Origin: a virus
DNA: 64,000 nucleotides
Reading direction: 5' to 3' (one strand)
IMG/VR virus record: IMGVR_UViG_3300027769_000020
Span: 27,528 to 91,527 of that record
Made by a program: the position numbers and the translations under genes. Below the pieces are notes generated by a model. The model searched no databases. It saw only the letters and a program-made list of their open reading frames with translations, and had not been told where the DNA came from. Shown piece after piece: positions 1 through 64,000 of this stretch (positions are counted from its first letter, which is position 1; every line of letters begins with the position of its first letter).

Positions 1-29
1 AATGGTCCCCGCAGGGGAAATAGTGTGCA

Positions 30-173
30 TCATTTAACACACACTATTTTAAACAGACCTTGAGTATATCCATTACTCATAAGTTGTTTCTTTTTCCAAA
101 GGGCTAATGCCTTAGAAGGAAACACAAAGCTCTCTATGAGTCTTGTGTTATTATAGTATTCTAATCTATACAT
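30..173 (-). CDS. small hypothetical early protein (47 aa, MYRLEYYNN...)
   Basis: Track ORF 30..212; ATG at 173 lies just downstream of the repeated motif at 189-205, whereas the longer start overlaps that motif. Confidence 0.65.
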   Translation of the reverse strand: MYRLEYYNNTRLIESFVFPSKALALWKKKQLMSNGYTQGLFKIVCVK

Positions 174-188
174 GGTATTATAATTAAT

Positions 189-205
189 AACAGTTATAAA
201 ATGGT
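189..205 (-). promoter_or_regulatory. repeated motif ACCATYTTATAACTGTT (minus strand), putative phage early promoter
   Basis: Near-identical copies at 189-205, 574-590 and 707-723; variants at 357-373 and 950-966; partial copy at 1-6; each lies upstream of a minus-strand unit. Confidence 0.65.
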
Positions 206-210
206 AAGAC

Positions 211-242
211 AAAAAAAGAGAGAGAGTATTAAACTCTCTCTC
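211..242 (-). terminator. intrinsic terminator
   Basis: GAGAGAGAGT/ACTCTCTCTC stem with A7 run at 211-217 (U tail on minus strand). Confidence 0.75.
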
Positions 243-356
243 AATGTTGCTGGCTAAAGCCTGTTCCGGTACTTACATCTCCAAAGCTATAAGGAGAACG
301 CCTCTGACTTGAAACATAATGAGTATTGATAGAGATCATTAGTTCACTCTATCCAT

Positions 357-373
357 AATAGTTAAAAAATGGA
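357..373 (-). promoter_or_regulatory. variant copy of the early motif
   Basis: AATAGTTAAAAAATGGA vs AACAGTTATAAAATGGT. Confidence 0.5.
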
Positions 374-404
374 TTAAGACAAAGAGAGATAACCTCTCCT
401 TTCA

Positions 405-551
405 TCAGAAAGGGAGGTCATCTTCATCAATATCATATGTATAATTCTCAAGGCTATCCATAGCCTCAAGAGTTATACGCATCATATCATTGTAATAGTC
501 TTGCTCCTCTTGGAGCATGATATTAATATCATTGAATTCAGTATCACGCAT
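405..551 (-). CDS. 48-aa acidic peptide with SSB-like C-terminal tail (...DIDEDDLPF)
   Basis: Hand translation MRDTEFNDINIMLQEEQDYYNDMMRITLEAMDSLENYTYDIDEDDLPF*; below the ORF-track cutoff; sits downstream of motif 574-590. Confidence 0.75.
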   Translation of the reverse strand: MRDTEFNDINIMLQEEQDYYNDMMRITLEAMDSLENYTYDIDEDDLPF

Positions 552-573
552 AATATATAATTTTAAAGTTAAT

Positions 574-590
574 AACAGTTATAAGATGGT
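574..590 (-). promoter_or_regulatory. copy of the early motif
   Basis: AACAGTTATAAGATGGT. Confidence 0.65.
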
Positions 591-595
591 TAAAT

Positions 596-626
596 AAAAA
601 AGAGAAACACCCGAAGGTATCTCTCT
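596..626 (-). terminator. intrinsic terminator with UUCG loop
   Basis: Minus strand reads AGAGAGATACC-TTCG-GGTGTTTCTCT followed by a T run. Confidence 0.7.
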
Positions 627-706
627 TGCTTTCTCCTGATCTTGCCAAAGCTAAGCTCAAATGATGTGTGTTTACATAACATACACATCATTCATTATAA
701 TTTATA

Positions 707-723
707 AACAGTTATAAGATGGT
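707..723 (-). promoter_or_regulatory. copy of the early motif
   Basis: AACAGTTATAAGATGGT, identical to 574-590. Confidence 0.65.
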
Positions 724-727
724 AAAG

Positions 728-760
728 AAAAAAACATAAGAGCCTAAGCTCTTATTTTTT
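728..760. terminator. intrinsic terminator (possibly bidirectional)
   Basis: ATAAGAGC-CTAA-GCTCTTAT with an A run before and a T run after. Confidence 0.7.
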
Positions 761-928
761 GTACTTTTCTGAATCAGGTGCGGCTAATACACCCATTAAT
801 AAGAAGAATGTTAAACCTATGAACACAGCAGCCAGTGTTGTCATGTGTTCAAGTATGCTCTCTGTAGCTGCATAGCCAAGCATGATTGTACATGCAATCA
901 TAATCTTGTAGTGTAAAGAATATTTCAT
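752..928 (-). CDS. 58-aa small membrane protein (two hydrophobic segments)
   Basis: Hand translation MKYSLHYKIMIACTIMLGYAATESILEHMTTLAAVFIGLTFFLLMGVLAAPDSEKYKK*; downstream of motif 950-966. Confidence 0.7.
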   Translation of the reverse strand: MKYSLHYKIMIACTIMLGYAATESILEHMTTLAAVFIGLTFFLLMGVLAAPDSEKYKK

Positions 929-949
929 AGTGTGTAATTTTTAATTAAA

Positions 950-966
950 TTAAGTTAGAAAATGGT
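950..966 (-). promoter_or_regulatory. variant copy of the early motif
   Basis: TTAAGTTAGAAAATGGT. Confidence 0.55.
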
Positions 967-1136
967 TGCCTTGCGCAGCAAGCATGGGGGGTACCACCTC
1001 TGGCTTCAGGGGGTGGGGGTGTTGTAGTAGGGGTCCATCACAAAGCCCTACATATATAAATTCCCCTAGCCGTAAGTTCATCACACCTGGGGTGAAAATA
1101 ACCCGCAAAAGTTATTGTGTATTGTACCAATGTTAT

Positions 1137-1144
1137 TATATTTG
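1137..1144 (+). promoter_or_regulatory. Bacteroidota-type -7 promoter box TATATTTG
   Basis: Matches TAnnTTTG; the same 8-mer is intergenic at 2057, 3971, 7082, 15218 and 39793. Confidence 0.6.
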
Positions 1145-1178
1145 TACTAATTAGTTTTTAAATTTTATTGTTATCATT

Positions 1179-1208
1179 AATCCTCAGATGTATGTCTGGG
1201 GATTTTTG
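1179..1208 (+). terminator. intrinsic terminator
   Basis: AATCCTCAGA/TCTGGGGATT stem followed by Ts. Confidence 0.6.
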
Positions 1209-1214
1209 TTTAAG

Positions 1215-1408
1215 ATATTACTCCTGTGTTCAAGTAGCACAGGTCCAGTACCAGTTAAGCATCCCATAAGATCTGCTTGTTGGTCTTCTCTGCTCAGGAA
1301 AGTGGAATTGATTTATAGGTGTAAACGCGTTACCTCTATAAGCAACCATATAACTGCAGCAACCCCAAGTAAGTTTCTCTGATCAGGAAATACTGCTTGG
1401 GTTTTTTT
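1215..1408 (+). ncRNA. putative structured non-coding RNA
   Basis: Several stems (CCTGTG/CACAGG; ACCAG..AAGCA/TGCTT..TTGGT; CCCAAG/CTTGGG plus T7); 16-nt repeat TTCTCTGMTCAGGAAA at 1286 and 1375; no credible ORF. Confidence 0.45.
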
Positions 1409-1437
1409 ATTTATATTTACAAGATAAAATTAATATT

Positions 1438-1776
1438 ATGAGACACGTAGAAAAAGCATTATTAAAATACAATGAAGAGAATAATGAGAAATGGACACAG
1501 TTCATTCAAATTGAAAATGCAGAGGATGTAAAAGATGTAGCACCTGTAGTAAAATTTACAATACAATCTGATCCAATTAGTGAAGTAGGGGTTAATGGAG
1601 TACAAGCATTAGATATGTTAAAGTATGTTAAGTGTTTATTTGAAAGTTTAAATGATGCATTTCCATGTAAAGAAAATGTTTTGAGTATTACAAAAATTGA
1701 AGAAGCTATTCACTGGCAAGATGCTAGAACTAAAGATAGACAACGTAGACAAGTAGAAGGTCATAATAAAAAGTAA
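1438..1776 (+). CDS. tad1: Tad1-like anti-defence nucleotide-signal sponge (Thoeris/CBASS)
   Basis: C-terminal pattern Q..P..E.GVNG...D.L......L..FPC.EN...ITK.EEA..W...RT.DR..R.VEG recognised from the Tad1 family. Confidence 0.7.
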   Translation: MRHVEKALLKYNEENNEKWTQFIQIENAEDVKDVAPVVKFTIQSDPISEVGVNGVQALDMLKYVKCLFESLNDAFPCKENVLSITKIEEAIHWQDARTKDRQRRQVEGHNKK

Positions 1777-1785
1777 ATAGTTACT

Positions 1786-2052
1786 ATGAAGTTATATATT
1801 GAGAAACCTAAAACTGTTGCTGCTATGCAATGGGATGGTACAGAGAAGATGGCTATTGAGATTTCTAGTGATGAGAAATTTGAAGGTATGTTGGATTACA
1901 GGCAGAGAAAATTTTTTGCATTCTGGATGTATGACGGGGATAGAGAATATAGAGTGCATGAGGGGGACTATATATTAAAGGATTGGAATGGGACTTATTC
2001 TATGGTACCAAAAAAATTATTTGAAAAATCTTTTGAAGAAGTCAAAGAATAA
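1786..2052 (+). CDS. small phage protein of the Y.KKP..V.A.QW / GDYI...G.....K..FE..Y type (PGDYG-like)
   Basis: Motifs LYIEKPKTVAAMQWDG and EGDYILKDWNG..PKKLFEKSF. Confidence 0.6.
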   Translation: MKLYIEKPKTVAAMQWDGTEKMAIEISSDEKFEGMLDYRQRKFFAFWMYDGDREYRVHEGDYILKDWNGTYSMVPKKLFEKSFEEVKE

Positions 2053-2064
2053 TTATTATATTTG
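2032..2064 (+). promoter_or_regulatory. Bacteroidota sigma70-type promoter TTTG-N21-TATATTTG
   Basis: TTTG at 2032-2035 and TATATTTG at 2057-2064. Confidence 0.65.
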
Positions 2065-2123
2065 TTGAGCTGATAAGTGTTTACGGTTCATTTATTTTGT
2101 GATTAAAAGTTATATCTAAAAAG

Positions 2124-2158
2124 TAAGCTCTAGTTAATTCTTAGGGCTTATTTTTTTT
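2124..2158 (+). terminator. intrinsic terminator
   Basis: TAAGCTCTAG/TTAGGGCTTA stem plus T8. Confidence 0.7.
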
Positions 2159-2171
2159 AAAAAGGAAAAGC

Positions 2172-3128
2172 ATGGCAATTTTTGATTATCATTACAGACA
2201 GGTATTGAAAGATATCTACTGGAAAGGGTTTGTATATGAAGACCCTAACAGAAAAGGAGTAGAAAGAAAGCAGATAGCAAAAGCTACTCTAAGTTGTAAC
2301 CCACATGAAGGCTTCCCTGCCTTGACTACAAAGCAAGTTTATTTTAAAGGTGCAGTAGCAGAGTTATTATTTTTTATGTCAGGTTCTACTGATATAAGAA
2401 ACTTGTGGAAAATGGATGTAAGATTCTGGGATAAGGATTGGGCACGTTATCATAAGTTTACTGATGAAACTATTAAGTACTTATATAATGCATGGGAGTA
2501 TTCTGAAATAGATGATAGAATGAATAGGTTACCAGATTCATTATATGATATGGGTAAGGTATATCCTTATCAATGGAGAAAGGCTAATGGTGTAGATCAG
2601 TTATATAATCTTGCATTTAATATGGTCACTAATCCTATGTCAACATCATTGATTGTTAACTCATGGAATGCTGGTGATTTAGTTGATATGTGTTTGCCTC
2701 CGTGTCATTATTCATTTCAAGTAATGTGCCAACCAGTAGGTAAAACATATGTGTTTAGAATTATATGGGACCAAAGGTCTACAGATTTTTTCTTAGGTAC
2801 TCCGGTGAACATGATGTTCTATACCTTACTAGGTCATGTACTAGAAGCATTGACAGGATATAAATGTATAGAGGTATCAGGTGAATTAAAGAATGTACAC
2901 ATATATGATAACCAAATGGATGTAGTAAAGGAACAGTTAGACCGTCCAGTTGATACATATGGTGAGAGTAAACTTGTATTAGATAAATCTAAATTTAAAA
3001 TATTTATTCAAAATCCTACAAGTTTAAACTTTGATTATGTAATAAAATCATTATCTTTATCAGACTTTAAGTTGGAGGGATATGCAAGTTATCCAAAACT
3101 TAAAGTAGAAATGTTAAGTTATAATTAA
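2172..3128 (+). CDS. thyA: thymidylate synthase
   Basis: GFPALTTK, ELLFF, catalytic LPPCH, QRSTDFFLG.PVN and HIYDNQ motifs. Confidence 0.92.
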   Translation: MAIFDYHYRQVLKDIYWKGFVYEDPNRKGVERKQIAKATLSCNPHEGFPALTTKQVYFKGAVAELLFFMSGSTDIRNLWKMDVRFWDKDWARYHKFTDETIKYLYNAWEYSEIDDRMNRLPDSLYDMGKVYPYQWRKANGVDQLYNLAFNMVTNPMSTSLIVNSWNAGDLVDMCLPPCHYSFQVMCQPVGKTYVFRIIWDQRSTDFFLGTPVNMMFYTLLGHVLEALTGYKCIEVSGELKNVHIYDNQMDVVKEQLDRPVDTYGESKLVLDKSKFKIFIQNPTSLNFDYVIKSLSLSDFKLEGYASYPKLKVEMLSYN

Positions 3129-3140
3129 AAATTAAAGAGT

Positions 3141-3431
3141 ATGAGTACAGTGTTTAAGAGTCTAAAAGGACGTAGAATCTTGGTTAACCAACCAGAGATG
3201 AAAGAATCAGCAATTGAATTGACTGAGAAAGATAAAAGTCTTATTGAGCAAGAAGCTATGAAAAAGTGGACAAGATTAGAAGTGTTTGCAACAGGTGAAG
3301 AAGTATCTGGAGTAAAAGCTGGTGATCATGTTTACATTTCAGTTAATGCTATTAAAGGAGCTGAAGTAATTGAAGTAGAAGAAAGCATCAAACTTATGTT
3401 GAGTGAGTATGATGTTGCAATTGTTTGGTAA
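3141..3431 (+). CDS. GroES-like co-chaperonin
   Basis: L.GRRILV...SAIEL (mobile loop)...V.A.G..V..VKAGD.V....(I)EV.....MLSEYDV pattern; 96 aa. Confidence 0.7.
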   Translation: MSTVFKSLKGRRILVNQPEMKESAIELTEKDKSLIEQEAMKKWTRLEVFATGEEVSGVKAGDHVYISVNAIKGAEVIEVEESIKLMLSEYDVAIVW

Positions 3432-3432
3432 G

Positions 3433-3858
3433 ATGGCTGATTTAGTTTGTGATGCATACAAGAGGATGATTTCAAAACCTGAGACATCCAATACATATGA
3501 TAAGAGTCTGAGAATTATGGCTGAGATTGCTGCAAATAAAACTAATGCAATGTACAAAGATTATATCAGGAAAACTGAGTCTAGTCTTTATGTAGGCAAA
3601 GATTCTTTTGCAGGTCAAAAACCTACAGCAGTTACAGTACCTGGCACCGCAATAAGACCAAACCATTACGGTGGAGAGAATAGTACTTATGAAGTATTCA
3701 ATGTACTAGAAGCATGGGGATTAGATAAAGACTTTTACTTAGGTAATGTTATTAAGTATATTGCAAGAGCAGGTAAGAAAGATCCTGCTAAAGAAATAGA
3801 AGATCTTGAAAAAGCTGAGGTGTATTTAAAAAGAAGAATAGCTGAATTAAAAAAATAA
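3433..3858 (+). CDS. DUF3310-like protein
   Basis: RPNHY, FYLGNVIKYIARAGKK, EDLEKA..YL motifs; ATG at 3433 follows the GroES stop. Confidence 0.75.
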   Translation: MADLVCDAYKRMISKPETSNTYDKSLRIMAEIAANKTNAMYKDYIRKTESSLYVGKDSFAGQKPTAVTVPGTAIRPNHYGGENSTYEVFNVLEAWGLDKDFYLGNVIKYIARAGKKDPAKEIEDLEKAEVYLKRRIAELKK

Positions 3859-3933
3859 TATTTACTGTGTGCTATGTAAAATATTATATATACATTAGCA
3901 CTCCTTTTTATTCTCAGTTTTCGCTGGCTGATT

Positions 3934-3968
3934 AATCCCAATGAGTTAAATACTTGTTGGGATTTTTT
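3934..3968 (+). terminator. intrinsic terminator
   Basis: AATCCCAATGAGT/ACTTGTTGGGATT stem plus T run. Confidence 0.65.
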
Positions 3969-4017
3969 ATTATATTTGTCCATCAATTTTTTTAAATTTA
4001 TACTTTTAGGTAAGGAG

Positions 4018-4050
4018 ATCCCGGATTAATAATCTGGGATTTTGTTTTTT
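4018..4050 (+). terminator. intrinsic terminator
   Basis: ATCCCGGATT/AATCTGGGAT stem plus T run. Confidence 0.65.
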
Positions 4051-4101
4051 ATATTATTATTATGTATATTATAGATATATGTGTAATTAAAAAAAAGAAA
4101 C

Positions 4102-4941
4102 ATGGATATTTTAAATATTATAAGCTGGATTAAAAATAAACGCTATGTAACAAGTGTTGACCCAGCAACAACACTAATGCCTATTGGATTAAAAGATGAC
4201 CGTAGAGATGATGGTTATTTAGCAGGAGTTATTACAGTAGAAAATTTAGCTGCACAGTTAGGTGGAAATAAATTAGTTGATGATACTAGAGAAGTTGTAT
4301 TAACTGATAATGCAGGATATGCAGAATTAACATTCAATACTGGTTCTGCAATAATTCAAACTTCAGGAGTTAATGCTGATTTAACAATTAGTACTTTAAG
4401 TGGAGATGATATTATTCTTGAATCTGGGGATGATATTAGATTACAAGGTGATGTTGGTCTTTTTGATGATGAAACTGAAGGTGGAGATATAAATATCTAT
4501 GCTGGAAATGGTTCTGATGGTAATACAGCTAATGCAGGATCTGGTGGAGATATTAGAATTGAAGCAGGTGATGCTGGTAACAGTATATCAGGTTCTCAAG
4601 GAGAAGGTGGTTTTGTAACTATTCAAGCTGGTTATACTTCAACAACTGGTTTATCAGGAGGAGATATTAGTCTTTATCCAGGTAACAGTATAGATGGTAA
4701 ACATGGTGATGTTATTATTCAAGGTAACTTTACATGGACATTTTCTACAAGTAATGCAATACTTTTATTTCCTGCAGTAACTTTAGCTACATTACCAAGT
4801 GCAGCTGGAGTACCTGGAGCAAGAGCTATGATTGCTGATTCTAATGTACCAGCACCAGGAAACTTTGGAGCAATTGCTGCAACAGGAGGTTCTGCTGTAG
4901 TTCCAGTATTTTCAGATGGTGTAAATTGGTTAATAGGTTAA
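4102..4941 (+). CDS. virion fibre/spike protein (paralog 1, shared N-terminal anchor)
   Basis: MDILN.ISW N-terminus; GGDI.I.AG glycine repeats; C-terminal VPVFSDGVNWLIG. Confidence 0.7.
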   Translation: MDILNIISWIKNKRYVTSVDPATTLMPIGLKDDRRDDGYLAGVITVENLAAQLGGNKLVDDTREVVLTDNAGYAELTFNTGSAIIQTSGVNADLTISTLSGDDIILESGDDIRLQGDVGLFDDETEGGDINIYAGNGSDGNTANAGSGGDIRIEAGDAGNSISGSQGEGGFVTIQAGYTSTTGLSGGDISLYPGNSIDGKHGDVIIQGNFTWTFSTSNAILLFPAVTLATLPSAAGVPGARAMIADSNVPAPGNFGAIAATGGSAVVPVFSDGVNWLIG

Positions 4942-4961
4942 TAATAAAAAATAAATAAAGC

Positions 4962-5714
4962 ATGGATGTTTTAAATATAATTTCCTGGATTAAAGGAAAA
5001 AGACAAGTAACAGCTGTTGACCCAGCTTTGACAGTAATTCCATTAGGAGTTAAAGATAATAAAAGAGGTGATGGATATATTCCAGTAACTATAACTGTAG
5101 AAGATTTTGCAGGTTCAGTTGCACCTACTTTATATGATAGTAAAGATAATATATTTATTGGAGAAAATGTATTTAATGACCTTAGTGATGTTGATAAAAC
5201 AGAAAATATTGCAATTGGTACAAATGCATTACGAAACACTGTAAATGCACAAAATATTGGTATTGGTTCAGACACATTACGCACTAATACTGAAGGTTTT
5301 CAAAATATAGCAATTGGTAATAGCAGTTTATTATTAAACACTACTGGTGAAAATAATATAGGAATCGGTGTAGTATCAATGTTATTTAGCACTACCAGTA
5401 GAAACAATGTTGCTATTGGATCATTTGCATTATTTGATATTACTACTGGTCGCGATAATGTTGCAGTAGGTTTAAATGCTTTAGGTGGTTTAACTACCGG
5501 TTCATATAATACAGGTATAGGTTATGAAACATATGCTGGAAATTACAGTTCTTGTGTATTATTAGGTAGAAGAGCGCAGGCTACAGGTAATAATCAATTT
5601 GTAGTAGGTTCAGTTGGTGATCCAGCAGGTTCAGTAACAAATGAAGTAAACACATCTAGTAAAGTATGGAATGTGGTTATCAATGGTGTATCTAGAAAAA
5701 TTTTATTAGCATAA
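4962..5714 (+). CDS. virion fibre protein with N.AIG beta-helix/YadA-like repeats (paralog 2)
   Basis: Shared N-terminus; 14-aa NIAIG..AL..NT.G repeats. Confidence 0.75.
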   Translation: MDVLNIISWIKGKRQVTAVDPALTVIPLGVKDNKRGDGYIPVTITVEDFAGSVAPTLYDSKDNIFIGENVFNDLSDVDKTENIAIGTNALRNTVNAQNIGIGSDTLRTNTEGFQNIAIGNSSLLLNTTGENNIGIGVVSMLFSTTSRNNVAIGSFALFDITTGRDNVAVGLNALGGLTTGSYNTGIGYETYAGNYSSCVLLGRRAQATGNNQFVVGSVGDPAGSVTNEVNTSSKVWNVVINGVSRKILLA

Positions 5715-5738
5715 TAATTAACATAAAAATAAATAGAA

Positions 5739-6641
5739 ATGGATGTTTTAAATTTTATATCTTGGCTTAAATCTAAAAGACAAGTTACAACAGTAGATGC
5801 TTCTCAAACCTTAATCCCATTAGGTTTAAAAGATGCAAGAAGAGGTGATGCATATTTACCAGGTGCTATATCAGTAGAGGATTTATTAGCTTTATCACCA
5901 GGACTTCCTAGTTTTGTTGAATATAATGAAACAAATAAAACATTATGGAATAATGGAATAACTAATAATAGTGCAAATACTTCATTTGGTGAGGGAGCAT
6001 TAACAGGTAGTCCAGATTCATATGTTACGGCAATTGGTCATAATGCAGTAAGAATTGGAACAGGTGGTGATAATACAGGTATAGGTGCATATGCTTTAGG
6101 TAATTTAGTAGCGGCTTCTAGAAATACAGCAGTTGGTTCATTTGCATTAGCTGGTGATCTTACAGGTAGCAATAATGTAGCCATTGGAGCAACAGTTTTA
6201 GCAACTACTACTTCAGGTTTTTGTAATGTTGGAATTGGATATCAAGCATTAATATTTAATACAACAGGTAGTCGTAATGTTTCTATAGGAGAAATAAGTA
6301 ACTATGCTAATACAACAGGTGTTAATAATACATCACTTGGAGCTTACAGTAATCTTTCAAATACAGTAGGTTCTTTTAATGTTGCTATAGGATATAATTC
6401 ATTAAGTGGTAATACTTCTGGTAATTATAATGCATGTTTAGGTTCACTAACAAGTTCTAATAATTTTTCAGGTTCTGTTATATTAGGTTCAAATGCAATT
6501 GCTACTGGAAATAATCAATTTGTAGTAGGATCTAATTCATATAATGCTGGAGCAATTGCTACTGAAGCATTAGTACCAACTAAATCATGGACTGTTAAAA
6601 TTAATGGTGTTGACTATAAAATTCCATTACAAGTTGCATAA
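5739..6641 (+). CDS. virion fibre protein with N.AIG repeats (paralog 3)
   Basis: Shared N-terminus; NTAVG/NVAIG repeats; C-terminus similar to paralog 2. Confidence 0.75.
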   Translation: MDVLNFISWLKSKRQVTTVDASQTLIPLGLKDARRGDAYLPGAISVEDLLALSPGLPSFVEYNETNKTLWNNGITNNSANTSFGEGALTGSPDSYVTAIGHNAVRIGTGGDNTGIGAYALGNLVAASRNTAVGSFALAGDLTGSNNVAIGATVLATTTSGFCNVGIGYQALIFNTTGSRNVSIGEISNYANTTGVNNTSLGAYSNLSNTVGSFNVAIGYNSLSGNTSGNYNACLGSLTSSNNFSGSVILGSNAIATGNNQFVVGSNSYNAGAIATEALVPTKSWTVKINGVDYKIPLQVA

Positions 6642-6679
6642 TAAAAAATAAATATATTAACTTTATAAAAAAATAAATC

Positions 6680-6898
6680 ATGGCATTAGAATTAACTCCA
6701 GAACAAGTAGCAAAATCTGTATCAGCTGCATATGATAGTGTAGCATTAATTACAGAATTAAAAGCAAAAGAATCATTAACTGAAGAAGAGGCAGATACAT
6801 TAAAACGTAATGAAGAGCACATCAGAATTATGTTAGCTAAAGACTTTTTTGTTGCTGCTTTAACTAAAAAGCAAAACACTGAATTATCTAAAATATGA
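6680..6898 (+). CDS. small helical protein, possible fibre chaperone
   Basis: DSV.LI...RNEEHIRIML motif; follows fibre genes. Confidence 0.55.
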   Translation: MALELTPEQVAKSVSAAYDSVALITELKAKESLTEEEADTLKRNEEHIRIMLAKDFFVAALTKKQNTELSKI

Positions 6899-7047
6899 GA
6901 CAAGAGGATGCACAGAAAATTGTAGAACAAGCTTTGAATCAAGCATTTTTAAAAGGAGCATATAGCTTACAAGATGCAGCAATGATTACAGAAGCATTAA
7001 AAGTTCTATTTACAAGACCTGAATTAGAACTTGTACAAGAAAACTAA
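6895..7047 (+). CDS. hypothetical protein (50 aa, MRQEDAQKIVEQALNQAF...)
   Basis: Hand translation; ATGA overlap with the upstream gene; ends just before a terminator. Confidence 0.7.
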   Translation: MRQEDAQKIVEQALNQAFLKGAYSLQDAAMITEALKVLFTRPELELVQEN

Positions 7048-7053
7048 AAGCAT

Positions 7054-7082
7054 AAGCCACAGAGATGTGGCTTTTCTTTTTT
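7054..7082 (+). terminator. intrinsic terminator
   Basis: AAGCCACA/TGTGGCTT stem plus T run. Confidence 0.7.
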
Positions 7083-7107
7083 ATATTTGTTTATCTAGAA
7101 AGTTTTA

Positions 7108-7117
7108 AGTATATTAT
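7108..7117 (+). promoter_or_regulatory. putative late promoter box (A)GTATATTAT
   Basis: GTATATTA(T) recurs before operon starts at 4064, 13654, 33017 and 39837; TATATTAT at about 23814 and 36914; TATATTTAC at 1412, 26789 and 57727. Confidence 0.45.
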
Positions 7118-7136
7118 TATATATAAATAAATTATT

Positions 7137-7538
7137 ATGTCAGTAGGAGATTTAAAAACATACGGTGGGAAAGGTACTGATTTTCCTTGGCAATTAAAAA
7201 TGTTGCTAGGTCAACAAGCAACAGTTGACTTATTAACTGCTATTGCAGCTGGTACAGTTGATGTTGAACCATATTTAATTGATCTAGTTAACAATACAGA
7301 TCCTTCAGAAAGAACACCTAACTTAATTAGAGCTACAGGAGCTGGTACTATTGCACCATTAACATATGATTTTTCTGTATCTAATGTAGGTGCTGGAAAT
7401 GGTACAATACTAGGAGGTACAATTAAACCAGGGGAAACATTGAATTTTGCAGCAGGAGCATTGCGTAATTTTTATGCAGCTAATTCAATTTCTTATGATG
7501 GTACTGGTACTGAATTAGTAATTATCTATAATTCATAA
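7137..7538 (+). CDS. putative structural protein
   Basis: 133-aa ORF, beta-rich C-terminus, in fibre cluster. Confidence 0.6.
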   Translation: MSVGDLKTYGGKGTDFPWQLKMLLGQQATVDLLTAIAAGTVDVEPYLIDLVNNTDPSERTPNLIRATGAGTIAPLTYDFSVSNVGAGNGTILGGTIKPGETLNFAAGALRNFYAANSISYDGTGTELVIIYNS

Positions 7539-7542
7539 CATA

Positions 7543-8103
7543 ATGAGTACGCTCATTCAGGTTGATAAATATGTAAGTAATCCTTATGGATACTTGAGTA
7601 GATTGTATACACAAACTAATTCAAGTACTCCTGTTACAAATACTTTAAGTGAATTATCATTACTTGATGGCGGACTTGGTACATTAACTGTTCCAGCAAA
7701 TATGTTTAAAGTAGGAGATAGTTTTCATGCTATTGCTACGGGACATATTTCATCAGTTAATAACCATAAACTTAGAATTAGAATAAAAACTGATGGTGTA
7801 GTTCTAGCAGATACAGGTAATATAACTATGTCAGGATCAACTAATAAACATTGGAAACTTGAAGTTTACTTTACAGTAAGAGCAATAGGTGGATCAGGTG
7901 TTGCTAAAATTGTTGCAGGAGGAACTTTTATGTATACTAAAGATGCTAGTAATTCATTTGAAGGTACAAATTTTAGTACTGAAACTACAACTGGTTTTAA
8001 TACCACAATTAATAATACACTTGTAATTACTGCACAATGGGATACAGCAAACATAGGTGACAGTATTTATTCAGAAATATTTACTCTAAATAAAACATAC
8101 TAA
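7543..8103 (+). CDS. putative structural protein (beta-sandwich)
   Basis: 186-aa Thr/Gly-rich ORF coupled to the next gene. Confidence 0.6.
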   Translation: MSTLIQVDKYVSNPYGYLSRLYTQTNSSTPVTNTLSELSLLDGGLGTLTVPANMFKVGDSFHAIATGHISSVNNHKLRIRIKTDGVVLADTGNITMSGSTNKHWKLEVYFTVRAIGGSGVAKIVAGGTFMYTKDASNSFEGTNFSTETTTGFNTTINNTLVITAQWDTANIGDSIYSEIFTLNKTY

Positions 8104-10220
8104 TGAGTACAGATATTAATATAAAGAAAAAAATAAGCATTGAAGAAGAAGGTGCTTTACTTACAACAGATGTTAATAACATTAACTTTGTTGGAGCTGG
8201 TGTTACCGCAAGTACACTAGGTAATGATGTTACTGTTACTGTAGCTGGTGGAAATGGTTCAGTAATATATTACTTAAATCAAACAGTAACACAAGCACCA
8301 TATAAAGAATTTTCATCAATTGTAACTACGGCTGTTGAACAAGTTGTACCAGCAACAATAGCTGGAGGGGTAACTACAATAATTGCAGAATATCAAACAC
8401 CTGTTGGTATACCAAATACAACAGTTATTCCTGCAGGTTTATGGCAATTCTTTTTACACTTTAATGCAGGTAGTGCTGGTCAAAATTGGATTATTAGACC
8501 AACTGTATACAAAAGAGATTCAGGTGGAACAGAGACATTAATCTTTACACCAGATCCGGAGATTGTAACTAACATGAGTACTACAACTACTATGTATACT
8601 TGTGATGGTGTATTTCCTACAACTTCATTATTAACTACTGATAGAATAGTAGTTAAGATTGCATTACAAAATACAACAGGTGTATCACAAACTGCAAGTT
8701 TTAGAACTGAAGGTTCTCAACATTATTCAGTAGCAGCAACAACATTGAATCAAGCAGTATCTGCAGGTTCAGTTACTTCAGTATCTGGTACCGCACCAAT
8801 AGTATCATCTGGTGGTTCAACTCCAGCAATAAGTATACCTCAAGCAACTGCATTAGTTGATGGTTATTTATCATCATCTGATTGGTCAGTATTTAATGCT
8901 AAAGTTCCTGCTACAAGAAATTTAACTATTAACGGTACAACCTATGATTTATCAGCAGATAGAACATGGACAATTGCAACTGGTTCATCAGGTGTATTTG
9001 GTATTGCAGATACAAGTGGAGTTTATACATATTATGCAACTTTTGCATTAGCAAGAGCAGCTGCAACATCAGGACAAACTATTGAGTTATTTGCTGATGT
9101 AATAGAAACAACAAATATTTCTGCTATATTAAAAGATGGAGTAAACATTAATGGTAATGGTCATACTTATACATTAAGTCAAGCAGGAATAGCCTCATCA
9201 TTTTCTGATAATGGTGTTGCTGTAGTATGTGATATATCTAATATTATAATTAGAAGAGCTGCAGGTACAGCATCTGTTGTAAATACATTATGTCTTTCAC
9301 TTACAGCTGCATCTAAAATAACTGGAAATGCATTATGTATAAGTTCTTGTAGTACTGCAATAGGTGTTAATAATGCATCTGCTGAATTAAATGGATTAGT
9401 TGGAATATGTATTACTAATTTTTATGGTATATATTCTACGGGTATCCTTAAAAATGTATATGGTGAAACATACTCAGCAGATTATCATTACTCAATTTAT
9501 TCTACAGGTACTGCAGTTAATTGTCATGGTGTAGGATTTGGTTTATATCAATATGCATTTTATAATGGTGGTATAGCAGTAAATTGTTCAGGAACTATTA
9601 CTGGTAATTTTGGTGGTGGATTTTATAATGCTGGTACTGCTGAAAATTGTACTGGTAAATCTGTTGGTACATCAGGATTCTTTTCATCAGGTACATCAAT
9701 AAGTTGTACCGGAGTTTCTGTTTCAGGTAATGGATTTAATATAAATGCTAGTGGTACAATGCATGAATCATGTTCAGGATACTCAACATCTGGATCAGGA
9801 ATATATTGTTATGGTGGTAGATTAATTAACTGTACAGGTATAAGCGGAAGTGGATATGGAATTACAGCTGTAAATGGAAATGATACTCAGATGTCTGTTG
9901 TTAAATGTACTGGAATATCAACTGGATCATCAGGTATGTATGCAAATTATGCTCCAAATAATGGTGGACTTCAAAATTGTTCATTGTATTCATATTATAA
10001 TTCAATAAATGGAAGAGCTTTAGAACTTGGTACATATGCAAATAGTGTTGTAGGTTGTACAATGGGTGTTACATCAAGTAGTGCTGCATCAATATATTGT
10101 GCATCAGCAATAAATGTTAAATATATTAATAATACATTTACAGGTTCAACAACACCAATAGTAAATATTACTCAAGCAGTAACTAATACACAAGATAACC
10201 AAGGAAATATTTTATTATAA
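8103..10220 (+). CDS. tail spike/fibre with parallel beta-helix repeats
   Basis: GSVTSVSGTAPI and DGYLSSSDW fibre motifs; C-terminal (N/S)C.G.S..G.G repeats. Confidence 0.75.
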   Translation: MSTDINIKKKISIEEEGALLTTDVNNINFVGAGVTASTLGNDVTVTVAGGNGSVIYYLNQTVTQAPYKEFSSIVTTAVEQVVPATIAGGVTTIIAEYQTPVGIPNTTVIPAGLWQFFLHFNAGSAGQNWIIRPTVYKRDSGGTETLIFTPDPEIVTNMSTTTTMYTCDGVFPTTSLLTTDRIVVKIALQNTTGVSQTASFRTEGSQHYSVAATTLNQAVSAGSVTSVSGTAPIVSSGGSTPAISIPQATALVDGYLSSSDWSVFNAKVPATRNLTINGTTYDLSADRTWTIATGSSGVFGIADTSGVYTYYATFALARAAATSGQTIELFADVIETTNISAILKDGVNINGNGHTYTLSQAGIASSFSDNGVAVVCDISNIIIRRAAGTASVVNTLCLSLTAASKITGNALCISSCSTAIGVNNASAELNGLVGICITNFYGIYSTGILKNVYGETYSADYHYSIYSTGTAVNCHGVGFGLYQYAFYNGGIAVNCSGTITGNFGGGFYNAGTAENCTGKSVGTSGFFSSGTSISCTGVSVSGNGFNINASGTMHESCSGYSTSGSGIYCYGGRLINCTGISGSGYGITAVNGNDTQMSVVKCTGISTGSSGMYANYAPNNGGLQNCSLYSYYNSINGRALELGTYANSVVGCTMGVTSSSAASIYCASAINVKYINNTFTGSTTPIVNITQAVTNTQDNQGNILL

Positions 10221-10504
10221 TGGAAAAGATAGATATTAAAAATAAAGATATATTAGTATATGATGTATTTAACGTACTTATTAAAGTACTTAATCTTGAT
10301 GATATTAAAAACTATCAAGAATCATATCTTGCAGATTGTACATTATTTACATTAAATTTAACTGTTCCTGAAAAAAGAATTGTAAAATTTAATGGTGAAG
10401 ATTACTCAATCACACTGATATTAAAATATGAAGATATGGATGATAAGCAAAAATTTGATTTTGATGACTTTGTATCTCAAGTTGAACAACTTTTAATTAA
10501 TTAG
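10220..10504 (+). CDS. small acidic protein, possible fibre chaperone
   Basis: Translationally coupled to the spike gene. Confidence 0.55.
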   Translation: MEKIDIKNKDILVYDVFNVLIKVLNLDDIKNYQESYLADCTLFTLNLTVPEKRIVKFNGEDYSITLILKYEDMDDKQKFDFDDFVSQVEQLLIN

Positions 10505-10506
10505 AA

Positions 10507-11982
10507 ATGGCAGTTATAACATTAACAACACAAATGGCTGGTGCTATTAATTATACAGTAACAACAGCATCATCTGCTGATTGGCCATCTGTAGCTAATA
10601 GTACATATTTTTATGACTTAACTGATAAGTTAGTATATTATAAAAACAGCTCAGGTACAGTTTTAAGCGTATTTTCTTCAGCTGGTGGTTTAACTTACTT
10701 TACTGAAGCAAGAAGTACAACTGCACCCAATACTACTACTAATGTTGATTCACTATCTGCTGGAAATGGCTTAAGTACAACAGATATTGATATATCAATT
10801 GTACCTAAAGGTAATGGTGCATTCTTATTAGATATTCCAGATTCTTCTATTACTGGTGGTAATAAAAGAGGAACTAATTCTATTGATTTACAAATATCCA
10901 GATCTGCAAGTACACAAGTTGCAAGTGGAAACTATGCAGTTGCAATTGGATTTTCAAATACAGCTTCAAATACTTCTGCTACAGCAATTGGACAATTGAA
11001 CATTGCAAATGCAATTGGCTCTACAGCTTTAGGATATCAAAATACTTCTAGTGGAAGTTACTCATTTACAGCAGGACAAACAAATACAGCAAGTGGAAAC
11101 TATGCATCAAGTATTGGTGGTCCAAATAATAATGCAAGTGGTACAGGTTGTTCAATTTTTGGTGGATATAATAATACGGCAAATGGAAACTATGCTACTA
11201 TAGTTGGTGGATACGGAAATACAAATTCTGGAACTTATGGTTCATTAATTGCAGGAGCAGAAAACAATAATAGTGGAGCATATGGTGCTTCAACATTTGG
11301 TTGGGTTAATACAAATTCATCAACTTCTGGTTTAACAGCTGGTTATGGTAATAATCATAGCGCTGCTTATGGGTGTTCAATTGGTCAATCTAATATAAAT
11401 AGTGGAAGTAGGTCAAATACATTTGGTCAATCTAATACAGTAAGTAGTCAAGATTCATTTGTAGCTGGTGTATCAAATTCAGTTTTAAATGGTGCTTATA
11501 ATACCGTTTTTGGTAGAGGAGGAACAAATCTTAATGGTTCATACGGAAGATTTGTTTTTGCTAGTTATAATACAGTAGTAGGAGATGCTCAAAATACAAG
11601 ATTAATTTTATCAAAAAGAACAACAGATGCTACAGTAACCACATTAACAATAGAAGGCGGTGCGGTTTATTTTGGGGTAAATGAATTTAAATTACAAGAT
11701 AATTCTTGTGTAAGATTTAAAGGAACAATAGTAGGTAAAAGAACTGCAACAACAACTGTAGGAGTATGGGATATTGATGGAGTTATAACTAGAGTAAATA
11801 GTGCCGCTACTACAACAATAGTAATTGGAAATGTAAATGTTGTAACAAATGCAGGTTCATGGGGTACTCCGACATTAACAATTAATGCTTCTTTTGGAAA
11901 CTTAAGTGTAAATGTATCTGGTGCTGCAGCAACAAATATACAATGGGTATGTCATTTAGAATGTACAGAAGTAGTTTATTAA
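10507..11982 (+). CDS. tail fibre with YadA-head-like repeats
   Basis: GGNKRG.NSIDLQ motif; AIG..N.ASG repeats. Confidence 0.75.
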   Translation: MAVITLTTQMAGAINYTVTTASSADWPSVANSTYFYDLTDKLVYYKNSSGTVLSVFSSAGGLTYFTEARSTTAPNTTTNVDSLSAGNGLSTTDIDISIVPKGNGAFLLDIPDSSITGGNKRGTNSIDLQISRSASTQVASGNYAVAIGFSNTASNTSATAIGQLNIANAIGSTALGYQNTSSGSYSFTAGQTNTASGNYASSIGGPNNNASGTGCSIFGGYNNTANGNYATIVGGYGNTNSGTYGSLIAGAENNNSGAYGASTFGWVNTNSSTSGLTAGYGNNHSAAYGCSIGQSNINSGSRSNTFGQSNTVSSQDSFVAGVSNSVLNGAYNTVFGRGGTNLNGSYGRFVFASYNTVVGDAQNTRLILSKRTTDATVTTLTIEGGAVYFGVNEFKLQDNSCVRFKGTIVGKRTATTTVGVWDIDGVITRVNSAATTTIVIGNVNVVTNAGSWGTPTLTINASFGNLSVNVSGAAATNIQWVCHLECTEVVY

Positions 11983-11994
11983 AAAATATAAAAC

Positions 11995-12363
11995 ATGAAA
12001 ATACAAACATTAATACCTGTAACTTACAATGATGGTATTGCAAGTCAGGTAACAGGAATAGTAACTGGGACTATTAACTTTGTAAACCAGGATTATTATA
12101 GAGAACTATATAATTTTACATTTAGTTATGTAGATGAATCAGGAAAATCAATTAGTGATACTCCACCATTTACTTTAACAAGAGATGAGATAAATGTATT
12201 CTATGATGAAATAAAAGATTCTGTACCAACTAATATAGCATATTTTGAAACTACAGAATATATTTACTATCTTGGTTTTAAAATAGAGATGGCTAAAACA
12301 TTTGGTATTACTACAAATGATATAGATATTTTAGTAGAGAGTGATGAAGTATTAAGTATATAA
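11995..12363 (+). CDS. hypothetical protein (possible fibre chaperone)
   Basis: 122-aa acidic ORF after a fibre gene. Confidence 0.55.
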   Translation: MKIQTLIPVTYNDGIASQVTGIVTGTINFVNQDYYRELYNFTFSYVDESGKSISDTPPFTLTRDEINVFYDEIKDSVPTNIAYFETTEYIYYLGFKIEMAKTFGITTNDIDILVESDEVLSI

Positions 12364-12365
12364 TT

Positions 12366-13136
12366 ATGGCAGGAACATATTGGAGTGAAGATGTTTTAGA
12401 TATGATGTATCTAAAACCTTCAGAAATTTATAGAGGTATGACATTTAATAATAATAGTACAACTATTCAATTAGATGGTGGTGTTATATTATCAACTTCT
12501 GCTTCTACTTTAGCTCAAACTGTATCAGGAAGCAGCTTTGTAAATAAACAAGTAAGGTTAAGATTCTATGCTTCAGTTGTATCTGGAGGTAGATATACTG
12601 GAACAAGAGGTACTGCTTTACTTTGGTATATACATGGTGGGTTTAGATTTGTATGTGATTTCAATGTATCAGATACAGCATTTTCTGCTAACTGTCAACA
12701 GTTTTATGGTATGGCTGGTCAAACAACTGATTTAGCTTATGGTGGTGTATCTGGAACTTTAGTAAGTACATTGACTAATATAATTGGTGTTGGTAGTGAA
12801 GTAGGTGATGCTAACTTGCAAATCTTTCATAATGATGCAACAGGTGCAGCAACAAAAGTAGATTTAGGAGCAGCCTTCCCAGCTAATAGAACAGCAGGTG
12901 CTGAGATGACTACTGTATATAGCATAATATTATTTAATGAACCAGGATCTACAACTGTTAACTATAGAGTAGTTAATAATGAAACTGGTGCTATTGCAAC
13001 TGGTGTTATTTCAACTGATTTACCATTGTCAACACAAGCATTAAACTTTTTTGGTAGTAGATGTATGTCAACAACTTCTGTAACAGGTTCAGGTCAATTT
13101 GATTTAATGAAATTAGGGGTTTATTCACAATTTTAA
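12366..13136 (+). CDS. putative structural/receptor-binding protein (lectin-like beta domain)
   Basis: beta-rich sequence; NLQIFHND.TG..TKVDLG..FP motif. Confidence 0.55.
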   Translation: MAGTYWSEDVLDMMYLKPSEIYRGMTFNNNSTTIQLDGGVILSTSASTLAQTVSGSSFVNKQVRLRFYASVVSGGRYTGTRGTALLWYIHGGFRFVCDFNVSDTAFSANCQQFYGMAGQTTDLAYGGVSGTLVSTLTNIIGVGSEVGDANLQIFHNDATGAATKVDLGAAFPANRTAGAEMTTVYSIILFNEPGSTTVNYRVVNNETGAIATGVISTDLPLSTQALNFFGSRCMSTTSVTGSGQFDLMKLGVYSQF

Positions 13137-13138
13137 GT

Positions 13139-13381
13139 ATGGAACAATTTATTTTAATATCATCAATGTTTGTTGAACCAGATGGTGAAGTAAATGTATG
13201 TTTAAAGCCTATAAGTCCATTGATAGAAGACTATATAGCAACATATAGAACTTTTTCTGATGAAGCAACAGCAATAGCAGAAACACCTGATTTTATTATA
13301 GAAATGGTACCATTATTATTTGCACAGTTTGAACAAATGGATAATGTACCACTAGAGATAAGACAGCAATTTGAATTATAA
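13139..13381 (+). CDS. small acidic hypothetical protein
   Basis: 80-aa ORF in the operon. Confidence 0.6.
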   Translation: MEQFILISSMFVEPDGEVNVCLKPISPLIEDYIATYRTFSDEATAIAETPDFIIEMVPLLFAQFEQMDNVPLEIRQQFEL

Positions 13382-13392
13382 TATTTAAGATT

Positions 13393-13611
13393 ATGAAAAA
13401 AACAGTAAAAGAAATAAAAACAAGATGGGGTTCAGAAACTCCTAAGTTTTGGAAAAAAGTACAAAAAATAGGTATGATTGCAGGAACAATAGGAGGAGTT
13501 TTAATTGCAGCACCTGTTGCATTACCAGCAGCATTAATATCTGCAGGAGGATACTTATTATTAGCTGGTTCATTAACTGCTACTCTATCTCAGTTAACTG
13601 TAGAAAAGTAG
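13393..13611 (+). CDS. putative holin (two TM segments)
   Basis: TPKFWKKVQ basic N-terminus followed by two hydrophobic helices; upstream of peptidoglycan hydrolase. Confidence 0.55.
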   Translation: MKKTVKEIKTRWGSETPKFWKKVQKIGMIAGTIGGVLIAAPVALPAALISAGGYLLLAGSLTATLSQLTVEK

Positions 13612-13689
13612 TATAATAACTAAAAAGTTAGTATATACTTATAATATTTTTTTGTATATTATATGTATATATTTATTAAATATCAAGAG

Positions 13690-14004
13690 ATGGATGCAAC
13701 AACACTAACAATTGTATTATTTATAGCAGGTACAATTATTGGACTTATTAGTTTTTTCTTAAGGACTTCTTACAATAATATTACTACCGGTCTAGATGAA
13801 CTTAAGAATGACTTTCATACACATAGAGAAGATCATGGTAAGTTAAAAGGGAAGTTAGAATTACTTGAACAAGAGCATAGATTAAAGTATCAGCTTATTC
13901 AAGAAGTAACTCAACAAGAAATTAAAAATATGGCCAGTAAAATTGGAGAACTATCAGATACAGTTGGTGAACTTGTTAAGTTTCAACTAAAACAAAATAA
14001 ATGA
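13690..14004 (+). CDS. membrane-anchored coiled-coil protein (lysis cassette)
   Basis: N-terminal TM (TIVLFIAGTIIGLISFFL) then heptads; ATG at 13690 preferred. Confidence 0.6.
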   Translation: MDATTLTIVLFIAGTIIGLISFFLRTSYNNITTGLDELKNDFHTHREDHGKLKGKLELLEQEHRLKYQLIQEVTQQEIKNMASKIGELSDTVGELVKFQLKQNK

Positions 14005-14492
14005 ATTCAACACTTTTAAAAACCGGAGATATTTTACATTGTAGTGGAAAAAGATTATTAAGTAGATTAATCAAGAAAGCAACAAAGTCAAAGTATTCTC
14101 ATACTGCATTATTTATTGAAATATGGGGACAACCCTATGTAATAGATGCACAAAAAGATGGTGTAAATTTAAGACCTTGGAAAGATTGGTTGGATATGTA
14201 TAATTATGATATAACTGTACATAGATCAAGTGATGTTGTCAATGAGAAAACATTTGCACAAAGAGCATTAACTAAAGTTGGTCATACAGCATATGACTTT
14301 GAAGGATTGCTAGTAAGACAACCAATAGAATTAGTTACAGGAGAATGGGTAGAAAAAGGAGACACAACTAGACAAATGTATTGCTCAGAGTATGTTGCAT
14401 GGGTATATGGAATAGAAAAGGCATTTAGATTTTCTCCTCAAGATTTATATGAGTGGTGTAAAACTCATTACTTCTATGAAATAGCAATTTAA
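14001..14492 (+). CDS. permuted papain-like NlpC/P60 enzyme (YiiX/YebB-like)
   Basis: LKTGDIL, YSHTAL (His), YDF and YCSEYV (Cys) in His-before-Cys order. Confidence 0.8.
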   Translation: MNSTLLKTGDILHCSGKRLLSRLIKKATKSKYSHTALFIEIWGQPYVIDAQKDGVNLRPWKDWLDMYNYDITVHRSSDVVNEKTFAQRALTKVGHTAYDFEGLLVRQPIELVTGEWVEKGDTTRQMYCSEYVAWVYGIEKAFRFSPQDLYEWCKTHYFYEIAI

Positions 14493-14507
14493 TAAAAACC
14501 AAACATT

Positions 14508-14963
14508 ATGAAATTAAGTGAACACGTAACATTAAAAGAATTTTGTGATTCTAATACTGCTACAGCAAAAGGTATAAATAATACAATTACTGATCCTGTA
14601 CATTTAGAGAATGCTAAAAAATTAGCATTAAGTGTATTTGAACCAATTAGAGCTCATGTAGGACATGCAATTAATATTAATTCTGGATACAGAAGTAAAG
14701 CATTAAATAAAGCAATACCTGGTTCATCATCTACATCTCAACACTGTTTTGGTGAAGCTGTAGATTTAGATTTACATGACAGAGACTTATTTGAATGGAT
14801 TATAGATAACATTACTTTTGACCAAATGATATTTGAAGGTGGTACAGAAGATAAAGCTAACTGGTTCCATATATCTTACAGAGAAGGTAGAAACAGAAAA
14901 CAAGTATTAAGAATGATTAAAAAAGGTGGTAAATCTACGTATGTACCATATATAAGAAAATAA
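14508..14963 (+). CDS. endolysin, peptidase M15 family
   Basis: INSGYRS..LN, SQHCFGEAVD, FDQMIFE and WFHISY motifs. Confidence 0.85.
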   Translation: MKLSEHVTLKEFCDSNTATAKGINNTITDPVHLENAKKLALSVFEPIRAHVGHAININSGYRSKALNKAIPGSSSTSQHCFGEAVDLDLHDRDLFEWIIDNITFDQMIFEGGTEDKANWFHISYREGRNRKQVLRMIKKGGKSTYVPYIRK

Positions 14964-14973
14964 TATAATTATT

Positions 14974-15132
14974 ATGAAATACAGAAACTCTTGGAAAACA
15001 AAAAATAAACAATGGGATAAAGTGTGTATAAGAACAAGATTAGGTGCTATTGATTTATTGACTATAGAGATAGATGTTACAAGATCTTTTTATATGTTTT
15101 CTTTATTGAACTTTACCATTAAGAATAGATAA
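14974..15132 (+). CDS. hypothetical protein (52 aa, MKYRNSWKTKNKQWDK...)
   Basis: Hand translation; fills the gap between the endolysin and a terminator. Confidence 0.65.
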   Translation: MKYRNSWKTKNKQWDKVCIRTRLGAIDLLTIEIDVTRSFYMFSLLNFTIKNR

Positions 15133-15154
15133 TAACTACTACTACTAAATGTTT

Positions 15155-15186
15155 AAACTCAGGTGATTACTCATCTGAGTTTTTTT
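15155..15186 (+). terminator. intrinsic terminator
   Basis: AAACTCAGGTGA/TCATCTGAGTTT stem plus T run. Confidence 0.7.
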
Positions 15187-15248
15187 ATTTAAATAATTAA
15201 AGTTTAAACTTATTTAGTATATTTGTGTAAACTTTAAATATATAAGTA

Positions 15249-15542
15249 ATGGAAAGCGTAAACCAACAAGAACAAGAAGTAGAGTTAACAGCAGAAGAGT
15301 TAGCTGAGAAAAAAGAGCAGATGCTTAAATTCTACACTGAATCATTGCCTTATTTAAAAGCACAAGCTGAGTATGAGAAAACATTGTGTGAAATTGATGA
15401 GGCTAGATTTAAAAGAACTACAATTCAATATCAGTATGCTATGTTGATGCAACAACAAGAAGAGCAACCAGAAGGTGCAGATAATGATATTGATAACTCA
15501 CCAGAGATTCCTGAGCAAGGTAGAAAACTAAAAACAAATTAA
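15249..15542 (+). CDS. hypothetical coiled-coil protein
   Basis: 97-aa ORF after TATATTTG at 15218. Confidence 0.7.
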   Translation: MESVNQQEQEVELTAEELAEKKEQMLKFYTESLPYLKAQAEYEKTLCEIDEARFKRTTIQYQYAMLMQQQEEQPEGADNDIDNSPEIPEQGRKLKTN

Positions 15543-15548
15543 TTTATT

Positions 15549-15911
15549 ATGGCATTAGTAATACAAGTACAGAAACGTGCTGTAATGCCTAAATGGGAAA
15601 TTGTTAAGTTTCAGATTTTATCCCACTGCTATATTAACCGTATAGCAGTGAGTGAATCTGATTTAAACTGTTTGACCTTATTAAGTATGACAGGACCAAT
15701 TGAGTTAACTCATTTTTGTTATGATGCTTCCTCAGATGAGCAAATGATTTTTAAATCACCACAGACAGTTAGAAATGCTATTAACAAAGCAATGAAAAAT
15801 ATGTTAGTGATAAAAGATGATACTGATAAAAAAATCATTAAATTAAATCCAAATTTAAAAGTTCAGACTGAAGGGGATATATTATTAGATTATAAATTTT
15901 TAGGCAAATGA
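15549..15911 (+). CDS. putative winged-helix DNA-binding protein
   Basis: SESDLNCL.LL...SPQTVRNAINK....LVIK pattern. Confidence 0.55.
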   Translation: MALVIQVQKRAVMPKWEIVKFQILSHCYINRIAVSESDLNCLTLLSMTGPIELTHFCYDASSDEQMIFKSPQTVRNAINKAMKNMLVIKDDTDKKIIKLNPNLKVQTEGDILLDYKFLGK

Positions 15912-16297
15912 TTCCAAAAAATCCTAATATATTATATAAACAAATAGCAGAAGAGTTAAACGTATCAGAATCACTGGTAGATGCATTTATGACATTTTAC
16001 TATAAAGAAATAAGAAAGACATTATCTGAGTTAAATCACTCTAAAGTAAATATAGATGGCTTAGGTGTAATGGCAATTAAACCAAGAACAGTTGATGGGT
16101 TAATTAACAAGTACACTAACAGGGTAAATAAAATGGACACTAATACCTTGAATAACTATAGTTATAAAAAGAGAACAGAAGATAAACTTGAATTATTACA
16201 TAAGGTAAAAGAAATGCTAGATTCTGAAAAGCAAGTTAAACAAGAATTTATAAAGAAAAAGCAAGATGGGAAAACTGGAGAAGATTTGGAAAAATAG
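15908..16297 (+). CDS. HU/IHF-like DNA-binding protein
   Basis: IAEELNVSESLV...F...I...L...KVNIDGLG. Confidence 0.6.
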   Translation: MIPKNPNILYKQIAEELNVSESLVDAFMTFYYKEIRKTLSELNHSKVNIDGLGVMAIKPRTVDGLINKYTNRVNKMDTNTLNNYSYKKRTEDKLELLHKVKEMLDSEKQVKQEFIKKKQDGKTGEDLEK

Positions 16298-16565
16298 GAA
16301 GCAGATAATGGAGGGTATTAAAAACTCCATTGTAAGAGATGCATTTGTAGAAAAAATTGCAGAAGAAAGATTAAGTATTTGCAATAACTGCATAAGAAAA
16401 GATAATGAAGGTGGTTCATGTGTAATGCCTGGTACTCAACCATGTTGTAATTTATGTGGATGTTCATTAGCATTTAAGATAAGAGCACTATCTGCTGAAT
16501 GTCCTGATTTAAGATGGCATGCAGTACTTACAGAAGAAGAAGAAGATAAACTTAACGCATTATAA
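16266..16565 (+). CDS. small Cys-rich (Zn-binding) protein
   Basis: RLSICNNC...C..CGC...K......CP..RW. Confidence 0.65.
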   Translation: MGKLEKIWKNRKQIMEGIKNSIVRDAFVEKIAEERLSICNNCIRKDNEGGSCVMPGTQPCCNLCGCSLAFKIRALSAECPDLRWHAVLTEEEEDKLNAL

Positions 16566-16567
16566 TT

Positions 16568-16882
16568 ATGGCAACTCTAGGAAATTTAACAACACAAGGT
16601 ACTTACTGGTCATCTGACCGTAATACATCAATTAACCTTAATACAGTTTCAAATACCAGTACTGATTTTGCAACTATGAATAGTAAGTTTGCAGATGGTG
16701 GTCTAAATGTTTATATTCAGAAACTTGGGTTAAAAATATATAAACAAAGTATACGTATTATAGAGCTTGAAAATAAAATGACTAAAGAAGAATGTGCTAA
16801 TTTAAAAGCTATGTTGGAATCAAATGATGAAGCATCTGTAATATTAGCTAAAGAAATAATTGATAATCTTGAGACAGCATGA
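16568..16882 (+). CDS. hypothetical protein
   Basis: C-terminal T.EE..N...ML.S.D motif shared with the next gene. Confidence 0.65.
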   Translation: MATLGNLTTQGTYWSSDRNTSINLNTVSNTSTDFATMNSKFADGGLNVYIQKLGLKIYKQSIRIIELENKMTKEECANLKAMLESNDEASVILAKEIIDNLETA

Positions 16883-17115
16883 CTAATATAACAGGTGTAC
16901 CAGAAAGAGAAATACATATTTATACTGGTATTAAAGGTATGGATATGATTAGTCATGCATTTGCTGTAAACAATAGTGTTGATTATGCAAAGTTTTTAAA
17001 AGATAAAGGTAAGATAACAGAAGAAGAATTAAGTAACATAACTAATATGTTAAACTCAAAAGATAGAGATAACTTTGAAGTAGCATTATTAGCACTAGAG
17101 CAATTAGGAAAATGA
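16879..17115 (+). CDS. hypothetical protein
   Basis: ITEEELSNITNMLNSKD motif; overlapping stop/start. Confidence 0.65.
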   Translation: MTNITGVPEREIHIYTGIKGMDMISHAFAVNNSVDYAKFLKDKGKITEEELSNITNMLNSKDRDNFEVALLALEQLGK

Positions 17116-17918
17116 GTATAGTATTTAAAGCAGATGATCATAGTTACACTAGCATTGAAGGTGAAGAGCAAATCAAGTGGACTAGTGTAACAAGTCTGAT
17201 ATCAAAACTTAAGAAACATTTTGATAAAGAAGGTGTAGCTAAAAAAGTTTCTAAAAATAAAAAATCTAAATGGTATGGTATTAAACCAGAAGATATCATT
17301 AAGATATGGGATGATGAAGCACTAAGAGCTACTACATTAGGTACATATTATCATAATCAAAGAGAGGCTGATCTATGCAGTCTATCTTCATTGGAAGTAG
17401 ATGGTGTTATTATTCCTATTGTACCTCCTGTACCTGAAATAGATAACTTAAAATATGCACCATCACAAAAATTAGAACCAGGTGTATATCCAGAACATAT
17501 GGTATATTTAAAATCTGCGGGCATTTGTGGTCAGTCAGATTTAGTTGAAGTAGTTAATGATAAAATAAACATCATAGATTACAAGACTAATAAGAAGATT
17601 GATGTTGAATCATATAAGGATTGGGATGGTATAAGTGATAAATTACAGGATCCTGTATCACATTTGGATGATTGTAATTTTAACCACTATGCACTTCAAT
17701 TAAGTATCTATATGTACATTATGCTTAAACATAATCCTAGATTAAAGCCAGGAAAAATGTTTATACATCATGTTACATTTGAATTAGAAGGTGAAGATGA
17801 ATATGGGTACCCAATTACTAAATATGATGATCAAGGTGATCCTGTAATCAAACAGGTAATACCTATGGAGATTCCATATTTAAAAGAAGAAGTAATAGCA
17901 ATTTTAAAAAGCTTATAA
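17112..17918 (+). CDS. PD-(D/E)XK (RecB/Cas4-like) exonuclease
   Basis: SVTSLI, GTYYH, CGQSDLV, IIDYKT and YALQLSIY motifs. Confidence 0.8.
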   Translation: MSIVFKADDHSYTSIEGEEQIKWTSVTSLISKLKKHFDKEGVAKKVSKNKKSKWYGIKPEDIIKIWDDEALRATTLGTYYHNQREADLCSLSSLEVDGVIIPIVPPVPEIDNLKYAPSQKLEPGVYPEHMVYLKSAGICGQSDLVEVVNDKINIIDYKTNKKIDVESYKDWDGISDKLQDPVSHLDDCNFNHYALQLSIYMYIMLKHNPRLKPGKMFIHHVTFELEGEDEYGYPITKYDDQGDPVIKQVIPMEIPYLKEEVIAILKSL

Positions 17919-17919
17919 T

Positions 17920-18435
17920 ATGTATACTAAACTATTTGACATACAGAATGGAGTAGTAGTACCAACAGAACACTGTTATACTCTACGTACTCTTAAAAAC
18001 ATAATGGAAAAGTATCCTGATAACTATCTTAAGATATATCAGTACTTATTCTATATGACATGTCCTAATCCAGATTCTAATCCATTCTTTCATACTCCTG
18101 AGATAGATAAAGAAGAAATTATTATAGAGGAGATAGAAGCAGATTTTTCTACAGAAGATGAAGCAATTAGGAATGCATTAAGATTCTGTGAAGATATGTA
18201 TAGTACTGCAACATCTAGAGCATATAAAGGTATGGCCTCAATGTTAGATAGATTAGCTAGATACATGGAAACTACAAGTATTACTGCAGGTAGAGATGGA
18301 AATATAAATTCATTGATTGCTGCAGCTAAAAACTTTGATCAGATTAGAGCTTCATTTAAGGGTGTATACAAAGATCTACAGGATGAGCAATCAAGTAAAG
18401 TACGTGGTGGAATTGGTATGGCTTATGATCAATAA
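17920..18435 (+). CDS. conserved helical protein upstream of terminase (candidate small terminase subunit)
   Basis: Position before TerL; C-terminal KVRGG; function inferred from position only. Confidence 0.45.
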   Translation: MYTKLFDIQNGVVVPTEHCYTLRTLKNIMEKYPDNYLKIYQYLFYMTCPNPDSNPFFHTPEIDKEEIIIEEIEADFSTEDEAIRNALRFCEDMYSTATSRAYKGMASMLDRLARYMETTSITAGRDGNINSLIAAAKNFDQIRASFKGVYKDLQDEQSSKVRGGIGMAYDQ

Positions 18436-18436
18436 T

Positions 18437-18769
18437 ATGGAAAAAGAAATTAAAATACCTATCTATGGAGGAAAGATTATATTTATATATGGTGAGTTAT
18501 CACATGTAAAAGATAAATATAATTTAAACTTTAATCCAAATGACTATGATGCAGTTGTGTTTGATGTTGAAGAAAAGGATCAGTTTATATTAGCATTTTC
18601 AGTAATTAAAGAATCTACATTAATGCATGAAATAATACATCTAGTAAATAATATTTTTAAAAGTAGAAATATAAAACTTGATATTGATAATGATGAACCT
18701 CAAGCATATTTAGGAGGGTGGATTGCAGATGAATTATATACTTTTATTAAAGAGTCAATAAACAAGTAA
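18437..18769 (+). CDS. small zincin-like metallopeptidase (HExxH)
   Basis: LMHEIIH...DEPQAY; ATG at 18437 follows the upstream stop. Confidence 0.6.
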   Translation: MEKEIKIPIYGGKIIFIYGELSHVKDKYNLNFNPNDYDAVVFDVEEKDQFILAFSVIKESTLMHEIIHLVNNIFKSRNIKLDIDNDEPQAYLGGWIADELYTFIKESINK

Positions 18770-18770
18770 C

Positions 18771-20975
18771 ATGGAAAATATATATACAGATATACCTACT
18801 TGGGATAATGGTACTTGGACTACTACATCTTTTGAATCCAGAAAAGATTTTGGTGACTTTGTATTATCTATATTTAAAGAACCAGGTCAATATGAGTTTG
18901 ATGAAGTAAGTAATAAGGTATTTAATTCTGAGTCAACTAAATTCAATAAAGACAAAGTATATTGTGTAGCCCCATTTAAATCTAAAGATTTTATTAACTA
19001 CTGGGATGATCAAAAAGCTAAGTGTAGATTAGGTTTAATTGTTAAGAATGATAATAAGACTTGGTACCTTACTAGAGATTATTACATGTGGTTAAACTTC
19101 TTACCTATCTTTGATAAGGAGGAGCAAAACTTTGGGTTTGCTAAAATCAGGGATGCACAATATCATATGGCCCTGTATGAAATACTAGCAGAGATAAACT
19201 ACATGCATGTAGCTATTCTTAAAAAACGTCAGATAGCATCATCATACTTTCATGCAGGTAAACTTATTAATCAGTTATGGTTTGAGGCCGGTGTAACTTT
19301 AAAGATGGGAGCATCACTTAAAGATTACATTAATGAGAAAGGTACATGGAAATTCTTATCAGAGTATGCAGCATTCTTGAATGAACATACAGCATGGTAT
19401 AGACCAATGTCACCAGATAAAGTAATGATGTGGCAACAAAAGATTGAGGTCAGAAAAGGAGACAGAAAAACTGAAGCAGGTTTAAAAGGTACTATGCAAG
19501 GTATGTCTTTTGAGAAAGATCCAACAAATGGTGTAGGGGGTCCGGTTAAATACTTCTTCCATGAGGAGGCAGGAATTGCTCCAAAGATGGATACAACATT
19601 TGGTTATATCAAACCAGCACTTAAATCAGGTATGATTACTACAGGATTATTTATTGCTGCAGGATCAGTAGGGGATTTGGATCAGTGTGAACCACTAAAG
19701 AAAATGATTCTGGATCCATTAAGTAATGATATATACGCAGTAGAAACTAATCTTATTGATAAAGAAGGTACAATAGGTAAGTCAGGTTTATTTATACCTG
19801 AACAATGGTCAATGCCACCATACATAGATGACTATGGTAATAGTCTAGTAGAAGAAGCATTAATTGCTCTTGATGAATTCTTTGCTGAAATTAAAAGAAA
19901 CAAAGAAGCTAAAGATTATCAACTTGAGGTATCACAGCATCCAAGAAATATAGAAGAAGCATTTGCATTTAGAAAAGCATCTAAGTTTCCACCACATCTT
20001 GTTAATGCTCAGATAAAGAGAATTGAAGAGAAAGAATACTCATCAGAGTATTTAGATATATCTAGAGATGATACAGGTAAAGTAAAAGTAGCATCTACTA
20101 ATAAGTTACCTATTGCTGAATTCCCTATATCTAAGAAGACAGAAGATAAAACTGGTACATTAGTAGTATGGGAAAGACCCGTTGCAGATCCGTCATTTGG
20201 TATGTATTATGCTAGTATTGACCCCGTGGCAGAAGGTAAAACTACTACATCTGAATCATTATGTTCTATATATGTAGTAAAAGCACCTATAGAAGTTACT
20301 AAGATAACTAACGGTGAAGCAGAAACATATTTAGAAAGAGATAAAATAGTAGCTGCATGGTGTGGTAGGTTTGATGATATCAATAAAACACATGAGAGAC
20401 TGGAGTTAATTATAGAATGGTACAACGCCTGGACAATAGTTGAGAATAATATTTCTCAATTTATTAACCATATGATTAACAGAAAGAAACAAAGATATCT
20501 TGTACCTAGAAACCAGATTGTATTCTTAAAAGATGTAGGTGCTAATGCTAATGTATTTCAAGAATATGGTTGGAGAAATACGGGCACATTATTTAAGAAT
20601 CACATGATCAGTTATACTATTGAATATCTTACTGAAGAAATAGATCATATACAGAAAGATGATGGTACTACTGTAAAGATACATTATGGTGTAGAAAGAA
20701 TACCAGATATTATGTTGTTAAAAGAAATGCAAGCTTACCAGGATGGTGTCAACGTGGATAGGTTGGTGTCCTTTGCTGCACTTGTTTCTTTTATTAAAAT
20801 ACAACAAGCTAACATAGGTTATACCAAAAGAGTAGTAATGGATGAAGCAAGTAAAAACTTGCAAAAGTCTGAAAATTTGTATAAATTAAATAGTAGTCCT
20901 TTTAGACATATGGGTAGAAGTGGTCTTGGTCCAAATCAAAAGTTAAACAGATCACCTTTTAAAAATTTAAAATAA
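18771..20975 (+). CDS. terL: terminase large subunit
   Basis: Walker A-like LKKRQIASS, Walker B FFHEEAG, nuclease SIDP, ENN and DRLVSF motifs. Confidence 0.9.
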   Translation: MENIYTDIPTWDNGTWTTTSFESRKDFGDFVLSIFKEPGQYEFDEVSNKVFNSESTKFNKDKVYCVAPFKSKDFINYWDDQKAKCRLGLIVKNDNKTWYLTRDYYMWLNFLPIFDKEEQNFGFAKIRDAQYHMALYEILAEINYMHVAILKKRQIASSYFHAGKLINQLWFEAGVTLKMGASLKDYINEKGTWKFLSEYAAFLNEHTAWYRPMSPDKVMMWQQKIEVRKGDRKTEAGLKGTMQGMSFEKDPTNGVGGPVKYFFHEEAGIAPKMDTTFGYIKPALKSGMITTGLFIAAGSVGDLDQCEPLKKMILDPLSNDIYAVETNLIDKEGTIGKSGLFIPEQWSMPPYIDDYGNSLVEEALIALDEFFAEIKRNKEAKDYQLEVSQHPRNIEEAFAFRKASKFPPHLVNAQIKRIEEKEYSSEYLDISRDDTGKVKVASTNKLPIAEFPISKKTEDKTGTLVVWERPVADPSFGMYYASIDPVAEGKTTTSESLCSIYVVKAPIEVTKITNGEAETYLERDKIVAAWCGRFDDINKTHERLELIIEWYNAWTIVENNISQFINHMINRKKQRYLVPRNQIVFLKDVGANANVFQEYGWRNTGTLFKNHMISYTIEYLTEEIDHIQKDDGTTVKIHYGVERIPDIMLLKEMQAYQDGVNVDRLVSFAALVSFIKIQQANIGYTKRVVMDEASKNLQKSENLYKLNSSPFRHMGRSGLGPNQKLNRSPFKNLK

Positions 20976-20981
20976 AAAAGT

Positions 20982-23732
20982 ATGCAAGTATATAATGCTC
21001 TTCAGCTCAAAAAAGGAGCTAAAACTGAACATAATAGATTAGGTAGTATCACACAACCTTTACAGTTTATCCCTAAAAAGGAAAAGGATGACAAGTGGGC
21101 TGCATGGAATCTTGACTGGTTAGAGTGGAATGGACTTAAACAGATTAAAAGAAATGCACGTAGGTTAATGAAGAATTATAAATTAGCTAAAGGTGTTATT
21201 GATAAATCTGATTACATCATTGAAGAAGACAATGACTACAGAGATATTATTGAGACACTTACTAAAGAAGATGCTTCCGCGCTTGAGTTAAAGTTTTATC
21301 CTATTATCCCTAATGTTATAAATGTATTAGTAGCTGAGTTTGCTAAAAGATCTAGTAAGTTATCATACCGTGCAGTTGATGAAGGTTCCTACAATGAAAT
21401 GATGGAGCAAAAAAGACAAATGGTGGAGGACGTATTAATGCAAGATGCACAGATGAAGATTATATCTGCATTAATTGAACAAGGTCTGGATCCACAATCT
21501 GAAGAAGCACAACAACAATTATCACCAGATAAAATTAAATCATTACCTGAGATTGAGTCATTCTTTAAAAAAGACTACAGATCTATGGTAGAACAATGGG
21601 CTACTCACCAACATGAAGTAGATGTTGAAAGATTTAGAATGGATGAGTTAGAAGAAAGAGGTTTCAGAGATATGCTTATTACAGATAGAGAGTTCTGGCA
21701 TATGCGTATGATGGAAGATGATTATGATGTTGAGTTATGGAATCCTGTACTTACATTTTATCATAAGTCTCCTGATGCAAGATATATATCTCAATCAAAC
21801 TGGGTAGGTAAAACAGATATGTTAACTGTAGCTGATGTTATTGATAAGTATGGATACTTGATGAATGAAGATCAGATGGCATCACTTGAAGCTATTTATC
21901 CAATTAGGTCTGCGGGATATAATATTGGTGGTACTCAGAATGACGGATCTTTCTATGACGCTACTAAGTCTCATGAATGGAATACTAATATGCCATCATT
22001 AGGATTTAGACAATACTCAACTGCAGCAGCAAACAGTATCTTTAATGGAGGTGATATAGTTAACTACATACTTAGAGAAGGTGAAGATTACTATGATCAA
22101 GGTACAGCATACTTATTAAGAGTAACTACAGCATATTGGAAGTCTCAAAGAAAGGTAGGGCACTTAACTAAAGTTACAGACTCTGGTGAAGTTATCACTG
22201 AAATTGTTACAGAAGATTATAAAGTAACTGATAATCCTATATATGATACTAAGTTATTTAAAAATAAAACTAAAGATAATCTAGTATATGGAGAACACAT
22301 TGACTGGATCTGGATTAATGAAGTATGGGGTGGTGTAAAAATAGGACCTAATATTCCATCATTCTGGGGTATGAATAACCCAGGTGGTTTTACTCCTTTA
22401 TATATTGGAGTTGATAAACAAAACATTGCTCCATTAAGATTCCAATTTAAAGGTGATAATTCTATATATGGATGTAAGTTACCTGTGGAAGGTGCAGTGT
22501 TCTCAGATAGAAATACTAAGTCTACTGCTTTAATAGATTTAATGAAACCATTCCAAATTGGTTACAACATTGTAAATAATCAGATAGCAGATATCTTAGT
22601 AGATGAATTAGGTACAGTAATCTTACTTGACCAGAATGCATTACCAAGACACTCAATGGGTGAAGACTGGGGTAAAAACAACTTAGCTAAAGCTTATGTT
22701 GCAATGAAAAACTTCCAGATGTTACCATTAGATACATCTATTACTAATACAGAGAATGCATTAAACTTTCAGCATTTTCAAAAATTAGACCTTGAACAAA
22801 CTAGTAGGTTAATGTCAAGAATCCAATTAGCAGGATACTTTAAACAACAAGCATATGAAGTAATAGGTATTAATCCACAAAGAATGGGACAACAACTTTC
22901 TCAACAAACTGCAACAGGAGTTGAGCAAGCAGTAGGTGCTTCTTATGCACAAACTGAAATGTACTTTATTCAACACTCAGATTACTTAATGCCAAGAGTA
23001 CACCAGATGAGAACTGACTTAGCTCAATTCTATCATTCTACTAAACCTTCTGCAAGATTAACATATGTTACTGCAGCAGAGGAGAAAGTAAACTTCCAGA
23101 TTAATGGTACAGATTTGTTAATGAGAGATTTAAATATCTTTGCTACAACTAAAGCTAATTACAGAGCTGTATTAGAACAGTTGAAAAACATGGCAATTAA
23201 TAATAATACTACTGGAGCATCTATCTATGACTTAGGTAAGTTAATGCAATCTGAAAGTATTTCTGAATTAAACTCTGTACTTAAAAACTCAGAAGCTAAG
23301 ATTAAAGCTCAGAAAGATGCAGAAATGCAACATCAACAACAAATGCAAGAGCAAGCATTACAAGCTAAAGCACAAGAAGAAAAACTTAAAGCTGATAGTT
23401 TAGAGTTAAGAGAAGAGAAAAACAGACAAAGAGATATACTTGTTGCTGAAATTAGAGCTGCTGGATTTGGTGCTACTCAAGATATTAATCAAAATCAAAT
23501 GTCAGACTTTACTGATACTATGAGAGATATACAAAAGACTGAACAGTTTACAAGTCAGATGAGTCTTGAAAGACAGAAAGAGTCTAACCGTATGTCAGTA
23601 GATAATCAGAAGAATCAACTTGAAAGAGAAAAGCTTATGACACAGAAAGAAATAGCTGATAAACAACTACAAGTAGCTAGAGAAAATAAGAATAAGTATG
23701 ATTCAAAGAATAAGTCAGAAAATAAGAAATAA
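20982..23732 (+). CDS. portal protein
   Basis: 916 aa after TerL; YPIIPNVINVL, LIDLMKPFQI.YNIV, GI.PQRMGQ; coiled-coil C-terminus typical of crAss-like portals. Confidence 0.85.
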   Translation: MQVYNALQLKKGAKTEHNRLGSITQPLQFIPKKEKDDKWAAWNLDWLEWNGLKQIKRNARRLMKNYKLAKGVIDKSDYIIEEDNDYRDIIETLTKEDASALELKFYPIIPNVINVLVAEFAKRSSKLSYRAVDEGSYNEMMEQKRQMVEDVLMQDAQMKIISALIEQGLDPQSEEAQQQLSPDKIKSLPEIESFFKKDYRSMVEQWATHQHEVDVERFRMDELEERGFRDMLITDREFWHMRMMEDDYDVELWNPVLTFYHKSPDARYISQSNWVGKTDMLTVADVIDKYGYLMNEDQMASLEAIYPIRSAGYNIGGTQNDGSFYDATKSHEWNTNMPSLGFRQYSTAAANSIFNGGDIVNYILREGEDYYDQGTAYLLRVTTAYWKSQRKVGHLTKVTDSGEVITEIVTEDYKVTDNPIYDTKLFKNKTKDNLVYGEHIDWIWINEVWGGVKIGPNIPSFWGMNNPGGFTPLYIGVDKQNIAPLRFQFKGDNSIYGCKLPVEGAVFSDRNTKSTALIDLMKPFQIGYNIVNNQIADILVDELGTVILLDQNALPRHSMGEDWGKNNLAKAYVAMKNFQMLPLDTSITNTENALNFQHFQKLDLEQTSRLMSRIQLAGYFKQQAYEVIGINPQRMGQQLSQQTATGVEQAVGASYAQTEMYFIQHSDYLMPRVHQMRTDLAQFYHSTKPSARLTYVTAAEEKVNFQINGTDLLMRDLNIFATTKANYRAVLEQLKNMAINNNTTGASIYDLGKLMQSESISELNSVLKNSEAKIKAQKDAEMQHQQQMQEQALQAKAQEEKLKADSLELREEKNRQRDILVAEIRAAGFGATQDINQNQMSDFTDTMRDIQKTEQFTSQMSLERQKESNRMSVDNQKNQLEREKLMTQKEIADKQLQVARENKNKYDSKNKSENKK

Positions 23733-23845
23733 GGTTTAGCTATATAGTGCAAAAAATCAAATTGTAAAAATAGTGTATTTTAAATTTTAGAAGTTTATTT
23801 GTAAAAAAATAATTATATTATTAATAGTAACATAAAGACCAACAT

Positions 23846-25096
23846 ATGAATACTGATGAGCAAACAACACAAGATAACACTACAGTATCACAAGTAGATG
23901 TGAACTTAGATGAGTTATTTGGAATGCCTGGTGCGGATAACGTGATGCTACCAGAAGAGGAAGAGGAGAAAAAAACCCTTTTTACTAAAGAAGAAAAAAC
24001 TGATTTTGACTTTTTAGATAGCAAAACAGGAGTAACTAGTAAACAAGTAACACCTGAAGAAACTATTACTAAAGAAGAAGTTGAAGAGACAATTGCTGAA
24101 TTGGATAACTTAATTAGTCAAGAAGAGGATGCTGGTAATAAAGGTAGACCAAAAGTTGACAAGTCTGGGTTATATGACTTAGCTTCTAAAATGATTGAGG
24201 AAGGTACACTATTTGGATTTGATGATGATAAACCATTAGAGGAGTACACTACTAAAGACTTTAGAGAATTGTTTGAAGCTAACTTTCAGGAGAAAGAAAG
24301 AAAGATTAAAGAGGATGTGCCAAAAGAATTCTTTAATGCTTTACCTGATGAGTTAAAAGCTGCAGCTAAATATGTTGCTGATGGTGGACAAGACTTAAAA
24401 GGTTTATTCAGAACTCTTGCTCAAGTAGAAGAAGTATTTGAATTAGATCCAGAGGATGAGAATCATCAAGCTGAGATTGCAAGACAATACTTATATGCTA
24501 CTAACTTTGGTTCACCAGAGGAGATTGAGGCAGAGATTGAGGACTGGGCTGATGTAGATAAACTTGAGCAAAAAGCAAAACAGTTTAAACCAAAATTAGA
24601 CAGAATGCAGGAAGAGATTTTATCTAGAAAACTTGCAGAACAGGAAAGTAAAAAAGAGCAACAAATACAAGCTGCTAAACAATACACGGATAATGTGTAT
24701 AATGTATTATCAGTAGGGGAACTTGATGGTGTCAAGCTTGACAAAAAAGTTCAGAATATGTTATATAGTGGATTAGTGCAACCATCTTATCCATCTATAT
24801 CAGGTAAACCTACAAACTTATTAGGACACCTATTAGAGAAGTATCAGTTTGTAGAACCAAGACATGACCTTATTGCTGAAGCATTATGGTTACTTGCAGA
24901 TCCAGATGGTTATAAAAATAAGATTAAAGACCAAGGTACTAAAGCTGCAACTGAGAAAACAGTAAGAATGTTGAAAACTGAAGAGGCTAAAAAATTATCT
25001 TCATCATCATCAACAGAAGAAAAACAAGCTCCTAGAAAAACAACAGGTAATACTATTTCTAGAAGCACACCAAATAATATGTTTAAAAGATTTTAA
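23846..25096 (+). CDS. acidic scaffold-like protein
   Basis: Acidic, helical, located between portal and MCP. Confidence 0.6.
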   Translation: MNTDEQTTQDNTTVSQVDVNLDELFGMPGADNVMLPEEEEEKKTLFTKEEKTDFDFLDSKTGVTSKQVTPEETITKEEVEETIAELDNLISQEEDAGNKGRPKVDKSGLYDLASKMIEEGTLFGFDDDKPLEEYTTKDFRELFEANFQEKERKIKEDVPKEFFNALPDELKAAAKYVADGGQDLKGLFRTLAQVEEVFELDPEDENHQAEIARQYLYATNFGSPEEIEAEIEDWADVDKLEQKAKQFKPKLDRMQEEILSRKLAEQESKKEQQIQAAKQYTDNVYNVLSVGELDGVKLDKKVQNMLYSGLVQPSYPSISGKPTNLLGHLLEKYQFVEPRHDLIAEALWLLADPDGYKNKIKDQGTKAATEKTVRMLKTEEAKKLSSSSSTEEKQAPRKTTGNTISRSTPNNMFKRF

Positions 25097-25126
25097 TAAA
25101 CAATATAAACAAATAAACAAATACAA

Positions 25127-26743
25127 ATGGCAACTCCAGTATTAAATAATGGTATATTCCTGCGTGATACGGCATACAATGCTAGTTCACATGTGGATTC
25201 ATACCATTTACAAAACATGCTAAAAGATGCAGAACCAATGGATTTAGGTCCAGTAGACTTATGGGCTATGGCTCAAAAAGTTGAAATGCCTTTATACCAG
25301 TTGTCTTCTTTTGGTGGAAAAAATGTTATCAATGTGGATAACGCAAGAGGTGAGTACAAATGGCAAACTCCAGTATCTATTGATCTACCTTACATTGTAG
25401 AAGATATTGAACCAGGTAATACTGCTAAAGGTATTGAAGGAACTACTTTCAAAATCAAGTTGAATAAACGTGAGTTTGGACATGGTGATATCATTACTTA
25501 TGACAAGTATAATGGTGTTGAGATGTACATTACTGCTGATGATATCTTACCTATTGGTGATGGTTTCATCTATACAGTACAGTTAGTTAACAATGATAAC
25601 TATAAGTACATTGATAATGCTTACTTGGCTAATGGTACTAAAGTATTCCGTAAAGGTTCTGCTAGAGGTGAGTATGGTGAGAGATTCTCTGACATCCAAA
25701 CTAACACAGGATTCCGTGAGTACTACAACTACGTTGGTGGTGCTGAAGCACACGTTCATTACTCTATCTCTTCTAGAGCAGATTTAATGATTAAAGGTGG
25801 TATGAATGCAGATGGTACAGTTCCTGTAACTGAAATCTGGAGATCACACTTAAAAGGATTAGATCCATCTATTTCATCTTTAGATGATATGGTTAAAGTA
25901 ATGGGTAAAGACTCAGTTAAAAAAGCATTTGATAATGGTGATTTATCAAGAACTTTCTTAACTAATATGGAGGCTGCACACTTAACTAAGATTGCATCTG
26001 ATATTGAGACTTACTTAATGTGGGGTCATGGTGGTAGAGTACGTCAAGACGGACCAGATGATGTAAGATTATCTGTAGGTTTATGGAAACAGTTAGATAA
26101 CTCTTTCAAACGTATCTATAACAAAAACAACTTTAACTTAGACTTATTCAGAGGAGAGTTATACAACTTCTTCAATGGTAAGGTTGAGTTCCAAGGACCA
26201 GATCCTAAACGTCAACTTGTTGTACAAACAGGTATGGGTGGTATGAGAATGGTTAATGAAGCTATTAAACAAGAAGCTATTTCTTCAGGTTTATTAATTC
26301 AAGCTGCTGATATCGGTGCTATCACTGGTAAAGGTATGGACTTAAACTTTGGATTTGCTTATACATCTTACGTTATTCCATTCTTGGCTAATGTTAAGTT
26401 TGTATTGAACCCAGCATTTGACAATGTTCATACTAATGATATTGAGAACCCAATCATTGATGGTTTCCCATTATCTTCTTACTCATTCATTATTTTTGAT
26501 ATCACAGATAATACTAATGACAACATTTACATGTTGAAATTATCTTGGGATAATCAATTGAAATGGTGGTACCAAAATGGAACAATGGACTACATGGGTA
26601 GATCTCAAGGATTCCAGTCTTCAGGACAATTCAACGGTTACCGTGTAATGATGTCTCAAACAATGCCTGCTATTTGGGTTAAAGATCCAACTAAAGTATT
26701 GAAAATTGTTATGAGAAACCCAATTACAGGTGGATCATTCTAA
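25127..26743 (+). CDS. major capsid protein
   Basis: 538 aa, strong codon bias, position after scaffold, followed by a terminator. Confidence 0.85.
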   Translation: MATPVLNNGIFLRDTAYNASSHVDSYHLQNMLKDAEPMDLGPVDLWAMAQKVEMPLYQLSSFGGKNVINVDNARGEYKWQTPVSIDLPYIVEDIEPGNTAKGIEGTTFKIKLNKREFGHGDIITYDKYNGVEMYITADDILPIGDGFIYTVQLVNNDNYKYIDNAYLANGTKVFRKGSARGEYGERFSDIQTNTGFREYYNYVGGAEAHVHYSISSRADLMIKGGMNADGTVPVTEIWRSHLKGLDPSISSLDDMVKVMGKDSVKKAFDNGDLSRTFLTNMEAAHLTKIASDIETYLMWGHGGRVRQDGPDDVRLSVGLWKQLDNSFKRIYNKNNFNLDLFRGELYNFFNGKVEFQGPDPKRQLVVQTGMGGMRMVNEAIKQEAISSGLLIQAADIGAITGKGMDLNFGFAYTSYVIPFLANVKFVLNPAFDNVHTNDIENPIIDGFPLSSYSFIIFDITDNTNDNIYMLKLSWDNQLKWWYQNGTMDYMGRSQGFQSSGQFNGYRVMMSQTMPAIWVKDPTKVLKIVMRNPITGGSF

Positions 26744-26754
26744 TATGTCAAAGC

Positions 26755-26786
26755 AAAAAAAGGAGGGGCCAGTCTCCTCCTTTTTT
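26755..26786 (+). terminator. intrinsic (bidirectional) terminator after MCP
   Basis: A7-GGAGG...CCTCC-T6. Confidence 0.75.
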
Positions 26787-26826
26787 ATTATATTTACAAT
26801 TATAAACATTTTAAAACCAACATAAA

Positions 26827-27837
26827 ATGGAATTTACACACGTAGAAGTATTTAATACTAACAAGAGCAACAAGATCTCTATCAAGCCTTACTTTGACAA
26901 CTCAATGTCAAATATGGGATTAGAAAATTATGGTCAATCATTATTTGATGGAGTTAAACATTTTGAACAACTAGCATGTCTAGAGCAAAATGGAGTAATA
27001 AGATATGTAACAGGGTTAAATGAATTTGCACCTGAGATTAAATTATTACCAACAGAACAAAGAGAAGCAAAAGTAAAACAGATTAGAATTGCTGTTGCTG
27101 AATTAGAAAGAGAGTTAGCAGCTAACATATTAGATGTTGAGAGCCCAACTTTCTGGAATGATGTTAAACTATTAAGACCAGACAATAAAGAATTCTGGAA
27201 TAAGATTAACATGTCATGTGGTAATGAACCAGTGTATTTAGACCCTACTAATCCATATGATAGAATTAAATTATATGCTGTTGAAGCAGGTGGATTTTCA
27301 CTTGTATCAAGAAGCTATGATGATGCTAGATCAAAAGCAGTACCACCAAAATTTTACTTAGATAAAGTAACTGAAACAAGTGGTATCAAAACTGAATACA
27401 AAAAACTTAAAAATAAAGCTCTTGCTGAGTTACAAAAATTGTTTGATAAAAACAGTACTAAATTATTTTACATTGCTAAGTCAGTAGATACAGCAAGTGT
27501 ACAGTATAAAAAACATACACCAAATGATGTTATTTATGATAACATGGATAGACATATCAATGGTGAAGGTACAGAAGGTAATAAAGAAAGAGCAGCAAAA
27601 GGATTCTTAGATGCAGCAGCTTTAGATATGGAAACATTAAAAATTAAAGCAATTGTAAAAGATTCCATATTTTTTAAGTATATTATTAATAAGTCAGATG
27701 GTTATATCTATCATGCTAAATCAAATAGCTTGTTAGGTAGAAATGTTTCTGATGTAATTGAGTTCTTGAAAAACCCTTTAAATGAGGATATTTTAAAAGA
27801 CTTAAACACACAAGTTGAAAAAGTGTGGAATATGTAA
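26827..27837 (+). CDS. conserved virion-module protein following MCP
   Basis: 336-aa ORF; synteny with the crAss-like capsid module. Confidence 0.65.
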   Translation: MEFTHVEVFNTNKSNKISIKPYFDNSMSNMGLENYGQSLFDGVKHFEQLACLEQNGVIRYVTGLNEFAPEIKLLPTEQREAKVKQIRIAVAELERELAANILDVESPTFWNDVKLLRPDNKEFWNKINMSCGNEPVYLDPTNPYDRIKLYAVEAGGFSLVSRSYDDARSKAVPPKFYLDKVTETSGIKTEYKKLKNKALAELQKLFDKNSTKLFYIAKSVDTASVQYKKHTPNDVIYDNMDRHINGEGTEGNKERAAKGFLDAAALDMETLKIKAIVKDSIFFKYIINKSDGYIYHAKSNSLLGRNVSDVIEFLKNPLNEDILKDLNTQVEKVWNM

Positions 27838-27846
27838 ACAACTTCA

Positions 27847-27880
27847 GGGTATACTAGTAACCGCTAGTATACTCTTTTTT
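27847..27880 (+). terminator. intrinsic terminator
   Basis: GGGTATACTAG/CTAGTATACTC stem plus T6. Confidence 0.75.
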
Positions 27881-27892
27881 AAATTATAAGTT

Positions 27893-28063
27893 ATGGCAAA
27901 TGCAAAAGTAAATGTTCAAAAAAATGCAACAGGTAGAGTAGGTGGTACTAATGCTCCTGTATATGCATTAAAATCTGCATCAGGTAAATCATGCGGTAAA
28001 GTTAATAAACCTCAAGCTGCACCTAAAATGAAAATGGGTGGAAGCAAAGGTAAGAAATGTTAA
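27893..28063 (+). CDS. small basic protein (56 aa) with MKMGG motif
   Basis: Hand translation MANAKVNVQKNATGRVGG...KMKMGGSKGKKC*. Confidence 0.7.
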   Translation: MANAKVNVQKNATGRVGGTNAPVYALKSASGKSCGKVNKPQAAPKMKMGGSKGKKC

Positions 28064-28089
28064 TTTAATAAACTTTTAAATTAATAATC

Positions 28090-29490
28090 ATGGCAAGTAA
28101 AATAAATCCAAAAGGGATATTCAAGTCTAACTCAAGATCTAAAGGCCCAAATCCAAAAGGTATAAATCCAAAAGGAGTATATAAAGCACCAGCTAAACCT
28201 AGAGTTAATCCAAAAGGAATTAATCCTACAGGTATTGGACCTAATAAAGATGGAATTAATCCTGGAGGAATTAAGAAACCAGTTACTCAATCTAGTACAC
28301 CAAGAACTAGAGCTGGAGTATCTAAAGGAAATACACCAGGTACAGCTGCAAAATATGCTCAAAAAAAACCTATTACACAAACTCAATCTACAAGAACTAG
28401 AGCAGGTGTAACAAAAGGAAATGCTCCTGGTAAAGCTGCAGGTATGAGATCTCAAAAGTTATCTAATCAAAAAATGACTTTATCTCAATTAGAAAATGCT
28501 GCATCTAAAAGATATAAACCATTAGGTGCAGATGAGTTATCTAAAACTAGTAAAACTGTTACTGAAGGTGCTAATAAACTTTTAAAAAAGACAACTGAAA
28601 AAGCTAAAGCTAGCGGTATGGATTTACCTAAAAGTGGAAGAAAAAATGTAACAGCACCTAAAGCTTTTTTTAAAACTGATTTGACAAGATTTAAAAAAGT
28701 AGGTAAAAGAGCAATAATTGGTACTGCTATTGCATTAGCAGGAAAAGCTTTATATGATAAAGTATCAGAAAAAAATAAAGCTACTGCACTTGCTAAAACT
28801 AAAGATGACGCTGCTAAAAAAGCTAAAGATGATGCAGCAAAAAAAGCTAAAGCAGACGCTGCTAAAAATCAAGCTGCTAAAAGTCAGGCTTTAAAAAATG
28901 AACTTGCTAAAAAAGAAGCTGCTAAAAAAGACACAGTTAAAAAATATGCAGGAGTAAAGGACAAATGGGGAAGATCAGCTTCAGATAAATGGTTTGGATT
29001 TGATCCTAAAACTAAAGCGTTTACAACAGTGGATTTACCTAAAAAAACAGAAGTTAAAAAGTCTACTAATACAGTAAAACCAAAACCTGTTACTCCTAAA
29101 CCTGCTCAAGTATCAGAAACTCCTAAAGTTGATAATACAACAGCAAGTACTACAAAAGAAGAAGTAGGAACAATTCCATTAAAAACTGTACCAACAGTTG
29201 AAGCACCAAAAGCTATTTTGTCTCCGGCACCTTCAAAAACTACATCAACTTCTCCAGCTTCCTCAACGCCAAGTTCTAGTACTATTAAAAAACCAGAACC
29301 TAAAGGTGGTTTAATTAATAAGATTAGAGGTGCTGTTAATGAAAGTAGAGAAAGAAGAGTTGGTAGAGCTTTTGGTAGAGGTGATACTGAAAGAGCTGCT
29401 GAACTTGAAGCAAAAATAAAAAGAACAGAAAGTAAAATGTATATGAAAAAAGGTGGTGTTGTTAAAAAGACAAAACCTAAAAAGAAATAG
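28090..29490 (+). CDS. large Lys-rich low-complexity protein
   Basis: INPKGI repeats, KDDAAKKA repeats, one hydrophobic segment, C-terminal MKKGG..KPKKK. Confidence 0.75.
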   Translation: MASKINPKGIFKSNSRSKGPNPKGINPKGVYKAPAKPRVNPKGINPTGIGPNKDGINPGGIKKPVTQSSTPRTRAGVSKGNTPGTAAKYAQKKPITQTQSTRTRAGVTKGNAPGKAAGMRSQKLSNQKMTLSQLENAASKRYKPLGADELSKTSKTVTEGANKLLKKTTEKAKASGMDLPKSGRKNVTAPKAFFKTDLTRFKKVGKRAIIGTAIALAGKALYDKVSEKNKATALAKTKDDAAKKAKDDAAKKAKADAAKNQAAKSQALKNELAKKEAAKKDTVKKYAGVKDKWGRSASDKWFGFDPKTKAFTTVDLPKKTEVKKSTNTVKPKPVTPKPAQVSETPKVDNTTASTTKEEVGTIPLKTVPTVEAPKAILSPAPSKTTSTSPASSTPSSSTIKKPEPKGGLINKIRGAVNESRERRVGRAFGRGDTERAAELEAKIKRTESKMYMKKGGVVKKTKPKKK

Positions 29491-29492
29491 TT

Positions 29493-29831
29493 ATGCCAAA
29501 AGATGCATGTTATAGTAAAGTAAAATCTTCTTATGCTGTGTTTCCATCAGCTAGAGCTTCACAGGCAATTGCAAAATGCCGTAAAGCTTCTGGTACTGTA
29601 AGAAAAACTGAAGAAGGTACTAAGCTAAAAAGATGGCAAGCAGAAAAATGGCAAGATACAAAATCTGGAAAAGCTTGTGGAGCCGGTGGTAAAAATGAAT
29701 ACTGCCGGCCTACTAAGAAAGTATCTAAGGATACACCAAAGACTAAGTATGAACTTACCCCTTCTAAACTAGCTGCTAAGAAAGCTGAGAAGTCTAAAGT
29801 AGGTATGGGTAACAGAGTTAAAAAAGCATAA
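29493..29831 (+). CDS. basic protein (DUF5872-like)
   Basis: DACYSKVK....PSARAS and LKRW..EKW.D...CG...YCRP...TPKT. Confidence 0.65.
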   Translation: MPKDACYSKVKSSYAVFPSARASQAIAKCRKASGTVRKTEEGTKLKRWQAEKWQDTKSGKACGAGGKNEYCRPTKKVSKDTPKTKYELTPSKLAAKKAEKSKVGMGNRVKKA

Positions 29832-29833
29832 CT

Positions 29834-30487
29834 ATGGCAACTCTAAAAACAAAAAAAGTTAAAGTTACTGCAGGTAATGAAAAGCATGTAGTTTATAAAA
29901 AGACTACAAAAACTGGTGAAGGAAAAGTTGGTCATATAATGGTTAACCATCCTACTAAGGATAAAGGTCAGTGGGATACAATAGATCTTACTGCAAAAGG
30001 AAGAGCTAAAACAATTAAACAGGGAGTTGCTGCTACTAAAAAGTGGCATAAAGATAATCCTGATTATAAATATAAAGGTAATACAATGGCAAAGACAAGA
30101 GCACAACAAGCAGCAACTGCAATAGCAATGAAGAAAGCTGGTAAGAAACCTAAGAGTTTACCTAAAGCTCAAACTGGAGGTGGAGTTATTATAACACCTA
30201 AAGGGAAAATAGTACGTGGTACACCTGAGAAAAAAACTATGCCAGGTGGTCCAAGATATACTGTTCAAACTTTAGATACAGCAGGTTACTCAAAAGGTAA
30301 AAAAACTTTTGATCTTACCACTAAACCAAATATATCTATGGATCATGCAGGTCCTATTATTTTAAAGAAAGGTAAACCTGTAGTAAAAGTAACTAAAGTA
30401 CCAAGAGCTAATGTTAATCAAACAATTAGTGACTTGAAAAAAGGTTCTACTAAAACAACTGATCTTAGACCTAAAAAGAAAAAATAA
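29834..30487 (+). CDS. basic protein, apparent fusion of two small genes (internal ATG 30086)
   Basis: Second half begins MAKTRAQQAATAIAMKKAGKKPK; KAQTGG motif; C-terminal PKKKK. Confidence 0.7.
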   Translation: MATLKTKKVKVTAGNEKHVVYKKTTKTGEGKVGHIMVNHPTKDKGQWDTIDLTAKGRAKTIKQGVAATKKWHKDNPDYKYKGNTMAKTRAQQAATAIAMKKAGKKPKSLPKAQTGGGVIITPKGKIVRGTPEKKTMPGGPRYTVQTLDTAGYSKGKKTFDLTTKPNISMDHAGPIILKKGKPVVKVTKVPRANVNQTISDLKKGSTKTTDLRPKKKK

Positions 30488-30759
30488 TGGCAAAGACACC
30501 AGCTTGGACAAGATCTGAAGGTAAAAATAAAACTGGAGGATTAAATGCTAAAGGAGTAGCTTCTTATAGAAAAGCTAATCCTGGTTCTAAATTAAAGATG
30601 GCAGTTACAACTAAACCATCTAAACTTGATCCTGATAGCAAAGATGCTAAAAGGAGAAAGTCATTCTGTGCTAGAATGTCTGGAGTAAAAGGACCAATGA
30701 AAGATGAAAAAGGAAGACCTACTAGAAAGGCTCTTTCTTTAAAAAAGTGGAATTGTTAA
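30487..30759 (+). CDS. basic protein (GGLN.KG...RRKSFCARM family)
   Basis: Motifs GGLNAKGVASY, RRKSFCARM and KWNC, common in aquatic phage proteins. Confidence 0.7.
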   Translation: MAKTPAWTRSEGKNKTGGLNAKGVASYRKANPGSKLKMAVTTKPSKLDPDSKDAKRRKSFCARMSGVKGPMKDEKGRPTRKALSLKKWNC

Positions 30760-30770
30760 ATTTATATATT

Positions 30771-31022
30771 ATGAAAAAGTTAGGATGTGCTAAATGTGGT
30801 GGCACAATGAAGAAAATGAAACTTGGTGGGTCTGCAGTTAAAAAAGCACCTGTTGAAATGTATGGTATTCCTCAAGAAAATATGGGTACTTCTGGTCAAA
30901 TGGGATTTGGTAGAAAAGGTGGTACATTAAAAAAAGAACACCCTATTACTACATTCAGAAAAGCTGATGAAGCTAGAAAAGCAGTAGTAATGAAGTCATT
31001 GTCTAATTTTAAAAAGAAATAG
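30771..31022 (+). CDS. small basic protein with multiple xxxGG motifs
   Basis: MKKLGCAKCGG, MKLGG, GRKGG; ATG at 30771. Confidence 0.7.
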   Translation: MKKLGCAKCGGTMKKMKLGGSAVKKAPVEMYGIPQENMGTSGQMGFGRKGGTLKKEHPITTFRKADEARKAVVMKSLSNFKKK

Positions 31023-31024
31023 TC

Positions 31025-31444
31025 ATGGCAAAAGTTACCAAAAATAAAACAGTTAAAAAGGTTTTACCTAAAGCACAACTAGGGACACTTGTAAAAACAA
31101 TTGGTAAATTTGCTAAACCAATTATTAATGCAACAAAGTCAGCTATGGGGTACAGCAAACCTGCTGTTAAGACTATTACTAAAAGTCCTAAAGTAGTTGT
31201 TAGATCTGTTAATAGAACAGTAAAACCAGTTGCTAAAAAAATTAATTCTGAAGTTGGTAAAAAAGTACTTATAGATAGGCATCATGCTAAATTAGTAAAT
31301 GCTAGCAATAAAACTGATAAAAAAGCTTTTAAGATTGCTGCAGGAACAGCAGCTGCAGTTCCAATTGCAGGTATTGTAAATGCTTCAATAAATAAAGCAA
31401 AAAAACAAAAAGTAGTAACTACTATTAAACCTAAAAAGAAATAG
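31025..31444 (+). CDS. small basic protein
   Basis: LPKAQLG motif; C-terminal KPKKK; flanked by 21-nt direct repeats. Confidence 0.7.
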   Translation: MAKVTKNKTVKKVLPKAQLGTLVKTIGKFAKPIINATKSAMGYSKPAVKTITKSPKVVVRSVNRTVKPVAKKINSEVGKKVLIDRHHAKLVNASNKTDKKAFKIAAGTAAAVPIAGIVNASINKAKKQKVVTTIKPKKK

Positions 31445-31446
31445 TC

Positions 31447-31827
31447 ATGGCATCAAGATCAGTTAAAACATCTTGCAAAAATACTAAAGTAAGATCAGCT
31501 TCAGGTACATGTGTACCTGAAAGACCTACCATGAAAGAAGGTGGTAGTAGTCCATTTGGTATTCTATCTATTATAGCTGGTATAGATAATAATCCTGGTA
31601 AATCACAAGCAGATAGAATTGCTGGTGCAAAAATGAATAAAGCCCGTGCTAATAAAATGGCTAAAGGTGGTTCAGTACATCCAGGTTTTAAAGCTGTACA
31701 ATCTAAGATTGCTGCTAAACAAGGAATTAGTAAAAAAGCTGCTGGAGCTATATTAGCATCATCAACTAGAAAAGCTAGTGCTAAAGCTAAAGCTGCTAAC
31801 CCAAGACTTAAACGTGTAAAAGGATAA
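31447..31827 (+). CDS. small basic protein
   Basis: MKEGG, MAKGG, HPGFKAVQ..IA...AGAILA...R.AS..AK.ANPRLKRV. Confidence 0.7.
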   Translation: MASRSVKTSCKNTKVRSASGTCVPERPTMKEGGSSPFGILSIIAGIDNNPGKSQADRIAGAKMNKARANKMAKGGSVHPGFKAVQSKIAAKQGISKKAAGAILASSTRKASAKAKAANPRLKRVKG

Positions 31828-31830
31828 CAC

Positions 31831-32529
31831 ATGCAAAATAGTGTATTAATAATAAAAGTAAAGCAAAGGCTAAACAAATTAGATAGCCAAGACTATGACA
31901 ACCTTGAATGTTGGCAAGTAGTTGAGGCATTTAATAAATCTCAAGTAGAGTGGGTCAGAAGACAGCTTCATGGTATTAATATTGTGAAAGAAGGTGATGA
32001 GCAATCAACTAGAAGAATAGATGATTTACAATTATTACTGGGCACTATTAATATACCATTTGTTAAATCTGAAATATCATCTTATGCTGACTTACCAGAT
32101 AATTACCTACAGTGGAAACGTGTAGATATTACTGCTAAGAAAGGATGTTGTGATGACAGAAGAATGTCTGTGTATCTTGCTGAGGAGGGTAACTTAAATC
32201 AGTTATTATTTGACAATGCTAAGAAACCTAGTTTTGAATGGGCAGAAACATTTGCTACATTAAAAAGCAATAAGGTTAATGTGTATACAAATAATGATTT
32301 TGATATTACCTCTGGTGCATTAACATATTATAGACAACCGGTACGTATTGAAGTACAAGGGTGTGTTGACCCATATACAGGAGTACAAACAACAACTAAT
32401 GTAGAATGTGAATTTAAAGATGATATAGTTGAATTACTTATTGATGAAGCTGCAAGTGTGTTAGCTGGAGATATAGAATCAGGTAATCAATTCTCTAGAG
32501 GAACAGAGACTGCAGAAAGAAACAATTAA
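31831..32529 (+). CDS. tail ring (tubular/adaptor) protein
   Basis: LNKLDSQ, FNKSQ, RRIDDLQ.L, LTYYRQP and CEF motifs; synteny. Confidence 0.65.
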   Translation: MQNSVLIIKVKQRLNKLDSQDYDNLECWQVVEAFNKSQVEWVRRQLHGINIVKEGDEQSTRRIDDLQLLLGTINIPFVKSEISSYADLPDNYLQWKRVDITAKKGCCDDRRMSVYLAEEGNLNQLLFDNAKKPSFEWAETFATLKSNKVNVYTNNDFDITSGALTYYRQPVRIEVQGCVDPYTGVQTTTNVECEFKDDIVELLIDEAASVLAGDIESGNQFSRGTETAERNN

Positions 32530-32541
32530 TATTTATAAAAA

Positions 32542-32994
32542 ATGGAAAGACCAAAATTATTAAAAAGAGAAGCATCAACATCTGCAGCATCTTACTCAGT
32601 TCCATCTGGGGGATCAGTAGATTCTATGGTAGCTGCATGTGTAAGTGAATTAATGAATGCTGCAACTAGCTTTCATAAATTGCACTTGAAAGTATCAGGT
32701 GCAGGATCATATGCTGCCCACAAAGCATTAAATGAATTATATGATGCCTTACCAGGACATGCAGATGACTTAGCAGAAGGATATCAAGGTGCAGCTGAAA
32801 TATTATTACAATGTGCTGATGTATCTCCAAGAACATTAGCAACACCAGCAGATGCTTTAGCATACATCAGAGACATTACTGCTATGGTATCTGGATTACA
32901 AGCTAAGATGCCTTACTCAGAGATAGTAAATTCTTTAGATACTGTTAAAGACACACTTAACTCAGCTAAATACAAACTATTATTTTTAAAATAA
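32542..32994 (+). CDS. ferritin/Dps-like four-helix protein (DUF5856-like)
   Basis: HKLHL....SYAAHKALNELYD....DDLAEGYQG...KYKL. Confidence 0.7.
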   Translation: MERPKLLKREASTSAASYSVPSGGSVDSMVAACVSELMNAATSFHKLHLKVSGAGSYAAHKALNELYDALPGHADDLAEGYQGAAEILLQCADVSPRTLATPADALAYIRDITAMVSGLQAKMPYSEIVNSLDTVKDTLNSAKYKLLFLK

Positions 32995-33057
32995 TTTTGC
33001 TAAAACAAATAGTTTTAGTATATTATATATATGTTTATAAATTAAAAAACAAAAATT

Positions 33058-34377
33058 ATGGCTTATTTTAATCATGCCTTTCAAAAGGCTTTTGTTGGAA
33101 CAGATGGTTTCACAGACCTTGGTCAAGGTCAATTAGGTACTCCAGGAAACATTTTAGCAACTGGTCAGTTTGCTTTTGTTGATCCAAAAACATGGGAAGT
33201 ACAAAATACTAATTCAGCTCCTACAGGATGTTGCCCATTAATCTTGGCTTCAGGTTCTTTGTATGAGAAAGATAAAGTTGGTTCACATGGTGGTTACTTA
33301 GAATCTAATAAATCTAAGATCATTAACCCTAAGTACATCAACAGATTTTACAGAGTTGATCCTAATATTGCTCAACAAAATGTTATCCACATTGGTGACA
33401 CTCCATTTACAAATGGAACTGGTGCATGTGAGAGAGAATTCTTATGTGATGAGACTTACTCTTTACGTATTGATGTTAAAGGTTCTCCAGCTTTGAGATT
33501 CTTAAATCACAATGCTTACTTAACTGTTGATGCTTACACAGGATGTTGTCCTGCAGGTTCAATTGCTCCAGTAGCAGTTGATGCAACTTTAGTTATGATC
33601 CAATGGGCTAATGCAATTGTTGGTTATACTGAACCAGGTTCAATTAGTTCACCTCCAGTTATTGTTGATGCAGCTAGAACAGTTATCTCTCCATTTGTAT
33701 TTCCAGTAGTTACTGCTGAAGATAAATCTTTATGGTATAAACCAGGAACAGTTACTGCAGGTTTAGTTCCACCAGCTGGTTACACTATTGGTGGTACTTG
33801 GGATAACTATGTATCTCCAGGACATGTTGCTGGTGATTTTGCAGGTATTACTTTATTTGGTGCTTATGTTGGAACAGACTTTAATGACTGTACATTCCAA
33901 ACTTCAGATTTCTTTGAAAAAGAGCCAGTTAAATTGTATGCTTCTTTAGTTGATTACAATGGTGCTCCATGTGAATTTGAAGGATTATGTGTAGAGACTG
34001 AGTGTGAAGGTTTACAAGCAATGGGTCTTGGTGAGTCAGTTTTAAGAGATGTTATCTTATCTGAAAGATACAGACAAAACTTCTTTGCTACTGATTTCCG
34101 TATCAGAGAGGTAACTCAAGGTAACCAACTTTTGAATGTTATTAACAGACAATCTTTATATACAAGATATTACTTGCAACATTCAGTTCCACGTTTTAAC
34201 AACCCAACAGGTACATTTGATAATGACCAATACTTGTTAGAAGTTATTACTGATGGTGCAGATACTGACTTTGAAGATTTTGTTAATGACTGGACTTCAA
34301 ACTGTGGTCAATGTGTAGAATTAGAAGTAGTTGATGCAATCACTGCATGTTCTCCAGTAGTTCCAATTCCTGCATAA
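33058..34377 (+). CDS. abundant virion structural protein (auxiliary capsid/decoration-like)
   Basis: Own promoter-like box and terminator; MCP-like codon bias. Confidence 0.55.
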   Translation: MAYFNHAFQKAFVGTDGFTDLGQGQLGTPGNILATGQFAFVDPKTWEVQNTNSAPTGCCPLILASGSLYEKDKVGSHGGYLESNKSKIINPKYINRFYRVDPNIAQQNVIHIGDTPFTNGTGACEREFLCDETYSLRIDVKGSPALRFLNHNAYLTVDAYTGCCPAGSIAPVAVDATLVMIQWANAIVGYTEPGSISSPPVIVDAARTVISPFVFPVVTAEDKSLWYKPGTVTAGLVPPAGYTIGGTWDNYVSPGHVAGDFAGITLFGAYVGTDFNDCTFQTSDFFEKEPVKLYASLVDYNGAPCEFEGLCVETECEGLQAMGLGESVLRDVILSERYRQNFFATDFRIREVTQGNQLLNVINRQSLYTRYYLQHSVPRFNNPTGTFDNDQYLLEVITDGADTDFEDFVNDWTSNCGQCVELEVVDAITACSPVVPIPA

Positions 34378-34399
34378 GCAGTAAAATTATATTACTAAC

Positions 34400-34435
34400 A
34401 AGGGAGGTGAATTAATTTTCCCTCCCTTTTTTTTT
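34400..34435 (+). terminator. intrinsic terminator
   Basis: AGGGAGG/CCTCCCT stem plus T run. Confidence 0.7.
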
Positions 34436-34443
34436 AAATTATT

Positions 34444-34989
34444 ATGGCACATCATATATTAAGTTTAGAAGTACCAACTGTATTAAATACTTGTATCATG
34501 TCAGTATTAGATACAAGTGTGTATTCAGAATTAATGCCTGTTTCCTGTCCTACATTAAATGTAACAGTTCCAGGATTTACTTACTCAACTCAAATCAATA
34601 CTGTTCAAGGAGCAAATACAATATTGACTGCGTGTGATTTACAATTACAAACTCAAGGATGTGATGGTACTGTACTAAGTGATTTACCTGATGGTATATA
34701 TGCTATTAAATACAGTGTGTCTCCTAATGATATTGTATTTGTAGAGTATAATCATTTAAGAATCTCTAAAGCATTAAATATTTACAATAGTATTTTATGT
34801 AAATTAGATCTTGCTGCATGTGAGCCTTCAGCTACTATCAAGAAGAAACTTGAAGTATTAAAGATGGCTAAGATGTATTTAGATGCAGCTAAAGCAAAAG
34901 TTGAATTTTGTCATGAACCAAATCATGGTATGTCACTTTACAACTATGCATTAAAGATTATGAAAAAATTAGATTGTAAAAATTGTTAA
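34444..34989 (+). CDS. putative tail hub/structural protein
   Basis: LPDGIY.IKYSV.P motif; Cys-rich. Confidence 0.55.
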   Translation: MAHHILSLEVPTVLNTCIMSVLDTSVYSELMPVSCPTLNVTVPGFTYSTQINTVQGANTILTACDLQLQTQGCDGTVLSDLPDGIYAIKYSVSPNDIVFVEYNHLRISKALNIYNSILCKLDLAACEPSATIKKKLEVLKMAKMYLDAAKAKVEFCHEPNHGMSLYNYALKIMKKLDCKNC

Positions 34990-35008
34990 ACCATTAAAAA
35001 CCAACAAA

Positions 35009-35155
35009 ATGGCTAATTGTCCAAACTGCAAAACAAGATTGACATGTGGATGTCAAAAAAGAACTGCTTCTAATAAAGCACAAGTATGCTCAAATTGTAT
35101 TAGTAAATATGAAATGGGTCTTAAAAAAACACAAGTAAATAAAACTACTAAATAG
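35009..35155 (+). CDS. 48-aa Cys-rich protein (CxxC...CGC...CxxC)
   Basis: Hand translation MANCPNCKTRLTCGCQKRTASNKAQVCSNCISKYEMGLKKTQVNKTTK*. Confidence 0.7.
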   Translation: MANCPNCKTRLTCGCQKRTASNKAQVCSNCISKYEMGLKKTQVNKTTK

Positions 35156-35193
35156 AGTTTAATACTGGTAATATAATTTTAAATTAAATCATT

Positions 35194-36903
35194 ATGGATT
35201 GTCTTTGTTTTACGGTTACTAATACAAACAGTACTGATCAAGAAATAGAAATTAGTAACTGTTGTACATTTACTATAGAAACAATAGTAGTTCCTGCAGG
35301 TGAATCAATAACATTTTTTGGTGAACCTGGTTCACGTCCATCAGGAATAATAGTTACTGAAAATCCTCAATGGACAACATGTGAAGATTGTTATACACAT
35401 AATTATAAATTATATAACTGTATAAATAATCAAATAAAATATACTAATGATATAGAATGTCCAGATTGTTATAATTATGTTGGTAATATAGCTTATACAA
35501 GTATTACACCAAATCATTGTTGGTTAATAACTGAAACAATTCATACATCTGGAACAATAATACCTGTTGAAATACTTCCTGAACTTAATTGTACAGTATG
35601 TTTACTTAAATGTTATACAATAACAGGTACTGGTAACATTACATATTTTAATGATTTTGAAGACGGATTAAATACAACTACAGCACCAGCAAGAATATGT
35701 TCAAGTATTTATCCTGAAGTTACGGGTAATGACTTTCAGATATTTGATAATGGACCATGTGAAATATTTGAAAAATATACAACGTGTGTTGAAATATGTT
35801 ACATGCTTACTAATTGTGATACTGAAGAAGTTATATACTCAGTTGATCAAGATTTAGCATTTCCATATAACTTAGGACAAACAGTTAAGTTAGCTGAGTT
35901 TGATGGATGTTGGACAATTACTACAAGTGAGTTTTGTCAATCTCCAGTTAATACTACTGTGATTCAAGCATTTACAAATTGTCAAACTTGTAGTCCACCT
36001 GTATACTATAAACTACAATCATGTAGTCTATCTGAACCATTAACTTTATTTACATCTCAAGATATTTCTGCTTATGTTGGTAGAACAGTTACACTTGAAG
36101 AATATCCAGGATGTTTTATTGTTACAGTATTTGAAACTAGTTTTCCTTCACCTGTAATAATTACTATTACAAATAGTTATGCTGATTGTCCTGAATGTGC
36201 TGCACAAAGATATAAGTTGATAGACTGTGATGGTATTAGAAATTCAATTTATACTACAACAGATTTGTCTGCATATTTAACATCAGTTATAAAACTTACA
36301 TTTTATCCTGATACATGTTGGACGGTAGAAGAAACACAAGTAAATACATCTGATGATTTGGTTATTATAGATAGCCAATATGCATCATGTGAAGTATGTA
36401 CAACTAATACTGTTTGTTTCTGTAGTGCTATAACAAACAATAGTGAGACTACTCAAACATTCCAATTTAGAGATTGTGATAATAATATTCAGTCTATTGT
36501 TGTAAATGCTGGTGAAACAAGTAGAAAATTCTGTGTACTTAAATGGTTATTCCCTGAAGGATGGACATTACCAAAACTATTCAGCAATAATGGGGATTGT
36601 GTTGACGGAAGATGTACACCTGATGTACCATTTAAAAGTGTAAGACCAGGATACGCATCACCCGCATGTTCATCTGAATATTATGAAAGAATAGCATGTG
36701 CTTATTCAGAAATACTATACAAAGATGTAATTGCACAAAGATATGGTATTGCACCATGTTGTCCTGAAGAAGAACTATATAGACTTGATATTAAATATCA
36801 ACTACTTGAGTTACAGGCAATTAATAATCCAGATTACATATGTAGACCATATAAACCTTGCTGTCAAGAAAATGATAGTTGTGGATGTGGTTGTAATTCT
36901 TAA
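35194..36903 (+). CDS. Cys-rich repeat structural protein
   Basis: About 68-aa Y.L..C...CW...C..C repeats; C-terminal RYGI..CC. Confidence 0.7.
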   Translation: MDCLCFTVTNTNSTDQEIEISNCCTFTIETIVVPAGESITFFGEPGSRPSGIIVTENPQWTTCEDCYTHNYKLYNCINNQIKYTNDIECPDCYNYVGNIAYTSITPNHCWLITETIHTSGTIIPVEILPELNCTVCLLKCYTITGTGNITYFNDFEDGLNTTTAPARICSSIYPEVTGNDFQIFDNGPCEIFEKYTTCVEICYMLTNCDTEEVIYSVDQDLAFPYNLGQTVKLAEFDGCWTITTSEFCQSPVNTTVIQAFTNCQTCSPPVYYKLQSCSLSEPLTLFTSQDISAYVGRTVTLEEYPGCFIVTVFETSFPSPVIITITNSYADCPECAAQRYKLIDCDGIRNSIYTTTDLSAYLTSVIKLTFYPDTCWTVEETQVNTSDDLVIIDSQYASCEVCTTNTVCFCSAITNNSETTQTFQFRDCDNNIQSIVVNAGETSRKFCVLKWLFPEGWTLPKLFSNNGDCVDGRCTPDVPFKSVRPGYASPACSSEYYERIACAYSEILYKDVIAQRYGIAPCCPEEELYRLDIKYQLLELQAINNPDYICRPYKPCCQENDSCGCGCNS

Positions 36904-36937
36904 TTAAAATAATTATATTATAATATATACAAAAGAT

Positions 36938-38635
36938 ATGAAACCATTAAATTTTGATAATTCTCCATGTAGTCCAACTTCTTCAAATTGTGTAATTTGG
37001 GCAGGTCCGGACTTAGCATGCATAAATGTATGTAAAGGAGATAATATTACAGATGTTACTGCAAAACTAGCAACTGAAATATGTGCTATTTTAGATACGT
37101 TAAATATTAACTCATATGATCTTGACTGTTTCAATTTAACAAATTGTGCACCACAGACATTTCAAGATTTAATTAACTTTTTAATTGTCAAGATTTGTCA
37201 ATTAGAAAATATACCAGTTACTCCAGTAGTACCAGATTCAGGTGATTGTCCATCAAATTGTATTGTTGATGTTGCACCATGTCTTGTTGAGAATGGTGTT
37301 ACTACTATGTCATTAACAGACTACGCAATTGCAATTGGAGATAGATTATGTTCTCTTATTGATACAGTTAGTTTACAACAAATAGCTATTACTGATTTAG
37401 ATGTTAGGGTAACAGTATTAGAAAATACAGTTCCTCCATCATATACAACTCCTACAATGGAAATGGGTTGTGATATTGCAACTCTATCAACTGGTAGTAC
37501 ACAAGGTATTGATACAGTTATTAGAACATTTATAAATGATATTTGGTGTACATATGTAAGTACTACAGGTAATGCTGGATGTCTTGCTGCTGCTGTAGCA
37601 AGTCAAACTGTTGATGGAGGTGATTCATCAAAAACAAATCCATTAGTAACTATGTCTGTACAATATGCAGGATTATGGATTGAACCTGCTTCAACAATAT
37701 GTGACTCAATTAATAATATTTGGTTATGTATTGAAGATTTAAGAAATGCACCAGTACAATCTCCATTTAACTTATTAGGTACAGCAGTTGATGCGGGTAG
37801 TAATAAAACATCTGCAATTGAAAGATATAATTCTATTTACACAGTTGGTTATGATTCATATTTTAATTCTGTAAGAGTTGGTCTTGGTAATAGTAATGTA
37901 AGTTCAAATACAGCTATAGGTTCTTTTGCTTTGTTAAGTAACACTACTGGTTCATTTAATACTGCAGTTGGTAGATCTGCTTTAACAGCAAACACAACAG
38001 GTATTTATAATGTTGCTGTAGGTACACGTGCATTAACTGCAAACAGTGTAGGACAAGCAAATGTTGCTATTGGGGATTACTGTTTAAATGCAAACTTATC
38101 TGGTGATTATAATATTTCAATTGGACATAATGCAATGTCACTTAATACAATTGGAAACAATAATGTTGGTATAGGTGAGCAAGCATTGTATAAACAAACA
38201 ATTGGTAATTTAAATACTGCTATTGGTTCATATGCAATGAATGATAACTTAACTGGTAGCAATAATACGGCAATTGGTAATCAAGCATTGTATAGTAACA
38301 CTACAGGTGGTAATAATATTGCAATTGGTGATATAGCAGGTAAAATAGATTTATTAGGTGCTGCAAATATAAATTCTAATACATCAATATATATTGGTAA
38401 TAATACTAGGTCATCTACAACATCTGATACAAATCAAATTGTAATTGGTTTTGCTGCAGAAGGTAAAGGTTCTAATACAATTCAAATTGGTAATACAAGT
38501 ATAACAAGAACATATTTACAAGGTGATATTACAATCAGTGATGCTACAGCAGTTACAGCAGCAGTTGTATCTCAAACTAAACATTTTCCAATTGTAATAA
38601 ACGGTGTGACTTATAAATTATTACTTGCAGATTAA
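36938..38635 (+). CDS. tail fibre protein (Cys-rich N-terminus, N.AIG repeats)
   Basis: SNCVIW.GPD N-terminus; NTAIG..AL..NTTG repeats. Confidence 0.75.
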   Translation: MKPLNFDNSPCSPTSSNCVIWAGPDLACINVCKGDNITDVTAKLATEICAILDTLNINSYDLDCFNLTNCAPQTFQDLINFLIVKICQLENIPVTPVVPDSGDCPSNCIVDVAPCLVENGVTTMSLTDYAIAIGDRLCSLIDTVSLQQIAITDLDVRVTVLENTVPPSYTTPTMEMGCDIATLSTGSTQGIDTVIRTFINDIWCTYVSTTGNAGCLAAAVASQTVDGGDSSKTNPLVTMSVQYAGLWIEPASTICDSINNIWLCIEDLRNAPVQSPFNLLGTAVDAGSNKTSAIERYNSIYTVGYDSYFNSVRVGLGNSNVSSNTAIGSFALLSNTTGSFNTAVGRSALTANTTGIYNVAVGTRALTANSVGQANVAIGDYCLNANLSGDYNISIGHNAMSLNTIGNNNVGIGEQALYKQTIGNLNTAIGSYAMNDNLTGSNNTAIGNQALYSNTTGGNNIAIGDIAGKIDLLGAANINSNTSIYIGNNTRSSTTSDTNQIVIGFAAEGKGSNTIQIGNTSITRTYLQGDITISDATAVTAAVVSQTKHFPIVINGVTYKLLLAD

Positions 38636-38659
38636 TATTAAAATAAAAATTTTTCAATT

Positions 38660-39697
38660 ATGAATACATGTATAAAATGTGGTTGTGATAATTCTTATCC
38701 TTCATTGCCACCAAGTCCAACTCCAGCACCATGTCCAGATCCACAACCATGTGCAGAATTTTTTGACGCACAATGTGTAGTATATACATTACCTAATATT
38801 ACATGTGATGAAACTACCGTAGTATTTCAAGATGATACAGTAGCTGCAGCACTTCAAAATATTGTAGATTATTTCTGTGAAGCAATTGCAACATTAACAG
38901 ATTATGTTAATGCACAATTAACTATTATCAATAATAGACTTACAGTTATTGAAGGAGATATAGTAAATATAGAAAATGACATTACAAGTATTCAAGGTGA
39001 TATTACTACTATTGAAGGTGATATAACAACTATTGAAGGTGACATAACAAATATAACAACTCTTGTAGGTCAAGCAATGCCTGTAGGTTCTTTATTAGCT
39101 TGGGCTGGTAATCAAACTACAGTGGCTCCTCCAACTGGTTGGTTATTTTGTGATGGATCAACAGTAAGTAAAACTACGTATATTAATTTATACAATGCTA
39201 TTAAGGATGATTTTAGTAATGGTGCTCCAATACCAACTAATCAATTTTACTTACCAAACTTAATTGAGAAAATACCATATGGAAGTACAGCAGGTAATGT
39301 TGGTAATCTTGTAGGTAATAATACAATGAACGGAACTGTAGTAGGTACAGCAACTGTAAATATTGATATTAATAACTTACCAGAACATAATCACACATTA
39401 ACTGAAGTAAGTATTACAGGAGGTACTCACGGACATCTTATTAAAGCAGACCCTAATGGTGGTGGAACAGGAAGTAATGATGGTTTTACATTAACACAAA
39501 ATACTACTAGTGAATATAATGCAGGACCTACTGGTACTAACTGGATTTATGGTGGTGGACATACACATTCATTTAGCGCGTATGTTACACAAACAGGTGA
39601 AACAGGTACAACTCAAGCATCAGGAACTATCTCAGGTTCATTTACAGAAGACAATAGACAAGCTAGTGTATCAATAAGATACATTATAAAATATTAA
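38660..39697 (+). CDS. tail fibre with coiled coil and tail-collar domain
   Basis: IEGDITT heptads; PVGS...WAG...P.GWLFCDG...LPNL collar; LPEHNH, HTH. Confidence 0.8.
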   Translation: MNTCIKCGCDNSYPSLPPSPTPAPCPDPQPCAEFFDAQCVVYTLPNITCDETTVVFQDDTVAAALQNIVDYFCEAIATLTDYVNAQLTIINNRLTVIEGDIVNIENDITSIQGDITTIEGDITTIEGDITNITTLVGQAMPVGSLLAWAGNQTTVAPPTGWLFCDGSTVSKTTYINLYNAIKDDFSNGAPIPTNQFYLPNLIEKIPYGSTAGNVGNLVGNNTMNGTVVGTATVNIDINNLPEHNHTLTEVSITGGTHGHLIKADPNGGGTGSNDGFTLTQNTTSEYNAGPTGTNWIYGGGHTHSFSAYVTQTGETGTTQASGTISGSFTEDNRQASVSIRYIIKY

Positions 39698-39703
39698 AAG
39701 AGT

Positions 39704-39728
39704 GTCGCAGTTTGTTGGTTTCTGTGAC
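39704..39728 (+). ncRNA. hairpin displaying a UUUGUUGGUUU loop (candidate antisense sRNA element)
   Basis: Stem GTCGCAG/CTGTGAC; loop complementary to AAACCAACAAA. Confidence 0.5.
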
Positions 39729-39738
39729 TGACAACAAG

Positions 39739-39773
39739 ACCCCGGTATATGCTCAATACCGGGGTTATTTTTT
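39739..39773 (+). terminator. intrinsic terminator
   Basis: ACCCCGGTAT/ATACCGGGGT stem plus T run. Confidence 0.8.
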
Positions 39774-39856
39774 ATATATAAGTTTAAAGTACTATATTTG
39801 TTTTAGCATGCAGGCTTTTATAAGTCTGAAAAATTTAGTATATTAATATATAAGAT

Positions 39857-40444
39857 ATGGAAAGCAAAATATTTAAGAGACCAGATGTTAAAGGTAAAAG
39901 ATTTAGAGATAATGTACATCATACTTTAAATCCTAAATTCTATAAAGCATTTAAAAACAAGTATCCTAAGTATGCTGAAATAGATAATAAAGATTTAAGA
40001 AAAATATGTTTAGCTTTTAATAATCTTTTTTGGGAAACTGTTATAGAAAATAGAGATGGTGTGCAGTTACCAGAAGGTTTAGGTAATATATTTATAGGCA
40101 CATGTCAATCAAGTAAGAAAAGAAATATTGATTATGGCAAGTCTAATAAATATGGAATCATTGTTACAAATACAAACTGGGGCACTGATAATAAACTGGC
40201 TAAAATATTTTATACAAATTTTGCATCTAAGTATCACTTTCTTAATAGAGACTGTTGGGCTTTTAATGCATGCAGAAACTTTAAAAGAACTGTAGCAAAA
40301 ACATACTCAACAAACTGGCCAATATATATTACTGTTGAACCAATGAAAAAGATACGTAAAATAGTTACAAGATCTAAACAGAGGGAATACATGAAGAGTG
40401 TTGAGGACAATAAATTAAAAACATATAATGAATTTGATATATGA
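39857..40444 (+). CDS. IHF-like basic protein of the crAss tail module
   Basis: FN....E.VIENRDGVQLPEGLG.IFI; position before ring genes. Confidence 0.5.
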   Translation: MESKIFKRPDVKGKRFRDNVHHTLNPKFYKAFKNKYPKYAEIDNKDLRKICLAFNNLFWETVIENRDGVQLPEGLGNIFIGTCQSSKKRNIDYGKSNKYGIIVTNTNWGTDNKLAKIFYTNFASKYHFLNRDCWAFNACRNFKRTVAKTYSTNWPIYITVEPMKKIRKIVTRSKQREYMKSVEDNKLKTYNEFDI

Positions 40445-41112
40445 CAACAATTGGAGAAGCAATATCAAGAGTAAGAAATGCTCTTAAAGCAGTTAAAGAA
40501 GATCCATTCTTAACTGATAGAACAATTTATTTTGCAATATCAAAGTATGGTAAAGCTTTATTAAAAAGAGAAGATAATCAGAATAGACTTATGAAAATAA
40601 GTTCTATATTTTCTGTATTAACTTATGTTGAGTTAATTGACATTGATAAAGTTGAAGCAGGATGTGCAGGTATTACATCAGGTTGTTACATTAAAAGAAC
40701 TAAAGAAAAACTACCTAAGTTTTTTGATGGTTTAAATGGACCACTTATCCGTACTGTATCATCATTAGATACATCAGTAGAATTATTTAGAACAGATCCT
40801 GGAACTTATTCTTCTATGACTAAAGTAAATAGTTTTAAGTATAACAACAAGAAATATTTTTGGTATTTAAATGGATACTTATACTTACCTAATGTACCTT
40901 GGGAAGCAATTAAAGTGGAAGGTGTATTTGAAGATAACATATCAGGTTTTACCTGTGATACTTCAGAGGAGTGCAAATTTAGAAATGATGACCAATTGCC
41001 TTTCCCAGATTATTTATTTGGTGAGATTGAGCAATATGTGTTAAAAGAATTAACTATGTCTATCAATGTACCAAGCAATGGACCTGATGATAGTCAAAAC
41101 TCATTAAGATAA
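40441..41112 (+). CDS. tail ring protein
   Basis: LTDR.IY, RTKEKLP, YFWYLNGYLY and EGVFE motifs; synteny. Confidence 0.6.
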   Translation: MTTIGEAISRVRNALKAVKEDPFLTDRTIYFAISKYGKALLKREDNQNRLMKISSIFSVLTYVELIDIDKVEAGCAGITSGCYIKRTKEKLPKFFDGLNGPLIRTVSSLDTSVELFRTDPGTYSSMTKVNSFKYNNKKYFWYLNGYLYLPNVPWEAIKVEGVFEDNISGFTCDTSEECKFRNDDQLPFPDYLFGEIEQYVLKELTMSINVPSNGPDDSQNSLR

Positions 41113-41627
41113 TGGATTTTAATTATACACTTAACTCAACAAAAATATGTTGTAGATGTAAAAATGAATTTCCATTAACTACAGAATTTTTTCATGCAGC
41201 TAAGTTTCTTGCTGATGGTTTCAATAGTCATTGTAAAACATGTAGAAAAAAAAGTTACCATTTAAGAAGAACTCCTATACAAGATTTAGAAAAAACTTTA
41301 AGTCAAAGATTTAGTGATTTAAAATCAAGGACTAAAAAGAAAAGATTAAATTATGGTGTTGAATTAGATTTTGATGTAAAGTATTTAATGGATTTATGGG
41401 AAAAACAATCAGGTAAATGTGCTATATCTAACATAGATATGACATATATACTTTACAATGGAGCAGTTAACACAAATGTTAGTGTTGATAGAAAAGATTC
41501 ATTAAAGGGTTACACTAAAGAAAATATACAATTAACATGTGTTATAATTAATAAAATGAAACTTGATTTAACAATTGAAGATTTGACATATTATTGTAAA
41601 CAAATAATTAAAAATAATGGATTTTAA
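41112..41627 (+). CDS. free-standing Zn-finger/HNH-type homing endonuclease
   Basis: CCRC...CKTC; Q.GKCAIS...SVDRKDS.KGYTKENIQLTC..IN.MK. Confidence 0.8.
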   Translation: MDFNYTLNSTKICCRCKNEFPLTTEFFHAAKFLADGFNSHCKTCRKKSYHLRRTPIQDLEKTLSQRFSDLKSRTKKKRLNYGVELDFDVKYLMDLWEKQSGKCAISNIDMTYILYNGAVNTNVSVDRKDSLKGYTKENIQLTCVIINKMKLDLTIEDLTYYCKQIIKNNGF

Positions 41628-42633
41628 CTATACTTTGAAGCTAAGAACATTTGACCAGTTATTGGAAGATGTTACTATTGATTTAAATACTTATGCTCTT
41701 GAGAATATGATTGAGCCTCAACAACTTATTAAAGTTGCTAAGAGGGTTACATATGATTTAGGTTTAAGAATACATATGACTAAAGAAGCAATTCTTGAAG
41801 TTGAACATTACAAGGTAAGGCTACCTGATGATTTCTATACATTAAACTTTGGTTCTATATGTGGAAACTTTAGACAGGCTGTAGGTTACCATCACGGTGG
41901 TACAACTACTATGGAAGTACCTTATAGTGAAGTACCAAGTACTGTTGATATATGTGCTCCTATTACAGTTAACTGTTCTACATGTAATGCAAATCCATGT
42001 AATCATACAGCAGCTTGTCAGGATCATGTATCAGATTGTTCTCCTGTTGTGGTTCCTCCATATGATCCAAATAACCCATATGGTGATACTTGTATTAGAC
42101 CAAGAGTATTCTCTAACTGTAAAGGTGATCAGTTTGAATTAATTCAAGTTGTACCTTCAGGTGAGACTAGAGTATATGAAGCATTGATTCCATTAAGATT
42201 CAGATCATCACAAGAAATAGAATGTGATTGTCCTAATCTATATTTAAAAGTACCTAATGAGGCTTGGATTAAAAATGGATTCTTACATACTAATTTTGAA
42301 TGTGGTAAAATATATCTTAACTACCAGGGAACACTGGAAGATGAGAATGGTAACTTATTAGTTCCGGACCATGATCAGATTAATGAGTACTATGAGTATG
42401 CAATGAAACAAAGAATATTTGAGAACTTATATATGAATGGTGAGGATGTAGTACAAAAGTTACAACTTATTGAGCAAAGATTAAAAGCAGCAAGAAACTA
42501 TGCACTATCTATTGTTAATACTCCTAACTTTGCAGAGATGAAAGGTTTATGGATGGCTAACAGAAGAGCACAGTACTCAAAATATTATGACATGTTTAAA
42601 AGTTTTAACTACAACAGCATGCGTTTATTATAA
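41617..42633 (+). CDS. tail ring/tubular protein
   Basis: LPDDF, LHTNFE.GKIYLNY, L.VPD...EYYEYA motifs; precedes the muzzle gene. Confidence 0.65.
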   Translation: MDFNYTLKLRTFDQLLEDVTIDLNTYALENMIEPQQLIKVAKRVTYDLGLRIHMTKEAILEVEHYKVRLPDDFYTLNFGSICGNFRQAVGYHHGGTTTMEVPYSEVPSTVDICAPITVNCSTCNANPCNHTAACQDHVSDCSPVVVPPYDPNNPYGDTCIRPRVFSNCKGDQFELIQVVPSGETRVYEALIPLRFRSSQEIECDCPNLYLKVPNEAWIKNGFLHTNFECGKIYLNYQGTLEDENGNLLVPDHDQINEYYEYAMKQRIFENLYMNGEDVVQKLQLIEQRLKAARNYALSIVNTPNFAEMKGLWMANRRAQYSKYYDMFKSFNYNSMRLL

Positions 42634-42645
42634 TACTTTTACATT

Positions 42646-45600
42646 ATGGCAAAGAAAAATATACAAAATACAAGTCAGAATGAAACTAATACTTTTGTAA
42701 AAGGATTAAATAAAGATTCTGATCCTACGTTTATTTCAGAAGGTATGTGGACACACGCACGTAATGCTGTGAACAATACACTTGAAGGTAATATAGGAAC
42801 TTTATCAAATGAAACATCTAATGTATATTGTGCAGAAGCAGGAGCTACATTATTAGGTAAAAAATATATTATTGGTACTATTCATTTATATTCTGATAAG
42901 TGGGTAATATTTACAGTAGCTTATCCTAACAGTGGTGTAGGATTACCTACAGGACATGAAATAGGTTTATTTGAAGAAGATACTTGTAAGTATAGAATTA
43001 TTGTACAAGATGCTTGTTTAAACTTTGATAAGAGATATTTAATCACTGGTGCATCAAGAGAGAAAGAAGATTGCTCTTGGGCAGTATATTTTGCTGATGG
43101 GAACAATCCTGATAGATATATAAATATTGGTGATGATGCATTATGGCCAGGTTCTACTTACTTATGGATTGGAAACAATACATACAGTAATGGTGTTACT
43201 GATATACAATGGCCAGGTGTACAATGGAATCAAATATGTCATACTGATGGATGTCAACAAACTAGTCCCGGTGTATGGCCTCCTGGATGTCCTGAACCTA
43301 ATGCATGTATAACTTGTGTGGATGATACAACATTAAATTGTGAAGATTTAAGATTAGCAAGATTAATGAGTACGCCAACTATACAAGTTAAACCAGCTGT
43401 TGGAAGTGGTGAATTAAGAAATGGTTCTTACTTTGCTGTTATTGCGTATACTATTAAAGGTCAGAAAGTTACAGATTATTTTTCTCCAAGTAATACACAA
43501 CCTATTTGGAATAAGAATGATGTACAAGGAAGTATTGATATTTTAATTGATGCAGACAATGTACACTTTGATGAATTTGAACTTATAGTAGTGCAGATTA
43601 TTAATCAAGGTGCTGTAGCTAAAAGAATAGGTTTATATTCTACAAGTACAAATGTAGTGCACTTAGATCAGATTAAAGATTCATTAATTACAATTCCTAT
43701 TGAGCAAATACCAATTAGGAATATTGTATATGAAACATCAGATCAAATTACTGAAGTTAACAATTACTTGTTAAGAATTGCACCTAGGTCTAAGTTTGAT
43801 TTTAACTATCAACCATTAGCTAACCAAATACAAACTCAATGGGTATCTGTAGAATATCCTTCTAACTATTATGTTGAAGGAGGAAGTAATACAAGTTACT
43901 TAAGAGATGAAGTATATACATTCTTTATAAGATGGGTATATAGTACAGGTGATAAGTCTTCATCATATCATATACCAGGTAGAGCTCCACAGACATTCCA
44001 AATACCAGGTACATCTTCTATAGTATCTGAAACTGCTACTAATGTAGATTTCAATACACTAGAAACTGATGATAAAGTATTTGAGGTATATAATACAGCA
44101 AGTGTACTATCTACTCCTGGTACTGTATTACCAGATGGGGGTATTGTTAGAGCAACTGGAAGAATGGGTTATTGGGAATCTACTGAAAGTTATCCAGATA
44201 ACAGACCTGATATTTGGGATGCCTCATCACAATGTTGGACAGGAACTACTGATCCGCAATATGATTTATGTGGTAAACCAATTAGACATCATAAGTTTCC
44301 TGATAACTTTAACACAGCTTCAAATACTGATTTAACAAATCATTATTCTCAAGGTGGTGCTAATATTAGATTAATGGGAGTTACCTTTGGTAATATTATT
44401 TTACCAAAAGATAATGATGGTAATGATATACCTGGAATTGTAGGTTATGAAATACTAAGAGGTTCTAGAGAAGGTAATAGAAGTATTATTGCTAAAGGTA
44501 TGATAAATAACTTAAGATCATATAACATAAGAGGTAATAATACTCAAGGTAGAATAGGTTTATACCCTAACTATCCTTTTAATACTATTACTCCTATATC
44601 AGATACAATTGGTGGTAATGTTACAGGACAAAATGATCCATATATAAAATTAACTGATAAGAACAATAATGTTATAGATCAATATGTACCATCTAATTTT
44701 GTTACATTTCACTCACCTGATACTAATTTCAGAACACCATACTTATCTACTACAGAACTAAAACTATATGGTAGATTATCTGGACAATCTGTACAGTATT
44801 TCCAAGAGCCTGCAGAACATCCTAACTTAAAATTAATTGCAGATGCTGCAGTAATCTTAATGTTTATAGGTGGTGTTATTCAAACACTATTACAACTTAC
44901 TGGTAAAACAAAAGTTAGTAGTCAAAAGTCAACTGCAGCTAACGTAACTACTGTAGCAGGTACTACATCACCAAGTGTTATTATTGCACAAACTGCCTTA
45001 GCTGTTGCAACTGCAACTTATGATACTGCTATAACTACATACTATACAGGACTAGGTCCTATACTTGATATGTTTACAGGTGGTGCCGCTTTAAAAGCAA
45101 TACAAGGTTCTTATCAAATTGCATTAGACGCAGCAGCAGCAGCAGGAGCAATTTCTCCATCTAATGCTACATTTGAAAAAGAGTATAGTGCATATGAACT
45201 TTTACCTCCAGTAGTAGGTGCAGCTTTTGCTATTAAACAATCTGCATATTATTTTTCTGAAGGTGCTAACTCAACACTAAGAATAATTTATGCGGGTTTA
45301 CCTTATAGACAATTTGCATTACAAGCAATAGCAGAAGGTTTTTATAGTTCATTTCAACCACCGGTTGCTTCTAACAGAAGAAGATTTAATATTGATGATA
45401 GTCTATATTTAAGTGATAATATACAAACTGTTAAACCATATAGTGGTAACAACTATGTAATTAATAATCTTAAAAGACAAAAAACGGTTCTTGTAAGAAC
45501 TACTAATAATCTTAAAAATAATACTGGTCCAGACTTTATTAATGCTGACCAGTCATTAGTTACATTAGGTACAGCAATACAAGCTGGTGGTAATCTAGGT

Positions 45601-47952
45601 TTAAATTTAAACTTAGATATGGAAAATAAAAAAAGTAATGTTTTTAATTTACCTATAGCAAGTCACTATGCAGGTCTAAAAATAAAATTAAGAAATCAGT
45701 ATGGACAATTAGATTCTATTAATCAAATTCCAATTACACCATCTGAGCAAAAATTAAATTTTAATGGACAAAATACTACTAATCAAAGTATTAGTTTTTG
45801 GTGTACTATTAGTACTCCTTTAGGTCCAAGAGCTAAAGAAATATTTATTACAAAATTACAACAAACTCCAGTGTTTTTTGGAGGTGATACTTATGTAAAT
45901 AGATATACAGAAAAGAATAATATGTTCTTTTTCTATGACTGGTTATATGGTCAACCTGATGGATATGAGTATAATTACTTATTAAGAAATATGATTACTG
46001 AACCAAGGTTTTGGTTAAATAGTCAACAGTATGATACAAGTCATTTAAAACCATCTAACTGGTTAAATCCTTCTCAAGGTTCTGGTCCATTACCATCTGA
46101 TTCATATAACCTTGATTATTTTGAAAGTACATCCCGTAGATATGATTATGCTTCTGATCAACCAACAGGTTTTCCTGATACATATCCAGGGGTATTAGGA
46201 ATTAAAGATTCATATTTTTATTTAGCTAATTCTTCAGTAAGAGATTTCTTTGTTGAGTCAGATGTATTAGTTGATTTTAGACAACCAGGTATAGCAACAT
46301 GGGAACAGCATTATGATCATAATTCATATACTGATTTACCTACTATGTTTAATATGAATCCTGTAAATATTACTAGAGGAAATTATTACGCATATGATTA
46401 TTCATTGAGTGTATCTAAAGTGTTTACTCAATATTTTTCACAAGGTAATTTACAGTCAAGATATTATAATCCTACGGTATCTCAGTTATGTTATACATAT
46501 TATCCTGATAGAGTTGTTTATTCATTACCACAACAAAATGCTTCATCTAAAGATTCATGGTTTGTATATCTAGTAAATAACTATAAAGAGTTTAAAAATA
46601 GAATTACCTCAATTAAAGCTTATGCTAAAACAGGTATGTTTATTACATTTCAAAACTCTAGTCCATTAGTATATCAAGGTGTTGATACTTTACAAACAGA
46701 TTTAGGTACTAAGATTACTATAGGTGATGGTGGTTTATTTGCTAATCCTCCACAAAATGTTACTATATCAGATACTGAATATGAATATGGTTCATCTCAA
46801 AATAAGTTTGGTGTAATTGCTACTCCAGCTGGTATGTATTATGTATCTCAGAATCAAGGTAGAGTATTTGCATTTGAAGGTGGTCTTAAAGAAGTATCTC
46901 AACAAGGTATGAAATGGTGGTTTAGTTTATTCTTACCATATAAACTTACTGAGGACTTTCCTGATTATCCACATACAGATAATCCTGTAGCTGGTATTGG
47001 TACACAAGCAGTATACGATAACTACAATGGTATTATATATTTCTGTAAAAAAGATTACAAGTTAAGAAGTGACTTACCTGCAAATACTAGTGTAGTATAT
47101 GAACCATATGGTGATTACTTCTTAGTTGATGGTATTACTAAAGTAGAGCTGGGTAACCCACTTATATTTGAAAATGCATCATGGACTGCAAGTTATGACC
47201 CTAAGAGCTCTTATTGGGTATCTTACCATGACTGGCATCCTGACTTTGTAATGCCTGCAAGACAGTACTTTATGACTACTAAAGCAGGTAAGATATGGAG
47301 ACATAATGTATCATGTAATAGTTACTGTAACTTCTATGGTGTTCAACATCCATTTGAAGTTGAGATACCATTAATTACAGGTCAAACAGTTACTACTCTT
47401 AAATCTATGGAATACATTCTTGAATGTTATAAAAACTCTACACTTAATTGTGTAGATCAATACCATGTTTTAGATTTTAACTTTGACAAAGCAGTAGTAT
47501 ATAACTCTGAGCAAGTATCTGGTTATTTGAATCTTAACTTGTTTCCAAAAAATAATATTACATTAGCTAATACATATCCTAAAGTTAATCCAACTTCAAT
47601 AGATGTATTATTTGCTAAAGAGGAAAACAAATATAGATTTAATCAGTTCTGGGATATTACTAAAAATAGAGGTGAGTTCCCAATAGGTTCTAATTATCCT
47701 CCAACAGGACCATTAGTACCGGGCACTACAGTACTTGCTGGTAATTATACTCAAGAAGTAATATGGAATACACAATCAAATGGTTACATCAAAACATTAA
47801 ATCCACTTAATTTGGATTATAATAAGCAACAACTTGAAAGAAAGAAGTTCAGACATTATTTAAATTTCTTATATTTGAGTAAGACTGACTCTAAAGATGT
47901 CAACATGATTGTTAAATTAAGTAATAGTAAAAATCAAATATCACTCAGGTAA
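42646..47952 (+). CDS. tail muzzle/stabilisation protein
   Basis: 1768 aa; KGLNKD...ARNA...G.L.NE N-terminus; RDEVY.F; FGGDTY; WVSYHDW; synteny. Confidence 0.75.
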   Translation: MAKKNIQNTSQNETNTFVKGLNKDSDPTFISEGMWTHARNAVNNTLEGNIGTLSNETSNVYCAEAGATLLGKKYIIGTIHLYSDKWVIFTVAYPNSGVGLPTGHEIGLFEEDTCKYRIIVQDACLNFDKRYLITGASREKEDCSWAVYFADGNNPDRYINIGDDALWPGSTYLWIGNNTYSNGVTDIQWPGVQWNQICHTDGCQQTSPGVWPPGCPEPNACITCVDDTTLNCEDLRLARLMSTPTIQVKPAVGSGELRNGSYFAVIAYTIKGQKVTDYFSPSNTQPIWNKNDVQGSIDILIDADNVHFDEFELIVVQIINQGAVAKRIGLYSTSTNVVHLDQIKDSLITIPIEQIPIRNIVYETSDQITEVNNYLLRIAPRSKFDFNYQPLANQIQTQWVSVEYPSNYYVEGGSNTSYLRDEVYTFFIRWVYSTGDKSSSYHIPGRAPQTFQIPGTSSIVSETATNVDFNTLETDDKVFEVYNTASVLSTPGTVLPDGGIVRATGRMGYWESTESYPDNRPDIWDASSQCWTGTTDPQYDLCGKPIRHHKFPDNFNTASNTDLTNHYSQGGANIRLMGVTFGNIILPKDNDGNDIPGIVGYEILRGSREGNRSIIAKGMINNLRSYNIRGNNTQGRIGLYPNYPFNTITPISDTIGGNVTGQNDPYIKLTDKNNNVIDQYVPSNFVTFHSPDTNFRTPYLSTTELKLYGRLSGQSVQYFQEPAEHPNLKLIADAAVILMFIGGVIQTLLQLTGKTKVSSQKSTAANVTTVAGTTSPSVIIAQTALAVATATYDTAITTYYTGLGPILDMFTGGAALKAIQGSYQIALDAAAAAGAISPSNATFEKEYSAYELLPPVVGAAFAIKQSAYYFSEGANSTLRIIYAGLPYRQFALQAIAEGFYSSFQPPVASNRRRFNIDDSLYLSDNIQTVKPYSGNNYVINNLKRQKTVLVRTTNNLKNNTGPDFINADQSLVTLGTAIQAGGNLGLNLNLDMENKKSNVFNLPIASHYAGLKIKLRNQYGQLDSINQIPITPSEQKLNFNGQNTTNQSISFWCTISTPLGPRAKEIFITKLQQTPVFFGGDTYVNRYTEKNNMFFFYDWLYGQPDGYEYNYLLRNMITEPRFWLNSQQYDTSHLKPSNWLNPSQGSGPLPSDSYNLDYFESTSRRYDYASDQPTGFPDTYPGVLGIKDSYFYLANSSVRDFFVESDVLVDFRQPGIATWEQHYDHNSYTDLPTMFNMNPVNITRGNYYAYDYSLSVSKVFTQYFSQGNLQSRYYNPTVSQLCYTYYPDRVVYSLPQQNASSKDSWFVYLVNNYKEFKNRITSIKAYAKTGMFITFQNSSPLVYQGVDTLQTDLGTKITIGDGGLFANPPQNVTISDTEYEYGSSQNKFGVIATPAGMYYVSQNQGRVFAFEGGLKEVSQQGMKWWFSLFLPYKLTEDFPDYPHTDNPVAGIGTQAVYDNYNGIIYFCKKDYKLRSDLPANTSVVYEPYGDYFLVDGITKVELGNPLIFENASWTASYDPKSSYWVSYHDWHPDFVMPARQYFMTTKAGKIWRHNVSCNSYCNFYGVQHPFEVEIPLITGQTVTTLKSMEYILECYKNSTLNCVDQYHVLDFNFDKAVVYNSEQVSGYLNLNLFPKNNITLANTYPKVNPTSIDVLFAKEENKYRFNQFWDITKNRGEFPIGSNYPPTGPLVPGTTVLAGNYTQEVIWNTQSNGYIKTLNPLNLDYNKQQLERKKFRHYLNFLYLSKTDSKDVNMIVKLSNSKNQISLR

Positions 47953-50900
47953 TGGGATTCAATAAGAAAGTATTATCTAAAGCTGTATCAGAATTAGGTA
48001 AAGCAAAAGCACCGGGTAAACCAAAAGATATAACAGTTGATCCAAGAGGTTATTGGAATCCAGCTAATCAAGGAGAACCCGTAAGAGTACCAGGTGGTGA
48101 TGACATTAATGGTATGGAGATTACAATGCATCAAGTTAGTCAACCTATATGGGCTCAACCTAATGTTGGACCAGGTGCTATAATGTACCCAGAAGAAAAC
48201 CGTCATTTTCCAGGTGCATCTTATGTAGATGAAACTCCTATAGCTAAAAAAGGTGGTACAGCAGGAAAATTATCTAGTGGTAATAAAACTGTTACTAAAG
48301 TAGTAAACATTAAATTTGACCTACCTGATTTAAGTGGTGCTAAAAAAATTGATGATAAAGTTACTTTAGCAATGTCACCAGATAGCTCAGGTGTATTTAC
48401 TATTGGTAAAGATGTAGAGAAATTCTCAGGTATTAAAGAATCAGAAGTTAAAGCTGATATAGCAGCAGGAAAAGAAAGTCCTGAAGATGCTCTTATATAT
48501 GGTTTAACTAATGTCATGAATGGAGGTAAAGATGTTTATCTATGGATAAATGGTTCAAGACTTCAAGGCATGGCTAAAAAAAATGGTGCTGATGAAGCTA
48601 TTACAGAAGTTGTATCACATGAAGCAATACACTTAGCAAGACATTTAATAACAAGAGCTATAGCAAAAAAGAAAGGTTTAAATCTTAATAATGAAGATTG
48701 GATTAAACATGACTATGGTGCAGGTGAATATAACTGGCCAGCAGTAGGTGATGAAAACAAAGAGAATCCTATTGTACAAATAGATGAGGAATCATTTGCT
48801 ACTGCAGAAGGACTAATTGTAGAACAGATACTACCATACTTTAAAGAGATGGCTAAGAGCTATTTAAAAAGTACAGACAGTAAAGAATTTAAAAAAGGTG
48901 GTACACTTCAAAGTAAGAAGTACTCTAAGAGTATGTCTGCTACTAATAAGTTAATGGCTAAGAACAAGTTATTCCAAAATAAAAAGAGTAAGATATTTGA
49001 TCCTAATGCTGAGTTTCAACAAGGTGGAATAAAGACTAATCCTTGGTTATATACATATGATTTAGGAATGCCAAATTCAGAAGTAGTAGGTGGTGGTTTT
49101 GATACCCAATTTAAATCAGGAATACACGGAAGTTTATCTGGTGAGATACCATTATTTAATAGAAACTCACAACCATGGTTATCACAAAATGTTGGTATAG
49201 GCCGTGGTTATAAAGGTTTATATGGTGATGTTACATTAAACAATTCATCTTCTGCAGGAAGTTTACTTAATCCAAGTTTAACTACTAGTTTACAATATAA
49301 TAAAAACTTAGGTGATCATTATAATTTTAGAGCTGGTTTATCTAATTTATCAAGTAAAGGTTCATATTTTAATCCAGAAATTAATGCTGGTATAACTTAT
49401 AGTTTTAAAAAGGGTGGTTCTAAACTAGGTCCTATTAATCTTAATCCAAATCCATTAAGCCACTATGAATTAAACTATGGTTTTAACTTACCAGTTAAAC
49501 AAGATGGTGGTGAATCTGATTATGAAGAACTAGAACTTACTGATGAAGAAATACAAGCATACAGAGATGGTGGTTATGTAGTAGAAGAAATACCTGAACA
49601 AGAAATAGGTGGTTATGTACAACATGAACTAGTTAAAGCACAAACTGGTTTAGAACAAAATGATTCAGATGTATATACATATGCAGGAAGACCAGATTCT
49701 TACTATAAGAAAGATGATAAAGGTCAATGGCTGATTAGTAATAAAGGAACAGGTAATAAGTTTATTCCTATTAAAGATCCAAAAGGTGATAGAGCAAAAA
49801 TCTTAAATGCTGAAGCTAAAAAAAATGTACCAATGACAGATAGTCCTTATGCATTAGCAGCTTCAAATTTTGCTAATGATAATGGTACAGATTCTAAACA
49901 AGCATATATTGATAAATATCAAAAGTCACCTGAACTTGCAAAACAAAAAGTTGTAAAACAATTTAAGACAGATAAAGAACTTGCAAAAACAGCAGAATTT
50001 ATAAATAGTGGAAAACTAGAAAATTCAACAAATACAGATCAACAATTAGATCCAAGACTTATGGGTCCCGTAGGTGATAATACAAGAACTACAGCAGGCT
50101 TTAATGGCCAACAAGCTTTTGAAGGAGCCTTACGTTATAACTCACCAGAAAGTGTAGAAGAACGTAAAATACAAGCTGAGTGGGAAAAACAAAAATGGGA
50201 TGAGTATGCAAAGAAGTCATTATATGATAGAGTTTTAGATAGAACACAAGCCTTTGCTGCAAACCCCTTTGTATTAACTGGTAATGTTTTATCAGGTAAA
50301 CAAGGTTTTATTCCAGGAATGGGTAGAGGTTTATTAAATAAAGATAATCCTGAAGAATATGATAGATACCTCCAAGCTACTGGACAAGTAAAAGGTGAGG
50401 TTAGCTTAAGTGATATGCTTAATTTTGCAAACCCTACTCACTGGGGAGCTAGTGCTGGAAATGAATTTAGTAAAGGTAATTATGGTCAAGGTGCAACGGA
50501 ACTTGGTTTATCATTATTAGGTGTAGGTGCAGGTAGAGGTTTATTACAAGGTAGTAAAGCTCTTGCTCAAAGTTTAGGTAGAGGAGCTAAATATGTAGGT
50601 AAAGCAATGAATACAGCACCAAAATTTTTACCTGGTGCAACATTAAACAATGCTATAAATGCAGGTTTTGCAGGTCATGGTTTAAATGAAATTGTTTCAG
50701 GTGATGTTGCTGAACCATGGAAGAAAGCAATGAAGAGTGGTAAAGGAATAGATTATGCAACTGCATTAGGTGAAAACGCCATGACTGCATTAGAACTTGC
50801 TCCATTAGTTGGACCTGCCGCAAAAGGTTTAATTGGAGGATTGAATGCAAGTAAAGAATCTATAATAGGTGCAAAAAATATTTTAGGTGATTATAGAAAC

Positions 50901-52694
50901 ATTGAGCAGTTAAGACTTGCTAATCATTATAAAGATTTTAATACAGCAAGTAAAGCACATCCAACTATATTCAATGATAAAAAAGTATTTGATGCAACTA
51001 AAACTGAAGCAAAACAATTATTAAAAAAATATAAAAAAGACTTTACTGAAAACTTTGGAGCAGGTAAAGATGATGAAGTATTATTATATGGTGCTCATAA
51101 TGATTTAAAAAATGCAGTTAAAAATAAAAACTTTTTAGCAGAAGATGAATTTGCAAAATCAGCTGGATTAAAAAATGACTTAACAAATCAGGAAAAGTTT
51201 TTAGCAGATGCATATCAATTAGAATACTCACCATACTTTAATAGAAATATACGTAATGGTAATCAAAAGTTTTCAGAATATTTAGCAGATGATTTTAACT
51301 CACTGATGAATAAAAATAAAACAGCTAGACCAGTACAAGTATCAAGAGTATCTGATTTTGATAGAAAAGTTAAAACATTAAGAAAGGGTACATCAGAACC
51401 AGAAATGGTACATTATAATGATCTAAAAGAAGGTGATGTTATTTATCCAGAACACAACTGGAGTACTACTACTGATTTAGAAAATAATGTTTGGGGAAGT
51501 GGTAATCCATCAGCAAAAACTGCACGTATTAATATACCAGAAAATCAAGGTGTATTCAGACCTAATATGTATAAAGGTACCCAGTATGCTAATGAACAAG
51601 AACTTGTATTACCAAGTGGTTTAGGATATAAAGTTAGTGGTGTTAATCCTCAAGGTTTTACACATGAAAATCCTAGATTCATGTTTGATGCAGTTACTCC
51701 ATCAGCAGGTACAAGCGGTACATTAAATGCTGGTATATCACCAGATCTTATTAAGAATGCTGTGGGACCTAGAAATAGTGTTTTAGCAAGAATAGTTGAT
51801 AATGCATATTTCTCACCTCCATTAAATAAAACAATGGATAGATTAAGTCCATTAAATTTAATACCGGGATATGGTTCTAAATTAACTGGTGCTACAATGC
51901 CATTAGGTAATGTTATTAATAGAAGTATTAAAAATGGTAATTTAGTAGAGGCTCCATCATTATTAAAACAAGCAAAAAATCTAGTTAAAACTACTGAGGC
52001 AAAACCATTAACTACACAGTTTAATAATTTAAACTCTGATATTTATGCAGCTAAAGTAAGTGGTTTAAATCCTGGTTCAACAATTGGTGTAGGTCAACCA
52101 TATAAACAAGGTTTTTTAGGTAGAACATTTGCAAAATCAAAAGCACAATATCCTGTTCAAAATAGAGTAGGTGAAAGTTTATCTCAAATACCATTAAGTG
52201 ATCCAGGTGTATCATTACATAGAAGGTTACCTTTTTCTAAAAGATATGTACCTATTGATAAAGAAAAACTTATGAATAATAAGTTTCAATGGTCAACAAC
52301 TGGTTCAGGTCTACAAAATCTAGGAGAAAAATTTGTTAAAAGTGCTCCTGTGTATGGAGCTTTAGGAGCTGGAGCTGCAGCATTAATGTACAATCCTTAT
52401 GATTATATGTCTGAAGATGCTGCAAGAATGGTTAAAGAAGAAAACATACCATTAGAAACTTTAACAGATTTACCTACAAGAACTGATGCAACTAAACAAG
52501 GATTTAAAGATATGCAACAATCACCATTAGAATTTATAAAAAATCCTGATCCATATGGTGTTAAGTTTTATGGTTCAATGTTAGGTTATAGTCAAGGTGG
52601 TAATGTTATAACTGAAGAATGGGAAGATGAACTGGATGATTATACAATTAACCTATTAAGAAAAGCAGGTTACGTTGTTGAAGAAATTGATTAA
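47952..52694 (+). CDS. modular virion cargo protein: zincin (HEAIH), beta-barrel-like module and ADP-ribosyltransferase domain
   Basis: Modules separated by xxxGG motifs; R..STT..EQE ART signature at 51345-51602. Confidence 0.7.
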   Translation: MGFNKKVLSKAVSELGKAKAPGKPKDITVDPRGYWNPANQGEPVRVPGGDDINGMEITMHQVSQPIWAQPNVGPGAIMYPEENRHFPGASYVDETPIAKKGGTAGKLSSGNKTVTKVVNIKFDLPDLSGAKKIDDKVTLAMSPDSSGVFTIGKDVEKFSGIKESEVKADIAAGKESPEDALIYGLTNVMNGGKDVYLWINGSRLQGMAKKNGADEAITEVVSHEAIHLARHLITRAIAKKKGLNLNNEDWIKHDYGAGEYNWPAVGDENKENPIVQIDEESFATAEGLIVEQILPYFKEMAKSYLKSTDSKEFKKGGTLQSKKYSKSMSATNKLMAKNKLFQNKKSKIFDPNAEFQQGGIKTNPWLYTYDLGMPNSEVVGGGFDTQFKSGIHGSLSGEIPLFNRNSQPWLSQNVGIGRGYKGLYGDVTLNNSSSAGSLLNPSLTTSLQYNKNLGDHYNFRAGLSNLSSKGSYFNPEINAGITYSFKKGGSKLGPINLNPNPLSHYELNYGFNLPVKQDGGESDYEELELTDEEIQAYRDGGYVVEEIPEQEIGGYVQHELVKAQTGLEQNDSDVYTYAGRPDSYYKKDDKGQWLISNKGTGNKFIPIKDPKGDRAKILNAEAKKNVPMTDSPYALAASNFANDNGTDSKQAYIDKYQKSPELAKQKVVKQFKTDKELAKTAEFINSGKLENSTNTDQQLDPRLMGPVGDNTRTTAGFNGQQAFEGALRYNSPESVEERKIQAEWEKQKWDEYAKKSLYDRVLDRTQAFAANPFVLTGNVLSGKQGFIPGMGRGLLNKDNPEEYDRYLQATGQVKGEVSLSDMLNFANPTHWGASAGNEFSKGNYGQGATELGLSLLGVGAGRGLLQGSKALAQSLGRGAKYVGKAMNTAPKFLPGATLNNAINAGFAGHGLNEIVSGDVAEPWKKAMKSGKGIDYATALGENAMTALELAPLVGPAAKGLIGGLNASKESIIGAKNILGDYRNIEQLRLANHYKDFNTASKAHPTIFNDKKVFDATKTEAKQLLKKYKKDFTENFGAGKDDEVLLYGAHNDLKNAVKNKNFLAEDEFAKSAGLKNDLTNQEKFLADAYQLEYSPYFNRNIRNGNQKFSEYLADDFNSLMNKNKTARPVQVSRVSDFDRKVKTLRKGTSEPEMVHYNDLKEGDVIYPEHNWSTTTDLENNVWGSGNPSAKTARINIPENQGVFRPNMYKGTQYANEQELVLPSGLGYKVSGVNPQGFTHENPRFMFDAVTPSAGTSGTLNAGISPDLIKNAVGPRNSVLARIVDNAYFSPPLNKTMDRLSPLNLIPGYGSKLTGATMPLGNVINRSIKNGNLVEAPSLLKQAKNLVKTTEAKPLTTQFNNLNSDIYAAKVSGLNPGSTIGVGQPYKQGFLGRTFAKSKAQYPVQNRVGESLSQIPLSDPGVSLHRRLPFSKRYVPIDKEKLMNNKFQWSTTGSGLQNLGEKFVKSAPVYGALGAGAAALMYNPYDYMSEDAARMVKEENIPLETLTDLPTRTDATKQGFKDMQQSPLEFIKNPDPYGVKFYGSMLGYSQGGNVITEEWEDELDDYTINLLRKAGYVVEEID

Positions 52695-52754
52695 ACTTTT
52701 AATGTTTATAGAGTAAATCAAAATTTATTATATTTAATATATATTACATATTAT

Positions 52755-55028
52755 ATGAAAAAGAAAGTAAGAGTATATAAACCAGGTGGTGAAGCTGCTC
52801 AACCTACTCAAGAAGAAATAGTTAATTATATTGCTCAAAGAATGTCATCTGATGACTTTGATGGTGATACTGATACATTAAAAGAAGAGTTAGCTCAAGC
52901 TGGTATTGATGAAGTTACAGCTGAACAATATATTGAATATGTTAATGAGAACTTAGGTTTATCAGACCAATCACAAACTGTTAATCCTGAAGATGCTGCT
53001 GCAATAGCTGCTGAAGAAGAACAAGCTGCATCAGATGAAGAACAAGCTTTACTTAATGAGCAAAATGCAGCAGAAGAGCAGGCAAGACAAGAACAGATGG
53101 CTGCAATGTATGATACTGGTATAGATACATCTGCTGATGAAGCTGCTGATGATGAAGCATTATATATGCAGTATGGTGGTTCTAAACCTAGTAAAAGAAG
53201 TTTTATTAACAAGTATACTAAACTTGCTAAAAAACAAATGGGTGGAGATGCAACAAATCATACTCAAGGTCCAGATACAAAACCAGCAACTAACTTTTTA
53301 TCTGCTGTAGCTAATACAGCTAAAGATGCAGTATTAAAACAAGAAGCTGAACAAGCATATAATTCTATCTATGGTGCACCACAAGTAGGAGCATTTCAAG
53401 ATGGTGGTATAAATCCAGAACAAATTGATACTGAAAGTCCATTAGATCATTGGACTAAGCAAAGTCAAGCTATGGGAGATATTTTTAAGAATAATCAGAA
53501 TATTCAAAATGATATGCCTCATGGACAATTTGGTGGTTTTACAGATACTAATTCTGGTTTATATAGATTTATTGGTGGTGGAGATAATGAGTATATTGAT
53601 GAACAATATCAAGATGCTGATTTAGATTACCCACAGTATGCAAAACATGGTGGTGCTTTACATAAATATCAAGAGGATGGTGAAACTACTGAAGACTGGA
53701 AAGCTAAGTATGATGAACTTGTAAAACAAAATGCAGCAGGAGAAGCACTAATTAATAGAAGTAGACCTTATGGTAGAAGTAATATTATAGGTGGTAATTT
53801 TGGAGGTGGTAATTTTCCTATAACTAGAAATAGATATAACCAAGCAATTGGTAATCCGTATTATACAACTACTGGTGAGGAGTTACCTTATGGTACTGAT
53901 ATTAGTAAATTAACACCAACAAGTACTGTAACAAAAAAAGGTTTATTTGGTAGAGATAAAGAAATTACTGTAAACTTTAGAGACCCATCTGAGTATTTAA
54001 ATGCACCTACTAATGTAACAGCTTCTAATTCTACAGCTGCTACACCTACAAATCAAGCAGGTACACCAAGTACACAAGTTACTAATCCAAGTATGTCTTA
54101 TTATCCTGGACCACAAAATGATCAACGCTTTGCAAGACGTATGATGAATTCAGGTATACCTGTTATACAAGGTATTGGTTCTTATTTTGTTGATACAAAA
54201 AGTCCATCTGAGAAAGAATTATTTAATGATAAAGATGAAGTAGCAAGAGTAAAAAAAAGAATGTCAGACTTTATACCTATTGATAAATTATCACAAAAAA
54301 CAGAGGCAACAAAAGCATATGGTGGACCTATTGACTATACTGAGTATGCTTATGGTGGGGATATATCTGTACCAGAATTATATAGAGCACAAGCAGGAGT
54401 AGAACAAAAACTAGATCCTAATGATAATTCAGTTTTTGCTTTTAAACCTTTAAGTGATGCAGAGTTAGAAGAACAATCTCAATATGATCCTGCAGTACCA
54501 GAACAAGAACAACCAGAATTAACTGATGCACAAAACTTTCTAAAATACCAACGTGATTTTAATCAAATGAATACATATGCTCAAAAAGCTAAAACTGCAG
54601 ATGCTCCGGGTGTAGGTACAACTAGTAATCCAATATATCAAAAAGATATTTCACAAAAGTTTAAACCTAAATCTGAATGGAATGTTGATGGTCCAACTTT
54701 AGGAACAGGTATTGATTTAGCTGAAAATGCAATAGCAGGTACATTAGAAAAAGCTGCTGCTAATAAACAACAGAATCAATTAAATGAGTATTACAAGAAT
54801 ACTATTAATACATTTGGTACAAATGACCAATATAATGTAGGTACTTATGGTGCTAATCTTGGTGATCTTAGATCAAATGATACTGGTTTTATGGGTGTTG
54901 TTAAATATGGTGGAGGTATTTATGCTATGGGTGGAAACACTGAAGATGAAGGTGATGATATCCAATATATGACTGAAAAAGAAATTAAAGACTTCCTAGC
55001 TAATGGAGGTGAATTAGAATATTTATAA
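52755..55028 (+). CDS. low-complexity virion cargo protein with many xxxGG motifs
   Basis: YKPGG, MQYGG, KQMGG, FQDGG, AKHGG, KAYGG, YAYGG, VKYGG, YAMGG, LANGG. Confidence 0.7.
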   Translation: MKKKVRVYKPGGEAAQPTQEEIVNYIAQRMSSDDFDGDTDTLKEELAQAGIDEVTAEQYIEYVNENLGLSDQSQTVNPEDAAAIAAEEEQAASDEEQALLNEQNAAEEQARQEQMAAMYDTGIDTSADEAADDEALYMQYGGSKPSKRSFINKYTKLAKKQMGGDATNHTQGPDTKPATNFLSAVANTAKDAVLKQEAEQAYNSIYGAPQVGAFQDGGINPEQIDTESPLDHWTKQSQAMGDIFKNNQNIQNDMPHGQFGGFTDTNSGLYRFIGGGDNEYIDEQYQDADLDYPQYAKHGGALHKYQEDGETTEDWKAKYDELVKQNAAGEALINRSRPYGRSNIIGGNFGGGNFPITRNRYNQAIGNPYYTTTGEELPYGTDISKLTPTSTVTKKGLFGRDKEITVNFRDPSEYLNAPTNVTASNSTAATPTNQAGTPSTQVTNPSMSYYPGPQNDQRFARRMMNSGIPVIQGIGSYFVDTKSPSEKELFNDKDEVARVKKRMSDFIPIDKLSQKTEATKAYGGPIDYTEYAYGGDISVPELYRAQAGVEQKLDPNDNSVFAFKPLSDAELEEQSQYDPAVPEQEQPELTDAQNFLKYQRDFNQMNTYAQKAKTADAPGVGTTSNPIYQKDISQKFKPKSEWNVDGPTLGTGIDLAENAIAGTLEKAAANKQQNQLNEYYKNTINTFGTNDQYNVGTYGANLGDLRSNDTGFMGVVKYGGGIYAMGGNTEDEGDDIQYMTEKEIKDFLANGGELEYL

Positions 55029-55037
55029 TTTTGTATT

Positions 55038-57692
55038 ATGTACTTTAAAGTAAGAATAACTAAGGGATTACCACAAGCTAAAACAGGAGGTTTTACAGGT
55101 AACAATTTAAATAAGCAAGTTATCAGTTTTGGTGGAGCTGATATGAATGCGGCATCAAGACATCTTGAGAATACTAGATACTTAAAAAAAGTACCAAGAG
55201 ATGAGGCTAATTTAGAAGCTGAAGGTGGTGAAACTGCCTTTGGTGATATCAATGGTGATGGATTCACAGAGCACATGATTATCAGTGGTAAGAGACATCA
55301 TGAAGGTGGTGTCCCATTAAACTTACCTGACGGTACATTTATCTTTAGTGATACTGCTTCTATGAAGATTACTGATTGTAATATTCTAAAAATGTTTGGT
55401 AAAAAATGTGGAACTAAAGGTTATACTCCAGCTGAGTTAGCTAAACCATATGACTTAAATAAATATAGAAAAATATTAGAAGATCCTAACTCAGATAAAA
55501 TAGATAAGAAATCTGCTGAGTTAATGATTAAAAATATTAATCTTAAACTTGGTGCATTAGCATTAGCTCAAGAAGCTAAGAAAGGTTTCCCACAAGGTAT
55601 ACCTGAAGTAGCTAGACCATACATGGAAGAGATGGGTATTAGAGAAGAAGACTTAATGCCACAAAAAGCTCAACCTGAAGCTCAAGTAAATCAACAAGCT
55701 ATGCAAAATCCATATGAAGCTCAAGGAATGCAAATGCAATCTCCTGAAGAAGAAATGATGGAGCAAGGACCTGGTATGCAGAATCCTCAAGAAGAAATGA
55801 TGGAGGCACCTATGGCTCAGTACGGTATGTCAATGGGTGGATATGGAATGCCTTTCCATGATACACAATATAGAACAGGTGGTACATTAACTAGATACCA
55901 AAAGAAAGGTGAAGTTGATGAAGAAGAAGATGATGATAAAACTACAGTGTGTACAAAAAATGGATGTTTTAAAGTTAAAAAATATACAAAAGATGACTTA
56001 CCTGCTGATGCAGTAGTTAGAGATAGAATTACTGTTGATGCACAACCAGGGGATTTTATTAAACAAGAAAATGGCTCTTATTATAAAGTTACTAAAGCTT
56101 CATTAGTTGGTAATCCAACATCTGATTCTAAGTCAAGTAAGATGACAATTGAGGAGTTTAAAAAAGAGTCTCCTGAAAATGCTAAACTTATTGATGATGC
56201 AAATGCAATTATTAAAAGAGGTATAGATAATAAAACTATTAAAACTGATGGTAAAGGTAATATTCAAATAACTAATCAGTGGAGTCCTACTGAATTAGAA
56301 AGAATACTTGTATCAAGAGCTTTAAATGTTTCTAATGCAGAAGGTAAAAAATTTGGTACAGATAAATATACTATAACAAGTCAACAGGCTACAGGTCCAT
56401 ACTCTAAATTAGTTAATGGTAAAATAAAAGGTACAGGATCATTTGTTGCTGGTTTTACACCAGACTTATATGAAAGAAGATTTATATTTGAGCAGGCTAA
56501 AGGTTTAGGTTTATCTGATGAAGAAGCTTTAGCTGAAGTAGATAGAATTCAAAAAGATGATAAAACTAAAGCACAATTAAGAAGACAATTCTTAACTACT
56601 CTTGGTGTAAAAGATATACCTAAAGAAGATAAAGATTTATTATCAGAAGACTTTTACAAAAAACGTTATAGTGATGTAACAAGTGGTATTGAAAGTACAT
56701 TAGCTGCATCTAATTATAGACCAGGTATTGGTAATGAGGGTTTATCAGGTCTTGAGCACTATGATGCATTTGGATTTAAACCAGGTTTTGATTATGAAAC
56801 TGAAGCTAAAAAAGCAAATGATAAAGCTGATACAACATCTACAGATATTACAGATGAAGAAAGTGATTATCAACCACCATACAATGTTCCACCAGCTGCA
56901 TGGAAACAAGATAAGTTAAACTTAGCTAATGCTGCTGTTGACTATTTAGGTAGAAAAAAATACTTACCATTTGCAATGCCTTATGCACCACAATTACAAA
57001 ATATTATATATGCAGATCCAACAAAAGAATTAAGTAACTTACAAGGACAAACTTATACTAATAATAATGCATTGGCACAATTTCTAGGAGCTAATGAATT
57101 ATCAGCAAGACAGTCAAGTAACTTTGGTCAAATGGCTGCACAAGCTGCAAATGTTATGAATAGATATAATGCAGGTAATGTTGATAGAACTAATGCTTTA
57201 ACAGGACGTAATACAGATATTATGAATGAAGCACAAAGATATAATCAAGGTTTAACTAAACAGTTATATGATCAAAATGTTGTAGCTAATCAAAACTATG
57301 ATAATACTGAACGTGCATTTAGACATAACTTAGTAGATGCAGAAAATACATTAACAACTAATAAATGGAAAACTGATGCATTAAATCAATTATATCCTCA
57401 GTATGCAGTTGATCCAAGAAGTGGTGGTAGAATGTATTTTACTCAAGGTAGAAAAGCAAGACCTACATCTGAAATGGATGATATTCAATATGCTGAAATG
57501 ATTAATAATAAACATTTTGCACCTGAAGTTCAAGCACAATTAATTAAAGGTAGAAACTCAAGAGCTAGTCAAAATCAATTTGGAGTTGATCCAAACATAA
57601 TGGGGCTTATGTACGGTAGTAATAAAAAAGGTGGTTCTTTAGATGCAGCATATGTAATGGGTTCTAATGTATTCCCTTTCATGTTCTATTAA
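55038..57692 (+). CDS. virion cargo protein
   Basis: EAEGGE...G.RHHEGGV...FIFSD N-terminal domain; Q/N-rich helical C-terminus; xxxGG motifs. Confidence 0.7.
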   Translation: MYFKVRITKGLPQAKTGGFTGNNLNKQVISFGGADMNAASRHLENTRYLKKVPRDEANLEAEGGETAFGDINGDGFTEHMIISGKRHHEGGVPLNLPDGTFIFSDTASMKITDCNILKMFGKKCGTKGYTPAELAKPYDLNKYRKILEDPNSDKIDKKSAELMIKNINLKLGALALAQEAKKGFPQGIPEVARPYMEEMGIREEDLMPQKAQPEAQVNQQAMQNPYEAQGMQMQSPEEEMMEQGPGMQNPQEEMMEAPMAQYGMSMGGYGMPFHDTQYRTGGTLTRYQKKGEVDEEEDDDKTTVCTKNGCFKVKKYTKDDLPADAVVRDRITVDAQPGDFIKQENGSYYKVTKASLVGNPTSDSKSSKMTIEEFKKESPENAKLIDDANAIIKRGIDNKTIKTDGKGNIQITNQWSPTELERILVSRALNVSNAEGKKFGTDKYTITSQQATGPYSKLVNGKIKGTGSFVAGFTPDLYERRFIFEQAKGLGLSDEEALAEVDRIQKDDKTKAQLRRQFLTTLGVKDIPKEDKDLLSEDFYKKRYSDVTSGIESTLAASNYRPGIGNEGLSGLEHYDAFGFKPGFDYETEAKKANDKADTTSTDITDEESDYQPPYNVPPAAWKQDKLNLANAAVDYLGRKKYLPFAMPYAPQLQNIIYADPTKELSNLQGQTYTNNNALAQFLGANELSARQSSNFGQMAAQAANVMNRYNAGNVDRTNALTGRNTDIMNEAQRYNQGLTKQLYDQNVVANQNYDNTERAFRHNLVDAENTLTTNKWKTDALNQLYPQYAVDPRSGGRMYFTQGRKARPTSEMDDIQYAEMINNKHFAPEVQAQLIKGRNSRASQNQFGVDPNIMGLMYGSNKKGGSLDAAYVMGSNVFPFMFY

Positions 57693-57757
57693 ACTTTTCA
57701 GGTTTAGTAAACTTATAAAATTTTAATATATTTACAATATAGACAAACATTAATATT

Positions 57758-60700
57758 ATGGCAACTTATCTTCAAGGAGTTACAGATTATATACCTCAGT
57801 TTCAACCCTTTCAGCCTGATTTAAACTTTTATGCAAATGCATTGCAGACAAAGCAAACTCAGTATGATTCAAATTATAAAGCATTAAACAATGTGTACGG
57901 TCAGTATTTTTATGCTGATCTTACACATGGTGATAACGTTAAGAAAAAAGATGAATTACTTAAAGCAATTGATTTTAATCTTAAACGTGTCTCAGGTTTA
58001 GATTTATCATTAGAACAAAATGTTGAGCAAGCTACTCAAGTATTCAAACCATTCTATCAAGATAAGCATCTTATGAAAGATATGGCTTGGACTAAAAATA
58101 CAAATAGTGAAAGAAACTATGCAGCTGGTTTAAAAAATGCTAGAGATGAGAAACAGAGAGCACAATATTGGGATGCAGGTATAAGAGCCATTGATTATAA
58201 AACTGAAGAATTCAAGAATGCTTCACTTGATGAAACAATGAATATTGGTAATGTAAGTTATACTCCATATGTTAATGTAATGGAGAAAGCTCAAAAGATT
58301 GCTAAGGATGCTGGTTTATCTGTTGAGACTGTAAACATGAGTCCTGATGGTAAATGGATTGTTAAAAACAAAAATGGTGAACAATTAATTCCTCAGTTAT
58401 CACATTTATTTGAAGCTACTCTTGGAGCAGATCCAGCAGTAATGGATGTATATAGTACTCAAGCATATGTAAACAGAAAAGACTATGCATATTCTAATGC
58501 TGCACAATTTGGTGGAGATCAAAATGCAGCTGAGATGAAGTATCTTTCTGAAAGTTATAATATGCTTAAAGCAGAAAATGAAGCTAGACAAGCTGAATTA
58601 GAAAAAACTAATGCTGTATATAATAAGAAAGCAAGTAAAGTAGAAAAGGCTGTTGCAGAAAATAAAGCAACACCGGATACTGCAAGTTATTTGGAAAGAT
58701 TAAATGAGGCAAGAAACATTAACTCTAAATTACTTAGTTCTACACAAGAACATGTTTCAGCATTATCAAATGATAATGGTACCGCTACTACATCTTCAGG
58801 ATTTGAAAATCCATATGGTGATATTGAATCACTAAGATGGAAAGTAGATAATGCAATGGCTTCTAAGTTAATGCAAAAAGATCTATATGAAGCAGCTAAT
58901 GTGTTTGCATATAAAGATGCTAAACAAGACATGACTGCTAATCCATATGCTGTACAAGCTGAAGCACATGCATATAGAATGCAAGAACAAGCTTTTGCTG
59001 CAGCAAATAGAGAAAAGCTATTTAAAATGAAAATAGCTAATGAAATGGATAAAGCTGCACCTGCTCAAGAAGGTTATGAATGGGATAAAGATCCTAATAG
59101 CCCAACATTTGGAAGAGCTATACCAAAAGAAGATGGTGATGAATACTTTACAGAAACAACAGCAGAAGGTTCAAGTACTGATATAGTTAACTTAAGAGAT
59201 GTATCATCTAGTCAAACTGATAGGTTTATTGATAAAAACGTTGTTCCATATTTAAAGAACATGTTAGTAACAATGCAAGACTTAAAAGGTGAGTTAGATC
59301 AAGATGATATGCAGACTATATTTGGTGATAAAAATATGACTATTGAAAAATTTAATTCTCAATTAAATTCAGACCCATATAAGTTTATAAAAGGTACACT
59401 AGGTATATCTAAGTTGAAAAAAATTACATCAGGTTTCCAAAAAGTTATAGCTCAAAACTATAACGTAGGTAATGATGCATTTACTGAAGCAGGTAATAAA
59501 ATGAAAGGTTATACAACTTCATTAGATGATTTCTACAGACATGCAAATGAATTAGAAAAATGGAAAACAGAATCTAGAGATATTGTACTTAAACATGTTG
59601 AAGAACGTGTAGATAATAACTTAAAAGGTTATGTTAGTAAGATGTTTGATGCTAATGGTAGACAACTTACTAAAGAAGAATTTGTTAAAAAGTATCCACA
59701 AGGAATGGAAATTGGCCCTTTTAATAGAGGTGAGTGGATAAAAATTGGTGGTAAAGATGTATATGCAACTAGTAAAAACATTGATAAATTAATTACTCAA
59801 GCAGGTGAAAATGAATTAAATAATGGAACATATACAGGTGAAAGTTTAATAGAATATAGAAATAGAGATAAAGATAATAATTGGTTATCCTTTACTAGGC
59901 AAACAACTGATAAATCTAAGTTAGAACCAGGTAAAGAATATTTTAAACTTGATGGTAAATACGTTGAAATTACACCATCAAATAGAAAATGGTTAGTTGA
60001 AAAAGCAGGCAAACAAAAATTATTTAATCCATTTGGCCAATTACCTTATGTTGATACAGCTAAATCATCAGGTGCAATATATGATAAACTTAAAGAAGCT
60101 ATTCATAATGGTTATACTACCGCACCAATTAAAAATACACCTCCAGGTATTGAGGCAATAGGTGATGTAAAAGATTCAGGATTAACAAATCTTAGAAGAC
60201 AATCAATTAAAGTATATACTAATATACCTGAGTCAAGAGGTGCTGCTAACTTTAATGAGATTAAAAGAAACATTAATGAAATTGGTTTTGATAATATTGA
60301 TATTGCATATGAAGGCCCTACAAAGTCTTCAAAAACATTTAATAAAAATACAGGTAGAGCATTTATTCAAGCAATATTTGATGAAGCATCTAAACCTAAA
60401 AGTATATTAAATGGATTTAAAATATCTGCACAAGCAATAGCACAGAACAATGCAAATAAAGGTGCAATTATTATTTATCCAAATGCTGAATTCTTAAAGA
60501 AATATACTTATACAATTGACAGTGAAGGTAAAAAGAAAGGTGTAGGTTTAATAAGTGAAGATGAAGCAAACTATGTATTAAACAATGGTGTATCATTAGT
60601 AACTGATAAAAAGAATTGGAATAACAGTTTATTTGAATCTACATATGTGACTCCACTTGAGGCAAGTGTTAACTACAGTAAAGAAGTAAAAATTCAAGAC

Positions 60701-60940
60701 CCTAATGATATGTCAGGTATGAACTTTATTACACTTAGTAAAGATGATATAATGGGTGGTTATAAATATGATTTTGGTTATAAAGTATGGGATCCAATAA
60801 ATAAAGTATACTCTGCTGCTGTAGTGCCAGGTAGAGGTGTTACAAGTGGTGCTGAATTAGAACAAAGAAGACAACAAGCTTTTTCTTATTGGCAACAAAC
60901 TTTAGAAATTAATAATGAAAACTTTCAAAGCAATCAGTAA
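57758..60940 (+). CDS. large ejected/cargo protein
   Basis: 1060 aa, MATYLQGVTDYIPQFQPFQPD; position among the giant genes. Confidence 0.65.
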   Translation: MATYLQGVTDYIPQFQPFQPDLNFYANALQTKQTQYDSNYKALNNVYGQYFYADLTHGDNVKKKDELLKAIDFNLKRVSGLDLSLEQNVEQATQVFKPFYQDKHLMKDMAWTKNTNSERNYAAGLKNARDEKQRAQYWDAGIRAIDYKTEEFKNASLDETMNIGNVSYTPYVNVMEKAQKIAKDAGLSVETVNMSPDGKWIVKNKNGEQLIPQLSHLFEATLGADPAVMDVYSTQAYVNRKDYAYSNAAQFGGDQNAAEMKYLSESYNMLKAENEARQAELEKTNAVYNKKASKVEKAVAENKATPDTASYLERLNEARNINSKLLSSTQEHVSALSNDNGTATTSSGFENPYGDIESLRWKVDNAMASKLMQKDLYEAANVFAYKDAKQDMTANPYAVQAEAHAYRMQEQAFAAANREKLFKMKIANEMDKAAPAQEGYEWDKDPNSPTFGRAIPKEDGDEYFTETTAEGSSTDIVNLRDVSSSQTDRFIDKNVVPYLKNMLVTMQDLKGELDQDDMQTIFGDKNMTIEKFNSQLNSDPYKFIKGTLGISKLKKITSGFQKVIAQNYNVGNDAFTEAGNKMKGYTTSLDDFYRHANELEKWKTESRDIVLKHVEERVDNNLKGYVSKMFDANGRQLTKEEFVKKYPQGMEIGPFNRGEWIKIGGKDVYATSKNIDKLITQAGENELNNGTYTGESLIEYRNRDKDNNWLSFTRQTTDKSKLEPGKEYFKLDGKYVEITPSNRKWLVEKAGKQKLFNPFGQLPYVDTAKSSGAIYDKLKEAIHNGYTTAPIKNTPPGIEAIGDVKDSGLTNLRRQSIKVYTNIPESRGAANFNEIKRNINEIGFDNIDIAYEGPTKSSKTFNKNTGRAFIQAIFDEASKPKSILNGFKISAQAIAQNNANKGAIIIYPNAEFLKKYTYTIDSEGKKKGVGLISEDEANYVLNNGVSLVTDKKNWNNSLFESTYVTPLEASVNYSKEVKIQDPNDMSGMNFITLSKDDIMGGYKYDFGYKVWDPINKVYSAAVVPGRGVTSGAELEQRRQQAFSYWQQTLEINNENFQSNQ

Positions 60941-63900
60941 TGGAAAATAATAGCTCACTAGATCCACTAGGACCAGAATTTGGTAAAGTAAATGCACCAG
61001 CAATTAACTCTAAAAGTATGTCTGCATTTGAAGGAGATTTATTAAGAGATAATAAAATTAATTTCCGTCCAGTCACACCACCATTAAGTTCAACACATCC
61101 TAATTATGAAATACAGGATAGTATTACAGGGCATGCACCAAGTATACCAAGTAGTAAAAATCCAAGAAAAAATGTTTCTGTTAAAGAAATTAAAGATGCA
61201 ATTGGTAAAAGCTTTGTCATGCAAGCAGATGCAACACATGATAAAAGTCAATATGCTAGAGTAAATGCTTATAATGCTGGACCATCCGGTAACTCTTTTT
61301 ATAAAAGATATGCAGCATATGGTCAAAAGAAATTTGATGAAGTTGGTTTTTCTCCATTAAGAAATAATGAGGCAATGTTTAATGCCAATACAACTATAGG
61401 GGATGACTTTACAAGAATGATGAAAAACTCATTTGTACCATTATTTACTAGAGGTTTTGTATCTGGCCCAAAGAGTTTAATTAAAATGATGCAAGGTGAC
61501 TTCAGTCCAGATACTGAAGATGCAAGAGCATATGAGAATGCAGCAGCTATTGGACAATCATCTAGAAAAGGTTTTGGTGCATTCTTTAATAATACTGCAA
61601 TGAGTTTTTCTTATACAGCAGGTATTATAAGTGAAGCTATTCTTGAAGAAGCTGCAGGTGCACTTCTTTCACCATTAACAGGAGGTGGTTCATTCTTTGC
61701 TGCAACTGCTAATAATGCAAGAAAAATAGGTAAACTTGGTAGTGCTACTGATTTAGCAATGGATGGATATAAAGCTGTTAATACTACACTTAAAGAAGCT
61801 AATAGTATTGATGGTGCTAGAAGAATGTGGCAAGCAGCTGAAAATATTGGTAAAAATAAAGCTTTTAAATTTTTAAATCCACTTGAGAATACATTTGATG
61901 CTGCAGTTGGAATTGGTAAAAATGCTGATAACTTAACAGGATTAGCAAGACTTGCACAAGGTACAAGTAAAACAGCTGGTGGATTATTTAGAGATATTAG
62001 AAACATAAATATGGCTTTAGCTGAAGCACGCCTTGAAGGAGGTATGACTCAGAATAAAATATATGATTCAGCATATGATGCATTCTATAAAAAAAATAAT
62101 AGAGCCCCTACAAATGAAGAGCAATATGAAATAACTAAGCTTGCAAAAGAAGCCGGTATGAATACATTAATGTGGAATACCGCAATCATCATGGCTAGTA
62201 ACAAAGTTGTTTTGCCTAATTTATTAAAATCAGGTGTATCTAAAAGTGCAATGAAATCTAAGATTGATGATGTACTTGCTATGAAAGGTGGTAAAATTAC
62301 TTTTCAAAAAGGTGTAGCTGAAGAAGGTAAAAAAGTTGCTAAAGGTACATTTGAATTTGTTGAAGACTCATTTAAAAATTCATTAAAAGGATTTAAAGCT
62401 GCTCCAATAAAAACAACTGCTAAGATAGCTGGAAGATACTTGAAAGCTAACTTAATGGAAGGTGTTCAAGAAAACTTACAGGAAACAATATCATATGCAA
62501 ATGAAAACTATTATTTAAATGCATATAAGAATAAAGAACTAGGAGCCCATTTATATAATAGAGCACAAAGTTCTTTAAGGTATGAAGGATTCACAAACCA
62601 GTTTAGTGCACAAGGTTTTGAAACTTTTGCTTCTGGTGCTTTAATGGGGTTATTCTCCGGAGGTTTAGGAGCAGTAAAATCAGGTATAGACTTTGCCTAC
62701 AATAAAACATTAAATAAAGAACAGTATAATAAATATAAAGAGTTAAGAAAAACTCATGGAGAATCTGTAGCAAAAAGACTAACAGACTTGTATGCAGATC
62801 CTAAAGAGTTCTTTAACTCAAGAATATTTAATTATGGTGTACAAAATAATGCAGTAGCAGATAGTGAAGATGCTGATACTAAACTAGCAAAGGATATTAA
62901 AAGAGAAGCATTTGCATCTCAAGTATATACTGCACTAGATACAAATACTATTAACTACTTTAAAGACCACATTGCATCATTTAAAACTACAACTCCAGAA
63001 GAGTTTGAAGAAGCATTTGGATTTGAACAGGGTACAGGAGCTAAAGAACAGATGAGAATTGATTCTATATTAGATAATATAGAGACAATGCAAAAATCAT
63101 ATGACTATGCTAAAAACAGATTCCCTAATCCAGTTGATTCAAGTCAGTATGAACAAGGTACTCCAGAATATGAGAGTGCTGCTTTATTTGAAAGAGCATG
63201 GGATAATGGTGTTAAAAACTATGTATTTAATAATGATGCATTCATAGATACAACAAAAAGAATGTCATCTATTATTGGCAGCTTTATTGAAAATCCATCA
63301 ATGCAAAACATGTCTCAAACAGATGTGAACTTAATATTTAAACCTAACAATATTGCTAAGGAAAAAATATTACTTAAAAATGAAATTGCTGGTTTAAAAG
63401 AGTCTAATGACCCTACATTAAAGGACCAGATTAGAATTAAAGAAAACAAGTTAAATGCATTAGAAAAATTCTCTGATGCATACTTTAAACGTGATGCATA
63501 TAAAAATAGAACTAATGCTAATGCTATATTAGAAGCTTATAAAAAAGAACAAGATATCAGTGAGTTATCTGAAGCTGAGAAAGAAGAAATATTAAACATT
63601 GCATTTGGTGAAAAAAATGCAGAGAATGATTATAAGAACAGAGCTGAATTAGAACTTGCATATAAAGATTTTTTAAAAGCCTCTAATGACATTGATGGTG
63701 CTTATATATTTGATACTGATGCAGATAAAGGGTTTGAAGAATTACTTGATTACTATAATCTAGATGCAGAGTCTAAACAATTAGTTACATATATTAATTT
63801 ATTACATAGTCCTCAAGGATTCATGGAACAGGTTGAGAAATCTCAAACTTGGATGAGTGATATGTATAATAACAGACATCAGTACTATACTGATATGGTT

Positions 63901-64000
63901 AATAAATACATGTCAGGTGTAGAGAATAATGAAGCATTAAATGCATTAGCAGATATGAATGTATTCATAGATTTAGATGCATTCCAAGCATACATGAGAT
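60940..64000 (+). CDS. giant virion protein, N-terminal part (truncated by window end)
   Basis: ATG overlaps the previous stop (MENNSSLDPLGPEFG...); frame appears open to 64000; Gly/Ala-rich hydrophobic segments; absent from the track because it has no stop in the window. Confidence 0.75.
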   Translation, partial: MENNSSLDPLGPEFGKVNAPAINSKSMSAFEGDLLRDNKINFRPVTPPLSSTHPNYEIQDSITGHAPSIPSSKNPRKNVSVKEIKDAIGKSFVMQADATHDKSQYARVNAYNAGPSGNSFYKRYAAYGQKKFDEVGFSPLRNNEAMFNANTTIGDDFTRMMKNSFVPLFTRGFVSGPKSLIKMMQGDFSPDTEDARAYENAAAIGQSSRKGFGAFFNNTAMSFSYTAGIISEAILEEAAGALLSPLTGGGSFFAATANNARKIGKLGSATDLAMDGYKAVNTTLKEANSIDGARRMWQAAENIGKNKAFKFLNPLENTFDAAVGIGKNADNLTGLARLAQGTSKTAGGLFRDIRNINMALAEARLEGGMTQNKIYDSAYDAFYKKNNRAPTNEEQYEITKLAKEAGMNTLMWNTAIIMASNKVVLPNLLKSGVSKSAMKSKIDDVLAMKGGKITFQKGVAEEGKKVAKGTFEFVEDSFKNSLKGFKAAPIKTTAKIAGRYLKANLMEGVQENLQETISYANENYYLNAYKNKELGAHLYNRAQSSLRYEGFTNQFSAQGFETFASGALMGLFSGGLGAVKSGIDFAYNKTLNKEQYNKYKELRKTHGESVAKRLTDLYADPKEFFNSRIFNYGVQNNAVADSEDADTKLAKDIKREAFASQVYTALDTNTINYFKDHIASFKTTTPEEFEEAFGFEQGTGAKEQMRIDSILDNIETMQKSYDYAKNRFPNPVDSSQYEQGTPEYESAALFERAWDNGVKNYVFNNDAFIDTTKRMSSIIGSFIENPSMQNMSQTDVNLIFKPNNIAKEKILLKNEIAGLKESNDPTLKDQIRIKENKLNALEKFSDAYFKRDAYKNRTNANAILEAYKKEQDISELSEAEKEEILNIAFGEKNAENDYKNRAELELAYKDFLKASNDIDGAYIFDTDADKGFEELLDYYNLDAESKQLVTYINLLHSPQGFMEQVEKSQTWMSDMYNNRHQYYTDMVNKYMSGVENNEALNALADMNVFIDLDAFQAYMR

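Follow-up and report, generated by a model that had tools for sequence, protein, structure and literature searches.

Twelve minus-strand cassettes with a putative phage-specific promoter motif form a mosaic array in an uncultured crAss-like phage

Few groups of phages are as abundant as the crAss-like phages. To our knowledge, all of them carry a giant virion RNA polymerase, which is related to the eukaryotic RNAi polymerases. Among crAss-like phages, only phi14:2 has been studied; there the enzyme, gp66 (PDB 6VR4), transcribes the early genes and is resistant to rifampicin, and no upstream motif common to the early transcripts of the virion polymerase was found (10.1101/2020.03.07.982082). 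For another virion two-barrel polymerase, gp96 of P23-45, a conserved AT-rich pre-early motif has been described (10.1101/2022.12.01.518664; PMC10770324). Both gp66 and the virion RNA polymerase of N4 favour denatured DNA (PMC13434306 and references therein). Repeated elements of a composite terminator/promoter type are known from T4-like phages as PeSLs (promoter-early stem-loops), and homologous recombination at the repeat has been proposed as their mechanism (PMC2839356, PMC4122927).

The locus described here lies at the beginning of the window, the 64,000-nt stretch of DNA that was analysed, which corresponds to positions 27528-91527 of a 91.5 kb, 76% complete contig (G000) of an uncultured crAss-like phage. 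Positions 1-966 of the window hold five and a half units of a 12-unit array, with all units on the minus strand, that occupies contig positions 25340-28493. The initial annotation had described six motif sites at 1-966, spaced about 130-245 nt apart. All six are present on the minus strand, three as exact matches and the others in variant or partial form, and the measured spacing is 133-243 nt. It had also proposed a motif search upstream of the window, where the array was found to run on for 2.2 kb, to its full 12 units. The features in window coordinates are as follows.

Before the window, minus strand: 123-aa ORF, putatively driven by motif 6
1..6, minus strand: final 6 nt (plus-strand view) of motif 6, ACCATTTTATAACTATT; the whole site is at contig 27517-27533, starting 10 nt before the window
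7..17, template (plus) strand: mini-hairpin CCCC-GCA-GGGG, directly upstream of motif 6
18-49, minus strand: hairpin overlapping the cassette 5 stop codon
30..173, minus strand: cassette 5 ORF, 47 aa, family C, kept in G006, L102 and L103
189..205, minus strand: motif 5, ACCATTTTATAACTGTT, exact match
206..356, minus strand: cassette 4 body, including a 32-aa ORF at 241-339
218..242, minus strand: cassette 4 intrinsic terminator, hairpin and T-run (L101 13745-13769)
357..373, minus strand: motif 4, TCCATTTTTTAACTATT, 3 mismatches
393-413, minus strand: terminator-like hairpin overlapping the cassette 3 stop codon
405..551, minus strand: cassette 3 ORF, 48-aa acidic peptide with C-terminal DIDEDDLPF, family D
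574..590, minus strand: motif 3, ACCATCTTATAACTGTT, exact match
591..706, minus strand: cassette 2 body with an internal hairpin and no credible ORF
600-627, minus strand: strong cassette 2 terminator
707..723, minus strand: motif 2, ACCATCTTATAACTGTT, exact match
736..755, minus strand: cassette 1 terminator, hairpin and T-run (L101 14263-14282)
752..928, minus strand: cassette 1 ORF, 58-aa hydrophobic protein, family B
950..966, minus strand: motif 1, variant ACCATTTTCTAACTTAA, first motif of the array
970..982, template strand: mini-hairpin CTTGC-GCA-GCAAG, upstream of motif 1 at a distance of 3 nt
986..1040: GC-rich conserved block heading the array, in array sense ...GGAGGTGGTACCCCC...

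ORFs were looked for and not found in unit 2 and probably unit 4; cassette 4 is probably a small RNA, because the frame of its 32-aa ORF is not preserved in the relative L104. No gene precedes the mini-hairpin at 970..982, which is conserved in relatives with varying loops. The GC-rich block is retained even in lineages with other cassette motifs, and RNAalifold found almost no covariation in it, so that an RNA structure is unsupported.

Each unit consists of a hairpin with a T-run, the motif ACCATyTTwTAACTrwT(ATTrAT), an AT-rich leader of 15-38 nt and a small ORF or an ORF-less segment. This is the anatomy that had been read from the window, with the leader added between motif and ORF. The minus strand has 12 copies of the motif core, CCATNTTNNAACT, all within 3.15 kb; none is present on the plus strand or anywhere else in the 91.5 kb, while 100 dinucleotide shuffles gave a mean of 0.63 copies and a maximum of 5, and a reversed control gave 0. 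The 17-mer of the initial annotation, allowing up to 3 mismatches, gave 4 matches against 1.5 expected, which alone is not significant. Motifs and cassettes stand in a 1:1 ratio; a motif precedes cassette 1 and no motif follows the last cassette. Each motif lies directly 3′ of the terminator of the preceding unit. Terminator-like sites numbered 18 against 1.8 expected, and a stable hairpin lies directly upstream of 48 of 57 motif sites, compared with 22% of shuffles. In a logo built on 54 sites in 7 arrays, about 23 nt are highly informative, the flanks are uninformative and an ATG follows 15-38 nt downstream of the 17-mer.

Taken together, these sequence patterns give good support to a promoter role for the motif. 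With eleven terminators in succession, transcription would have to re-initiate within the array. We regard it as quite improbable that the motif is instead an operator (for early shut-off or bending) or an RNA processing or translation signal on a read-through transcript. Its distance of 15-38 nt from the start codons is where operators and translational operators sit, and the GC-rich element and mini-hairpin upstream of motif 1 could hold the real start signal. However, a transcribed signal needs read-through of 11 strong terminators, the ORF-less units carry the motif as well, the units share no other promoter-like sequence, and a pure operator would leave 12 units promoterless.

The motif had been described at the outset as unlike the TAnnTTTG box, and the comparison with host-type promoters agrees, since it fits neither the sigma-70 nor the Bacteroidota −33/−7 type. 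A sigma-70/sigma-A reading was dropped because sigma-70-type sites were not enriched (26 versus 27.1 expected) and no TAnnTTTG box was found beside any cassette start or in the cassette leaders. Two TAnnTTTG matches that precede cassette ORFs are over 100 nt away from them, inside the preceding unit. The Bacteroidota primary-sigma promoter (TTTG at −33 and TAnnTTTG at −7) does not apply either, because the leaders have no box and the conserved part is one contiguous block of about 23 nt, without two-box geometry. In the intergenic regions of the plus-strand block of G000, TAnnTTTG occurs 7 times in sense and 0 times in antisense, which is modest evidence for host-type boxes there; the counts in the TerL loci of six relatives (12 versus 5) are too small to carry weight. 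Among 185,579 prokaryote genomes, the 23-nt pattern gave just five scattered single matches and is absent as a class. Because the motif does not fit the sigma-70 or Bacteroidota types, does not occur as a class in bacterial genomes and differs between phage lineages, the sequence comparison supports the view that it is not host-like.

Host RNA polymerase could still read such a motif through an alternative host sigma factor or a small, possibly injected, phage specificity factor, with the gp66-like polymerase transcribing something else. The evidence for promoter function applies equally to this explanation, hairpins with T-runs are the classic terminator signal of bacterial RNA polymerase, the virion-polymerase transcripts of phi14:2 have no shared motif, and lineage-specific motifs could follow a fast-evolving activator or sigma-like protein invisible to Pfam. 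We nevertheless consider it unlikely, given that the motif is a single block of about 23 nt, unlike TTTG/TAnnTTTG or TTGACA/TATAAT, and that it is absent as a class from the prokaryote genomes. In addition, a phage-encoded factor would be inactive at time zero unless packaged in the virion, and a search of the complete relatives with working controls did not find a sigma70_r2 domain, although a divergent sigma-like or activator protein could escape Pfam.

The alternative that we favour, transcription by a virion RNA polymerase, depends on the identity of the phage. Its TerL, portal and MCP match phrog_6681, phrog_6547 and phrog_11589, respectively, and G000 has the conserved crAss gene order. 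The MCP matches gp32 of crAss001 (7qof) with an E-value of 1e-3, and the TerL shares about 25% identity with its counterparts in crAss-like phages of Flavobacterium, Cellulophaga and Bacteroides, indicating a distant relationship. When six large virion proteins were compared with the PDB using phmmer, only the MCP-gp32 match and one chance-level match (0.46) were returned, and tblastn of phi14:2 gp65-67 against G000 gave nothing. The two-barrel polymerase core with its DFDxD motif was not found in the 76% complete contig; the sole result of a D.D.D search was a DFDGD in a 757-aa protein, and this motif is not homologous. In the relatives, giant ORFs of 3470-4324 aa contain a gp66-like core, including SGxDFDxDK, that matches phi14:2 gp66 with E-values of 6e-17 to 2e-12. 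This giant protein is present in G011, G012, G004, G003, G001, G005 and G002. The last ORF of G000, which is truncated, is the gene that precedes the polymerase gene in G001 and G011, and synteny would place the polymerase gene of G000 just beyond the contig end. An array of typed motif and the polymerase gene occur together in only five genomes, two of which are near-identical. G001 and G006 have TerL proteins that are 98.6% identical, and the G001 contig stops before the array.

The homologue in the relatives resembles gp66 in its catalytic region, shares the GxDFDxDK metal-binding motif and occupies the same place in the virion gene block. It differs in lying within a 3470-4324 aa protein and in its low identity, about 25-27% across some 470 residues, with 41% in a shorter stretch of 78 residues. 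Moreover, the early region of phi14:2 is not made of promoter-terminator cassettes and its early transcripts have no common motif, and neither that region nor the early region of FpV4 contained a comparable repeated motif or array. In the complete relatives, no phage-encoded transcription enzyme other than the virion RNA polymerase was detected; a search for a T7-like polymerase, which had no positive control, found none. By elimination, it is plausible that the motif is read by the virion RNA polymerase. Identity between relatives is 37-62% in the polymerase core, compared with 71-98% in the capsid-packaging genes.

P23-45 offers a precedent for such an arrangement. A single-block motif of strong conservation lies upstream of the few earliest genes (putatively so in G000), and the virion carries a two-barrel RNA polymerase of one polypeptide that is fused into a giant structural protein. 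The two phages differ in family, host and motif sequence, and the link between motif and polymerase was made by TSS mapping and ChIP-seq in P23-45, whereas we infer it here. A likeness to N4 is seen at four of the 12 motifs, which are preceded by mini-hairpins with a GC stem and a GNA loop on the template strand (C-GCA-G or C-GTA-G; for N4 see PMC13434306 and references therein). Counting both strands, the 91.5 kb contain only six such mini-hairpins, and four of these abut motifs. In contrast to this phage, the N4 enzyme is T7-like rather than two-barrel, and the main conserved element of G000 is a linear 17-23-mer with the mini-hairpin at a subset of sites. The variable spacing between the mini-hairpin loop centre and the motif, which ranges from 6 to 21 nt across lineages, speaks against a rigid N4-like hairpin geometry.

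The initial annotation had further suggested that related genomes be searched for the motif and their cassettes compared. The same motif and architecture were found in nine related metagenomic phage contigs, representing eight distinct arrays, and sister lineages use other motifs. By TerL, IMG/VR contains at least 598 relatives. In G011, a relative that is 100% complete, the array contains 11 of 12 core matches, and the opposite strand has none. With the same architecture, G003 has nine copies of the motif AAACAGCTCA, L232 has seven copies of AACCCCTGAT, and G002 and G004 have the motif CAGCTT..A.ACT. The variant CAGCTTATAACT was exposed by an otherwise noisy scan of five TerL-chosen relatives with a degenerate 13-mer and two mismatches. 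Scanning IMG/VR with the exact 17-mer gave single matches only, several of them in contigs that are true relatives and whose remaining motif copies are variants. A scan with a 14-mer lacked specificity, and the region had no megablast match among GenBank phages.

Among the relatives, cassette content is mosaic, with the first and last cassettes fixed and the interior shuffled; for example, the order is B-C-A in G006 and B-L-D-M-C-...-A in G000. Family B is the conserved first cassette in every type-i relative with the array start on the contig. Homology breaks coincide with the terminator-motif joint, and 121 of 149 edges of long HSPs lie within 60 nt of a motif, compared with 44% expected, although the edges are not independent events. 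The earlier suggestion that cassettes are swapped through the repeats is thus borne out at the level of sequence, and the exchange of whole cassettes between relatives, with breaks at the terminator-motif joint, is well supported. A segment of 40-60 bp comprising terminator, promoter and leader recurs 12 times and would therefore be a substrate for homologous recombination. A Sak4-like annealase (AAA_24) was found.

In architecture and breakpoints, the array appears to consist of PeSL-like composites. In both systems, a terminator stem-loop and an early promoter (putative in G000) recur together in a plastic region, between small genes most of which are unknown, and insertions, deletions and replacements between relatives have their breakpoints within the composite. 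The likeness does not extend to the promoter type or the phage group: PeSL promoters are early promoters of the host sigma-70 type in T4-like myoviruses, whereas the G000 motif is non-host-like and lineage-variable and resides in a crAss-like, podovirus-type genome. In addition, the units of G000 are contiguous, in a single array whose first and last cassettes are fixed. The repeats might also be non-regulatory, as scars of tandem duplication or of small mobile elements, or as integron-like recombination sites, which we judge very improbable. Cassettes 11 and 12 are paralogues with 59% amino acid identity (family A), and the single genes in one orientation, each beside a hairpin, look integron-like. 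Yet the other cassette ORFs belong to separate families, the motif is conserved where its flanks diverge, it keeps to one strand and to a set place with respect to the ORFs, and an integron core site is not visible by eye. The integron-like reading was rejected because no tyrosine recombinase (PF00589) was found in G000 or in the complete relatives G011, G003, G004 and G012, in a search for which 14 of 14 controls scored positive.

On balance, we lean towards the view that the region consists of 12 autonomous early units with phage-specific promoters, read by a gp66-type polymerase and bounded by recombination joints. The region would form the promoter-proximal end of a leftward gene block, with each unit headed by a promoter of 17-23 nt and transcription probably starting at the motif or just downstream. 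The transcript would have a very short AT-rich leader followed by an ORF of 32-123 aa or a small RNA, and would end at the intrinsic terminator adjoining the next promoter. The likeliest reader is the giant gp66-type (crAss-type, two-barrel) RNA polymerase encoded among the virion genes of the relatives, which presumably enters the cell with the injected DNA; the rightward block may be transcribed by host polymerase at TAnnTTTG-type promoters. Recombination at the joint between co-infecting relatives could insert, delete and reorder whole cassettes in a PeSL-like manner. We infer the promoter activity, early timing and ORF function of the units as well as the identity of the polymerase.

A wider and more tentative proposal, which we hold with less confidence, is that the motif represents the first sequence-defined promoter class for a crAss-type (gp66/QDE-1-like) virion RNA polymerase. 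On this view, a linear element of 17-23 nt would directly follow a DNA hairpin, which is either the previous terminator or a C-GNA-G mini-hairpin dedicated to it. Among close relatives, the specificity of this element would have changed at least four times, together with the fast-evolving polymerase core, and the element would double as a recombination joint for early genes. The question of recognition can be tested in vitro without phage culture, because this clade supplies a well-delimited candidate element, its sister lineages offer natural variants in specificity, and the polymerase genes of relatives are complete. The arrays would also extend PeSL-like modular shuffling of early genes beyond T4-like phages.

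None of the 10 cassette ORFs matched a Pfam or PHROGs family, and family A had no match in the ESM Atlas. On the RNA side, Rfam gave nothing above threshold on the array and junction, and a tRNA search found none. Because the ORFs match no known family, the suggestion that they may be host-takeover factors draws only on their position and size. Across the relatives, the arrays mark a pool of more than 25 uncharacterised small early proteins and RNAs, which are likely to be host-takeover or anti-defence factors and include an acidic peptide that resembles an SSB tail.

The window covers positions 27528-91527 of the source record (G000), an IMG/VR virus contig of 91.5 kb with an estimated completeness of 76% and a GC content of 31%. 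Its genes run leftward, on the minus strand, at contig 1-28500 and rightward from 28500 on, which places the cassette array at the head of the leftward block, adjoining the divergent junction. Leftward genes past the array specify two helicases (SF2 and DnaB-like), a Toprim primase, homing endonucleases and a Sak4-like AAA_24 protein; those of the rightward block specify TerL, portal, MCP and tail proteins, thymidylate synthase and several proteins 750-1770 aa in length. TerL is ~25% identical to the TerLs of Flavobacterium FpV4-type, Cellulophaga and Bacteroides crAss-like phages, and MCP weakly matches crAss001 gp32 (E 1e-3). Judged by sequence, G000 is a distant crAss-like phage.

All motif sites that the initial annotation had placed on the minus strand were confirmed in the sequence, and a search upstream of the window extended the array to 12 sites at contig 25340-28493. 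A weight matrix built from the original sites returned these 12 at a score of ≥14, all on the minus strand, and zero elsewhere on the contig. The core CCATNTTNNAACT matched 12 times in reverse orientation and never forward, and the reversed control had no match; 100 dinucleotide shuffles gave a mean of 0.63 and a maximum of 5. On the minus strand, each unit reads as follows.

Parts of an array unit, in minus-strand order
Part 1: stem-loop with a T-run
Part 2: the motif
Part 3: AT-rich leader without a Shine-Dalgarno sequence
Part 4: ATG opening an ORF of 32-123 aa

Unit 2 has no credible ORF, and the short ORF of unit 4 loses its frame in a relative with 81% identical DNA, so that unit 4 probably yields a small RNA. 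The array has 18 terminator-like sites against 1.8 ± 1.4 expected, whereas sigma-70-like sites were at chance (26 against 27.1). There is one motif per unit, including unit 1, which has no gene upstream, and none beyond the terminator of the last unit; the motif thus belongs to the 5' end of the unit. We predict with good confidence that the cassettes are autonomous promoter-gene-terminator units.

At least 598 TerL relatives are present in IMG/VR, and further arrays were located through two features: the last cassette protein, which is duplicated (family A), and a GC-rich block conserved at the head of the array. Motif, strand and architecture were all the same (type i) in 8 distinct arrays on 9 contigs: L102, L103, L104 (the same array as L241 of record G012), L010 (the array of record G011), L108, G006, L007 and L252. 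Each has 2-15 sites in the part covered. In G011, a 117.9-kb record rated 100% complete, 11 of the 12 core matches lie inside the array, the twelfth lies elsewhere on the same strand, and the opposite strand has 0. The logo from 54 sites in 7 arrays is ACCATyTTwTAACTrwT-ATTrAT with uninformative flanks, and the ATG follows the 17-mer by 15-38 nt. A stable hairpin ends within a few nt of the motif at 48/57 sites, compared with 22% in shuffles.

The initial annotation had set the motif apart from a TAnnTTTG box used on the plus strand, and the rightward-block counts support the plus-strand part of this remark. No TAnnTTTG box adjoins any cassette start in the array, and intergenic boxes of the rightward block, typically TATATTTG, number 7 sense against 0 antisense, which are small numbers (12 against 5 in relatives). 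In a search of one genome for each of 185,579 prokaryote species, the 23-nt pattern had only five scattered single matches. A sigma-70 region-2 domain was not detectable in G000 or the complete relatives, with working positive controls; a search for a T7-like polymerase, run without a positive control, found no match. Two other repeats were seen. GTATATTAT has five plus-strand copies in intergenic regions of the rightward block (for example, before the ORFs at 4102, 7137, 13663, 33058 and 39857), lies downstream of a TATATTTG box in two cases, and could act as a second element regulating middle or late genes; three copies of CTATATAG lie in intergenic regions of the leftward block.

The motif itself changes between lineages. 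G003 (TerL 76% identical) carries AAACAGCTCAtaACTA nine times in the same layout, five after terminators and seven ~25-35 nt ahead of an ATG. G002 and G004 carry (t)ACAGCTTnAnACT with a GCC-TNC-GGC mini-hairpin before it, and L232 carries tAACCCCTGAT seven times, ~20-25 nt ahead of ATGs and downstream of the same GC-rich head block as in other arrays. Types i-iii can be aligned as A.CA..T.ATAACT. Such switching between sister phages would not be expected of a host primary-sigma promoter. In L097 (G002 contig about 42800-45500), structured, GC-rich sequence without ORFs follows five hairpin-plus-CAGCTT..ACT sites. These sites may produce early non-coding RNAs, and they recall the early transcripts from intergenic regions that are reported to be abundant in phi14:2.

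The virion RNA polymerase of phi14:2, gp66, transcribes early genes, is rifampicin-resistant and strongly prefers single-stranded or denatured DNA (10.1101/2020.03.07.982082). The early transcripts that it makes are reported to have no upstream motif in common. As a query, gp66 (NC_021806) had no match in G000 and matched, over the catalytic region, giant ORFs of G011 (4116 aa), G004 (3732 aa) and G001 (3469 aa) with E 6e-17 to 2.5e-12. These carry SG(G/A)DFD(I/V)DK, where gp66 has GSDFDIDKM, and a similar giant ORF is present in G003, G002, G005 and G012.

Coordinates of gp66-like giant ORFs
G011: L111:4736-17086
G001: L110:3716-14125

Across the clade, the gp66-like core lies within a single ORF of 3470-4324 aa, with the catalytic DFDxD at residue ~2317-2438; this ORF is roughly twice the length of gp66, and gp32 of FpV4 (4287 aa) looks analogous to it. 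G000 ends in a truncated ORF whose homologue in G001 and G011 directly precedes the giant ORF, so by gene order the G000 polymerase gene most likely lies just past the contig end. Polymerase-core identity is 37-62% among relatives with TerL identities of 71-98%. The cores of the two type-i genomes G011 and G012 are 96% identical, and the two type-iii genomes are the closest remaining pair (62%), a pattern compatible with enzyme-motif co-evolution at far too few independent points to count as evidence.

No cassette array was found in the early region of phi14:2 or the equivalent region of FpV4, which makes the element clade-specific, and the searched literature has no promoter on record for a crAss-type virion polymerase. 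P23-45 offers a precedent of a virion two-barrel polymerase that uses a conserved single-block motif. We are evenly divided on whether the injected gp66-type polymerase, our candidate reader, reads the cassette motif. The arrays resemble, as a variant, two known kinds of element, PeSL-like composites and virion-polymerase promoter classes, and their main value is that the promoter question for crAss-type polymerases becomes testable.

The whole contig, counting both strands, has six mini-hairpins (C-TNC-G, stem ≥3 bp; C-GNA-G as read on the template strand), and four of the six sit 0-6 nt upstream of motifs 1, 6, 11 and 12. No gene precedes the one before motif 1; relatives keep this hairpin with changed loops and, in two, a changed stem. 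Equivalent mini-hairpins lie ahead of some motifs in G002, G003 and G004. They recall the extruded hairpin promoters of N4, and this likeness, together with the single-strand preference of gp66, would lend appeal to a promoter that combines a hairpin with a linear motif, a speculative reading. Loop centres lie 6 to 21 nt from the motif, a variation that rules out a rigid N4-like geometry.

Cassette ORFs were clustered by BLASTP, and six arrays were mapped.

Cassette order by ORF family (dash, unit without ORF)
G000: B L D M C E N F O K A A
G006: B C (A...)
L102: B D C R S - A A
L103: B C - A A
L104: B - G H I J - W X T U V - A A
L010: B G H I - P F E Q A A

The opening cassette and the final pair are constant, and the mosaic interior varies in content and order (E precedes F in G000, F precedes E in L010). 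G006, whose TerL is 89% identical to that of G000, lacks units 2-4 and 6-10, with joints exactly at the terminator-motif-leader segment. Among between-array BLASTN alignments of ≥150 nt, 121/149 edges, which are not independent events, lie ≤60 nt from a motif start, compared with 44% of randomly placed positions; the edges concentrate at -11 to -30 and +17 to +50. The initial proposal that the repeats could act as recombination points for cassette swapping is supported, and exchange probably takes place at the terminator-motif composite. Non-orthologous units have 40-60 nt around the motif in common at 80-93% identity, and the phage encodes a Sak4-like annealase and no tyrosine recombinase, so that homologous recombination at the repeated composite is the likely mechanism. 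The same process has been proposed for the composite PeSLs of T4-like phages (PMC2839356, PMC4122927), which the arrays resemble in this respect.

Cassette ORFs had no Pfam or PHROG match, and a "host takeover" role is a guess from position. One of them (window 405-551, minus strand) encodes a very acidic 48-aa peptide ending in DIDEDDLPF, similar to the C-terminal tail of bacterial SSB; a possible role is that of a decoy for host proteins that interact with SSB. The first cassette ORF of L232, an unrelated lineage, ends similarly (...EEDDDLPF). The last two cassettes (contig 25006-25715, before the window) encode paralogous family A proteins of 96-98 aa, 59% identical and without a family or Atlas match. 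This pair is retained in every relative with the array end on its contig, and has the longest leaders (37-38 nt) and dedicated mini-hairpins.

The GC-rich head block (window 986-1040), just upstream of the first cassette, reads ...GTGGACCC...CCCCCNCCCC...GGAGGTGGTACCCCC in array sense and has four G-runs on the plus strand. It also occurs in L096, L102-L104, L010, L232 and L235, kept despite differing cassette motifs; the block has almost no covariation, and RNA structure therefore cannot be claimed. Beyond it, on the plus strand of window 1136-1400, a short hairpin terminator (1179-1204) comes after a TAtaTTTG box. Next is a second structured segment, closed by a long hairpin with a T-run (about 1352-1400); conservation of this hairpin in G001, G006 and L102 includes compensatory changes. 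The probable product of this stretch of the divergent junction is a small RNA transcribed by the host polymerase.

Follow-up and report, generated by a model that had tools for sequence, protein, structure and literature searches.

A candidate stand-alone SSB-tip microprotein encoded in its own small cassette by a putative crAss-like phage

Background

The C-terminal tip of SSB brings more than 12 bacterial replication, recombination and repair enzymes to ssDNA and has been proposed as an antibacterial target. In E. coli the tip reads DDDIPF. Its clients in E. coli and Gram-positive bacteria include ExoI, RecJ, RecQ, PriA, RecO, UDG, Pol III chi and RNase HI, and both the motif and its readers are textbook knowledge. 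The locus considered here is an open reading frame of 48 codons in a phage genome, whose product, P0001, would end in DIDEDDLPF. It raises three questions: whether this frame is a gene, whether its end is a genuine SSB tip, and what a phage could gain from a tip on a peptide of this size.

Results

The phage and its presumed host

The analysed stretch of 64,000 nucleotides, called the window below, comprises bases 27528-91527 of a 91.5-kb IMG/VR record (IMGVR_UViG_3300027769_000020; CheckV completeness 76%). The left arm, on the (-) strand, encodes a DnaB-like helicase, a primase, a Sak4-like annealase, a second helicase, a ParB-like protein and several homing endonucleases. The right arm, on the (+) strand, encodes thymidylate synthase, fibre-like proteins, a major head protein and giant proteins of 1,000-1,770 aa. 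Both the two-arm layout and the related contigs are consistent with a crAss-like phage, and it is from the crAss-like layout only that Bacteroidota are presumed to be the host phylum. A megablast search with the first 4 kb gave no match among GenBank phages.

Two further features of the record can be mentioned here. A 757-aa protein at 52755-55028 contains a DFDGD motif. Two ORFs match successive parts (16-112 and 115-281) of the profile of the ATPase family phrog_1297 and have a homing-endonuclease gene between them (the two halves and the endonuclease lie at L002:397-1152, 1391-2140 and 2194-2619, (-) strand); the arrangement suggests that a mobile element has split a gene.

The cassette of P0001

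According to a preliminary description made from the sequence, the region encodes a 48-aa peptide ending in DIDEDDLPF and forming a cassette of its own. Both points stand: the ORF occupies positions 405-551 of the window on the (-) strand, the TGA codon follows directly after the codon for Phe, and the ORF has its own promoter-like motif at 578-590 and a hairpin with a U-rich tract at 413-375. The elements of the cassette, in window coordinates, are as follows.

578..590, (-) strand: promoter-like motif ACCATCTTATAAC, 26 nt upstream of the ATG, one of 11 copies
552..577, (-) strand: A/T-rich leader of 26 nt, from the motif to the ATG
405..551, (-) strand: P0001 ORF, 48 codons and TGA (ATG at 551, stop codon at 405-407), candidate SSB-tip microprotein
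447..542, (-) strand: codons 4-35, predicted amphipathic, strongly acidic alpha-helix (from AlphaFold2, conservation and heptad register)
423..446, (-) strand: codons 36-43, variable acidic/aromatic linker with in-frame indels among family members
408..422, (-) strand: codons 44-48, SSB C-terminal tip motif DDLPF, immediately before the stop codon
375..413, (-) strand: hairpin and U-rich tract resembling an intrinsic terminator; the DLPF codons form the 5' arm of the preferred hairpin
361..373, (-) strand: motif copy of the following cassette, at which the P0001 unit ends

The motif ACCATYTTWTAAC, with at most one mismatch allowed, occurs in 11 copies, all on the (-) strand and all within 2.7 kb (genome positions 25758-28493); no copy was observed on the (+) strand or elsewhere in the record. 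Every copy sits after a hairpin and a T-run and 4-42 nt upstream of the first ATG. This distance is 14-42 nt in the cassettes with clear ORFs, and the leaders of the neighbouring cassettes with longer ORFs have 24-26 nt. The P0001 cassette is the third unit counting from the point where the two arms diverge. A scan of the first 1.5 kb for terminators yielded six sites, compared to 0.6 expected from shuffled sequences. The same motif was found upstream of the homologous genes in contigs L004, L005 and L401. Within the whole 91.5-kb record, P0001 is the only one of 533 ORFs of at least 30 aa that combines an acidic last decapeptide with terminal Pro-Phe.

Judging from the cassette array, P0001 is probably expressed early. 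In phi14:2, one experimentally studied crAss-like phage, early transcripts have no common promoter motif (bioRxiv 10.1101/2020.03.07.982082).

The array contains several other elements. It is led by a 58-aa hydrophobic peptide (window 752-928, (-) strand), which is conserved in L004, L005 and G086 at a length of 57-68 aa. Where the two arms diverge, immediately upstream of the first copy of the motif, there is a G+C-rich stretch (window 950-1110) with conserved counterparts in L004, L005 and L401 and no match in Rfam. Two cassettes of the array, at window 213-372 and 595-722 (-), have the motif and the terminator and contain no credible ORF, and are candidate small RNAs. The unit downstream of P0001 starts with nearly identical sequence in the window and in L005, despite strong divergence of the intervening peptide ORF. 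In window 1-3000, the Rfam search produced sub-threshold chance matches only, and a search for tRNAs found none.

A family with an invariant tip

Word-indexed and exhaustive HMM searches of public proteins resulted in an alignment, A3, of P0001 and its relatives. Copies in IMG/VR were reached via a DNA pattern combining the tail and the terminator, and via relatives of the likely phage SSB, P0017 (see below); the initial protein patterns had given nothing. The family to which P0001 belongs, type A, consists of 12 distinct protein variants of 46-49 aa, forming two subclades at 38-43% identity. M1, L13, E16, Y19, Y20, I26, E29, A30 and the terminal L-P-F are invariant. Position -4 is occupied by D in 11 variants and by E in one, and positions -5 and -6 by D, E or N; one family member, P0006, ends in DELPF. 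The JGI metagenome contigs L004 and L005 represent the second subclade, and in them the gene has kept its surroundings: its cassette, again with this motif and terminator, comes after one for a membrane peptide and before one that lacks an ORF. In L005 an extra ORF-less cassette lies between the membrane peptide and the tip peptide.

A second form, type B, was found by scanning five large related records for any ORF ending in [DE]LPF. It is represented by P0018, a protein of 49 aa that ends in DDDDLPF and has the same motif and a nearly identical terminator. In two further contigs a variant of type B has a 3-nt in-frame insertion in the linker (50 aa) and retains the tip. Profile comparison of A3 with type B gave a probability of 86% over 34 columns, a value partly driven by the tip. 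PF is directly followed by the stop codon in all 12 type-A and both type-B variants. At the SSB C-terminus, position -3 is Ile or Leu and positions -4 to -6 are acidic; the family follows this pattern, L at -3 being invariant.

Several observations bear on the coding status. The comparison of type A at the DNA level covers two lineages. Between the window and L005 the ORF is far more diverged than the flanking signals, and it is still open, the difference in length being in frame; different codons are used at 6 of 19 conserved residues. Frame 1 is the sole frame open in all three lineages (two of type A and type B), and after shuffling of bases the ORF stays open in 1.5-4% of trials for each of the three. 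The two type-B sequences differ at 16 bases, distributed as 6, 2 and 8 over codon positions 1, 2 and 3. Most of these changes alter the protein; the distribution over codon positions fits a coding sequence. From such comparisons, P0001 is most likely a real gene, and type A is very probably translated.

P0001 has no relatives among known domains. Scans against Pfam and PHROGs yielded no match at E-values up to 10, the search of PDB sequences yielded one chance-level match, and scores in the ESM Atlas search did not exceed 0.78. In particular, there is no match to the profile of the OB-fold domain that defines the SSB family, PF00436. Nor were longer or fused relatives of the peptide found, which argues against P0001 being a fragment of an SSB. 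The N-terminal part, predicted to be helical, is also unlike the Gly/Pro/Gln-rich linker of SSBs. The family was not found in the 185,579 bacterial and archaeal genomes searched.

The gene is accessory in related phages. Among five large relatives that keep P0017, the tip microprotein was observed only in G086, as type B. The other four (G087 to G090) have no match to the type-A profile. There is no LPF-ending ORF at all in G087 and G088, and the sole LPF-ending ORF of G089 and G090 encodes a 285-aa protein ending in TELPF. This latter protein (L399:658-1512 in G089 and L397 in G090) has no assigned family and no Pfam match.

Predicted shape of the microprotein

The AlphaFold2 model computed with the 12-sequence alignment consists of one helix, residues 4-35, with block mean pLDDT 92-93 for residues 11-30. 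Residues 36-48 have no secondary structure, and the last two 10-residue blocks have mean pLDDT 57-69. The tip is predicted to be placed on a flexible, disordered segment. The conserved residues of the helix, among them L13, E16, Y19, Y20, I26, E29 and A30, fall at heptad positions a, d, e and g and form one hydrophobic face. The net charge of family members is from -11 to -15 over 46-49 residues.

The tip of Bacteroidota SSBs

Genomes of Bacteroidota were reached with a 16S probe, and PF00436 was searched in 81 genomes drawn evenly across the phylum. The tails of the best 30 PF00436 genes, from 30 genomes, were then considered, 29 of which were readable. All 29 primary SSBs end in LPF, preceded by DD in 28 cases (DDLPF) and by DE in one (DELPF). 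The tip of P0001 is identical to the SSB tip of this phylum, the presumed host phylum, in the genomes sampled.

At the DNA level, the pattern [DE]LPF-stop is genome-wide about as frequent as its reversed control, and is informative only after checking for real ORFs. Indeed, a complete Flavobacteriaceae genome (G001) contains nine matches to this pattern, and only two of them end real genes, namely SSB and a 125-aa DUF3127 protein with a predicted OB fold. In a second genome (G002) the sole real carrier of [DE]LPF is the DUF3127 protein, the only PF00436 gene there having no tip. These chromosomal DUF3127 proteins, of 125-130 aa and ending in DDLPF or DELPF, are encoded at L313:1504-1878 (G001) and L296:1123-1512 (G002).

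Similar ends are known from other bacteria. The tail of S. aureus SsbA is DISDDDLPF (PMC5531588), and it matches P0001 in 7 of the last 10 residues. In D. radiodurans, RecJ was seen with EDDLPF bound, Phe occupying a hydrophobic pocket (PMC4846377). S. mutans has only three LPF-ending proteins, two of which are SSBs (PMC5143411). Published data are thus in line with the tip being specific, and mark it as a functional docking peptide.

Viral carriers of the tip

Two samples of viral ORFs with this end were taken from IMG/VR: at least 112 ORFs ending in DDDLPF-TAA (L006-L118), and at least 115 ending in [DE]DDLPF-TGA (L407-L522). Among the first-sample matches listed, 108 carriers have 60 aa or more. 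Their Pfam assignments include SSB (32 carriers), gp32-like (19), SSB_1 (14), DUF3127 (11), another OB fold, tRNA_anti-codon (10), and DUF669 (7), with ones and twos of DUF736, SpoVG, Rad52, DUF968 and Phage_SSB; many of the 108 have no Pfam match. All Pfam families matched by more than two of these listed carriers are ssDNA-binding, OB-fold or DUF families. Since the tip occurs on many unrelated viral families, it behaves as a portable module that phages have grafted onto several unrelated ssDNA-binding folds.

Among the 227 matches listed from both samples, the shortest genuine carriers have 73-99 aa, many being recognisable as small DUF3127-type proteins, and there is no genuine lone-helix carrier below 60 aa. 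The lone acidic helix is an unusual carrier of the tip.

Several very short ORFs were rejected as free tips. L056 and L058 proved on inspection to be the ends of frameshifted longer genes. L092, L419 and L446, judged by sequence only, look like fragments of longer proteins or SSB linkers, and the remaining ones are cut off by contig ends. A 99-aa protein (L480) does not look OB-like and has DDDLP twice, once within the chain and once at its end, as DDDLPF; this protein, too, may be a non-SSB carrier.

The preliminary description had proposed that the peptide, too short for an OB fold, mimics an SSB tail, and that homologs should be searched for a conserved terminal LPF. Such a search returned LPF, with D or E at -4, in every variant found. 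The remark on size agrees with the single-helix model and with a length of at least 73 aa for genuine carriers among the matches listed. The mimicry itself is well supported by comparison: an invariant LPF, a tip like that of 29 out of 29 Bacteroidota SSBs, and a carrier consisting of a lone helix.

The likely SSB of the phage

No SSB of family PF00436 was found in the record. A candidate for the phage's own SSB is P0017, a 228-aa protein encoded beside the Sak4-like annealase and the primase (L002:7343-8029, (-) strand, genome positions, to the left of the window). It has 290 relatives in IMG/VR and no match to Pfam or PHROG families. The model of P0017 has pTM 0.69, and its structural matches are mostly OB-fold nucleic-acid binders, with some toxin B-subunit chains. 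They include PrgE (Z 6.3), Rim1 (Z 5.7), Cdc13, LEF-3, PriB and SSBs, and all Z scores are below 8. At this level of similarity, P0017 is a likely OB-fold protein and the likely SSB of the phage.

P0017 has its own conserved acidic tail with a DFxLD end, different from the host-type tip. Should P0017 indeed be the SSB of the phage, the replisome of the phage would work with a tail of its own, while a separate microprotein provides the host-type tip. In phage HK620, Sak4 needs the last six residues of its SSB (PMC5928155), and thus a reader of the tip could be encoded by the phage here too.

Discussion

We suggest that the small transcription unit at the head of the leftward arm produces a stand-alone SSB-tip microprotein. 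Its acidic amphipathic helix (residues 4-35) and floppy acidic linker would lead to a free C-terminal DDLPF. The terminal Phe with its carboxylate, Pro, Leu and the preceding acidic residues would dock into the SSB-tip pockets of host enzymes, and the free tip would compete with SSB-coated ssDNA, so that the client enzymes are uncoupled from it. Nucleases, restart and repair functions, or immunity dependent on the SSB hub could be blunted as a result. The hydrophobic face of the helix may serve for self-association, displaying several tips, or for contact with a second partner. The different tail of P0017 would insulate the phage replisome from the decoy. Such competitive docking, in which the binding, its target and its effect would all be as described, is a plausible account and one that we put forward tentatively; that the microprotein engages tip-reading pockets in one way or another, as a decoy or as an adaptor, is probable. 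A monomeric SSB tip binds its clients weakly, in the micromolar range in the E. coli system, and thus a simple decoy would need a high copy number or oligomerisation. One observation against a pure tip decoy is that the helix is conserved, which such a decoy does not require.

P0001 can be compared with several known systems. T7 gp4 has an acidic C-terminal tail ending in Phe. Such a tail is also present in T7 gp2.5 (PMC10359462). An acidic tail ending in an aromatic residue is what both have in common with P0001; in T7 it serves for docking of proteins within the phage replisome. However, they belong to large DNA-binding or helicase proteins, bind the phage polymerase, and their tip sequence is not DDLPF. 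Another parallel is the bacterial SSB C-terminus itself. P0001 has its last five to seven residues in common with it, and in both cases these residues end the chain, leaving the carboxylate of Phe free, and come after an acidic run and a linker predicted to be disordered (PMC4846377, PMC5531588). On the other hand, bacterial SSBs have an OB fold, a ssDNA-binding domain, a match to PF00436 and a Gly/Pro/Gln-rich linker, whereas the carrier in P0001 is an acidic helix of 32 residues. The viral ssDNA-binding carriers (SSB, gp32-like, SSB_1, DUF669, DUF3127, SpoVG-like and Rad52-like) also come from viral contigs, and theirs is the end DDDLPF. But they have 73 aa or more among the matches listed, and those matched by Pfam are ssDNA-binding, OB-fold or DUF proteins, whereas P0001 is strongly acidic and has no domain. 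Finally, ORF104 of S. aureus phage 77 binds the helicase loader DnaI (PMC4887207). It is likened to P0001 by concept and not by sequence or fold, as a small protein by which a phage targets a replication protein of its host; unlike what we propose here, it is not known to mimic a host docking peptide.

The main alternative to a decoy is an adaptor. The helix could bind a phage or host protein, for example the phage's own SSB with its divergent tail, its helicase or its annealase, and supply the host-type tip in trans, so that host tip-reading enzymes are drawn to the DNA or to a factor of the phage. One face of the helix retains invariant residues across subclades, which is more than a passive spacer needs, and the likely phage SSB, P0017, lacks the host tip. 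Viral ssDNA-binding proteins of several unrelated Pfam families carry a host-type tip, which suggests that phages benefit from recruiting tip readers. However, the helix diverges rapidly between types A and B while the tip is fixed. Moreover, close relatives whose P0017 is 80-88% identical do not have the gene, and thus the microprotein is not an obligatory subunit of P0017. On balance we consider an adaptor rather unlikely.

It is also possible in principle that the cassette is mainly a structured small RNA, the open frame and the tip being incidental or secondary. The transcripts of three lineages fold far better than shuffled sequences (z -8.0, -3.65 and -6.2), and in all three cassettes the codons for DLPF pair with the sequence after the stop codon to form the terminator stem ahead of the U-rich tract. 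Two neighbouring cassettes have no ORF, and one cluster of the type-B changes lengthens a stem. But just as much structure is seen in clearly coding genes of this arm (z from -3.7 to -5.8), and therefore RNA structure was rejected as decisive evidence against coding. The codons for Leu, Pro and Phe are pyrimidine-rich by the genetic code, and so pair readily with a purine-rich terminator arm. Further, none of the 14 distinct variants has an interrupted frame, their indels are in frame and the heptad pattern is conserved, and the hairpins in the body of the ORF lie at other positions in L005 than in the window. Any sequence could serve as a terminator arm, as the non-coding partner can co-vary, yet this arm spells the exact SSB tip of Bacteroidota, in frame, directly before the stop codon and preceded by acidic residues that lie outside the stem. 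We regard a mainly RNA function as improbable. A dual role of the P0001 transcript, as a structured mRNA, is on the other hand quite possible, and a terminator with the DLPF codons in its arm could couple translation of the last codons to termination. Such a terminator is also present in L005 and L401. An alternative GAGAG/CUCUC hairpin occurs just downstream, sharing its 3' arm with the DLPF hairpin.

Phages are well known to make small acidic proteins that mimic DNA, and the helix of P0001, in a family with net charge as low as this, might be a mimic of nucleic acid, acting in anti-restriction, as an inhibitor of a DNA-binding protein or on the OB fold of SSB, with the tip of minor importance. 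However, no other element is as conserved across types A and B as the tip, whereas the helix drifts in sequence, and no similarity to any Pfam, PHROGs or PDB family was found, which makes this explanation very improbable.

That the C-terminal LPF is a degradation tag, making the peptide short-lived or keeping ClpXP occupied rather than acting as a docking tip, is hardly credible: the same three C-terminal residues form the ClpXP degron of S. mutans SsbA, and LPF alone made GFP a ClpXP substrate in strain UA159, but this recognition, reported for an SSB, is strain-dependent, absent from E. coli and other streptococci and was not reproduced in vitro (PMC5143411), nothing indicates that ClpXP recognises LPF in Bacteroidota, and a degradation tag would not account for the conservation of acidic residues from -4 to -6.

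Returning to SSB-tip microproteins, it is plausible, and suggested here with due reserve, that phages of Bacteroidota carry a whole class of them, with unrelated tiny carriers, in the present case an acidic helix of at least two diverged types, expressed from dedicated early cassettes and displaying the docking peptide of the host SSB, which would take over or disable the SSB hub of the host, possibly including immunity that reads SSB. No description of a phage SSB-tip decoy or mimic was found in the literature searched, which is not proof of absence. Docking-peptide mimicry is well known in viruses of eukaryotes. If our reading is true, phages use it as well, and such a class would be the first case of viral short-linear-motif mimicry of the SSB interaction hub. 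P0001 would represent a natural inhibitor or re-router of the whole hub, and could serve as a compact reagent for probing it in Bacteroidota.

Follow-up and report, generated by a model that had tools for sequence, protein, structure and literature searches.

Translation in the Bacteroidota proceeds without Shine-Dalgarno (SD) pairing, and little is known about how phages of these SD-less hosts control the translation of their late genes. A locus in an uncultured freshwater phage raises the question of whether RNA could take part in such control, as the 3′-UTR of its tail-fibre gene holds a small hairpin whose loop is antisense to an A/C-rich motif, ACCAACA, that recurs at the starts of several late genes. 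It has to be asked whether the hairpin and the motif (referred to below as the tag) belong to one regulatory system, or whether they are separate elements whose complementarity has another origin.

The stretch of DNA that was analysed (the window) covers 64 kb at the right end of an IMG/VR virus record of 91.5 kb. Genes of the left arm are on the minus strand and those from ~28.5 kb of the record rightwards are on the plus strand, where the products include the large terminase, portal, a 538-aa major head protein, tail-fibre and tail-spike proteins, and giant virion proteins of 1580-1768 aa. The PHROG terminase, portal and major head families give good matches in this genome. The crAss-like label of the phage is tentative, the match of the 538-aa major head protein to crAss001 gp32 (7QOF) being weak (E 0.001). 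Start regions in the window are without SD sequences and are A-rich at -14..-11 and -3, and several genes are preceded by TAnnTTTG boxes; because of these features a Bacteroidota host, as assigned in an earlier first-pass annotation of this DNA, appears compatible with the start regions and boxes, the genus being unknown. An A-rich, SD-less start pattern has been described for Flavobacterium johnsoniae, in which adenines at -12/-13, -6 and -3 are documented as important for initiation (PMC6847099).

No cultured relative was found in the GenBank phage collection when it was searched by DNA, by the 336-aa protein or by the 194-aa protein (both encoded in the window and described below), and there is therefore no annotated homologue to consult. 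Public runs that contain DNA of positions 36938-41112 are freshwater, river and lake metagenomes, and no RNA runs are listed among them. In the search for a host, an endolysin query against assembled genome contigs returned no relative, and a profile of the 194-aa protein returned two contigs of the family that had been binned into published MAGs:

117.9-kb contig (L515): whole phage genome of the family, in a Chitinophagaceae MAG
120.3-kb contig (L516): whole phage genome of the family, in a ‘Rickettsiales’ MAG

The G+C content of the Chitinophagaceae MAG is 44-46%, versus 31% in the phage. The ‘Rickettsiales’ MAG is implausible as a host and its phage contig is almost certainly mis-binned, because this MAG uses SD sequences. 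Stop-codon recoding was considered for relatives that are poor in open reading frames and was rejected, as giant genes account for the low number.

The hairpin and its immediate surroundings consist of the following elements:

38660-39697, plus strand: tail-fibre gene, 345 aa, with a tail-collar domain (PHROG tail-fibre/collar families, Pfam Collar); stop codon at 39695-39697, hairpin in the 3′-UTR
39704-39728, plus strand: whole hairpin, 25 nt, between the variable tail-fibre gene and a strong terminator
39704-39710, plus strand: 5′ arm GUCGCAG (DNA GTCGCAG), paired with 39722-39728
39711-39721, plus strand: 11-nt loop UUUGUUGGUUU (DNA TTTGTTGGTTT), the proposed anti-tag seed
39722-39728, plus strand: 3′ arm CUGUGAC (DNA CTGTGAC), paired with 39704-39710
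39729-39739, plus strand: 11-nt CA-rich linker UGACAACAAGA, in which CAACAA is able to pair with the loop (possible pseudoknot)
39740-39773, plus strand: intrinsic terminator with a 9-bp G+C-rich stem and a 7-nt loop (stem-loop 39740-39764), followed by a U-run (T-run 39765-39773)

The stem begins 6 nt past the fibre stop and has seven pairs, of which one is G-U, and the loop is unpaired in both the MFE and the centroid folds (region z = -3.2). The first hairpin is not itself an intrinsic terminator, since it is followed by UGACAACAAGA instead of a U-run; it is the second hairpin that fits this description. Downstream of the terminator a TATATTTG box is found at 39793, ahead of the next gene. 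The plus strand has strong terminators in three places only, behind the major head gene, behind the 336-aa gene and behind the hairpin, from which it is inferred that the hairpin closes a 12-kb late operon (~27.9-39.8 kb).

Conservation of the hairpin is extensive. At 11 of the 14 closest fibre loci the hairpin, terminator and promoter lie directly 3′ of the stop codon, with an extra gene after the fibre gene in two of the others and a sequence that ends too early in the last. An exact search of IMG/VR with 17 nt, comprising the loop and its closing pairs, located 114 places, ~100 of which have the same fibre-hairpin-terminator context. Because a search of this kind fixes the loop by construction, a second set of 80 loci was collected independently of the hairpin, through the profile of the downstream 194-aa protein, which in these loci is 50-76% identical to that of the window. 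The hairpin was seen in 76 of the 80, and in three more the insertion of an extra gene has placed it one gene further away on the 5′ side; here it still adjoins the fibre-like gene, in keeping with the 3′-UTR placement that the first-pass annotation had given it. The one remaining locus is cut off. The exact 11-nt loop is present in 56 of the 80 loci, and the other loops show differences at the edges, a single U-to-A change, or an insertion. GUUGG is present in all hairpins found, and the invariant loop core is UGUUGGU.

The stem has changed in sequence while retaining its pairing. Among 54 distinct homologues all 378 of 378 cells are standard pairs, versus 21-60% when the partner column is slid, with exchanges of the types CG/UG/UA and GU/AU/GC/UA and nine extra pair types reached via G-U intermediates. 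A minus-strand RNA was rejected, as the G-U pairs would turn into C-A mismatches on that strand; the covariation shows that selection has maintained the helix as a plus-strand RNA structure. The loop is identical even where the neighbouring 194-aa protein is only 50-55% identical and where the terminator sequence and the upstream gene have been replaced, and judged by these comparisons it is under stronger selection than its surroundings. Stem covariation around an unchanged loop core, which had been put forward beforehand as a check on the locus, is what the relatives display, and a more distant phage contig has the stem GUAGAG/CUCUGC around a GUUUGUUGGUUUU loop, again between stop codon and terminator.

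Sequence upstream of the hairpin, which starts 1-12 nt past the fibre stop, is not conserved, and there is no conserved promoter that would serve the hairpin alone; its terminator is shared with the fibre mRNA. A terminator follows the hairpin in every relative, different in sequence and covarying, and an ACAA-type linker is present in most. A covariance model finds exactly one hairpin copy in each of seven genomes (47-61 bits). A read-through or frameshift signal is unlikely because the distance from stop codon to hairpin varies. At gathering thresholds Rfam 15 yields no family match anywhere in the window, the P1/P7 c4 family included, and ARAGORN finds nothing tRNA-like in it. The hairpin of a DGR target gene is likewise not supported, there being no RVT_1 in the 91.5-kb record (~76% complete), and the accompanying search for a long repeat involving the 3′ end of the fibre gene found none.

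The tags of the window, and the genes that carry them, are as follows (energies are those of the predicted duplex with the loop):

34998-35008, plus strand: tag AAACCAACAAA, complementary to the loop at 11 of 11 positions, directly before the ATG at 35009; -12.4 kcal/mol
35009-35155, plus strand: 48-aa zinc-ribbon gene, tagged by AAACCAACAAA, in the same operon as the hairpin
26814-26822, plus strand: tag AAACCAACA, in the short 5′ UTR of the 336-aa late gene (ATG 26827); -10.6 kcal/mol
26827-27837, plus strand: 336-aa late gene, with terminators on both sides
23838-23844, plus strand: tag ACCAACA, before the ATG at 23846; -10.7 kcal/mol
23846-25096, plus strand: 416-aa head-region gene, between the portal and major capsid genes
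15260-15269, plus strand: tag AAACCAACAA, in codons 4-7 of the 97-aa gene; -9.9 kcal/mol
15249-15542, plus strand: 97-aa gene, with its tag within the first codons
Before the endolysin ATG at 14508: variant AAACCAAACA, with a weak duplex of -6.8 kcal/mol, not counted as a target

Every position that the first-pass annotation had assigned to the hairpin, its stem and loop, the terminator and the tags is correct. Its inclusion of the endolysin variant among the targets could not be upheld, pairing there being too weak. For the three tags upstream of an ATG, folding predicts open leaders (mean unpaired probability 0.64-0.79), and three of the four tags are in very short leaders just 3′ of promoter-like boxes. 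The leader of the zinc-ribbon gene is the only 11/11 match to the loop in the window.

Some features of the tagged genes and their neighbours deserve description in their own right. The 48-aa protein is an unannotated, basic protein of zinc-ribbon type with the cysteine pairs CPNC...CGC...CSNC; it is conserved in relatives and may bind nucleic acid. The 336-aa gene forms a single-gene unit between two strong terminators (26756-27875), and with 72-94% identity over 80 relatives (493 in all) it is far more conserved than the neighbours of the major head protein; no family or solved structure matches its product. The leader of the major head gene (25087-25126) is made up of AAACAA-type repeats and has no CCAAC, and is thus CA-rich and untagged.

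All three sense-strand copies of AAACCAACA in the genome of the window are within -20..+25 of a start (p ~3e-4), and ACCAACA occurs three times in the 20 nt upstream of starts versus 0.1 expected (p 1.4e-4). Enrichment within a single genome is no more than suggestive, as a few other 6-mers do equally well there. The analysis also covered the -20..-1 regions of 604 starts in six related genomes, that of the window and five fetched whole, without use of the loop. ACCAAC is the most over-represented 6-mer before these starts (15 versus 1.24 expected, p 6e-12), CCAACA is third and AACCAA fifth, and among the 20 orderings of A3C3 it is ACCAAC and the overlapping CCAACA that are the two most start-concentrated. 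The p-values overstate independence because the genomes are related. The next most over-represented G/C-containing 6-mer before starts in this set (G000-G005) is AGACTG, with seven occurrences versus 0.6 expected.

At orthologous genes the tag is retained to the following extent:

336-aa gene: ACCAAC in 80 of 80 orthologues (of 493 relatives in all), 3-7 nt separating the last copy from the ATG (18 nt in one leader)
416-aa gene: ACCAAC in 73 of 79 orthologues, 0-6 nt before the ATG
48-aa zinc-ribbon gene: ACCAAC in 24 of 33 orthologous leaders

The 39 distinct leaders of the 336-aa gene have one copy in 18 cases, two copies in 18 and three copies in three. The tag inside the 97-aa gene is found at the same place in G001, G002, G004 and the phage of the Chitinophagaceae MAG, and is conserved at both the nucleotide and the amino-acid level. 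Comparison of orthologues thus shows the tag, on sequence evidence, to be a conserved start-region element. Membership of the proposed regulon would be loose, because the tag is missing from nine of the 33 zinc-ribbon orthologues, two of which (L483 and L484) are on contigs that carry the hairpin. ACCAAC is not enriched at the starts of the Chitinophagaceae MAG or of the SD-using MAG, for which reason the tag looks phage-specific so far.

The correspondence between hairpin and tag is one of exact complementarity, since UGUUGGU and ACCAACA, the respective invariant cores of loop and tag, are complements of each other. Duplex energies were calculated for the loop alone, because RNAcofold is unable to model loop kissing. 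All four of the top-ranking duplexes predicted for the genome, at -9.9 to -12.4 kcal/mol, involve late plus-strand genes; the next best reaches -8.5, and the best gene of the early, minus-strand arm -7.9 kcal/mol. When the native loop is ranked by its pairing to starts against all 165 arrangements of U8G3, it comes third or fourth in four genomes and eighth or ninth in two, and nearly all of the arrangements listed above it are register shifts of the same GUUGG core. Loop and tags co-occur in every lineage examined, including the two most distant phage contigs. The pair is compact and very widely conserved, comprising a 25-nt hairpin and a leader tag of 7-9 nt.

Between genes, the UGUUGGU orientation is found once per genome, in the hairpin, and the other copies examined are antisense images of tags; this count excludes three copies in the fragmentary G005. 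There is one clear exception, the large-terminase leader of G003 (L303; ~77520-77545, plus strand), which reads UUUGUUGGU-AAA-ACCAACAAU-AUG and is a local hairpin with the loop sequence facing a tag. It occurs in this genome only, and as a predicted structure it supports the logic of loop-tag pairing. The tags do not follow the loop-flank variants GUUGUUGG and UUAGUUGG in the same genomes, where no covariation between loop flanks and tags was seen; nor did a compensatory change come to light, since neither core varies. As refutation of the proposed pairing, the first-pass annotation had named a lack of ACCAAC enrichment at starts and a lack of loop conservation in relatives. Both computational tests came out in favour, as ACCAAC ranks first among upstream 6-mers over the six genomes and is retained at orthologous genes, and the loop core is unchanged in relatives; the idea is to that extent supported. 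Taken as a whole the association of hairpin and tag is, by the comparative data that decide the matter, far beyond chance.

It is proposed, with slightly better than even confidence and in the absence of RNA data, that the hairpin is a 3′-UTR anti-leader regulatory RNA that pairs with the tagged starts and probably represses them. The end piece of ~70 nt, made up of hairpin, CA-rich linker and terminator hairpin, would stay on the mRNA or persist as a stable decay product, and its 11-nt loop would pair with the AAACCAACA tag at about -14 to -4 of start codons. The targets would be a few late genes, namely the 336-aa, 416-aa and 48-aa zinc-ribbon genes, and the 97-aa gene inside its first codons. 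A duplex of 9-11 bp over the start-region adenines (-14..-11, -6 and -3) would be expected to hinder binding of the 30S subunit, because SD-less initiation in Bacteroidia depends on unpaired upstream adenines. The most likely effect would be repression of the tagged head-region genes once the tail operon is expressed. Repression is favoured because leaders that are predicted to be open offer no inhibitory structure that pairing could relieve, and the alternative of an SD-like adaptor, raised in the first-pass annotation, has no specific support. Stabilisation remains possible, as does a bridge that links 5′ and 3′ ends.

Pairing in the cell, accumulation of a short RNA, and repression rather than stabilisation or activation are all inferred. 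What is expected of a trans-acting sRNA derived from a 3′-UTR is met by the locus in that the loop is an accessible and conserved seed, the target sites are conserved at orthologous leaders, and the terminator is shared in the absence of an own promoter. The proposal is weak in that the loop-tag duplex is short and A/U-rich, and an 11-nt loop cannot pair over its full length without strain. Moreover, the 3′-end RNA of the tail operon would need to reach levels comparable to those of very abundant head-gene mRNAs.

A more ambitious version of the same idea can be entertained, although it is on balance doubtful: that a large group of uncultured phages, whose hosts are SD-less Bacteroidota, uses a private translation code of tag and anti-tag, in which tags enhance and the hairpin acts as a timer that shuts off or resets head genes. 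In this version, the head-region genes with the strongest translation would carry ACCAACA in their leaders as an enhancer, and the hairpin, set free from the 3′ end of the tail-fibre operon, would come into play upon expression of the tail genes. The outcome would be an RNA-based switch of head/tail balance, conserved in hundreds of phage genomes, in which the 48-aa zinc-ribbon protein may be a partner.

Against a pairing function stands one serious rival, which is nonetheless considered unlikely. It holds that hairpin and tag are unrelated elements, the tag being a stand-alone CA-rich unstructured enhancer of late genes and the hairpin a site for a phage or host protein or a signal for 3′-end processing or stability, with a complementarity that comes from U/G-rich and A/C-rich composition. 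The tags, in one to three copies, are indeed placed where upstream adenines matter (PMC6847099), the major capsid leader is likewise AAACAA-rich, yet without CCAAC, ~4% of U8G3 arrangements hold the same GUUGG core, and the loop flanks do not covary with the tags. It would nevertheless have to be accepted that an invariant UGUUGGU is by accident the exact complement of an invariant ACCAACA, whose ACCAAC is the single most enriched upstream 6-mer, and that loop and tag co-occur even where the stem has been replaced; the match in composition is itself part of the coincidence. Should pairing prove irrelevant, ACCAACA would still be a conserved element of the start region for which present models of initiation in Bacteroidia have no explanation. 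Pairing of the loop in cis with the CAACAA linker, to give an H-type pseudoknot by the terminator that acts as an element of 3′-end stability or termination efficiency, is improbable. In the window UUGUUG can face CAACAA (39732-39737) with plausible geometry at -6.6 kcal/mol, a value that 5% of shuffled linkers equal, and A-to-G changes of the linker in relatives would keep pairing to U. Over the 54 distinct homologues, however, the mean loop-linker energy is barely better than that of shuffled linkers (-3.9 versus -3.2), clades such as those of L092, L098, L110, L124 and L127 are without a usable partner or would have to melt the stem, and the linker drifts while the loop is invariant; the tags, too, are left unexplained.

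Little credence is given to a motif that operates at the level of DNA, be it double-stranded AAACCAACA bound by a phage regulator just 3′ of late promoters and also, as a single inverted copy, where the fibre operon ends, or a block that serves as the homology arm of the fibre cassette. Although conserved sequence does start 1-12 nt past the stop of a gene whose C-terminal part is swapped, and tags do lie between promoter-like boxes and ATG, the stem evolves by G-U-mediated compensatory changes that are relevant only in RNA, and one tag is inside an open reading frame and conserved in nucleotides and amino acids. A homology arm, moreover, would not lead one to expect a stem that changes in sequence at 100% pairing, or one that is exchanged while its loop is kept. 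There remains mimicry of a cellular RNA that contains GUUGGU, either the tRNA D-loop AGUUGGUUA or the 5′ strand of 16S helix 11 UAGUUGGUGAGG, by which the loop would titrate a factor. The core GUUGGU was seen in 16S genes (L570-L575 and L549), UAGUUGGU occupies this site in five of the six Bacteroidia 16S genes sampled, adjacent tRNA genes carry CAGUUGGUUAG, and the loop variant UUAGUUGGUUU matches 8 nt of 16S/tRNA sequences. A match of 6-8 nt to a 1.5-kb rRNA or to a common D-loop is, however, at the level of chance (~0.3 expected for a 6-mer), the helix 11 segment is base-paired in the ribosome, the tags again find no explanation, and nothing tRNA-like is seen by ARAGORN or Rfam, all of which makes mimicry scarcely credible.

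If the hairpin is taken as a base-pairing RNA, the favoured reading, several known systems bear comparison with it. The c4 antisense RNA of phages P1 and P7 (Rfam family C4) has loops that pair with short repeats overlapping ribosome-binding sites. Like c4, the hairpin is a phage-encoded structured RNA with an exposed loop directed at short repeated start-region targets, and like c4 it would be cut from the same kind of transcript as a target, since the target at 35009 shares its operon. There is no homology in sequence or structure (no Rfam match), and there is one loop where c4 has two. The targets here are on several late transcripts rather than in one immunity operon, and are an A/C-rich start-region tag in an SD-less host rather than an SD sequence, and the role would be lytic late-gene control rather than immunity. 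The tag taken by itself recalls CA-rich, SD-independent enhancers such as the TMV omega leader (CAA repeats and a ACCAACAA stretch) and CA repeats in E. coli, in being A/C-rich, predicted to be unstructured, and present in one to three copies in very short leaders of highly expressed genes. This comparison covers the tag only and not the hairpin, and the motif is unenriched at starts in one Bacteroidota MAG, whose status as a host is uncertain.

Base-pairing sRNAs derived from 3′-UTRs are well established in enterobacteria, with CpxQ, SroC, DapZ and MicL as examples. The hairpin resembles these in having a conserved seed just 5′ of a terminator that also serves the parent mRNA, in lacking a promoter of its own, and in consisting of no more than a seed hairpin and a terminator; it differs in that a hairpin loop, not a single-stranded 5′ end, presents the seed and in that it is encoded by a lytic phage. 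To our knowledge, no Hfq-type chaperone has been identified in the host phylum. In Bacteroides thetaiotaomicron there are 21 UTR-derived sRNA candidates, and the sRNA GibS of this species anneals over the start codon region of its target mRNAs and represses them (PMC7366714). The start-region base-pairing proposed for the phage hairpin would thus have a likeness in the Bacteroidota, though GibS, at 145 nt, is an intergenic sRNA of the host whose 5′ seed is long and unstructured (PMC7366714), whereas the phage RNA has an 11-nt loop and targets that share a dedicated tag. A base-pairing RNA from a phage or from a 3′-UTR is accordingly known in kind; what is new is a dedicated start-region tag in combination with an RNA, in an SD-less host, with conservation across well over a hundred uncultured phage contigs. 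We know of no regulatory RNA from crAss-like or other phages of Bacteroidota, and literature searches for such RNA found nothing. If the proposal is true, hairpin and tags would constitute a new RNA family and a phage regulon recognisable from sequence alone, and the tag with its anti-tag would offer a tool for translation control in Bacteroidota.

The region around the hairpin is also of interest with respect to gene exchange and promoter architecture. The tail-fibre gene (38660-39697, L002-L015) is a swap cassette, after which conserved sequence restarts exactly at the hairpin. Among relatives of the fibre gene, which range from 287 to 766 aa, only the N-terminal 70-135 aa are conserved and the C-terminal parts are unrelated. 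Further downstream, a promoter-like box TTT(T/A)GTATATTAA is conserved in the window (39836-39849) and in relatives (L208-L287, L400-L479). It is located ~20-25 nt 5′ of the start codon (ATG) of the 194-aa gene, and many relatives also have it before the 416-aa gene at this distance; it is distinct from the TAnnTTTG box, which sits further upstream, and may mark a phage-specific class of promoter. In some relatives a gene of 234-262 aa, whose start (LFYDIETS) is DnaQ/PolB-exonuclease-like, has been inserted between the terminator and the 194-aa gene:

L158, 6102-6887 (also in L100, L144 and L177): inserted gene with a DnaQ/PolB-exonuclease-like start
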